Shown here piece by piece: positions 1 through 33,997 of a DNA stretch of 33,997 nt. Source of the stretch: an uncultured Eubacteriales bacterium (GTDB lineage: Bacteria; Bacillota; TC1); the NCBI GenBank assembly GCA_964389165.1, contig CAYMDI010000001.1, forward strand, positions 1 through 33,997. Direction: 5' to 3'. Within the stretch, counting starts at the first letter, position 1. Each line of letters starts with the position of its first letter. The notes under the pieces are model-generated. The model worked only from the letters and a program-made list of their open reading frames with translations, was not told the origin of the DNA and made no database searches. The position numbers and the translations under genes are program-made.

Positions 1-361
1 TGATTTCAACACGGCGCTGGCTTTCAGCTATTTCTTTGACGGCAGCAAGCTTCTGGCTAAAGCACTGAAGGAAGAGACTGCAGGCAAGGCCGGGCTGAAT
101 AAGGCCTACAGGCTTTTTGAGAAATATTTAGTGGAGATTTTAGGCGTCCTTCCCCTGACATCCCGGGAAGCTGGCTCAGAGGAAGCTGATGCAGGGGAGG
201 AGGGCCTGGCTTCCAAACTGATGGAAGTCCTCATGAAACTCAGGAACACCGCACGGAAAGAGAAGAATTTCCCTCTGAGCGACGCTATCCGAGATGAGCT
301 GGCCCTGCTCGGAATCGAGCTGGTCGATACCAAGGAAGGAAGCACATGGAAGCTCCGATAA
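1..361 (+). CDS. cysS: cysteine--tRNA ligase, C-terminal fragment (5' end lies outside the window)
   Basis: Frame 2 is open from base 2 to TAA at 359-361. The tail ...DFNTALAFSYFF...MEVLMKLRNTARKEKNFPLSDAIRDELALLGIELVDTKEGSTWKL resembles the CysRS C-terminal anticodon-binding tail. It lies upstream of mrnC, as in the Bacillus cysS-mrnC-rlmB-sigH cluster. Confidence 0.8.
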   Translation, partial: DFNTALAFSYFFDGSKLLAKALKEETAGKAGLNKAYRLFEKYLVEILGVLPLTSREAGSEEADAGEEGLASKLMEVLMKLRNTARKEKNFPLSDAIRDELALLGIELVDTKEGSTWKLR

Positions 362-756
362 AGGGGAAAGGGGGATTCCCCTCTGTCCTGGCCCTGGCTT
401 ATCTGGGAGATAGTGTCCTGGAACTGGAAATCCGGGAATATCTGATCCGCAGCGGCAAGGTAAGGCTGGATTCCCTTCATAAGGGCGCTGTGCGCTATGT
501 CAGCGCTGCTGCCCAAAGCAAGGTATATGATGCTATCGGGGAATACTTGTCGGATGAAGAGAGAGATGTTATGAAAAGCGGCAGGAACAGCAAGAAAAAA
601 ATACCCAAGAACGTAGAGATGAGGGACTATCGGAAGAGCACCGGTCTGGAAGCCCTCTATGGCTATCTTCATCTGGAAGGCCGGAAGGAGCGGATCCGGA
701 CTCTTACAGCCCAGGTAGTGCAGATTATTGAAGGAGGTCCGGTTCATGAGGATTGA
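346..756 (+). CDS. mrnC: Mini-ribonuclease 3 (23S rRNA maturation RNase III-like)
   Basis: The 136-aa product carries an RNase III-like signature, ALAYLGDSVLELEIREYL. The position after cysS is conserved. The start overlaps the cysS stop by 16 nt. Confidence 0.85.
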   Translation: MEAPIKGKGGFPSVLALAYLGDSVLELEIREYLIRSGKVRLDSLHKGAVRYVSAAAQSKVYDAIGEYLSDEERDVMKSGRNSKKKIPKNVEMRDYRKSTGLEALYGYLHLEGRKERIRTLTAQVVQIIEGGPVHED

Positions 757-1426
757 AAAGGCAAAGGTCCTGGTTCCTGTAATGGATACCCAGCTTGTTC
801 TGCGCAGGCTGGAGCGCTGTGGAAGAGTCTGCTACAAATCTGAGGACAAGTTCACAGAGGAGAGCGGGAAGGGGATGCTGAAGACCCTGATCGCCAAAAA
901 CCACGAGTCTGTACTGGAACATGAGAAGCTCACCATGCTTTTCATCATTGACAGAGGGGTCAGCCATGAACTGGTCAGGCATCGGATGGCCAGCTATAGC
1001 CAGGAGTCAACCCGGTACTGTAATTACAGCAAGGATAAATTCGGCCGGGAAATCACGGTGATTGATCCTTTCTTCCTTACAGGGGAGAAACGGGATGTCT
1101 GGGAGAGCGCTATGAAGGAGATTGAAGTCTCATATTTCAGGCTTCTGGATCTGGGTGGCACCCCTCAGGAGGCCAGAAGCCTCCTGCCCAATAGCCTGAA
1201 GACAGAAATTGCTGTCACCATGAACTTCCGGTCTTTGCGGAATTTCCTCTCCCTGCGCTGCAGCCCTGCAGCCCATCCCCAGATCAGGGAAGTGGCTATC
1301 CCCCTCCTCCTCTATCTGAAAAAGAAACTGGAACCTCTCTTTGCGGATATCCCCTATGATGAGGCCTTTCCAGTGGAACATTATGCCAGCATCCTGGAAA
1401 CAGACCCATACTTCGAGGCGCTATGA
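746..1426 (+). CDS. thyX: FAD-dependent thymidylate synthase ThyX
   Basis: The ThyX signature RHRMASYSQESTRY (RHR..S....S.RY) is present. I moved the start from the TTG at 728 to ATG 746, which lies 8 nt after GAAGGAGG (730-737). Confidence 0.9.
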   Translation: MRIEKAKVLVPVMDTQLVLRRLERCGRVCYKSEDKFTEESGKGMLKTLIAKNHESVLEHEKLTMLFIIDRGVSHELVRHRMASYSQESTRYCNYSKDKFGREITVIDPFFLTGEKRDVWESAMKEIEVSYFRLLDLGGTPQEARSLLPNSLKTEIAVTMNFRSLRNFLSLRCSPAAHPQIREVAIPLLLYLKKKLEPLFADIPYDEAFPVEHYASILETDPYFEAL

Positions 1427-2163
1427 TGGAGTATTTCGGAGGACGGCAGGTCGTCCTGGAAGCATTACGCAGCGGACATAAAATCCACAGGCTTTACCTT
1501 GGAGATCCTCGGATTCTCAAGGGTGAGCTTGGGACCCTGGCAGAAAAGGCCGGGCTTCAGGGTGAGGTTTGCCCAGCAGCGCTCCAGGAGAAAATGGAAG
1601 GGAGCCAGGGCATTCTGGCTTACGGAGAGAGTTTCTCCTACAGGAATCCTGAGGATTTCCTGGAGAGCCTGTCAAAAAGCCAGGGCTGTCTTGTGGTGGT
1701 CCTGGATCACCTGGAAGATCCCCATAATCTGGGTGCCATTATCCGGACCGCTCTCTGCGCAGGAGCTGCAGGGATCGTGATTCCTGATGACCGCAGCGTG
1801 CGGGTGACTCAGACTGTCCTGAAGGTTTCTGCTGGTGCAGCATTCCACCTGCCTATTGTGAAGGTTTCCAACATCGCTACGTATCTTAAGAAGATGAAAG
1901 AGGAAGGCTTCTGGGTCTATGGAGCGGATATGGCAGGCCCTTCCGGCCTTTATGAGACAGCACTTAGCGGCAGGATTGCCCTGGTGGCGGGAAATGAGGG
2001 GAAAGGGATCAGCCCTTTGGTGAAGAAGTCCTGTGATGTCCTGATTTCCATACCACAGGAAGGGCCCCTGGGATCCTTGAATGTGAGTGTTGCAACAGGC
2101 CTGATCCTCTATGAGGCCATGAGACAGCGGAGGTATCTGCATGGAAGAATACAAGGTTCCTGA
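1423..2163 (+). CDS. rlmB: SpoU/TrmH-family 23S rRNA 2'-O-methyltransferase (RlmB-like)
   Basis: SpoU motifs are present: LEDPHNLGAIIRTA, GNEGKGIS and LNVSVATGLILYE. The start overlaps the thyX stop (ATGATG), and the position before sigH is conserved. Confidence 0.85.
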   Translation: MMEYFGGRQVVLEALRSGHKIHRLYLGDPRILKGELGTLAEKAGLQGEVCPAALQEKMEGSQGILAYGESFSYRNPEDFLESLSKSQGCLVVVLDHLEDPHNLGAIIRTALCAGAAGIVIPDDRSVRVTQTVLKVSAGAAFHLPIVKVSNIATYLKKMKEEGFWVYGADMAGPSGLYETALSGRIALVAGNEGKGISPLVKKSCDVLISIPQEGPLGSLNVSVATGLILYEAMRQRRYLHGRIQGS

Positions 2164-2773
2164 ACTGGAAAAGGCAGAGGATGAAGCCCTGGCAATCGCT
2201 GCACAGGAAGGAGACCGCCAGGCCGAGGAAACCCTTCTGCGCCGCTATCAGGGTTTTGTAGCCTATAAGGTGAAAGACTATTTCCTGCAGGGGGGGGATC
2301 GGGATGATCTGCTCCAGGAGGGGATGATCGGACTATATAAGGGGATCCGCAATTACCGCCTGAAGGAAGGTTCCAGTTTCTGCAGCTTTGCAGAACTATG
2401 CATCCGAAGGCATGTGATTTCTGCAATCCGCACAGCAAACCGCCTGAAGAACCAGCCTCTCAACAATTACCTGAGCTTCAGCGATCCTCAGGGAGATGAG
2501 GATGGACGGGAGCTTGAAGATTTCCTGGAGAGCAAGGAACAGCAGACTCCGGAAGAGATCCTTCTGGGGAAAGAGCAGCTCAAGCGCATTGAAGGGGTGA
2601 TGAAGGAAAAACTCTCCCCCCTGGAATGGGCAGTCTTTTACGACTACCTTCGGGGAGAGAGCATGCTTCAGATTGCACGGGAGATGAATCTTCCTCCTAA
2701 GGCTGTATATAATGCCATGGACAGAAGCCGCCGGAAGATGGGGGAAGTCCTAGCTGCTGAAGAAATCCTATAG
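2141..2773 (+). CDS. sigH: RNA polymerase sigma-H factor (sigma-70 family)
   Basis: DLLQEGMIGLYKGIRNYRLKEGSSFCSFAELCIRRHVISAIRTANRLKNQPLNNYLS matches conserved regions of Firmicute SigH. The locus follows rlmB as in Bacillus and Clostridium. Confidence 0.85.
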   Translation: MEEYKVPELEKAEDEALAIAAQEGDRQAEETLLRRYQGFVAYKVKDYFLQGGDRDDLLQEGMIGLYKGIRNYRLKEGSSFCSFAELCIRRHVISAIRTANRLKNQPLNNYLSFSDPQGDEDGRELEDFLESKEQQTPEEILLGKEQLKRIEGVMKEKLSPLEWAVFYDYLRGESMLQIAREMNLPPKAVYNAMDRSRRKMGEVLAAEEIL

Positions 2774-4192
2774 CTTATGAAGAAGGCGCTTCAGTGTCTG
2801 GTAGCAGTTCCGGATGCTTTCCAGGCTGGCCCGTTCCTGACAGGTGTGTATATCCAGAATATCTGGTCCGATGCTGATAATATCCAGCATCGGATTTTTT
2901 TTCAGGAAGAACCCGCATTCCAGCCCTGCATGGATCGCTGCGCTCCGTGGCTGCTTCCCGGTGACCTCATGGTAAGCCTGGAAGTAGGCTTCCCGGAGTG
3001 GGGAAGCCTTCCGATAAGGCCAGGCAGGATATCTGCTCCGGAAGGAGAGTTCAGCAGGGCAGCCCGCAGCAGCATCAAGAAAGCGTTGTTCAAGGTGTGC
3101 AAGGGCATCTTCCCGGGAACTGCGCAGGGAGATGACCAGCTGCAAAGCATCTTCTTCCCAGGTGAGGATTCCGGCATTGCTGGAAGTCTCTACAAGCTCA
3201 GGGAGATCCTGGGACATGGCTGCCACACCATTTGGCATCCGGGACAGGAAATCCAGGAATTCTGCCAGTGCTTCCCCGGTAAGGCATCCGCCCTTTGGAA
3301 GAGGGACCTTTGCGGTAGAGACTGAAAGGGTGGCTTCCCGGGCCACTTTCTGGATGTATTGAATCTCCTCCTGGAGGATACTCTGGAAGATGGCCTCCTG
3401 GAGAACGGCTGATCCGGCGATAAAGCCCGACTCGGAGGGTATGGCATTGTGTTTGACCCCGCCCTGGAAGTGGCTGGCCCATAAATCCGGGACCCGACTC
3501 TGGAGTCTCTGTAAGAGCCGGGCGGAAAGGAGAATGGCATTGTCCCGGGGCAGATGGATTTCTATCCCTGAATGACCACCCTGTAGGCCAAAGAGGCTTA
3601 CAGCGGCCCAACTCCCTGCTGAAGGGGTGGAGACAAGGGGGCTGGACCAGGTAAGGTCCAGGATGCTTCCCCCGGCACAGGAACTGTAGGCCACGCCTTC
3701 CTCCTCTGTATCCAGATTGATCAGCCTCTTGGACCTGAGGGCTGAAAAGTCCAGAGCGGCGGCACCGCTCATTCCCTCCTCTTCATTGGTGGTAAAGAGG
3801 CATTCCAGACTGGGACCCTGGTATTCCGGGTCTTCCAGGAGGGACAGGATATACCCGGCTCCGATACCATTATCCCCCCCAAGGGTACTCTCTGCCCCCA
3901 TGAGCCAGCCATCCCGGAGATGCAGCGCCACGCCCTGTCCAGCAGTGCCAAGGCATACCATGTCTATATGAGCCTGAAGTGCAGCCGGCTCCCTGCTCCC
4001 GTCCATGGGCCGGAAAATCAGCACATTATCTTCCGAATCCCGCCTCCAGGGAAGACCTCGCTTTTCCGCAAAGTTGCAGAGGAAGTCTGCTGCAGCTTGC
4101 TCCTTTCCGGAGCAGCGGGGAATGGCCGCTAAGGAGATGAAATTCCTCAGGGCAGGGTCTGATGCAATTTCATAAGAGATCTGATGCTTCAT
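2768..4192 (-). CDS. pepD: aminoacyl-histidine (Xaa-His) dipeptidase, M20 family PepD-like
   Basis: PepD-like motifs include LQAHIDMVC, TTNEEEGMSGA and IHAGLECG. I moved the start from 4315 to ATG 4192 (MKHQISYEI...), which follows GAAAGGAA. The 41 upstream codons have no homology-like content. Confidence 0.85.
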   Translation of the reverse strand: MKHQISYEIASDPALRNFISLAAIPRCSGKEQAAADFLCNFAEKRGLPWRRDSEDNVLIFRPMDGSREPAALQAHIDMVCLGTAGQGVALHLRDGWLMGAESTLGGDNGIGAGYILSLLEDPEYQGPSLECLFTTNEEEGMSGAAALDFSALRSKRLINLDTEEEGVAYSSCAGGSILDLTWSSPLVSTPSAGSWAAVSLFGLQGGHSGIEIHLPRDNAILLSARLLQRLQSRVPDLWASHFQGGVKHNAIPSESGFIAGSAVLQEAIFQSILQEEIQYIQKVAREATLSVSTAKVPLPKGGCLTGEALAEFLDFLSRMPNGVAAMSQDLPELVETSSNAGILTWEEDALQLVISLRSSREDALAHLEQRFLDAAAGCPAELSFRSRYPAWPYRKASPLREAYFQAYHEVTGKQPRSAAIHAGLECGFFLKKNPMLDIISIGPDILDIHTCQERASLESIRNCYQTLKRLLHKL

Positions 4193-4283
4193 CAGGGATG
4201 TTCCTTTCTTTTGCGGATTCAACCGCAATGGTTTACCCAGGCAGGGCTGTATGGTAGACTGATGGAAAAAAGGAGTGATTCTC

Positions 4284-4730
4284 ATGGATTGTCTCAATAT
4301 TTCCCTGGAAGGCACAGATGGCGCTTTCCATAGCCTGAAGGATTATCTGGGGAAGAAAATCCTTGTGTTCTTCTATCCCAAGGATAACACAGGGGGATGA
4401 ACCACGGAAGCGAAAGAATTCACAATTTCCAGGCTGGAGATTGAAAAACTCAATGTAGCCCTGATGGGAGTCAGCAGGGACAGTATCGCTTCTCACAGGA
4501 AATTCATTGAAAAACAGGAACTGGACCTTCTGCTTCTGAGTGACAAGGATAGCGCCTTGTGCAATTGCTTTGAGGTACTGAAGGAAAAGAATATGTACGG
4601 GAAAAAGGTGATGGGCATTGAACGGAGCACCTTCCTGCTGGATGAGGAAGGGAATCTGCTAAAAGAATGGCGGAAAGTGAAGCCGGAGGGCCATGCAGCG
4701 GATGTGCTGGCCTATCTTCAGAGCCTTTAG
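4284..4730 (+). CDS. bcp: Bcp-type peroxiredoxin (thiol peroxidase) with in-frame TGA at codon 39; candidate selenocysteine protein
   Basis: AGGAG (4271-4275) lies 8 nt before ATG 4284. Translation gives MDCLNISLEGTDGAFHSLKDYLGKKILVFFYPKDNTGG-[TGA 4398-4400]-TTEAKEFTISRLEIEKLNVALMGVSRDS... and continues in the same frame into the listed 4464..4730 ORF (4464-4284=180). The TGA falls exactly where Bcp proteins carry the peroxidatic Cys (YPKD.TPGCT.E). Confidence 0.75.
4402..4437 (+). promoter_or_regulatory. candidate bacterial SECIS hairpin downstream of the bcp UGA
   Basis: Hand-folded pairs are 4406-4410 with 4426-4430 (GGAAG/UUUCC, one G.U) and 4412-4414 with 4419-4421. The apical loop AGAA (4415-4418) contains a G about 18 nt after the UGA. 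An outer CCA/UGG helix (4402-4404 with 4435-4437) is possible. The structure is modest and not validated. Confidence 0.3.
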
Positions 4731-4841
4731 AAATCAGCAGTCCTGGCTTTCAGCAGGATTGTCCGGAGAGGCGGAAGAGGGGGATGCTGCACCTTTATGG
4801 GAGCTGTGTTCTGCCTGCCTTGGATTCTCTGGAATAGAGGC

Positions 4842-4870
4842 TTGACAGAAGGTGCAGGGAGGAAGATAAT
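4842..4870 (+). promoter_or_regulatory. sigma-A type promoter of the thrS leader
   Basis: TTGACA (4842-4847), a 17-nt spacer, then GATAAT (4865-4870). Confidence 0.6.
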
Positions 4871-4876
4871 ATAAAG

Positions 4877-5105
4877 TAGGTAAATCGTTGATCGGGATGA
4901 GTACCTATCCGCAGGACCTGCAGAGAGAGAAGCCTTGGCTGGAAGCTTCTTGGGAGGCGGACAGGGAAGACCACCCGGGAGAGGGAGCTGAAATCCAGTA
5001 AGCGACACGCAGGCCAGCGTTACGGGCAGGAAAGGAAGGGCCCAGTGCCCTTTGAATTAGAGTGGAACCACGGTGCTATCGTCTCTTAGATGATAGCGCC
5101 TTTTT
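4877..5105 (+). promoter_or_regulatory. T-box riboswitch leader (threonine specifier) controlling thrS
   Basis: The leader shows a GA/K-turn-like GAUGAGUA near the 5' end and an AGAGA element (about 4921-4930). A candidate specifier ACC is followed by A (4970-4973). An F-box-like GCGUUAC is present. The conserved T-box sequence AAUUAGAGUGGAACCACGG (5055-5073) overlaps the 5' arm of a terminator. Confidence 0.85.
5072..5105 (+). terminator. intrinsic terminator of the T-box leader (attenuator)
   Basis: A 12-bp stem pairs GGUGCUAUCGUC (5072-5083) with GAUGAUAGCGCC (5089-5100), including two G.U pairs. The loop is UCUUA and UUUUU follows (5101-5105). It lies 19 nt before the thrS start. Confidence 0.85.
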
Positions 5106-5123
5106 GTCTGATTGGAGGAAAAT

Positions 5124-7031
5124 ATGATGCAGGTAAAGCTTAAAGATGGAAAGGTGATTGAAGCGGCTGAAGGCAGCACCTTGATGGATCTCGCGGCAGG
5201 AATCAGCGGACGTCTGAAAAAAGAGGCGGTTGTGGCCCGGGTCAACGGCCGTCTCATGGATCTGTCCCAGCCTGTCCATGATGGGGATCAGGTGGAAATC
5301 TATACCTTGAAGGATCCGGAAGGCCTGGAAACCTATCGCCACAGCAGCGCTCACATTATGGCTGAGGCTGTGGGGGAGCTCTTCCCCGGGACGAAATTCG
5401 GAATCGGGCCGGTGATCAAAGAGGGCTTCTACTATGACTTCGATACGGACCATGTCTTCACACCGGAAGATCTCCAGAAGATTGAAGAGAAGATTGCTGA
5501 AATCGTCCAGCGCAACACCCCCTTTGTGCGAAAGGTCCTGAAACGGGAGGAGGCCCTGGAGTACTTTGGGAATCTCGGTGAGAAGTACAAGGTAGAACTC
5601 ATTTCAGACCTTCCGGAGGGAGAAGAGATCAGCATTTATGAGCAGGGCGGCTTCCTAGATCTCTGCAGAGGCCCTCATGTCCCTTCTACAGGTTATCTGA
5701 AGGCCTATAAGCTGATGAATCTTGCCGGGGCATACTGGCGGGGCAGCGAGAAGAATAAGATGCTCCAGCGGATCTATGCCACTGCTTTTCCGGACAGGAA
5801 AGAGCTGGAGGCCTATCTGACCAGGCTGGAAGAAGCCCGGAAGAGGGATCACCGGAAACTGGGGGCGGAACTGGATCTTTTTACCCTGGAAGAAGAGGGC
5901 CCTGGATTCCCACTTTTCCTGCCCAAGGGTATGGCACTGCGCAATGAGCTGGAAGACTATATGCGGGAAATGTATAAGAAGTGGGATTATGAGGAAATCA
6001 AGACCCCCATCATTCTGAACCGCAAGCTTTGGGAGCAGTCCGGGCACTGGGATCACTATAAGGAAAACATGTATTTCACAAAGATCGATGAAGGGGATTA
6101 TGCAATCAAGCCGATGAACTGCCCAGGCTGCATGCTGGTGTACAAGCATGGTCAGCATAGCTACAGGGAGCTTCCCATCCGTTATGCAGAGATGGGTCTG
6201 GTCCATCGCCATGAGAAGTCCGGGGTGCTCCATGGTCTTATGCGGGTCCGGGCCTTCACCCAGGATGATGCCCACATCTTCATGCTTTACCACCAGATCA
6301 GGGAGGAAATCCGCAAAGTCATAGAAATGGTGGATGAGGTCTACCAGACCTTTGGCTTCACCTATAGCGTGGAGCTTTCAACCCGTCCTGAAAAGGCTAT
6401 GGGTGAAGTGGAAATGTGGGATATGGCCACCCAGTCTCTTAAAGATGCCCTTGAGGAACTGAAGATGCCCTATGCCATCAACGAAGGGGATGGGGCCTTT
6501 TACGGGCCGAAAATCGATTTCCATCTTAACGATTCCATTGGGCGTACCTGGCAGTGCGGAACCATCCAGCTGGACTTCCAGATGCCTGAGAAGTTCGACC
6601 TCACTTATATCGGCGAGGACGGAGCCAAGCATCGGCCTGCCATGATCCACCGGGCAATCTATGGCTCCATCGAACGGTTTATCGGAATCCTCATTGAGCA
6701 TTACGGAGGGGCATTCCCTCTGTGGCTTGCGCCAGTGCAGGCCAATATCCTGCCTGTTGCAGAAGTGCATCAGGATTATGCCTGGGAAGCTGCAGCCCGT
6801 TTGAAAAAGGCCGGAATCCGCGTCCAGGTAGATGACCGGAATGAGAAACTGGGATACCGTATCCGGGAAAGCCAGGTGAAGAAGATCCCTTATACCTTCG
6901 TGGTAGGAGATCGGGAAGCGGAGGAAGGAACCGTATCTGTACGCAAGCGGGGAGAAGGGGATCTGGGCAGCAAGAGCCTGGAGGAAGTCCTGGCTCTCCT
7001 GGCTGACGAGATCCGCAGCAAGGGGAAATAA
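5124..7031 (+). CDS. thrS: threonine--tRNA ligase
   Basis: Full-length ThrRS is present, with a TGS domain (VKLKDGKVIE), an editing domain (HSSAHIMA) and a class II core (RVRAFTQDDAHIF, FYGPKIDF). I moved the start from the TTG at 5112 to ATG 5124, which follows GGAGG (5114-5118). Confidence 0.95.
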   Translation: MMQVKLKDGKVIEAAEGSTLMDLAAGISGRLKKEAVVARVNGRLMDLSQPVHDGDQVEIYTLKDPEGLETYRHSSAHIMAEAVGELFPGTKFGIGPVIKEGFYYDFDTDHVFTPEDLQKIEEKIAEIVQRNTPFVRKVLKREEALEYFGNLGEKYKVELISDLPEGEEISIYEQGGFLDLCRGPHVPSTGYLKAYKLMNLAGAYWRGSEKNKMLQRIYATAFPDRKELEAYLTRLEEARKRDHRKLGAELDLFTLEEEGPGFPLFLPKGMALRNELEDYMREMYKKWDYEEIKTPIILNRKLWEQSGHWDHYKENMYFTKIDEGDYAIKPMNCPGCMLVYKHGQHSYRELPIRYAEMGLVHRHEKSGVLHGLMRVRAFTQDDAHIFMLYHQIREEIRKVIEMVDEVYQTFGFTYSVELSTRPEKAMGEVEMWDMATQSLKDALEELKMPYAINEGDGAFYGPKIDFHLNDSIGRTWQCGTIQLDFQMPEKFDLTYIGEDGAKHRPAMIHRAIYGSIERFIGILIEHYGGAFPLWLAPVQANILPVAEVHQDYAWEAAARLKKAGIRVQVDDRNEKLGYRIRESQVKKIPYTFVVGDREAEEGTVSVRKRGEGDLGSKSLEEVLALLADEIRSKGK

Positions 7032-7111
7032 GCAGATCCTGGTGTTTGTATTATGCCGGGGGTTATGCTATTCTTAAGAAAAGTTTCAGGAGATGAACGG
7101 GAGGTACCTAT

Positions 7112-7948
7112 ATGTGGTATAAGATTGAAGAGATCGAAGCGAAATACGGTCTTACCAAGTTCTCTATCTATGCCCTGATCACGCAGGAACCGGAGCTGCG
7201 GAAGCATATCAAGGCTCTGGAAGGAGTCCTTCAGATTAATGAAGAGGGGATTGGGGTGCTGCTGAAGCATGCCTCCAGGAAGACGGATGATTCCCCCCCT
7301 ACCTATGCGGATAACAATACGATTATTTTTTCAAGAGATAAGAAAGAGGAAGCGGAAGCTCCTGTGGAGCAGGAGGATAAGACAGGGGAAGAAGAGGATC
7401 TCTTCGGCAGCGTCTTCCAGAGCACAGGCTCCTTCTTTGATGAAAAGGAAGAGTCCCTGTCTGCTAATGATGCAGGGCATGAAGAGTTCTTCACCTCCAT
7501 GGGTGTGCGGGCTGATATGGCTGCTGCTGCAGCAGTGGCGGCTGCAGTTCCTGAGGCTGAGGCAGAGCCGGAAGTCCCCCAGGGGGCGGATGAATTTACT
7601 GCAGAGGACTTGGTCTTCCAGGAGGCTCCTGAGCCTCAGGATGATATGGCGGAAGCAGATGAAGTGAACCCTGCTGTTTTCGACGATATTGCCGCAACAG
7701 ATGATTTCTTCAGCGACTATGCTCAGGAAGAGGAAGATTACCTGGCAGAGCCGGAAACCGTGACAGAATTCGAAGCGGCTTCTGATGATGAGTTCACCAT
7801 GGAGGGCTACATTAAGGCCCTGAAAGAGAAGATGATCATTCAGAACGAGCAGATCAGAGCCCTTTCAGCCTATCTGGACGTCAGCCGCAAAATGCTGCTG
7901 CAGGATGAGAAGATTGTAGGGATCCTTGAAGGGATGTACCGGAAATAG
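7112..7948 (+). CDS. hypothetical protein: N-terminal HTH-like segment, long acidic low-complexity tract, C-terminal helical segment
   Basis: GGGAGG lies 7 nt before ATG 7112. The N-terminus YKIEEIEAKYGLTKFSIYALI resembles excisionase/MerR-type HTH_17 helices. The central ~170 aa are very D/E/A-rich. The tail KALKEKMIIQNEQIRALSAYLDVSRKMLLQDEK looks coiled-coil-like. I recognise no family. Confidence 0.6.
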   Translation: MWYKIEEIEAKYGLTKFSIYALITQEPELRKHIKALEGVLQINEEGIGVLLKHASRKTDDSPPTYADNNTIIFSRDKKEEAEAPVEQEDKTGEEEDLFGSVFQSTGSFFDEKEESLSANDAGHEEFFTSMGVRADMAAAAAVAAAVPEAEAEPEVPQGADEFTAEDLVFQEAPEPQDDMAEADEVNPAVFDDIAATDDFFSDYAQEEEDYLAEPETVTEFEAASDDEFTMEGYIKALKEKMIIQNEQIRALSAYLDVSRKMLLQDEKIVGILEGMYRK

Positions 7949-7964
7949 GATCTGATATGAACGT

Positions 7965-7998
7965 AAAAAAGGACCGGGTTAACCGGTTCTTTTTTTTC
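7965..7998 (+). terminator. intrinsic terminator after the acidic protein gene
   Basis: AAAAAAGGACCGGGUUAACCGGUUCUUUUUUUU forms an imperfect GC stem flanked by an A-run and a U-run. Confidence 0.6.
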
Positions 7999-8000
7999 TA

Positions 8001-8029
8001 TTGACAGCCTTTGGCTTTTCCAATACAAT
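8001..8029 (+). promoter_or_regulatory. sigma-A type promoter of the membrane-protein gene
   Basis: TTGACA (8001-8006), a 17-nt spacer, then TACAAT (8024-8029). Confidence 0.6.
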
Positions 8030-8095
8030 GTCTCCAAGAGTGTATGTGAAAGGAGCGGGTAACCTGATTGCAAAAATTGAAGGGAGTTGTTAAAC

Positions 8096-9295
8096 ATGGA
8101 CACACTATGGACCCCTATTTTTGCCTTCATGGTTTTCGCAGTGGCCTTTGGCCTTGGGGATATTGTGGCAAATCGGACAAAAAGCCTGATATCCTCTATC
8201 ATTGTGGGCAGCAGTATCTTTCTTGTAGGATATGTGACTAAAATCATTCCTACGGATGCTCTGGCCAGTACGGGATTGGTAACCTTTTTCGGCGCAGTAG
8301 GCCTGGCCTTGCTGGTGGCGAATCTGGGAACCTTGATGAACCTCGGCCAGCTGATGAAGGAATGGAAGACGGTCCTGATCGGACTAGCCGGATTGGTTGG
8401 TCTGGCTATTGTAGGCTTCACCATCGGGGTGGCCCTCTTTGGTGAGACTGTCGCACTGACAGGAACCGTCCCGATTTCCGGCGGCCTTGTAGCAGCTATG
8501 CTGGTAGCCAATGCAGCGAAGGAGGCCGGGCGGGCGGATATGGCTGCCTTTGCCACTTTGGTCCTGGCTTTCCAGATGTTTGTAGGCCTCCCAGTGAGCG
8601 CATTCCTTCTGAAAAAGGAAGCGGCAAGGCTGCTTGGGCTGAAGGCAGGAGGAAAACTGGAGACGGCTTCCATGGCAGCCAAAGAATATAATCTCAGGCT
8701 TCTTCCCAAAATGCCAGACTGGGCGCTATCTCCCTCTGTGGTCCTGGCCAAGCTGGCCATTGTCCTGGTTGTAGGGAAATTCCTCTCTGACCTGACTATT
8801 GTCAATGGACAGCCTATTGTCCATCCGTATGTAGCCTATCTCCTCTTGGGGATTGTGGCAACAGAAATTGGCTTCCTGGAAAAGCAATCCTTCAACAAGG
8901 CTCAGTCTGCAGGCTTTATGATGGCGGGGATCATGATTCTTCTCCCGGGAAATTTTGCCAGCGTTACCTTGAGCAGCCTGGCCCAGATGGTGGTTCCCCT
9001 TGTAGTCCTGCTCCTTCTCGGGGCCGCAGGCATCGCTCTCTTTTCCTTTATTGCTGGGAAGCTCCTCCGTGTATCCCCCTATGTGGCTATTTCCATCGGC
9101 CTCACTGCTCTTCTGGCTTATCCTGCTACGCAGATTGTAACTGAAGAAGTGGTCCGTTCCCTGGATGTAGGAGAAGAGGACAGGAAATTCGTGATGGATC
9201 AGCTTCTCCCCAAACAGCTTGTAGGAGGGTTTGTGACTGTAACGGTAGCCTCTGTCGTATTTGCAGGCATCATCGTGCCTCTGATTCCGTTCTAA
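8096..9295 (+). CDS. polytopic integral membrane protein, putative transporter of unrecognised family
   Basis: The ~399-aa product is almost entirely hydrophobic with roughly 10-12 predicted helices. AGGGAG (8081-8086) lies 9 nt before ATG 8096. I cannot assign a family by eye. Confidence 0.7.
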   Translation: MDTLWTPIFAFMVFAVAFGLGDIVANRTKSLISSIIVGSSIFLVGYVTKIIPTDALASTGLVTFFGAVGLALLVANLGTLMNLGQLMKEWKTVLIGLAGLVGLAIVGFTIGVALFGETVALTGTVPISGGLVAAMLVANAAKEAGRADMAAFATLVLAFQMFVGLPVSAFLLKKEAARLLGLKAGGKLETASMAAKEYNLRLLPKMPDWALSPSVVLAKLAIVLVVGKFLSDLTIVNGQPIVHPYVAYLLLGIVATEIGFLEKQSFNKAQSAGFMMAGIMILLPGNFASVTLSSLAQMVVPLVVLLLLGAAGIALFSFIAGKLLRVSPYVAISIGLTALLAYPATQIVTEEVVRSLDVGEEDRKFVMDQLLPKQLVGGFVTVTVASVVFAGIIVPLIPF

Positions 9296-9310
9296 ATCTG
9301 AATAAATGCA

Positions 9311-9346
9311 AAAGAGAGCCGGAAGAGTTCCGGCTCTCTTTTCTTT
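9311..9346 (+). terminator. intrinsic terminator
   Basis: A perfect 14-nt inverted repeat pairs AAAGAGAGCCGGAA (9311-9324) with UUCCGGCUCUCUUU (9328-9341), followed by a U-rich tail. Confidence 0.85.
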
Positions 9347-9503
9347 CTGAGAGAACGTTCAAGCCTGGATAATGGCCCTGAACGTATGAGGGGGGAAGCA
9401 GTAAGGGGTATTCCATGCTCTTTGGGGGAAATATTAGTGCATTTTTCCGGAGCAGGAATATAATGAAGGCAGATTCAGGAATATGAGGCGGGGAGGAATA
9501 CAG

Positions 9504-10673
9504 ATGTCAGATATGCTGAAGGCCGCCAAGGCCATTGAGGATTATATTATCAGCTTCAGAAGGGATATTCACGCCCATCCGGAACTGAGCGGTCAGGAGT
9601 ACCGGACCCAGCAGCGCATCATGGAAGAACTGGATGCCTTGGGTGTATCCTATGTAAAAGTAGGAAGCACTTCTCTGATTGCTTCCATTAAGGGCTCCCG
9701 GCCTGGCACGGTTGTGGCTCTTCGGGGGGACATCGATGCGCTGCCGATCATTGAACAAAGCGGTGTGGATTTCAGCTCTCAGAATGAGGGAGTCTTCCAT
9801 GCCTGTGGCCATGATGGTCATCAGGCCATGCTTCTTGGAGCCGTCCGCCTGCTTAAGGAACGTCAGGCTGATCTCGCCGGAGAGGTACGCTTCTTTTTCC
9901 AGGAGGGCGAAGAGACCTTCAGCGGAGCAAAGAAAATCATCGCAGCTGGGGGTATGGAGGGGGTTTCATACATTATGGGAATGCATGGGATGCCCACCCT
10001 TCCCACTGGAAAATATGATATCTCAGGAGGCTATCGGCTTTCCGGGGTGGATACCATCTATATCAGGCTGGAAGGCGTATCCGGTCATGGCTCCTCTCCC
10101 CATCTGGCCAAGGATACAATCCATCCGGGAGCTCTCCTGGTAGCAGATCTTCAGGGGATTATCACCAAAAATGTAGATCCCCAGCAGCCAGTGGTACTCT
10201 CTGTAGGACGTTTCCATGGAGGCACGAAAGCAAATATCATTTCCAAATTCACAGAGATCGATATTTCCATGAGATACTTTGACAGGCAGGTCCGGGATAC
10301 GGTCCATGAAGCGATCCGCCGCCATGCAGCTGCAATCGCCATGGCCTATGAGATTTCTATAGAAGTGGAAATTGAAGAAAGCGCCATCAGCCTTCACAAT
10401 GATGAAGATATGGTCCATATGGCCCAGCAATCAGCCAAGAAAGTCTTCGGACCCCGGAGGCAGCAGAATCACCCACGGCTTATGGCTTCAGAAGATTTTT
10501 CCTTTTATCTTGAAAAAGCCAAGGGGGTTTACGCTTTTGTAGGCTTCCGTAATGAAAAAAAAGGCGCTGTATATTTTCCCCATCATGAAAAATTCATGTT
10601 GGATGAAGATTACCTGAAGTATGGGGCCGCGCTATTCGCTCAGTTCGCTCTGGATGTACTAAAAGAGCGCTGA
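9504..10673 (+). CDS. M20D-family amidohydrolase (N-acyl-amino acid / hippurate hydrolase-like)
   Basis: The HACGHDGH metal-binding motif is present, together with FFFQEGEE and the overall M20D layout. I moved the start to ATG 9504, which follows GGGGAGGAA. Confidence 0.85.
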   Translation: MSDMLKAAKAIEDYIISFRRDIHAHPELSGQEYRTQQRIMEELDALGVSYVKVGSTSLIASIKGSRPGTVVALRGDIDALPIIEQSGVDFSSQNEGVFHACGHDGHQAMLLGAVRLLKERQADLAGEVRFFFQEGEETFSGAKKIIAAGGMEGVSYIMGMHGMPTLPTGKYDISGGYRLSGVDTIYIRLEGVSGHGSSPHLAKDTIHPGALLVADLQGIITKNVDPQQPVVLSVGRFHGGTKANIISKFTEIDISMRYFDRQVRDTVHEAIRRHAAAIAMAYEISIEVEIEESAISLHNDEDMVHMAQQSAKKVFGPRRQQNHPRLMASEDFSFYLEKAKGVYAFVGFRNEKKGAVYFPHHEKFMLDEDYLKYGAALFAQFALDVLKER

Positions 10674-10720
10674 TCCTTTACAGCAACAGCAGATTACCCA
10701 ATCTGAACGCATTACCTCTT

Positions 10721-10763
10721 GGCAGAAGGCTGCAAGACCGGAAGGTGCTTGCAGCCTTCTGCC
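10721..10763 (+). terminator. strong hairpin after the amidohydrolase gene (terminator-like, no U-tract)
   Basis: A perfect 16-bp stem pairs GGCAGAAGGCUGCAAG (10721-10736) with CUUGCAGCCUUCUGCC (10748-10763). The loop is 11 nt and the hairpin is followed by GUCCUAUAC. Confidence 0.55.
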
Positions 10764-10830
10764 GTCCTATACAAACAGGCTGGCCTCACGTATAATATGC
10801 ATAGGATCAAATGGCAAGGGAGGCTTCTCT

Positions 10831-11562
10831 ATGAAAATAATCCTCTGTGAGGATCATCCTGATTTCAGAGCCCGGAATCTGAAGGTGGTTCAGGATTTTC
10901 TGAAGGCTGAAGGGCTTTCAGGGGAAATCTCGGTTTTTTCCACATATCAGGAAACCATGGATTATCTGAAGTCCCTGGATCATTATGATGACTGTCTGTA
11001 CATTCTGGATATCGGCCTTCGTGGGGAAAAGAACGGCTTGCATCTTGGTCGGGATATCCGGGACCTGGATGGATACCAGGGGGAGCTGATCTATGTAACA
11101 GGGTATAGCCATCAGATGGGGAATGTAATCCGCTATAAGCTTAGAATCCTGGATTTTATCGATAAAAATATGCGTCTGGAGCAGGAACTTGCAGAGGACC
11201 TGAAAATCTTTCTTCGCCTTTACAGGGAAAAGCAGGGAAATGGGATATTGTCCTATAAGGAAGGAAAGGAAATCCATCAGATCCAGATAAGGGATATCCT
11301 CTGGATTGAAACGGAAAAGTCGCAGAAGAGGATACTGATTCATACAGCCAGAGAGGAATTCTCCGTTCCTCTTTCATTAAAGGAAGTCCGTGAAAAACTA
11401 CCGGATGATTTCCAGCAGATCCATCGCTGCACCTTGGTTAGCAGGCGTCATGCTTCGGGACTATCTCCTGACCAGGAAGGGCTCTATCTGGAAATGGATG
11501 ATGGCAGCCGGAAGATTGTGGCAAAACGCAGTGAAAGGGATGTGCGGAAATGGTTTATCTGA
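10831..11562 (+). CDS. LytTR-family response regulator (AgrA/VirR/ComE-like)
   Basis: The receiver domain (MKIILCEDHP..., LYILDIGL acceptor Asp region) is followed by a LytTR DNA-binding domain (IRDILWIETEKSQKRILIHT..., FQQIHRCTLVSRRH). Confidence 0.85.
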   Translation: MKIILCEDHPDFRARNLKVVQDFLKAEGLSGEISVFSTYQETMDYLKSLDHYDDCLYILDIGLRGEKNGLHLGRDIRDLDGYQGELIYVTGYSHQMGNVIRYKLRILDFIDKNMRLEQELAEDLKIFLRLYREKQGNGILSYKEGKEIHQIQIRDILWIETEKSQKRILIHTAREEFSVPLSLKEVREKLPDDFQQIHRCTLVSRRHASGLSPDQEGLYLEMDDGSRKIVAKRSERDVRKWFI

Positions 11563-12848
11563 TTCTGACAACCCTCCTCCATCCCTGGCTGATCCAGCGT
11601 TATGGCAGAGAGCCAGTGCGGATTGACTTCCTCAGCATCAGTCTGATCCTTCTGCTGATTCCAGCTAAGGTATTCCTGCATGCTTTCCTGGCTGACAGTT
11701 TCACATATTTTCTTGTGGCCTGGCTTTCTGTCTATCTGCAGACAGTAGTGCTATATAGGAGATTCTCTTCCAAGGATGTGGAACTGTCCTTCTTTCTGAT
11801 GTTGTGTAATGCCTTATTCTACTATATATCTGCTGGCATCCTCCTCTTCCTTACCCAAGGGGTCTCCATTCAGGATGTGGTGAATCTGGAACTGATCGGA
11901 CAGAATAACCCCCTGCAGATCAGCATGACAATCCTCCTCCTTGTCCTTTTCGGAGTCTTCCGGAATCAGATTCATCTTGAATTCCGGGAAGGTGAGGGGG
12001 AAAAGCAGCGCTTTCAAAGCATATTCTTCATTCTTACCATGAATCTTATCATCCTGGTGATGTATAACATGGAGATGCCAGAAGGGGCAAAGCTGATTCT
12101 TTTTGTCATTCTCAATCTTGCTGTAATCACCTTCTATATCCGCAATCGCAATCTGTGGCATGAGACTGCGAAAGATAAGGCGGCTATTCAGGAGCGGAAC
12201 CGCACTATTCAGGAGCTTCACAGCTATGTTCAGACCATTGAGACCCTGACAGACCGTTTTCAGGAGTTCCGGCATGATATGGCCAATATGATGGTTGGTT
12301 TAGGTTTGGACGAGAGCAGGATCCAACGGACCATAGAACTGGTGGAACATGATCTGGCAGGACAGTCAGACTATGGGAACCTCCTGGCGCTGCGTCAGAT
12401 CCACCATCCATCTCTGAAATCCCTTCTTTACTATTATGTGATGAGAGGGAAAGAGGCAGGGCTGAAGATCACATTGAATGTTCTTGGGGATGTGACCTCC
12501 TATCCCTGGCCTGAAGTCCCTGTATCCAGGGTTATGGGAATACTCTGTGAAAATGCGCTGGAAGCGGCACAGGAATCAGAAGATAAGATTCTGGATATCT
12601 TTATTGAAGAACGGAGAGAGAGTCTTACCATTACCATCGGCAACTCCTATCAGGGGAGCATCCAGGATATCCCGGTGCTTTTTGAAAAAGGCTATTCCAC
12701 CAGAATCGGGGAAAGAGGCAGGGGGCTGTATAACCTCCGGGGAATCATTGAGGAGAACCCTGGCTTTCATCTCAAGACACTCCTTCAGGGAAATCTCTTC
12801 ATACAGGACCTGACCTTGAAGAAGGAAGCGGAAGAAGAGCAGGAATAG
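11550..12848 (+). CDS. AgrC/HPK10-like membrane sensor histidine kinase (GHKL ATPase)
   Basis: The N-terminal ~200 aa contain about 6 hydrophobic helices. There is an H-box FRHDMANMM, an N-box CENALEAA and a G-box GYSTRIGERGRGLYNL. The start overlaps the RR stop by 13 nt. Confidence 0.85.
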   Translation: MVYLILTTLLHPWLIQRYGREPVRIDFLSISLILLLIPAKVFLHAFLADSFTYFLVAWLSVYLQTVVLYRRFSSKDVELSFFLMLCNALFYYISAGILLFLTQGVSIQDVVNLELIGQNNPLQISMTILLLVLFGVFRNQIHLEFREGEGEKQRFQSIFFILTMNLIILVMYNMEMPEGAKLILFVILNLAVITFYIRNRNLWHETAKDKAAIQERNRTIQELHSYVQTIETLTDRFQEFRHDMANMMVGLGLDESRIQRTIELVEHDLAGQSDYGNLLALRQIHHPSLKSLLYYYVMRGKEAGLKITLNVLGDVTSYPWPEVPVSRVMGILCENALEAAQESEDKILDIFIEERRESLTITIGNSYQGSIQDIPVLFEKGYSTRIGERGRGLYNLRGIIEENPGFHLKTLLQGNLFIQDLTLKKEAEEEQE

Positions 12849-12866
12849 AGTACAGCAGTAGCAAGA

Positions 12867-12899
12867 AAAGAGGAGGAAGGCCTGGCCTTCCTCCTCTTT
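12867..12899. terminator. bidirectional intrinsic terminator between the convergent HK and htrA genes
   Basis: AAAGAGGAGGAAGGCC (12867-12882) pairs with GGCCUUCCUCCUCUUU (12884-12899). A/U-rich flanks lie on both sides. Confidence 0.8.
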
Positions 12900-12918
12900 C
12901 AGTATACGGTTAATAATC

Positions 12919-13977
12919 TTATTTCAAAGTGAGCCGCACATCCTGCAAACTGCCATTACGGCTGATTTTCAGGGTAATCCTGTCTCCTGGCTTCTGTCGG
13001 AAAAGGACGCTGCGGAGCTGTGCTCCGGTACGGATGTCCTCGCCTCCGATCTGAAGGATGATATCATTGGCCCGGAGGCCCGCAATATCTGCCGGTGAAT
13101 TGGCAGCGACCGCACCGATAAGGACCCCTTCGGGCACATCATAGTATTCTGCCATGGATGCGCTAATATCCACCAGGCCGGATACCCCCAGGTAAGGCCG
13201 GGTGACTTTGCCCGTCGTGATGATCTCTTCTGCAAGAGGCTTCACTGTATTGATCGGGATGGCAAAGCCCAGACCTTCTACCCCGGCAATGGATATTTTC
13301 GCGCTGTTGATGCCTATGAGCTGTCCCAGGATGTTTACCAGAGCGCCGCCGCTGTTTCCCGGATTGATGGCCGCATCTGTCTGAAGGACGGTCATCAGAA
13401 CCTGGACCCCTTGGGCACTGGTGATAGTCAGGTCCCGGGAAAGGGCGCTGATCACACCCACTGTTACGGTGTTTGCAAAGTCAGTGCTGAGTGGAGAGCC
13501 GATGGCAATGGCTGTCTGACCTACCTTCAGGGTGGAGGAGTCCCCCAGTTCCATTGCGGTAAGGCGGTTTTTGTCTTCTAACTGGATGATGGCGATATCT
13601 GCATCGGGATCGCCTCCGATGCGCTGGGCTTTGCTGACCCTGCCATCGGCAAGGCTCACGGAAAGCTCCCCGTCATCCTGGACTACATGATAGTTGGTGA
13701 CGACATAACCCAGGGCGCTGTCAATGATGACTCCAGAGCCAAGGGCTGTGCCGGTGATGCTGTCTCTGGAAATCTGGACAACCGAGGGTATTGTTTTGGA
13801 AACAATATCCGGAAGAGAGACATTCTCACCCAGACGGATTTCGTTTACAGCACTGCTGCCTTCCTCCGGAGCGCTTTCCTCCATAGAGGCCAGGCCTGTG
13901 TAAAGGAGGATCGCCAGTAAAGCGCCCACCATTGCTGTAAGCAGCGTCTTCAGGATTTCAGTCCAGGGAGGTTTCAT
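12919..13977 (-). CDS. htrA: HtrA/DegP-family serine protease with N-terminal membrane anchor and C-terminal PDZ domain
   Basis: The catalytic triad context is present: TNYHVV, DADIAIIQL and GNSGGALVN. A PDZ-like tail follows. I moved the start to ATG 13977 (MKPPW...), 6 nt after AAGGAG. Confidence 0.9.
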   Translation of the reverse strand: MKPPWTEILKTLLTAMVGALLAILLYTGLASMEESAPEEGSSAVNEIRLGENVSLPDIVSKTIPSVVQISRDSITGTALGSGVIIDSALGYVVTNYHVVQDDGELSVSLADGRVSKAQRIGGDPDADIAIIQLEDKNRLTAMELGDSSTLKVGQTAIAIGSPLSTDFANTVTVGVISALSRDLTITSAQGVQVLMTVLQTDAAINPGNSGGALVNILGQLIGINSAKISIAGVEGLGFAIPINTVKPLAEEIITTGKVTRPYLGVSGLVDISASMAEYYDVPEGVLIGAVAANSPADIAGLRANDIILQIGGEDIRTGAQLRSVLFRQKPGDRITLKISRNGSLQDVRLTLK

Positions 13978-13998
13978 ACCATGCTCCTTTGCCAGCAA

Positions 13999-14913
13999 TC
14001 AGAGATTGCTGATGTATTCATAGGCCATCTGGCCTGCCACGGCTCCATCTCCCACAGCTGTGGAGACCTGCCGCAGATTCTTCGCCACCACATCTCCACA
14101 GGCAAAAAGCCCGGGGACGTTGGTTTCCATCTTGTCGCTGACGATAATCTGATCCGCATCGTTTGTATTGAGGATATTCTTCACAAAACTGCTGTTCATA
14201 ATCTGGCCCACGGCTACGAAAACCCCATCCATTGCAATCGTCTGCTGCCGGCCTTCCCGGAGGTTCTCCAACACCAGCTCAGTAACCTTTGTTTCCCCCT
14301 TGATTTCAAGGGGAATGGTATCCATCAGCACATGGAGGTTCGGGTAGTCCGGCAGTTTGTCAACCAGAATCTGGCTGCCCCGGAACTGGTCTCTTCTGTG
14401 AATGAGATAGACCTCGCTGGCAATGCTGGTGAGATAGATAGCATCTTCCAGGGCTGTATTGCCGCCACCCACCACGGCGACCTTCTTCCCTTTAAAAAAG
14501 AAGCCGTCACAGATGGCGCAGTAGGAGACTCCCTTACCCTGGTATTCCCGCTCCCCGGGTACGCCGAGATTCCGGGGATAGCCCCCCGTAGCAATGATCA
14601 CAGCCTTGGCTTCCATAATGCCTGTGGAAATCTCCACCTGGAACTGCTTGTCTTTCTTGGAAACCTTTTTCGCCGTATCATTGATGAGCTGGAAATCTGG
14701 GAAGCCGCTGATCTGCCCATACATGGCATTGGCCAGGTCAAAACCCAATACACCCTGTGCAAAACCAGGGTAGTTGTCAATCTGTTCTGTTTTCAGAAGC
14801 TGGCCCCCTGGGGCTCCTTGCTCGATCATCGCCACTGAAAGGCCGCTTCTCAAGGCATAAAGGGCAGCTGTCATTCCTGAGGGGCCTCCCCCGATCACAC
14901 ATACATCAATCAT
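13999..14913 (-). CDS. trxB: thioredoxin-disulfide reductase
   Basis: The product has an FAD-binding site GGGPSGMTAA, the redox-active CAICDG motif, and NADPH motifs GGGNTALEDA and HRRDQFR. AAGGAG lies 7 nt before ATG 14913. Confidence 0.95.
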   Translation of the reverse strand: MIDVCVIGGGPSGMTAALYALRSGLSVAMIEQGAPGGQLLKTEQIDNYPGFAQGVLGFDLANAMYGQISGFPDFQLINDTAKKVSKKDKQFQVEISTGIMEAKAVIIATGGYPRNLGVPGEREYQGKGVSYCAICDGFFFKGKKVAVVGGGNTALEDAIYLTSIASEVYLIHRRDQFRGSQILVDKLPDYPNLHVLMDTIPLEIKGETKVTELVLENLREGRQQTIAMDGVFVAVGQIMNSSFVKNILNTNDADQIIVSDKMETNVPGLFACGDVVAKNLRQVSTAVGDGAVAGQMAYEYISNL

Positions 14914-14940
14914 GGTATCACTCCTTATCCGTTAATGTCC

Positions 14941-16323
14941 TTATCTTAACATTTCCCAGATCTTGTTTTTCGTGATGAAATCACTGGTTCCCGGGTTCTG
15001 CGCCTCCAGCCCTTCCAAGAGCTTCACAGCCTGTACGTAGAGAGCCTCCTCCAGCCGGATTTTTGTAATCTCACAGCTTAGGGCATAGGGGGAGAGAAGG
15101 CCTTCCCCATAGTGGATGTTATTGGCATGGCAGCCGCCGGAGCAATGGAATCGGGCCCAGCAGGAGCGGCAGGAGTCCTTGCTGTAGATGCTGGCATCCT
15201 GGAAATCCTGGGAGATGTCCTTGCGGATACCCTCCTCCATGATGTTCCCCAGTCGGTACTCCGGATTTTCTATCAGCTGATGGCAGGGGTAGATATCTCC
15301 TGAGGGGGTAACGGCCAGATACTCCGTTCCTGCACCGCAGGCGGTAATCCGCTTATAGATGCAGGGGCCCCCTTGGAGCTGGATGTTGAAATGGAAGAAA
15401 TCCAGGGGATCTCCCTCCCTGTACCACTTCAGGTAACGCTGTCCAAGCTCTTCATAGGCGGACCGGATGGCAGGAAGGTCCTCCCAGGTGATGTCCCCTC
15501 CGATAACAGGCTCCATGGAAAGGTGCCGGAAGCCAAGATCCCGCAGGGCTTCCACATCTTCGTAAAAGTCCAGGTTCTTTCCTGTATAGGTGCCCCGGGC
15601 TACATAATCCTCGCTTTTATCCTTGAAGGACAGATAATTCCGCACTACCGTATCGTAGCTGCCCTCGCCGGATTTGGTGTAGCGGTTGGCATCGTGGACT
15701 TCCTTCCGGCCATCAATGCTCAGGACAGTCCCCACCTGATGTTCCTCAAGGTAACGGCCTGTCTCCTCGTCCAGGAGAAGGCCATTGGTGGTCATGGACC
15801 ACTTGATGGCCTTTCCGGCTTCCCGGGCCTTTTCTTCCCCATAGGGGATGAGCTCCCGGATCAGAGGCAGGTTCAGGAGAGGTTCCCCGCCGAAAAAGTC
15901 CACCTCCACCAGCCTTCGGCCCTGGCTCTCTGACAGCAGGCGGTCAATGGCTCTCTTCCCCACCTCCGGGGACATAATGGCTTCTGCCCCTTTATAGTTT
16001 CCTCCAGAAGCGAAGCAATAGGGGCAGGCCAGATTGCAGACATGAGCGACATTAAGGCAGAGGGACTTCAGATTATAATTTATATTCCGGGGAAGGGCCC
16101 CATCATCCGGGGTGCCCAGGCGGCCCTCCTCGATGAGGGCGCGGATTTCCGCCAGGGCTTCCAGTTCCTCCTGCTCCTTAAAATCTTCAGGAGCCTGCCC
16201 CTGGAGCAGGGCCTCCAGGACCTGGGCGCTCTGGGGATCGAAGAGGTGAAGGGAGCCTGAATTCACATCCAGGACTAGGTTCATATCCCCTTTCCGGATA
16301 ATATGGACATCGTGTCTGTTCAT
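14941..16323 (-). CDS. scfB: radical SAM/SPASM thioether-forming maturase of the SCIFF peptide (ScfB/CteB-like)
   Basis: The radical SAM motif CNLACPYC (CxxxCxxC) is present. The Cys-rich SPASM C-terminus includes CGAGTEYLAVTPSGDIYPC and CRSCWARFHCSGGC. I moved the start from 16494 to ATG 16323 (MNRHDVHIIRKGDMNLVLDVNSGSLHLFD), 5 nt after GGAGG. The resulting 460 aa is the typical size for this family. Confidence 0.9.
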   Translation of the reverse strand: MNRHDVHIIRKGDMNLVLDVNSGSLHLFDPQSAQVLEALLQGQAPEDFKEQEELEALAEIRALIEEGRLGTPDDGALPRNINYNLKSLCLNVAHVCNLACPYCFASGGNYKGAEAIMSPEVGKRAIDRLLSESQGRRLVEVDFFGGEPLLNLPLIRELIPYGEEKAREAGKAIKWSMTTNGLLLDEETGRYLEEHQVGTVLSIDGRKEVHDANRYTKSGEGSYDTVVRNYLSFKDKSEDYVARGTYTGKNLDFYEDVEALRDLGFRHLSMEPVIGGDITWEDLPAIRSAYEELGQRYLKWYREGDPLDFFHFNIQLQGGPCIYKRITACGAGTEYLAVTPSGDIYPCHQLIENPEYRLGNIMEEGIRKDISQDFQDASIYSKDSCRSCWARFHCSGGCHANNIHYGEGLLSPYALSCEITKIRLEEALYVQAVKLLEGLEAQNPGTSDFITKNKIWEMLR

Positions 16324-16336
16324 TTGTTCCTCCAAG

Positions 16337-16360
16337 AAAAAAGGCCCCGCATCCGGGACC
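16337..16360 (-). terminator. small intrinsic terminator/attenuator between scfA and scfB
   Basis: On the minus-strand RNA, GGUCCCG-GAUG-CGGGGCC forms 7 bp (one U.G) and is followed by UUUUUU. The structure sits in the 49-nt gap between the peptide stop and the maturase start. On the plus strand the same stem has a C/A mismatch. Confidence 0.55.
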
Positions 16361-16372
16361 TTCCGATAGGGC

Positions 16373-16519
16373 TTATTGGTGTAGGCAAAGCTGATTCGCC
16401 ACAGTGCAGGAGGTCTTGCAGGCGGACTGGCAAGCTGACTGGCAGTTTCCGCAGCCTCCTGTTTCCTTGGTTCCCTGCAGCCCCGGACTGGCAAGTGTAA
16501 GGATGTGTTTGTTATTCAT
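16373..16519 (-). CDS. scfA: SCIFF (six cysteines in forty-five residues) RiPP precursor peptide, 48 aa; not in the supplied ORF track
   Basis: The minus strand reads GTTAGGAGGGTTGAACC-ATG (16519). Translation gives MNNKHILTLASPGLQGTKETGGCGNCQSACQSACKTSCTVANQLCLHQ, ending at TAA (16373-16375). There are six Cys residues. The core GGCG.CQ..CQSACKTSCTV.NQ.C matches the SCIFF consensus as I recall it. The gene lies immediately upstream of the matching rSAM maturase. Confidence 0.9.
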   Translation of the reverse strand: MNNKHILTLASPGLQGTKETGGCGNCQSACQSACKTSCTVANQLCLHQ

Positions 16520-16544
16520 GGTTCAACCCTCCTAACTTGCTCTG

Positions 16545-16553
16545 ATTATATCA
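16545..16553 (-). promoter_or_regulatory. extended -10 promoter element for scfA
   Basis: The minus strand reads TGATATAAT about 25 nt upstream of the scfA RBS. The -35 region is weak (TGTATT). Confidence 0.5.
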
Positions 16554-16601
16554 TAAAGAGACCCTGAAATACATTTAATATTTATCTTTTTTTGAAATTA
16601 C

Positions 16602-16609
16602 TGTATAAT
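16602..16609 (+). promoter_or_regulatory. candidate -10 element for asnB
   Basis: TGTATAAT lies about 30 nt upstream of the asnB start. The -35 is poor, so this is tentative. Confidence 0.4.
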
Positions 16610-16640
16610 TGGGGAAGGGAAATCAAAGGAGGAAGTGGCT

Positions 16641-18485
16641 TTGTGCGGTTATGTGGGCTTCATGTGCAGCGAGGTGAAAGAGAAAGAACCAGTCATCAGA
16701 GAAATGATGGACCGGATCCGGCACCGAGGTCCTGACAGTGCCGGCTTTTTTGCTGACCAGCGGGGAGCTCTGGGTTTCCGTCGCTTATCCATTATCGGGC
16801 TGGAAGATGGAGACCAGCCCATTTTCAATGAAGACAAGAGCCTGGTCCTGGTGTTTAACGGGGAGATTTACAATTACAGCAGCCTTAAGGAAGAGCTGAT
16901 TGCCAAGGGCCATCGCTTTTACACCCATGCGGATTCAGAGGTTCTGATCCATCTCTATGAAGAAGAAGGGGCAGCAATGGTCCCCCGGCTCCGGGGGATG
17001 TTTTCATTTGCCATTTATGATAAGGAACAGGGATCTTTGTTCCTGGCCCGGGACTATTTCGGCATCAAGCCGCTCTATTATGGGTTTTCCGGAGAGGCCT
17101 TTCTCTTCGGCTCGGAAATCAAGAGCTTCCTGGCCTTTCCAGGTTTTCAGAAGGAGCTGAATCCTGAGGCCCTGGAGAGCTACCTGAGCTTCCAGTACAG
17201 CAGCCTCCCCGAAACCTTCTTCAAGGGGGTCTATCAGCTGCGTCCAGGATGTACCCTGAGCTGGAAGGAGGGGAAGGCAGAGATCAGCCCCTATTTCCAG
17301 CCCTCATTCGAGCCCCGGGAAGAATGGGAACTTACCGAACTGGTGGATGAGATTGCAGAGGTCTTTGAAGCCTCGGTCATGGTCCATAAAATCAGCGATG
17401 TGGAGGTGGGCAGCTTCCTTTCCAGCGGGATCGATTCCAGCTATGCGGCAACTGTTTTTCAGGGAGATAAGACCTTCACTGTAGGTTTTGAAAATGCGGG
17501 ATATAACGAAATAAGCTATGCAAAAGAGCTTTCCGGAATCATCGGCATCCACAATGAGAGCAAAGTCATCGGAGATGATGAATACTGGGATAGCCTTTCT
17601 GCTGTACAGTATCATATGGATGAACCCCTTGCTGATCCTTCAGCTGTGGCCCTGTATTTTGTCTCTCAGCTGGCCAGCAAGCATGTGAAGGTGGTCCTTT
17701 CAGGAGAAGGGGCTGATGAGCTCTTCGGAGGGTACAATATCTACAGAGAGCCCTTGGATACTGCAGGCTATCGCAGGCTCCCCCGCTTCCTCCGGAGAGG
17801 GGTGGGGGCCCTGGCCAGGCTGCTTCCTGAGGTGAAAGGCAAATCCTTTCTCATCCGTGGGGGGCAGGATCTGGAAGAGCGGTATATCGGGAATGCCCGG
17901 ATCTTTTCGGATAAAGAGCGCAAAGCCCTGCTGAAAAACAGGACTAAAGCCCCGGCCACCAGGGAAGTCACGGCCCCCTGGTATGAGGGAGGGAAGGGTC
18001 TGGATGATACAACCAGGATGCAGCTTGTAGATATGAACACCTGGCTCATCGGAGATATCCTCCTGAAGGCTGACAAGATGAGCATGGCTCACAGCCTGGA
18101 GCTGCGGGTGCCTTTCCTGGACAAAGAGGTCTTTGCCCTGGCCAGGACCATTCCCCTGCGGTATAAGGTCAACAGGCATAACACAAAATATGCTCTGCGC
18201 CTGGCTGCAAGACGGGTCATTCCCAAAGCTGTGGCAGATAAGCGGAAGCTGGGCTTCCCTGTGCCCATCCGGGTCTGGCTCCGGGAGGAGAAATATCTTA
18301 GGAAGATCCGGGAGGCCTTCAGCCGGCCCATCGCCCGGGAGCTCTTTCAGGAAACCATGCTGGAGAAGCTTCTTACAGACCACTATAATGGCAAGAGGGA
18401 TCACAGCCGCAAGATCTGGACCATCTATATGTTCCTGGTCTGGCATGAGGTTTTCTTTGAAAAAGAGGAGGGGAATAGGAAATGA
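16641..18485 (+). CDS. asnB: asparagine synthase (glutamine-hydrolysing)
   Basis: The Ntn-glutaminase N-terminus requires Cys as residue 2, so I set the start at TTG 16641 (M-CGYVGF), 8 nt after AAGGAGG (16626-16632). The listed GTG is at 16635. Other motifs are RGPDSAG, NGEIYNY and the PP-loop SFLSSGIDSS. Confidence 0.9.
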   Translation: MCGYVGFMCSEVKEKEPVIREMMDRIRHRGPDSAGFFADQRGALGFRRLSIIGLEDGDQPIFNEDKSLVLVFNGEIYNYSSLKEELIAKGHRFYTHADSEVLIHLYEEEGAAMVPRLRGMFSFAIYDKEQGSLFLARDYFGIKPLYYGFSGEAFLFGSEIKSFLAFPGFQKELNPEALESYLSFQYSSLPETFFKGVYQLRPGCTLSWKEGKAEISPYFQPSFEPREEWELTELVDEIAEVFEASVMVHKISDVEVGSFLSSGIDSSYAATVFQGDKTFTVGFENAGYNEISYAKELSGIIGIHNESKVIGDDEYWDSLSAVQYHMDEPLADPSAVALYFVSQLASKHVKVVLSGEGADELFGGYNIYREPLDTAGYRRLPRFLRRGVGALARLLPEVKGKSFLIRGGQDLEERYIGNARIFSDKERKALLKNRTKAPATREVTAPWYEGGKGLDDTTRMQLVDMNTWLIGDILLKADKMSMAHSLELRVPFLDKEVFALARTIPLRYKVNRHNTKYALRLAARRVIPKAVADKRKLGFPVPIRVWLREEKYLRKIREAFSRPIARELFQETMLEKLLTDHYNGKRDHSRKIWTIYMFLVWHEVFFEKEEGNRK

Positions 18486-18973
18486 TCACCATCAGCCTGG
18501 ATGTCCTGGAGATGTTCCTGTATTACTGGCAGGCTACATCAGAGAAGGAAAAAGTCAGCGACTTGTATCTTACAGATATTGCCCAACGCCCTGAAATGTC
18601 TGTGCTTCTGGGGGAGGATTTCACAAGAGACTCCATCCGCAAGGTGCTGTCCAGCATTACCAACAGGGAGGTCCTCTCCAGCAAGACAAAAGCAGAGGGA
18701 CGGTTCTGGAATAATAATATGTGGATGCTGGAGGATCTCAGCCTTACAGCAGCCATGCTGGCTCCGGTGAAGCAGCTGAAAGGGGAGGACCTGGGGGAGG
18801 GGGATCTGCGGATCATCTTCATTCCCGGACATCTTGAGACCCTGTACCGCCGGCCCGGGGAGCTTTATGTGAACTTCTTTAAGCTCAGCATGGATTTTGC
18901 AGATGGCAGTGTGAAGATCGACGAGAAGCCATTGGTGGCCTTTCTAAAGGAAGCGATTCAGGAAAGCAGATAA
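18482..18973 (+). CDS. hypothetical protein (163 aa), translationally coupled to asnB
   Basis: The start overlaps the asnB stop (ATGA). The product looks soluble and I recognise no motif. The coding call rests on length, coupling and the terminator that follows. Confidence 0.55.
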   Translation: MITISLDVLEMFLYYWQATSEKEKVSDLYLTDIAQRPEMSVLLGEDFTRDSIRKVLSSITNREVLSSKTKAEGRFWNNNMWMLEDLSLTAAMLAPVKQLKGEDLGEGDLRIIFIPGHLETLYRRPGELYVNFFKLSMDFADGSVKIDEKPLVAFLKEAIQESR

Positions 18974-18979
18974 GAAAGA

Positions 18980-19003
18980 GGCCCGGACCAGACGGTCCGG
19001 GCC
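18980..19003. terminator. bidirectional terminator hairpin between convergent genes
   Basis: GGCCCGGACC (18980-18989) pairs perfectly with GGUCCGGGCC (18994-19003). The loop is AGAC and the flanks are A-rich and U-rich. Confidence 0.8.
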
Positions 19004-19029
19004 TTTCCTTCAGAGAATCCGGGCAGGGG

Positions 19030-19317
19030 CTATTCCCAGAAATCCACAGCTTTGATGGGTTCGCAGACTGTACGCATATAGTCTACAAACTCATCGTGGG
19101 CGGGAAGGTTCTTATAAGCCATCAGGTCTTCCACAGACTCGAAAGTGGATACCAGGGCTACATCCCAGTTTACAGCCAGTTTCACGACATTACGCCCCAC
19201 TTCAAAGCTTTTGGGGATATCCGTTACAGTGGGAAGATGGCGGAGCTTCTCCATCAGGGTTTCAGCAGCCTCTTCTTTCCCTTCCTGCATTTTGAATAGT
19301 ACGATGTGTTTCAGCAT
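19030..19317 (-). CDS. Dabb (stress-responsive alpha/beta-barrel) family protein
   Basis: MLKHIVLFKMQEGKEE...FEVGRNV...DVALVSTFESVEDLMAYKNLPAHDEFV is the typical Dabb pattern. I moved the start to ATG 19317, which follows AGGAGGTGA. Confidence 0.8.
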   Translation of the reverse strand: MLKHIVLFKMQEGKEEAAETLMEKLRHLPTVTDIPKSFEVGRNVVKLAVNWDVALVSTFESVEDLMAYKNLPAHDEFVDYMRTVCEPIKAVDFWE

Positions 19318-19393
19318 GTTCTCACCTCCTGTCAGCCAATTATACATCCTGGATAAAATACGGTCAACAGACCTTATCCTTGCTTCCCAATGG

Positions 19394-19402
19394 TGATATA
19401 AT
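19394..19402 (+). promoter_or_regulatory. extended -10 element upstream of polA
   Basis: TGATATAAT lies about 30 nt before the polA GTG start. The -35 is weak. Confidence 0.45.
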
Positions 19403-19430
19403 TAATTAATATGAAATATACCGGAAGAAG

Positions 19431-22004
19431 GTGGAAGCCCTGCAGCAGAAGATCATCATTATTGACGGAAACAGCCTCCTCCACAGAGCCTATCATGGGA
19501 TGCGCCCCCTGACCAACCGGGATGGGGAATATACCCATGGTGTCTATGGCTTCCTGAGGATGCTGGAGAGCCTCCTGAAGGAAGAGCAGCCAGCAGCCAC
19601 AGCCGTAGCCTTTGATGTAGGGAAGACCTTCCGTCATGATCTTTACCCGGATTACAAGGCGGGACGAAAGGAAACAGACCCGGAACTGAAAAGCCAGTTC
19701 CCTCTCCTGAAGGAGGCTCTCAGGGCCTTGGGGATCCCTGTCCTGGAAGCGCCCGGATATGAGGCAGATGATATTCTGGGGACTGTAGCCCGACTTGGGA
19801 CCGAGGCCGGAGATCAGGTGATCCTGGTTACAGGGGATAAGGACGCTTTCCAGCTTATTAACGGGAACACCAGGCTCTATCTGACCCGGAAGGGCCTTTC
19901 GGATATTGAGAAGCTGGACGGGGAGGCCCTCCTTGAAAAATATGGCTTCAAACCCTCCCAGGCCCCGGATGTGAAGGGCCTTCAAGGGGATCCTTCAGAT
20001 AATATCAAGGGCGTCTTCGGCATCGGCGCGAAGGGAGCGCTGAATCTGATTCAGACTTATGGCAGCCTGGAAGAGATTTATAACCACCTGGAGGAGCTGA
20101 AGGGAAAACTGAAGGAGAATCTCATAGCAGGGAGGGAGTCCGCCTTTTTCAGCAGGGAGCTGGGAACCATAGCACGGGATGTCCCGCTGGACTATGAAGC
20201 CCTGAAGGCCGGAGTTCCCGATCCTGATGCCCTGGAAAGGCTCTTCAAAAGACTGGAATTCCGGAACGTCTTCCGGGATTATCTGAAAGGGGAAGAAGCA
20301 GCGGGGAGCAGCCAGGAAGCGGCTGCCGGCTGGGTTGCACCGGAGGCTTATGAGGAGGCCCAGGCTTTCCTCCAGCGGCTTTCCCAAGGGGGACCCAGCC
20401 TTTACCTCGTTCCGGAGATCCGGGGCGGGGATCTGTCTTCCCTGCAGGTCTTCGATGGAAACCTGGCAGCAGCCTATTCCCCCTCTTTCCCCACAATAGG
20501 GGAGACCCGGAAGATTCTGGAATGGCTCCGGGATTGCGGACGCTCCCTGGGAGCTTTTGACAGCAAGGGGCTGTACCGCCTTTTTCTGGACAACGGCCTG
20601 GCCTATCCCGGGGCTATGGAAGATGCCAGCCTTCTGAGCTATGTCCTTTATCCTGAGCGGAAGCATCAGCCGGAAGCGATTATAAGAGATCTTCTGGGGA
20701 TGCAGCCGGAAGCCACGTATATGGCCCAGTGTCTGGCCAGAGCCACAAGCCTGCTCCTGGAAAAAAGCAGAGAAGAAGGGGTTTATGAGGTCTATGAAAA
20801 GATCGAGAAGCCCCTGGCCCCTGTGCTGGCGGCCATGGAAGCCAGAGGCGTAGGCTTGGATCGGCAATATCTGGTCACCATGCAGTTAGAGATGGCTGAC
20901 AGGATCCAGAAACTGCAGGAGGCAATCTGGGGTGCTGCAGGGGAGAAGTTCAATGTGAACAGCACCCAGCAGCTTGGACAGGTCCTTTTCGAAGGCCTCC
21001 ATCTGCCTTCCGGTAAAAAGACGAAAACAGGATATTCCACAAGCCAGGAGATTCTGGAGAAGCTCTATGACCAGCATGAGATCATCCCTCTGATCCTGGA
21101 TTACCGCCGGCTGACAAAACTATACAGCACCTATCTGGAAGGCCTGCTGGCAGCGGGAGAGGCGGGGGTGATCCATACCACTTACAACCAGACTGTAGCG
21201 GTGACAGGACGCCTTTCCAGTGAGAATCCCAACCTCCAGAACATCCCCATCCGCACCCCGGAGGGGCGGATGATCCGCAGGGCCTTCAAGCCAGTGGCGG
21301 AGGGGAATCTGCTCCTTTGTGCAGACTATTCTCAGATCGAGCTTCGTATTCTGGCCCATATCACAGGAGACCCGGGGCTTCAGGAGGCCTTCCGGAAAGG
21401 GGAGGATATCCACAGGAGGACTGCAGGTGAGGTCTTCGGCATCCCTCCGGAAGAAGTGACTCCGGAGCAGCGCCGGGCAGCAAAGGCTGTGAATTTCGGA
21501 ATTGTTTATGGTATCAGCGATTTCGGACTCTCCCGGGATCTGGGCATTCCCATGGCTGAAGCCAGAGAATATATCAGCCGCTACTTCCAGCGCTATCCAA
21601 AAGTCCGGGAATGGATTGACGGAACTTTGGAGGAGGCCAGGAAGACCTTGAAGGTATATACCCTGACAGGGCGCTTCCGCAGCCTGCCGGAACTGAGAAG
21701 CAGCCAATATATGGTGCGTTCAGGGGCAGAACGGATGGCTATGAATGCCCCGATTCAGGGTACTGCAGCAGATCTGATCAAGCTTGCCATGATCAAGGTA
21801 GAAAGGGAACTGAAGGAGAAGGGCCTGAAGGCTGAGCTCATCCTCCAGGTCCATGATGAGCTGATTCTGGAAGTCCCACCGGAAGAGATGGAGCAGGTGC
21901 GGAAACTGGTGAAGGCGGAAATGATGGAAGCGATGGAACTGGCAGTCCCTCTGGAGGTGGATGTCAAGACTGGTGCCAACTGGTATGATGTGGAGGAAGC
22001 CTGA
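19431..22004 (+). CDS. polA: DNA polymerase I
   Basis: A 5'-nuclease domain (IIIIDGNSLLHRAYH, GDKDAFQL, GDPSDNIKGV) is followed by polymerase motifs (DYSQIELRILAH, RRAAKAVNFGIVYG, QVHDELILE). The gene uses a GTG start. Confidence 0.95.
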   Translation: MEALQQKIIIIDGNSLLHRAYHGMRPLTNRDGEYTHGVYGFLRMLESLLKEEQPAATAVAFDVGKTFRHDLYPDYKAGRKETDPELKSQFPLLKEALRALGIPVLEAPGYEADDILGTVARLGTEAGDQVILVTGDKDAFQLINGNTRLYLTRKGLSDIEKLDGEALLEKYGFKPSQAPDVKGLQGDPSDNIKGVFGIGAKGALNLIQTYGSLEEIYNHLEELKGKLKENLIAGRESAFFSRELGTIARDVPLDYEALKAGVPDPDALERLFKRLEFRNVFRDYLKGEEAAGSSQEAAAGWVAPEAYEEAQAFLQRLSQGGPSLYLVPEIRGGDLSSLQVFDGNLAAAYSPSFPTIGETRKILEWLRDCGRSLGAFDSKGLYRLFLDNGLAYPGAMEDASLLSYVLYPERKHQPEAIIRDLLGMQPEATYMAQCLARATSLLLEKSREEGVYEVYEKIEKPLAPVLAAMEARGVGLDRQYLVTMQLEMADRIQKLQEAIWGAAGEKFNVNSTQQLGQVLFEGLHLPSGKKTKTGYSTSQEILEKLYDQHEIIPLILDYRRLTKLYSTYLEGLLAAGEAGVIHTTYNQTVAVTGRLSSENPNLQNIPIRTPEGRMIRRAFKPVAEGNLLLCADYSQIELRILAHITGDPGLQEAFRKGEDIHRRTAGEVFGIPPEEVTPEQRRAAKAVNFGIVYGISDFGLSRDLGIPMAEAREYISRYFQRYPKVREWIDGTLEEARKTLKVYTLTGRFRSLPELRSSQYMVRSGAERMAMNAPIQGTAADLIKLAMIKVERELKEKGLKAELILQVHDELILEVPPEEMEQVRKLVKAEMMEAMELAVPLEVDVKTGANWYDVEEA

Positions 22005-22828
22005 TGCCGGAGCTGCCAGAGGTCCAAGGGGTCATCAACAGCCTGAAAGACATCCTTCCGGGAAAGATCATCCAAGAGGTGGAAATCCGTCAGCCCTCTA
22101 TTGTGAATCACAGGGAAGACCTCCCTTTCCTTCTGCCTGGTAACAGGATCCTGGGCTTCCGCAGGAGAGGGAAATATATCCTTCTGGATCTCACAGCCGG
22201 AACCTTGCTGATCCATTTGCGGATGACGGGGAAGCTCTTATATGAGGGTGTAGCGGACAGGCATTGCCATGTGCGCTTTGCTTTTGAAGACGGCAGCTGG
22301 CTGTGGTACAAGGATGTGCGGAAATTCGGCAGGATTCTATATTTCGATAATGAAGCAGCTCTCCAGGCCCATCTCTCAGGCAAGGTGGGGATAGAGCCTA
22401 TGGAGATGAGCGAGATGGACTTTCTGGGGGTATTTGGCCATGCCAGGGGAAGCCTGAAGAAGGTCCTTCTGGATCAGCGGCTGGTTGCAGGGATCGGGAA
22501 TATCTATGCGGATGAGATCCTCTTCCGCAGCCGTCTGCACCCCCTGATGGAGGCCGAGAGCCTCAGCAGAAAGCAGCAGAAGACGCTCTATCTGGCAATC
22601 CGGGAGGTGCTGGGAGAGGCCCTGGCAGCAGGAGGCTCCACCATCCGGGATTATGCGGATGCCACAGGCTCCCCGGGAGCCTATCAGGAGGAGCATGCCG
22701 TTTATGGCCGGAGCAGCCAGCCCTGCATCCATTGTGCTGCCACCTTGCGCAAGACAGTGGTGGCTGGAAGGACGACTGTCTTCTGTCCGGCCTGCCAGAG
22801 AAAGAGGGGAGGGAGGAAAGGAATTTGA
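22004..22828 (+). CDS. mutM: formamidopyrimidine-DNA glycosylase
   Basis: The N-terminus MPELPEV and a C-terminal zinc finger (C..C...C..C) are present. The start overlaps the polA stop (TGATG). Confidence 0.95.
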   Translation: MPELPEVQGVINSLKDILPGKIIQEVEIRQPSIVNHREDLPFLLPGNRILGFRRRGKYILLDLTAGTLLIHLRMTGKLLYEGVADRHCHVRFAFEDGSWLWYKDVRKFGRILYFDNEAALQAHLSGKVGIEPMEMSEMDFLGVFGHARGSLKKVLLDQRLVAGIGNIYADEILFRSRLHPLMEAESLSRKQQKTLYLAIREVLGEALAAGGSTIRDYADATGSPGAYQEEHAVYGRSSQPCIHCAATLRKTVVAGRTTVFCPACQRKRGGRKGI

Positions 22829-23412
22829 AAATCGCCATAACCGGAGGGATCGGAGCAGGGAAAAGCTATGTAGGGAAGCTCTTGAAAGACATGGGATATG
22901 AGGTTCTGGATACAGATGAGATAGCCAGAAAGCTGATGGCCCCCGGGACCGGCCTTGAGGCAAGGGTCCTGGAAGCCTTTGAAGGACAGATTACAGATCA
23001 GGAGGGCCATCTGGACAGAGCCGCTCTGCTGAAGATGATCCTTCACAACCCTGAAGCCCGGGAGAAACTGAACAGCCTGACCCACCCTGCCATCATGAAA
23101 GAGGCCTTGGCCCGTTGCCAGTCCGGACGCATCACCTTTGTTGAGGTCCCCCTTCTTTATGAGGCGGGGCTCCAAGGGCTTTTTGACGAGGTCTGGGTCC
23201 TGACAGTTCCTGCTGAAATCCGCCGCTCCCGCCTGCTGGCAAAAGGGATGGCTCCGGAAGCCATACAGGGTCTGATGGAAGCCCAGCTAACAGAGGAAGA
23301 GCGCCTGGGACGGGGTGGGATCCCCCTGGAGGGAGACAGTCCGGATCTGAAGGATTATGTAGAAGCCCTGGTGAAGGGGCTGGAAATGAGGATGGATGGA
23401 AAGCAGACTTAG
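22825..23412 (+). CDS. coaE: dephospho-CoA kinase
   Basis: The P-loop ITGGIGAGKS is present. TTG 22825 is the only plausible start, after GGAGGGAGGAAAGGAA, and it overlaps the mutM stop. The listed ORF start at 22732 lies inside mutM. Confidence 0.85.
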   Translation: MKIAITGGIGAGKSYVGKLLKDMGYEVLDTDEIARKLMAPGTGLEARVLEAFEGQITDQEGHLDRAALLKMILHNPEAREKLNSLTHPAIMKEALARCQSGRITFVEVPLLYEAGLQGLFDEVWVLTVPAEIRRSRLLAKGMAPEAIQGLMEAQLTEEERLGRGGIPLEGDSPDLKDYVEALVKGLEMRMDGKQT

Positions 23413-24256
23413 CCAGCGCAAGAGCCTGAAGGCTAATCTGGGAAGCAGCGGCTTCCGCACGAAGAAAAGCCTGGGTCAGAACTTCCTGGTAGATGAAGGG
23501 GTTGCCCAGGGGATTGTCTCCGGCTCTGGTGCAGAACCTGGAGATACGGTTCTGGAAATCGGACCGGGGGTGGGAAGCCTGACACGCTATCTCCTGCCAA
23601 GAGTGGATCGGGTTATCGCTGTGGAGCTGGACCGGGAAGCGATTCCCTTATTGGAACGGAATACAAAGGGGCTGGGGAATCTCCGGGTCATCCAGGGAGA
23701 TATCCTGAAGACTGATCTGGCAGAAATCCTGGAGGGGCAGGAGGGGGTGAAGGTCATTGCCAATCTCCCCTACTATATCACCTCCCCGATCCTCATGAAA
23801 CTGCTGGAAGAGGGACCATTCCTCTCAAGCATTACCGTAATGGTCCAGAAGGAGGTGGGAGAGCGCTTATGCGCTGTTCCAGGGACCAAGGATTATGGGA
23901 TCCTGACCCTTGCTGTAGGCTATTATGCCAGGGTCGAGAAAATCCTGGATGTGGGGAAGGAATGCTTTCATCCTGTTCCCAAGGTTGATTCTGTGGTCAT
24001 GCGCCTGATCCCCCTGCCCCTGGAGGAACGCCTTCCCCGGGAACTGGAAGAAGCCTATTTCCGCCTGATCAAGGGAGGCTTCGCCCAACGCAGGAAGAAT
24101 CTTATGAACAGCCTGGCAGCCTTTTATGGAGCTGACAGGGACAAGGTGAAGAATTTTCTTGCCCGGGGAGGGATTGCAGAAACAAGAAGAGGGGAGACCC
24201 TGTCGAAGGAAGAATATATGGCTTTGGCCAGTTTGGAAAAGGAGTTGAAACAATGA
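23396..24256 (+). CDS. rsmA: 16S rRNA (adenine1518/1519-N6)-dimethyltransferase
   Basis: Motifs KKSLGQNFLVD, LEIGPGVGSLT and ANLPYYITSPI are present. Confidence 0.9.
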   Translation: MESRLSQRKSLKANLGSSGFRTKKSLGQNFLVDEGVAQGIVSGSGAEPGDTVLEIGPGVGSLTRYLLPRVDRVIAVELDREAIPLLERNTKGLGNLRVIQGDILKTDLAEILEGQEGVKVIANLPYYITSPILMKLLEEGPFLSSITVMVQKEVGERLCAVPGTKDYGILTLAVGYYARVEKILDVGKECFHPVPKVDSVVMRLIPLPLEERLPRELEEAYFRLIKGGFAQRRKNLMNSLAAFYGADRDKVKNFLARGGIAETRRGETLSKEEYMALASLEKELKQ

Positions 24257-25047
24257 ATCCAGTCGCATTTGAAATCTTTGGCATCAGCATCATGTGGTAT
24301 GGCATCTTCATTTCTGCAGGAGTACTCAGCGTGATCCTCTATGGCGGGCTGATGCTGAAACGCTATGGAATCTATGATGAGGACCGTTACTATGGTCTGG
24401 TTCTGGCTGTGGTCCTTTCAGGATTTCTGGGGGCCCGCCTGTATTATGTCCTCTTCAACCTCGGACGCTATGATTCCTTCCTGGAAATCCTGAACTTCCG
24501 TCAGGGAGGCCTGGCTTTTCACGGTGGGGTGATCGCAGGGATTGCAGCCATCCTCATGTATACCTGGAAGAAGAAGCTGGATATCCTGCGCTATCTGGAC
24601 GTCATCGGGACAGGCACCCTCCTGGCCCAGGCAATCGGGCGCTGGGGCAACTTCTTCAATCAGGAAGCCCATGGCAGCATTGTCAGCAAGGAATTCATCA
24701 GCTCTTTCCCTGCATTCATCCAGAAAGGGATGTTTATCAACGGAGCCTATTACCATCCCACCTTCCTTTATGAATCCATAAGCGGCTTGTTCTCCTTTGC
24801 GCTCCTCACTTTCCTGATGGTCCGCTTTCCCAAGATCCGCAAGGGGACCTTCATCGCACTGGCCCTCATCGCCAACAGCATCACCCGGATCTGGGTGGAG
24901 GGGCTGCGGACAGACAGCCTGATGATCGGACAAGTGAAAGTAGCGCAGCTGGTGGGGATTTTCGCCATCTTCTTCTCCTTTCTCTATCTGCTGTATCTCT
25001 ATAGCCCCAAAGGCAATCCTGGGAAAAAGAAGAAAAAGAGGAAGTAG
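24253..25047 (+). CDS. lgt: prolipoprotein diacylglyceryl transferase
   Basis: The product contains MWYGIFISAGV, the Lgt signature GRWGNFFNQEAHG, and multiple TM helices. The start overlaps the rsmA stop (ATGA). Confidence 0.9.
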   Translation: MNPVAFEIFGISIMWYGIFISAGVLSVILYGGLMLKRYGIYDEDRYYGLVLAVVLSGFLGARLYYVLFNLGRYDSFLEILNFRQGGLAFHGGVIAGIAAILMYTWKKKLDILRYLDVIGTGTLLAQAIGRWGNFFNQEAHGSIVSKEFISSFPAFIQKGMFINGAYYHPTFLYESISGLFSFALLTFLMVRFPKIRKGTFIALALIANSITRIWVEGLRTDSLMIGQVKVAQLVGIFAIFFSFLYLLYLYSPKGNPGKKKKKRK

Positions 25048-25057
25048 AGGGATGGCA

Positions 25058-25086
25058 TTCAAATATTCCTTCAAAAATGATATAAT
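25058..25086 (+). promoter_or_regulatory. candidate promoter of pcrA-ligA-gatCAB
   Basis: TTCAAA (25058-25063), a 17-nt spacer ending in TGA, then TATAAT (25081-25086). This is an extended -10 of the TGATATAAT form. Confidence 0.55.
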
Positions 25087-25115
25087 CAATAGATAGGAAA
25101 TGAAGGGATAGTGGA

Positions 25116-29549
<4,434 letters not shown>

Positions 29550-29558
29550 GGGGGCAGG

Positions 29559-30998
29559 ATGAGCGAAATCAGAAAACTCACAGAACAGCTGAAAAAGCGG
29601 GAGCTTTCCGCTGTGGAAATAACCCAGGACTATCTGGGCCGGATCCGCCGCAAGGATGGGGAAATCGGGGCTTTCCTTGCTGTGACGGAAGAGAAGGCCC
29701 TGGCAGATGCCCAGATGCTGGACCAGGCTTTTGCCCGGGGAGAGGCCCTTGGCCCTCTGGCCGGAATCCCCATGGGGATTAAAGACAATATCTCCACCAA
29801 GGGCATCCTGACCACTTGCGGATCCCGGATTCTGGAAACCTACAGGCCCCCTTATGATGCCACAGTTGTTGAATCCCTTTACGGAGCCGGCGGCATCCTT
29901 CTTGGCAAGATGAATATGGATGAGTTCGCCATGGGCTCCTCCAATGAGAATTCAGCCTTCAAAGCTGTCCGCAACCCCTGGGACACCAGCCGGGTTCCTG
30001 GAGGCAGCAGCGGGGGTTCAGCCGCTGCTGTCGCAGCCGGAGAGGCTGTTTTCACCCTGGGATCTGATACGGGCGGGAGCATCCGCCAGCCAGCCGGCTT
30101 CTGCGGGGTGGTTGGAATGAAGCCCACCTATGGCAGGGTTTCCCGTTATGGCCTTATCGCTTATGCCTCCAGCCTGGATCAGATCGGACCCATGGCCGGC
30201 TCTGTGGAAGACTGTGCCTTGGTCCATGATATCATCAGCGGACATGACCCGAAGGATTCAACCTCGGCCAGTCTGCCGGCTACCCGCACTGCAGATCGCC
30301 TGAAGGATGGAATCAAGGGACTCCGGGTTGGAATTCCCAGAGAATATTTCGGAGGAGATGAAGGGGTGCTGAAGGTCATTCGCAAGGCCCTCTCCGTCAT
30401 GGAAGAAGCAGGGGCTATTGTGGAAGAAACAAGCCTGCCCCATACCGAATACGCACTTTCTGCCTATTACATCATTGCCTCTGCAGAAGCCAGCTCTAAT
30501 CTTGCACGCTTTGACGGCGTGCGTTATGGCAGCAGGGCCCAGGCTGAGGATGTGACGGAAATGATGTCCAGAACCCGTGGGGAATTTTTCGGAAAAGAAG
30601 TGAAAAAACGCATCCTTGCCGGGACATATGCTTTGAGCACAGGGTATTATGACGCCTACTATCTCAAGGCACTGAAAGCCAGGACCCTTCTGAAACAGGA
30701 TTTTGACAGAGCCTTCCAGAAGTATGACGTGCTGATTACGCCTATTGCTCCCACCCTTCCCTTCCGCCTTGGAGAGAATGTAGCGGATTCCATTGCCATG
30801 TATCTCGGGGATATCTGCACAGTCACCATCAACCTGGTAGGCATACCGGGGCTTACCCTGCCCTGCGGCTTTGCAGAAGGCCTGCCTGTAGGGATGCAGA
30901 TTCTTGGCAAGCCCTTTAGCGAAGAGCTCCTCTTCCAGGTGGGATACTCTTTGGAACAGCGGTTGGGGCTGAACCTGAAGATACAGGAGGTGAGATAA
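29559..30998 (+). CDS. gatA: Glu-tRNA(Gln)/Asp-tRNA(Asn) amidotransferase subunit A
   Basis: The amidase signature GGSSGGSAAAVAAG and GSDTGGSIRQPA are present. Confidence 0.95.
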   Translation: MSEIRKLTEQLKKRELSAVEITQDYLGRIRRKDGEIGAFLAVTEEKALADAQMLDQAFARGEALGPLAGIPMGIKDNISTKGILTTCGSRILETYRPPYDATVVESLYGAGGILLGKMNMDEFAMGSSNENSAFKAVRNPWDTSRVPGGSSGGSAAAVAAGEAVFTLGSDTGGSIRQPAGFCGVVGMKPTYGRVSRYGLIAYASSLDQIGPMAGSVEDCALVHDIISGHDPKDSTSASLPATRTADRLKDGIKGLRVGIPREYFGGDEGVLKVIRKALSVMEEAGAIVEETSLPHTEYALSAYYIIASAEASSNLARFDGVRYGSRAQAEDVTEMMSRTRGEFFGKEVKKRILAGTYALSTGYYDAYYLKALKARTLLKQDFDRAFQKYDVLITPIAPTLPFRLGENVADSIAMYLGDICTVTINLVGIPGLTLPCGFAEGLPVGMQILGKPFSEELLFQVGYSLEQRLGLNLKIQEVR

Positions 30999-32443
30999 TG
31001 GACGAGCGTTATGAAGCAGTCATCGGACTTGAAGTCCATGTAGAGCTGAAGACGGAATCAAAAATCTTCTGCAGCTGCAAAACAGCCTTCGGAGCAGAGC
31101 CCAACACCCAGGTCTGCCCAGTCTGTCTTGGACTTCCCGGGGTCCTTCCCGTGGTGAATGAGAAGGTTGTGGAGTATGGAGTCCGGACGGCCCTGGCCCT
31201 TGATGGTACTGTGCCAGGCTATAGCAAGTTCGACAGAAAGAACTACTATTATCCTGATCTGACAAAGAACTTCCAGACCTCTCAGTTTGATCTTCCTATC
31301 TGCGAGGCCGGGCATCTGGATATTGTCGCTGACGGTGCAGTCAGAAGAATCGGCATTACCAGAGCCCATATGGAAGAAGATGCCGGGAAGCTTGTCCATA
31401 GCGGGAAGAGCATCACCAGTTCCGACTCTTCTAACATCGATTACAACAGGACTGGAGTCCCTCTGCTGGAAATCGTATCAGAACCGGACCTCCGTTCCAG
31501 CGAAGAGGCAAAGGCCTATGTGGAAGAACTGAAGAAAATCCTCACCTACATCGATGTCTCTGACTGCAAAATGGAAGAGGGCTCCCTCCGGGCCGATGCC
31601 AACGTTTCAGTCAGGCTCAAGGGCAGCCAGACACTGGGTACCAGGACTGAAACCAAGAATCTGAACAGCCTCAAGAACCTGCAGAAAGCCATTGAATATG
31701 AAATCGACAGGCAGATCCAGGTCCTGGAAGAGGGTGGAGAGATCATTCAGGAAACCAGAACCTGGGATGAGGAGCATGAGATGACCCATGCCATGCGCTC
31801 CAAGGCAGATGCCCATGATTATCGCTACTTCCCGGAACCGGACCTTCCTCCCATCATCCTGACGGAGGAATATATCCAGGAAATCCGGGAGAGCCTTCCG
31901 GAACTTCCGGGAGCTCGGAAAAAACGCCTGATGGAGGCAGATGGCCTCTCCGCATATGATGCGGAGCTGATCATTGCTGAACGCTTCCTGGCTGACCTCT
32001 ATGATGACATCAGCCTGAAGATCAGGGAACCGAAGCTGATTGTCAACCTTCTCATGGGAGATTATGCCAGAGAGCTGGGGGCTGCCGGCCTGACCTTTCA
32101 GGATTGCCCGGTTGGGGCGGCAGACCTGGGAGAGCTGCTTTCTCTTATGCAGGAAAAAGTCATCAGCGGCAAGCTGGCGAAGGAAATCCTCCCTCTGATG
32201 ATCAGGGAAGGAAAAAATCCGAAGGCCATTGTCCAGGAGAAAGGTCTTGTGCAGATCAGCGATGAAGGGGAATTGGAGAAGATCGTTCAGGAGGTGCTCC
32301 AGGCCAATCCCAAGGCGGTAGAAGATTACAAGGCCGGGAAGGGGGCTTCCAAGGGCTTCCTGGTAGGCCAGGTGATGAAAGCCGCCAAGGGTAAAGCCAA
32401 TCCTGGTGTGGTTAACGGGCTTCTGGAGAAGCTGCTGCAATAG
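30998..32443 (+). CDS. gatB: Asp-tRNA(Asn)/Glu-tRNA(Gln) amidotransferase subunit B
   Basis: YEAVIGLEVHVEL, CPVCLGLPG and HMEEDAGK are present. The start overlaps the gatA stop (TAATG). Confidence 0.95.
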   Translation: MDERYEAVIGLEVHVELKTESKIFCSCKTAFGAEPNTQVCPVCLGLPGVLPVVNEKVVEYGVRTALALDGTVPGYSKFDRKNYYYPDLTKNFQTSQFDLPICEAGHLDIVADGAVRRIGITRAHMEEDAGKLVHSGKSITSSDSSNIDYNRTGVPLLEIVSEPDLRSSEEAKAYVEELKKILTYIDVSDCKMEEGSLRADANVSVRLKGSQTLGTRTETKNLNSLKNLQKAIEYEIDRQIQVLEEGGEIIQETRTWDEEHEMTHAMRSKADAHDYRYFPEPDLPPIILTEEYIQEIRESLPELPGARKKRLMEADGLSAYDAELIIAERFLADLYDDISLKIREPKLIVNLLMGDYARELGAAGLTFQDCPVGAADLGELLSLMQEKVISGKLAKEILPLMIREGKNPKAIVQEKGLVQISDEGELEKIVQEVLQANPKAVEDYKAGKGASKGFLVGQVMKAAKGKANPGVVNGLLEKLLQ

Positions 32444-32473
32444 GATAAAGCATAGATAAAGCATAAAAAGAGA

Positions 32474-32497
32474 GCTCCCATGGATTTCCATGGGAGC
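32474..32497. terminator. bidirectional terminator between gatB and the convergent LtaS-like gene
   Basis: GCUCCCAUGG pairs perfectly with CCAUGGGAGC around an AUUU loop. A-rich sequence precedes the hairpin and U-rich sequence follows. Confidence 0.8.
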
Positions 32498-32514
32498 CTT
32501 TGCTTTAACAGGAG

Positions 32515-33997
32515 TTATGGGGCAGAGGACTGGGGATTCTTGTAGGTCTTGTTTTCAGGAATGGTCCATTCCTTCTCCTCCAGAAACTTGCTGCCACCCA
32601 GGATATCTCCGTTGAGGAGAGAATAGAGTTCATAGATCTCTTTGTATTCAGGGCTGTCAGTGAAATAGAAGGTATTATCCATGACCAGATAGGCATTGGT
32701 CATGCTGTTGATATTCCGCTGGGAGAGAAGTGAGAGGATTTTCAGATAGTTTGGTGTCTGGATTCCTGTGCCTGAAAAGAGGCGGGCCAGGAGAAGGCTG
32801 GCATCCAGGGTGTCCGGGGAACCCTTCGGCCTTTCATAGTTGCTCCAGATAAAGGCTGGGGTCACATGGGTGATATAGTCGTTTTCAGGGGTGGTCAGGT
32901 TGTCCACCAGTCCAAGATCCATGTAGGCATTCCCGTTCTGATTCACTTTGGGATAATGATCTCCATAAAAGAGGAGAAGGGTAGGGCGCTTCCGGGCTGC
33001 AAGGGCGGAGATGAAATCTTCCAGGGCATCATCGCTAGCCTTCAGGCTAGAAAGATAGGTGTTGTAGATGCGCAGGGTTTTGGTGTTCTCCAGCTTGCCC
33101 CCCACATACACGACGGCATTCTCATAGCCTTCCGGGGCTACAAAGGGGGTGTGATTCTGCATGCTTACGCCCATGACGAACCGGTAAGGGCTGCCAGTAT
33201 CCTTTTCCAGCTCCTGAAGGACATGGCTATAGAGCATCTCATCAGTCATGTAGTCATCCACGGCATCCCAGTAGCGGGTATCCTCTGTGACAACTTTGGT
33301 GCCTGCAAGATATTCCAGGCCATAGAAGGTATCGAAGCCCAGCAGGCGGTAGGCATTATCCCTGCGGTAAAAGGTGCTGTGGAAGGGATGGAGCATGGTC
33401 GCACTGTAGCCGTTGTTCTTCAGGATGCTTCCCACAGAGACTGTGGGCTTTACGAGATAGTTGGAAAAGACAGTGGCATCACTGGGATAGAAGATGGTAG
33501 ACATTCCGGTTATCACTTCAAATTCTGAGTTCGCCGTTCCTCCTGCAAAACTGGGCACTGAAATGCTGAAGCTGTCTGCCTGGCTCTGGAGGGCCCTGAA
33601 GTAGGGCAGGGGATCTTCTGAAAAGTTATCCAGACCAAGAACCGAAGGATCTGTGAAGGATTCACTCTGAATGATTACAACATCCGGCATAAGGGTGGAC
33701 GTGTTCAGAGGAACCTGTTCCAAAAGCGGAGCAAGTGATTCACGGACCTGATCCTCTTCCGGGACCCTGAGGGAAGTGGTATTTTTAATCTGAGCGGCAA
33801 AATAGTACAGGGAGCCGCTCTCTTCAATGTATAGCTTCCTTTTTATTCCCGCGCTTTTTATAGTGATGGTATAGGGCCCGAAGAAGTAAAGGAAGAGAGA
33901 CAGGAGCACAAAGGCCAGAATCCCGTTCTTGCGGAACTTGGGATTCAGACGGATTACAGGCATATTCAGGATCAGAAAAAGGGAAAGGATCAGGATC
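32515..33997 (-). CDS. LTA synthase / sulfatase-family membrane enzyme (LtaS-like), 5' end outside the window
   Basis: The sulfatase-type extracellular domain shows IIQSESFTDPS, GGTANSEFEVITG and FYGDHYP. The reading frame stays open upstream of the listed Met through hydrophobic codons to the window edge, so the N-terminal TM region is truncated by the window. Confidence 0.8.
   Translation of the reverse strand, partial: ILILSLFLILNMPVIRLNPKFRKNGILAFVLLSLFLYFFGPYTITIKSAGIKRKLYIEESGSLYYFAAQIKNTTSLRVPEEDQVRESLAPLLEQVPLNTSTLMPDVVIIQSESFTDPSVLGLDNFSEDPLPYFRALQSQADSFSISVPSFAGGTANSEFEVITGMSTIFYPSDATVFSNYLVKPTVSVGSILKNNGYSATMLHPFHSTFYRRDNAYRLLGFDTFYGLEYLAGTKVVTEDTRYWDAVDDYMTDEMLYSHVLQELEKDTGSPYRFVMGVSMQNHTPFVAPEGYENAVVYVGGKLENTKTLRIYNTYLSSLKASDDALEDFISALAARKRPTLLLFYGDHYPKVNQNGNAYMDLGLVDNLTTPENDYITHVTPAFIWSNYERPKGSPDTLDASLLLARLFSGTGIQTPNYLKILSLLSQRNINSMTNAYLVMDNTFYFTDSPEYKEIYELYSLLNGDILGGSKFLEEKEWTIPENKTYKNPQSSAP

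Follow-up and report, generated by a model that had tools for sequence, protein, structure and literature searches.

The window analysed here is a stretch of 33,997 nucleotides from an uncultured Eubacteriales bacterium (GCA_964389165.1, CAYMDI010000001.1:1-33997). It contains a peroxiredoxin gene, referred to as bcp, whose reading frame is interrupted once by a TGA codon. The features of this gene and of the other loci discussed are summarized in Table 1. With the TGA counted, the frame consists of 148 sense codons and is closed by TAG at 4728-4730. Its translation is MDCLNISLEGTDGAFHSLKDYLGKKILVFFYPKDNTGG*TTEAKEF...AYLQSL*, with one internal stop, and the segment around this sole interruption reads ...ILVFFYPKDNTGG*TTEAKEF.... 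A reading made from the sequence alone, referred to as the sequence-only reading in this text, had described a good ribosome-binding site for the ATG at 4284 and a Bcp of normal length that runs on after the TGA, free of stops, into an 88-aa fragment. Both the AAGGAG element and the translation agree with this description. A total of 109 codons are left for translation after the UGA. Because the codon for the active-site residue Arg114 is among them, this residue is produced only if the UGA is read through.

Table 1. Positions of bcp, its parts and the other loci of the window (positions are counted from the first nucleotide of the window)
Feature	Position	Strand	Description
RBS AAGGAG	4270-4275	+	8 nt before the start codon; read from the sequence
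41-aa ORF	4275-4400	+	GTG start; first part of bcp in a mechanical ORF list
bcp CDS	4284-4730	+	Bcp/PrxQ-type peroxiredoxin (predicted); 148 codons + TAG, single in-frame TGA
TGA codon 39	4398-4400	+	Proposed selenocysteine codon; peroxidatic Cys position, PxxxTxxC (P32, T36, U39)
Candidate bacterial SECIS hairpin	4423-4443	+	CAAUUUCCA-GGC-UGGAGAUUG; 9-bp stem, RNA folding
88-aa ORF	4464-4730	+	ATG start; C-terminal portion of the bcp frame
Arg114 codon	4623-4625	+	Conserved active-site arginine of peroxiredoxins; invariant in homologue alignment
Promoter TTGACA-17-GATAAT	4842-4870	+	Near-consensus; belongs to the thrS T-box leader
T-box leader	4879-5089	+	Rfam RF00230, 104 bits
Terminator	5072-5100		
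thrS	5112-7031		Follows the T-box leader
Conserved ORF	7112-7948	+	278 aa
Conserved ORF	8087-9295	+	About 400 aa
Two-component pair	10831-12848	+	LytTR-type response regulator and HATPase_c_5 histidine kinase, 13-nt overlap
trxB-like and htrA-type genes	12919-14913	-	Adjacent genes in the same frame
trxB-like flavoprotein gene	13999-14913	-	304 aa, ends in TGA
Radical-SAM/SPASM protein gene	14941-16494	-	Resembles anaerobic sulfatase-maturating enzyme
Sulfatase gene	32515-33963	-	Right end of the window

Automatic gene calling does not recover bcp as one gene. The mechanical ORF list splits it into the 41-aa and 88-aa ORFs, and the public gene calls at this locus in ten other contigs of the species (L001-L010) give ORFs of 38 aa and 88 aa, so that the gene is broken up by standard annotation as had been foreseen. 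The promoter scan found no consensus sigma-70 promoter directly upstream of bcp. The sole strong promoter of the window belongs to the T-box leader of thrS, which is followed by a terminator and by thrS itself and represents ordinary tRNA-sensing attenuation.

The host has no close cultured relative. Its GatB protein is 76% identical to that of a metagenome-assembled genome (MAG) labelled "Firmicutes bacterium", 66% to that of the Trimyema endosymbiont TC1, 63% to that of Zhaonella formicivorans and 61% to that of Dehalobacterium formicoaceticum. Two adjacent conserved ORFs between thrS and an M20 peptidase gene have no Pfam match. Further along the window, a response regulator gene and a histidine kinase gene form an Agr-like two-component pair, and the histidine kinase gene of this pair is split into ORFs of 250 aa and 187 aa in one strain (L009). 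A sulfatase gene is found at the right end, and longer contigs carry two tandem sulfatase genes (L140, 12957-16568). Together with the radical-SAM/SPASM protein, the tandem sulfatases suggest the use of sulfated glycans or mucin.

Subfamily and active site of the encoded protein

With Cys placed at the TGA, the bcp product matches Pfam family AhpC-TSA (PF00578) over residues 5-125 (E 5.4e-28) and Redoxin with E 1.3e-11. The best solved relatives are structures of Xanthomonas campestris BCP (3GKK and 5IIZ, E 3e-41), and the top nine PDB matches are all Bcp-type (E 3e-41 to 3e-37). The best NCBIfam models are PrxQ with 130.8 bits and thiol peroxidase Bcp PRK09437 with 117.4 bits, scores that lie under the strict equivalog cutoffs of 260 and 140, respectively. 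AhpC and Prx6-type models score below 45 bits. Membership in the PrxU family (NCBIfam NF040737) was rejected at 39 bits against a cutoff of 270; the match to this model is limited to residues 17-102, against model positions 59-151 of 233, and the window protein has 148 residues. Based on the PDB relatives and the model scores, the predicted product is a member of the Bcp/PrxQ subfamily and not of AhpC/Prx1, Prx6, Tpx or PrxU.

An alignment with 14 full-length homologues places the TGA in the peroxidatic-Cys column of the motif YPKDxTPG-C-TxE. The window protein reads YPKDNTGG-TGA-T in this region, which includes P32, T36 and U39, and the homologues carry Cys in the TGA column. The claim that the TGA exactly replaces the catalytic Cys is therefore upheld by the alignment. 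Three diverged lineages (L011, L012 and L096) carry TGA at this codon too. Their proteins have 61-66% amino acid identity to the window protein and form a small clade with it.

Bcp enzymes can carry a resolving Cys at either of two positions, and the window protein has neither. The residue at +5 from the peroxidatic position, a resolving Cys in many of the aligned homologues, is Lys44. The residue at +36, in alpha-3, is Ile75 (KFIEKQ), which is aligned to the Cys of NFCAKQ in 5IIZ. Both canonical resolving Cys are absent from L011, L012 and L096 as well. An atypical 2-Cys Bcp was thus ruled out by Lys44 and Ile75. Since a resolving Cys is present neither at +5 (E. coli type, alpha-2) nor at +36 (Xanthomonas type), the enzyme is probably of the 1-Cys type, in this case 1-Sec. 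The sequence-only reading had noted the Lys at +5 and proposed a 1-Sec mechanism from it; Lys44 is confirmed, and Ile75 at the alternative position is in agreement with the predicted mechanism. One further Cys of the product, Cys93, is conserved in the Cys-type homologues too and is presumably the counterpart of a dispensable Cys of E. coli Bcp.

Xanthomonas campestris BCP, an atypical 2-Cys Bcp/PrxQ, can be aligned to residues 8-146 of the window protein. The YPKDxTPGxTTE segment is common to both, as are the motifs GVSRDS and GIERSTF, the latter of which contains the catalytic Arg. Unlike the Xanthomonas gene, the window gene has UGA (Sec) at the codon of the peroxidatic Cys. The resolving Cys of the Xanthomonas enzyme corresponds to Ile75 in the window protein, and an intramolecular disulfide or selenenylsulfide of that type is therefore impossible.

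Decoding of the in-frame UGA

Among the stop codons of the window, TGA is the most frequent. It ends 12 of the 27 likely genes, including mrnC, thyX and rlmB, and genes terminated in this way are of normal length and are fully covered by their Pfam matches. Genetic codes 4 and 25 are excluded by this use of TGA as a genuine stop, as had been argued for code 4 from mrnC, thyX and rlmB. Among the in-frame-TGA candidates in the window, no second selenoprotein was found; they represent off-frame noise or neighbouring genes that share a frame. One of them, a read-through frame of 670 codons, was rejected as a single gene because it consists of two adjacent genes, a trxB-like flavoprotein gene followed by an htrA-type protease gene.

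The alternative that survives best is non-canonical reading of the UGA, e.g. reassignment of the code to Trp or Gly, near-cognate read-through, or insertion of Cys by a tRNA-Sec-like tRNA with a SelB-like factor. Such a route is favoured by the fact that Cys-charged tRNAs resembling tRNA-Sec are known from some anaerobes, and the Sec machinery of the organism is itself a prediction. The two closest full-length database homologues, P0001 (66% identity) and P0002 (61%), moreover carry Trp in the Cys column. This Trp is, however, an artefact of a gene caller that used genetic code 4 on short TGA-containing contigs: the DNA at the corresponding loci (L011:393-842 and L012:509-958) reads TGA, and translation table 11 does not yield these proteins. 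Reassignment is also opposed by the normal lengths of the 12 TGA-terminated genes. An enzyme with Trp or Gly in place of the peroxidatic residue would be inactive, which does not fit the purifying selection on the gene, and SelB-dependent decoding is indicated by a conserved SECIS-like hairpin whose loop contains GG. Non-canonical reading is thus improbable, and insertion of Sec is preferred.

This hairpin has a GGC loop at 4432-4434 (A-GGC-U), which lies 31 nt from the UGA, and a free energy of -7.9 kcal/mol. The published model of the bacterial SECIS (bSECIS) element specifies an apical loop of 3-9 nt and an upper stem of 4-16 bp (PMC13188914, Fig. 2). It further specifies G in the first two loop positions, typically as N-G-[G/U]-N-N with the flanking N's paired, a spacing of 16-37 nt between UGA and loop, and a free energy of at most -7.5 kcal/mol (PMC13188914). 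The window hairpin agrees with the model in all four respects, and it lies inside the interval 4398-4460, in which the sequence-only reading had suggested looking for a SECIS element. The bSECIS model is permissive, with 6-23% of control positions passing. No Rfam SECIS family matched 4380-4480 at E values up to 10, where only two noise matches were seen.

A hairpin is found at the identical position in L011, L012 and L096, with a loop of GGC or GGU, although the minimal hairpin in these three reaches only -6.3 to -6.4 kcal/mol. Three stem pairs are changed on both sides, from U-A to G-C, from U-G to A-U or G-U, and from U-A to A-U. These compensatory changes cross codons, so that the encoded residues are Ser-Arg-Leu-Glu (UCC AGG CUG GAG) in the window and Ala-Arg-Leu-Ala (GCC AGG YUG GCU) in the others, and the Arg codon AGG, the source of the loop GG, is retained in all four lineages. 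Across the four sequences, 88.9% of cells are paired, compared to 22-44% with the 3' partners displaced by 1-3 columns; a column-shuffle control is not significant at n=4, with 53-67 of 500 shuffles doing equally well. When JGI metagenome contigs were scanned twice for TGA patterns specific to the clade, no match and then two chance non-Bcp matches were obtained, and the covariation therefore stays at n=4. Among three close Cys-type genes, one passes the bSECIS model by chance and two are without such a hairpin; the A-GG[C/U]-U minihelix at +31 is found in none of the three.

The Sec machinery was searched for in the window using ARAGORN, Rfam at the gathering threshold and Pfam on all large ORFs. 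No selA, selB, selD or tRNA-Sec was found in the approximately 57 kb of the species covered by the window, its upstream extension L001 and its downstream extension L140, too small a part of the genome for this result to count as negative. This portion contains housekeeping genes, sulfatases and penicillin-binding proteins, and no tRNAs were found in it. There is a very slight chance that UGA decoding bypasses the canonical SelA/SelB/tRNA-Sec route or that the organism is without selD and selA. Such a route could consist of, e.g., a GG-loop hairpin that recruits a SelB-like factor together with a Cys-charged tRNA-Sec-like tRNA.

Conservation of the gene and proposed mechanism

In a public assembly collection, 52 blocks index the 88-aa fragment (P0005), and ten conspecific contigs that stem from separate runs and projects (L001-L010) were compared with the window. 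TGA is present at codon 39 in all ten. Five sites in bcp vary among them, all of which are synonymous third positions downstream of the TGA. L138, a further contig that was assembled from a wastewater metagenome, encodes a protein with two amino acid differences to that of the window and keeps the TGA. The codon is therefore TGA in 11 of 11 independent metagenome assemblies of the species, and a misread TGC or TGT, which the sequence-only reading had allowed for, is not what these assemblies contain.

The diverged lineages extend this observation over a much longer distance, and the recurrence of the TGA exceeds what chance would give. L096 (contig JAGXHY010000012.1), from a MAG named "Bacillota bacterium LH_M73" that was found in a genome scan, is syntenic with the window (cysS-mrnC-thyX-rlmB-sigma factor-M20 peptidase(-)-bcp). 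Synonymous sites between the lineages are saturated (pS 0.55-1.0), whereas pN is 0.08-0.28 on either side of the TGA, and dN/dS, where computable, is 0.04-0.15. In the part downstream of the TGA, pN is 0.08-0.26 compared to a pS of 0.67-0.95. Both halves of bcp are under purifying selection. No frameshift, extra stop or decay was found in L011, L012 or L096, so that the decayed relatives that would betray a dying gene did not appear.

These data bear on the possibility that bcp is a pseudogene, its catalytic codon having been turned into a stop by mutation, or a product of sequencing or assembly error. The 38-aa and 88-aa ORFs given by gene callers and the lack of Sec machinery in the sequence reached would fit this explanation. 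Against it stand the identical TGA in 11 independent assemblies, the same-codon TGA without other lesions in three lineages with saturated synonymous sites, the selection acting downstream of the TGA, the synonymous nature of all five variants within the species (L001-L010), and the occurrence of this TGA in at least 127 matches from other species. Because both halves are clean and the codon is fixed as TGA across such divergence, the gene does not appear to be dead; the pseudogene explanation is very unlikely and seems effectively refuted by the conservation data.

Least credible of all is the production of two small proteins without recoding, a 38-residue N-terminal peptide and an 88-residue protein from the ATG at 4464: automatic annotation calls both ORFs and AhpC-TSA is still recognized in the 88-aa ORF by itself, but the entire PxxxTxxC segment of the active site and the initial beta-strands of the thioredoxin fold are missing from this fragment, the stretch of codons 40-60 that separates the TGA from this ATG is conserved as protein in all lineages, and M61, which opens the ORF in the window, is Ile or Val elsewhere (LIGVS, IIGVS, LVGVS), so that no ATG restart exists in the other lineages and the fragment is not an independent gene.

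The bcp frame is therefore best read as a whole. It is very probably a single functional gene for a Bcp/PrxQ peroxiredoxin in which Sec39, encoded by the UGA, takes the place of the peroxidatic Cys. A Sec/Cys pair at the peroxidatic residue of Bcp was the central proposal of the sequence-only reading, and the conservation of the TGA, the selection on both sides of it, the hairpin and the standard genetic code all argue for it.

A mechanism can be proposed for the Sec-containing enzyme. When the ribosome reaches the UGA, the hairpin would serve as the bacterial SECIS element and recruit SelB-GTP-Sec-tRNA(Sec), upon which Sec would be inserted and the remainder of the protein translated. The selenolate of Sec39, placed by Pro32, Thr36 and Arg114, would reduce hydroperoxides and be oxidized to a selenenic acid. 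Because there is no resolving Cys at Lys44 or Ile75, thioredoxin or another thiol would probably reduce the oxidized Sec39 directly, in the manner of 1-Cys Bcp enzymes. The trxB-like flavoprotein gene of the window lies 9 kb from bcp, and nothing links the two.

Sec-containing Bcp in other genomes and relation to known peroxiredoxins

The distribution of similar genes was investigated by scanning one genome per GTDB species with the pattern TAYCCNAARGAYNNNACNNNNGGN-TGA-ACNNNNGAR. At least 127 matches in at least 120 loci were found in these species-representative genomes. Among the matches listed, 120 of 124 stay open for at least 90 codons past the TGA, 116 post-TGA translations are homologous to the post-TGA part of the window protein, and 126 full proteins match the window protein. 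In 52% of the matches listed, a hairpin in agreement with the bSECIS model is found after the TGA, compared to 6-23% at shifted control positions in the same genes. The residue at +5 is Cys in 50 of 124 matches listed (approximately 40%), Lys in nine and another residue in the rest. Since Cys is found at +5 in some of these and other residues in the rest, both 2-Cys-like and 1-Sec forms of Sec-Bcp exist.

The hosts among the matches listed include Poribacteria, Binatia, delta-proteobacteria, Gemmatimonadota, Chloroflexota, Eremiobacterota, Acidobacteriota, Planctomycetota and Synergistales, as well as the Firmicutes Clostridium argentinense, Tindallia, Acidaminobacter, Effusibacillus and Alicyclobacillus. 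The sequence-only reading had framed the gene by selenoproteins of anaerobic Firmicutes. This framing is too narrow, as Sec-Bcp is no rarity of that group: it occurs in many phyla in the scan and is the long-described Prx selenoprotein family (PMC1088965, PMC1794560, PMC13188914). In Poribacteria (L017:159-1178, + strand; also L024, L034, L048 and L092), two matches to the pattern lie 151 codons apart in one open frame. This frame encodes a hydrophobic N-terminal segment and, after it, two Bcp-like domains in tandem, with TGA at each peroxidatic position (AFYPKDFTGG*TTEL... and AFYPKDFTGG*TAEV...). Its candidate product is a secreted tandem peroxiredoxin that contains Sec twice.

Outside its own clade, the window protein has 57-60% identity to Cys-Bcps and 47-55% to other Sec-Bcps. 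Twelve Sec-Prx genes have been found in complete genomes, from which five conversions of Cys to Sec were inferred (Zhang et al., 2006, PMC1794560). An origin of the window clade by one of the repeated Cys-to-Sec switches reported for the Prx family is consistent with the sequence comparisons.

The value of the window gene is mainly practical. In the assemblies examined, bcp is annotated as fragments of 38 aa and 88 aa or, on short contigs, "rescued" by code 4, and correct annotation returns a peroxide-defence enzyme to the inventory of the organism. The Sec-Bcp also makes it probable that this uncultured Firmicutes lineage, which occurs in metagenomes from wastewater and elsewhere, uses selenium. 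Code-4 "rescue" with Trp at a catalytic position could be mined systematically for selenoproteins. No new biological question is opened by the gene, as Sec-Bcp has been catalogued since 2004-2005 and is present in at least 120 loci, from well over a hundred species across many phyla.

PrxU was given as the example of the class in the sequence-only reading. As described in reference 83 of PMC13188914, PrxU of the anaerobic Firmicute Eubacterium (Peptoclostridium) acidaminophilum has Sec at the peroxidatic position and is without a resolving Cys. The window protein can be likened to PrxU in this mode of working, and Sec peroxiredoxins are indeed a described class. The two belong to separate Prx subfamilies, and the window protein is not of the PrxU family by the score given above.

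The closest known system is the Prx selenoprotein family of COG1225, which is the Bcp group. In the selenoproteome of the Sargasso Sea, "Peroxiredoxin (Prx)" with the motif TXXU was placed in COG1225 and listed as a previously known family (Zhang, Fomenko and Gladyshev, 2005, PMC1088965), and a 2026 review counts Prx (PF00578, TxxU) among the experimentally supported prokaryotic selenoproteins (PMC13188914). The window gene shares with this family the AhpC/TSA fold, UGA within PxxxTxxU, widespread Cys homologues and a SECIS-type hairpin just 3' of the UGA. It differs in its host, an uncultured Firmicutes lineage from metagenomes, and, compared to the Sec-Bcps of the scan with Cys at +5, in carrying Lys at that position. 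The window gene thus adds a member to a Prx selenoprotein family that has been known since 2004-2005 and is widespread.

Follow-up and report, generated by a model that had tools for sequence, protein, structure and literature searches.

The DNA analysed here, hereafter the window, is a stretch of 33,997 nucleotides that carries on its minus strand a 48-codon gene, scfA, followed by scfB, which encodes a radical-SAM (rSAM)/SPASM enzyme (Table 1). The scfA open reading frame (ORF) occupies window coordinates 16373-16519, with its ATG at 16519 and a TAA closing at 16373, and its product, checked against the sequence, is MNNKHILTLASPGLQGTKETGGCGNCQSACQSACKTSCTVANQLCLHQ, a peptide of 48 residues with six cysteines (C23, C26, C30, C34, C38 and C45). 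The scfA stop codon and the scfB ATG lie on the same strand, 49 nt apart. In the original prediction these elements had been read by hand; the AGGAGGG motif followed by the ATG at 16519, the terminal TAA, the 48-residue translation with its six Cys and the 49 nt from the peptide stop to the rSAM/SPASM gene (ATG at 16323) are all exactly as they stand in the sequence. The boundary between leader and core in ScfA was placed from the 18-residue leader of CteA, with an offset of +2 (PMC6231123). A probable scfA promoter with an extended -10 element, TGATATAAT, was read from the sequence upstream of the ribosome-binding site (RBS). Its counterpart in L001, a related locus described below, is TGCTATAAT, which is found at a nearly equal distance 5' of the scfA RBS within flanks that have diverged. 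The two-hexamer promoter scan of the window did not flag the scfA promoter, because a good -35 element is lacking.

Table 1. Features of the scfA-scfB locus and its downstream genes, in window coordinates
Feature	Position	Strand	Remarks
htrA, Do-family serine protease with PDZ domain	12919..13977	-	21 nt 3' of trxB
trxB, thioredoxin-disulfide reductase	13999..14913	-	27 nt 3' of scfB; TIGR01292, 354.3 bits (cut-off 343)
scfB, 460-aa radical-SAM/SPASM SCIFF maturase	14941..16323	-	ATG at 16323
Artefactual 57-codon 5' extension of the maturase ORF	16324..16494	-	From TTG 16494; non-coding in the maturase frame
scfB RBS, GGAGG	16329..16333	-	5 nt 5' of ATG 16323; identical GGAGG in L001
Terminator-like hairpin, probable leaky attenuator	16334..16364	-	Stem-loop 16364-16339; 11 pairs, loop GAUG
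scfA, SCIFF ranthipeptide precursor	16373..16519	-	Leader ~M1-T20, core ~G21-Q48
scfA RBS, AGGAGGG	16527..16533	-	7 nt 5' of ATG; AGGAGGA at the same place in L001
Probable scfA promoter, extended -10 element	16545..16553	-	Putative

The close spacing of scfB, trxB and htrA (Table 1) and the lack of a terminator-like site in the scfB-htrA interval suggest that the three genes are probably co-transcribed, with htrA as the last gene of a unit that is delineated by gene spacing. The trxB gene occupies the same position in L001-L007 and L026, and the layout in which asnB diverges from scfA-scfB-trxB is retained in L001. A tblastn search found none of trxB, htrA and asnB in the examined DNA of 17 loci with ScfB identities of 35-47%, several of which end at or shortly after the scfB homologue. 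The three genes were on this ground rejected as general SCIFF partners, and the linkage to trxB looks like synteny of the window clade and not like a defining part of the system.

The window as a whole is a housekeeping chromosomal stretch. It comprises thyX, a SpoU methylase gene, a sigma factor, a dipeptidase, a T-box leader with thrS, an M20 amidohydrolase, a LytTR/AgrC-like two-component pair, htrA, trxB, scfB, scfA, the divergent asnB, a TDE2712-family gene, a Dabb gene, polA, fpg, rsmA, lgt, pcrA, ligA and gatAB, and it contains no rRNA or tRNA gene. No agrB or agrD that might accompany the LytTR/AgrC-like pair was recognised among the neighbouring ORFs scanned, and the close relative L004 lacks the pair itself.

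Family assignment of ScfA and ScfB

SCIFF peptides and their ScfB maturases have been a described family since 2011. The earlier assignment of the small peptide to this family is borne out by the TIGR03973 model, against which ScfA scores 69.7 bits (cut-off of 50), and the PF13165 model gives 70.3 bits (cut-off of 27), both with an E-value of ~1e-19 and coverage of residues 4-45. The six cysteines fall within ~45 residues and follow the core pattern CxxCQxxCQSACKTSCTVxNQxC, and the precursor gene lies less than 500 bp from a same-strand rSAM/SPASM maturase gene, across the 49-nt spacer. A hand-built SCIFF profile matches the scfA ORF only, with no second SCIFF copy in the whole window, and a search of the PDB with the ScfA peptide returned only chance-level matches to ferredoxin motifs (E ≥ 0.034). 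The small ORF is a real gene, encoding a SCIFF six-cysteine precursor of the textbook kind.

ScfA is 83% identical to WP_088370301.1, a protein already annotated in RefSeq as 'six-cysteine ranthipeptide SCIFF' in the named, complete genome of the endosymbiont 'TC1' of Trimyema compressum. Both peptides comprise 48 residues, share the core GGCGNCQSACQSACKTSCTVANQLC and fall in the same 90% cluster of the collection's own clustering, while the eight substitutions that separate them are all located in the leader or in the last three residues. The window pair also resembles CteA/CteB (thermocellin) from Clostridium thermocellum, where the precursor gene is likewise directly upstream of the maturase gene. 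CteA and ScfA have the invariant SCIFF core CQxxCQSACKTSCTVxNQxC in common, CteB displays the same CX3CX2C and SPASM cysteines as ScfB, and the N-terminal region of ScfB can be aligned to the RRE of CteB. In contrast, CteA and ScfA differ in leader sequence, and ScfA numbering is shifted by +2 (C23 versus Cys21). Tte1186a/Tte1186 from Caldanaerobacter subterraneus belongs to the same family and was the first SCIFF pair to be characterised in vitro. Tte1186a presents a single thioether connecting the fourth Cys (Cys32) to the Thr five residues on (PMC8326336), equivalent to C34 and T39 in ScfA, a residue correspondence that follows from the family alignment and the literature. Freyrasin PapA/PapB from Paenibacillus polymyxa and QhpD involve related rSAM/SPASM enzymes that form non-alpha thioethers. 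PapB differs in making six Cys-X3-Asp S-C-beta links on another precursor, and QhpD in having a protein subunit as its substrate. Asp is absent from the ScfA peptide, which thus lacks the Cys-X3-Asp repeats of a PapB-type precursor.

TIGR03974 ('thioether cross-link-forming SCIFF peptide maturase') is the only maturase model whose curated cut-off is exceeded by ScfB (479.1 bits against 425), in agreement with the enzyme class first proposed for it. Four rival rSAM models fail, namely those for anaerobic sulfatase maturase (TIGR03942; 123.3 bits, cut-off of 349.45), the 'not_ScfB' orphan exception (NF040492; 421.5 bits, cut-off of 855), PapB (NF047865; 273.2 bits, cut-off of 340) and QhpD (TIGR03906; 245 bits, cut-off of 453). 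In Pfam, ScfB is above the thresholds of Radical_SAM, Fer4_12 and SPASM (PF04055, 56.4 bits; PF13186, 31.9 bits against a cut-off of 21.5). Its CX3CX2C motif, C96-N-L-A-C100-P-Y-C103, aligns to CNLRCKYC of CteB, and each of the SPASM-region cysteines C321, C329, C347, C385, C388, C394, C398 and C417 stands opposite a Cys of CteB. The cluster cysteines, comprising those of CX3CX2C and the eight C-terminal ones, are invariant between ScfB and its L001 homologue. The best solved structure for ScfB is that of CteB (PDB codes 5WGG and 5WHY; E of 5e-118 and 398 bits over residues 12-433), while the next best, anSME, is distant (E of 9e-18). Residues 12 to ~85 of ScfB align with the RRE-forming part of CteB 5WGG (PMC6231123); no match of ScfB to an RRE or PqqD model was obtained.

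Coding selection and gene calls

A scan of a genome collection for relatives returned L001 alone, owing to overly specific peptide patterns, and a metagenome scan provided 18 further loci with ScfB identities of 29-47%. L001 originates from a low-GC MAG (36% GC, versus 53% in the window) and its ScfB is 64% identical to that of the window. It encodes a 48-residue SCIFF in the equivalent position, with an scfA identity of 71% at the nucleotide and 79% at the amino-acid level. Codon position 3 accounts for 31 of the 42 nucleotide differences between the two scfA genes; the change is purely synonymous in 26 codons and alters the amino acid in 10, and the other two frames of scfA contain stops in L001. 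The third-position bias suggests that the scfA ORF is under coding selection, and purifying selection appears to have acted on it across the divide between 53% and 36% GC.

A SCIFF ORF is located immediately upstream of the scfB homologue in all 15 of the further loci that have upstream flank, and several of these ORFs use GTG or TTG starts. Seventeen core positions are invariant in 13 diverse SCIFFs, including the six Cys and the segment Q-S-A-C-K-T-S-C-T-V-x-N-Q-x-C; the thioether donor C34 and the candidate acceptors T36 and T39 are invariant in the same set. The window clade deviates only in the leader, in the change of E25 to N/S and at position 29, which is Ala and becomes Ser in more distant SCIFFs. 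Position 25 is occupied by Asn in the window ScfA and by Glu in 10 of 10 sampled SCIFFs outside the clade. The scfA gene recurs without any change in at least seven contigs (L002-L007 and L026), which come from different samples.

The mechanical ORF list contains, in the maturase frame, an ORF at 14941..16494 of the minus strand, which starts with TTG, encodes 517 aa and overlaps most of scfA. Were this the true gene, as a TTG-initiated maturase, the small overlapping ORF would be due to chance, a reading that can point to the existence of the 517-aa ORF and to the one public gene call that chose it. However, the TIGR03974 and CteB alignments start at residues 6-12 of the 460-aa form, equivalent to residues 63-69 of the 517-aa form. 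The stretch 16324..16494 contains scfA in another frame, the hairpin with its U-run and the scfB RBS with its GGAGG-ATG start, and scfB homologues begin at the equivalent ATG. Furthermore, stop codons interrupt the extension frame in L001, where the scfA frame is kept with its third-position-biased change, and the SCIFF HMM matches the small peptide with an E-value of 1e-19. The chance-ORF reading is effectively refuted, and the 517-aa TTG form of the maturase is an artefact, as the original prediction held from the sequence alone. That ScfB is instead a member of another rSAM/SPASM subfamily with a different substrate (orphan ScfB-like, PapB-type, QhpD-type or anaerobic sulfatase maturase) is highly improbable. 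Homologous families do score strongly, as the sub-threshold values for NF040492 (421), NF047865 (273) and TIGR03906 (245 bits) attest, but only the TIGR03974 cut-off is exceeded, and the enzyme gene is preceded, at a distance of 49 nt, by that of a SCIFF precursor; every radical-SAM gene situated less than 500 bp from a SCIFF gene was scored as ScfB (PMC5300114). What is known of the organism comes from metagenome assemblies alone, which would leave room for the locus to be a silent or decaying, unexpressed remnant. This is exceedingly improbable, however, given that scfA and scfB are intact and preceded by strong RBSs, that scfA is the same in all the contigs mentioned above, that the substitution pattern indicates purifying selection and that all catalytic cysteines are conserved. 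The window locus is thus best described as a standard scfA-scfB pair encoding a SCIFF ranthipeptide system and, very probably, as part of the housekeeping chromosome of an uncultured Firmicutes-like bacterium.

The over-extension of the maturase had also been proposed to mask scfA. This holds for the ENA contig L026, where the maturase is called at 517 aa (P0014) and the intact scfA is uncalled, but it is not the sole cause, since in the public calls for L006 and L007 an identical scfA ORF is skipped next to a maturase rightly called at 460 aa. In L002-L005 scfA and scfB are both called correctly, and the exact ScfA peptide, tagged PF13165, is already known from public gene calls. NCBI is among the sources listed for all the proteins that neighbour scfA, while the exact ScfA peptide is listed for Logan and ENA only, which fits scfA being missing from the calls on the window's contig. 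Missed annotation of SCIFF genes is a weakness already described by the builders of the models (PMC5300114).

A terminator-like hairpin between scfA and scfB

The spacer between the two genes contains a stem-loop that begins 8 nt after the scfA stop codon, and the subsequent U-run, UUUUUUCUU (16342-16334), abuts the scfB RBS. The window hairpin folds at -20.9 kcal/mol with a z-score of -1.7, a stability reached by 11 of 200 shuffles and therefore not significant alone. The terminator rule devised for this work is also satisfied by 31 of 200 shuffles of the window spacer, and the supplied promoter/terminator scan, with its stricter tail rule, did not flag the hairpin. The case for a terminator thus depends on the comparison across spacers. 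A hairpin followed by a T-run is present in 14 of 17 scfA-scfB spacers from diverse SCIFF loci, against ~1.3 expected from shuffles, with stems that are non-homologous, and the other three spacers gave no match. The 17 spacers represent ~13 independent lineages, 10 of which have a hairpin match. The excess over expectation supports the reading of the hairpin as a leaky intrinsic terminator that would leave the precursor in excess over the maturase.

Under this interpretation, most transcripts would end after scfA, while a minority would read into scfB and, in the window clade, into trxB and htrA. Read-through at a low rate would then leave the enzyme far outnumbered by its precursor. Leaky terminators that follow the precursor gene are known from other RiPP and bacteriocin operons, such as nisA-nisB and sboA-albA. 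There a stem-loop directly follows a short, strongly expressed precursor gene and precedes the genes for modification; the window has the same order, although for the scfA-scfB hairpin the function is deduced from sequence only. Among the papers searched, none describes a terminator in SCIFF loci. The leaky terminator after scfA may constitute a control point common to the whole family and not described so far, by which the ratio of precursor to maturase is set high.

Predicted thioether, biological role and significance

The Cys32-Thr37 link found in vitro in Tte1186a and CteA was taken for a sactionine. Co-expression and isotope labelling led to the re-assignment of the CteA link from S-C-alpha to S-C-gamma of Thr, and in vivo it was mapped to Cys32-Thr34, versus Thr37 in vitro, so that the acceptor is disputed; SCIFFs have been moved to the ranthipeptides (PMC8326336, PMC8172795). 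As the first cysteine is Cys21 in CteA and C23 in ScfA, Cys32 corresponds to C34, Thr34 to T36 and Thr37 to T39. The C34-to-T39 thioether suggested in the original prediction accordingly retains its donor, which is supported by homology to CteA, while its acceptor may be either T36 or T39 and the link is now considered to be S-C-gamma (PMC8326336, PMC8172795). A sactipeptide-type S-C-alpha thioether in ScfA is unlikely by homology, the CteA link being to C-gamma.

In CteB the N-terminal RRE binds the CteA leader as a β-strand, and the enzyme contains a radical-SAM cluster and two SPASM clusters, of which Aux I displays an open site (PMC6231123, PMC8326336). The steps predicted for the window pair are modelled on the work on CteA/CteB and Tte1186a/Tte1186, homologues at ~40-50% identity. 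The RRE-like N-terminal domain of ScfB, as suggested by the CteB alignment, would bind the ~20-residue leader (KHILTL...) as an added β-strand. The [4Fe-4S] cluster of the CX3CX2C motif (C96/C100/C103) would cleave SAM to yield a 5'-deoxyadenosyl radical, which would take hydrogen from the side chain of a Thr within the invariant CKTSCT segment. C34, with its sulfur probably bound at auxiliary cluster I, would then form the thioether to the C-gamma of T36 or T39, with a predicted net mass change of -2 Da.

The biological role of the mature peptide had been regarded as unknown, a view that is at variance with a reported quorum-sensing/regulatory phenotype (Chen et al. 2020, as relayed in PMC8326336 and PMC8102284). 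According to these accounts, disruption of the pair in Clostridium beijerinckii is accompanied by down-regulation of sporulation genes and up-regulation of agr, and the phenotype in solventogenic clostridia is read as quorum-sensing or regulatory. This experimental evidence, the only one of its kind, points to a regulatory or quorum-sensing-type effect and not to antibiosis. A pangenome preprint describes ranthipeptide clusters as conserved among the clostridial orders, no species having more than one (10.1101/2025.02.12.637840).

A main role independent of the thioether, in which the six Cys bind a metal or Fe-S cluster or act as a thiol-redox element and the trxB linkage reflects this function, is very unlikely. 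The segment GGCGNCQSAC weakly resembles 4Fe-4S ferredoxin motifs, but at an E-value of 0.034 the similarity is not significant and stays at chance level. In CteA and Tte1186a a role has been assigned to a single Cys out of six (PMC8326336); the obligate pairing with a maturase argues, however, that the modification matters. Likewise, the tight spacing of scfB-trxB-htrA, in a layout conserved at 64% ScfB identity, is countered by the 17 loci at 35-47% identity in whose examined DNA the trxB linkage is unseen. A related scheme retains the modification and makes scfA, the hairpin and scfB-trxB-htrA of the window clade a single attenuator-controlled operon, the modified Cys-rich peptide serving as a thiol-redox/envelope-stress signal coupled to TrxB and HtrA instead of a secreted quorum signal. 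It is put forward as a speculation that we consider unlikely to be correct.

As a standard SCIFF ranthipeptide system, the scfA-scfB locus is ordinary, a typical member of a known family with curated models. As a discovery the locus matters little, for the SCIFF/ScfB family already has its curated models in NCBIfam and Pfam, a crystal structure and chemistry established in vitro. Its practical value is that of an annotation fix, as small-ORF calls seeded with TIGR03973 would prevent both skipped scfA genes and mis-extended maturases. The only point that is mildly new is the hairpin, which is kept in position and not in sequence, and which may offer a handle on how the levels of precursor and enzyme are set.

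Additional features of the window

The sole Rfam match across the whole window is a T-box leader, which lies immediately 5' of the threonine--tRNA ligase ORF, an ordinary arrangement. Among the four large ORFs without a family match, the one on the minus strand at 7870-8805 is overlapped on the opposite strand by both the 7112-7948 and the 8087-9295 ORFs, so that in each of these two overlaps one ORF or both are probably spurious.

Coordinates of the features discussed in this part
Feature	Location	Strand	Evidence
T-box leader (RF00230)	window 4879-5089	+	Rfam, 104.4 bits; gathering score 93
Threonine--tRNA ligase ORF	window 5112-7031	+	TIGR00418, 747 bits
Large ORF	window 106-747	-	no NCBIfam or Pfam match
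Large ORF	window 7112-7948	+	no NCBIfam or Pfam match
Large ORF	window 7870-8805	-	no NCBIfam or Pfam match
Large ORF	window 8087-9295	+	no NCBIfam or Pfam match
LytTR response regulator	window 10831-11562	+	well under Agr equivalog cut-offs
AgrC-like histidine kinase	window 11550-12848	+	well under Agr equivalog cut-offs
Uncalled 48-aa scfA ORF	L006 873-1019		identical sequence
Uncalled 48-aa scfA ORF	L007 341-487		identical sequence
Uncalled 48-aa scfA ORF	L026 120-266		identical sequence

Neighbours of the scfA unit

The TDE2712-asnB/scfA-scfB-trxB order is common to the window and the syntenic MAG locus L001 (JAKEGG010000009.1), with proteins 62-72% identical. The start of the TDE2712-family gene overlaps the asnB stop at window 18482-18485 (ATGA), and the two genes are also adjacent in L001, which together suggest that they form a conserved unit of two genes, oriented divergently to scfA. 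The GC content of L001 is 36%, against 53% in the window, revealing a large compositional shift inside one syntenic clade. The phylum label of this MAG, "Fusobacteria bacterium", looks doubtful, since the nearest named SCIFF belongs to a ciliate endosymbiont of Firmicutes type.

The LytTR/AgrC-like pair lies in convergent orientation to the scfA-scfB-trxB-htrA unit, facing its end, and the neighbouring ORFs that were scanned included no recognisable agrB- or agrD-like gene. A link to the reported SCIFF-agr connection is tempting; none is claimed here because the pair is variable: the close relative L004 lacks it and has the M20 amidohydrolase straight after htrA.

scfA sequence and gene calls in relatives

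Codon 25 of scfA (window 16445-16447) encodes Asn or Ser in the window's clade, in contrast with Glu (CG-E-CQ) in all 10 of the more distant SCIFFs sampled, and is the only clade-specific change adjoining the invariant cysteines in this sample. An ORF identical to the window's 48-aa scfA is present yet uncalled on three public contigs, in one of which (L026) the maturase was wrongly called from TTG as a 517-aa protein, while scfA and scfB are both correctly called on four further contigs (L002-L005). At several distant loci (L008, L009, L010, L011, L013 and L018), the SCIFF ORF, taken as that upstream of the ScfB match, has an apparent GTG or TTG start rather than ATG, a further reason why gene callers might miss SCIFF genes.
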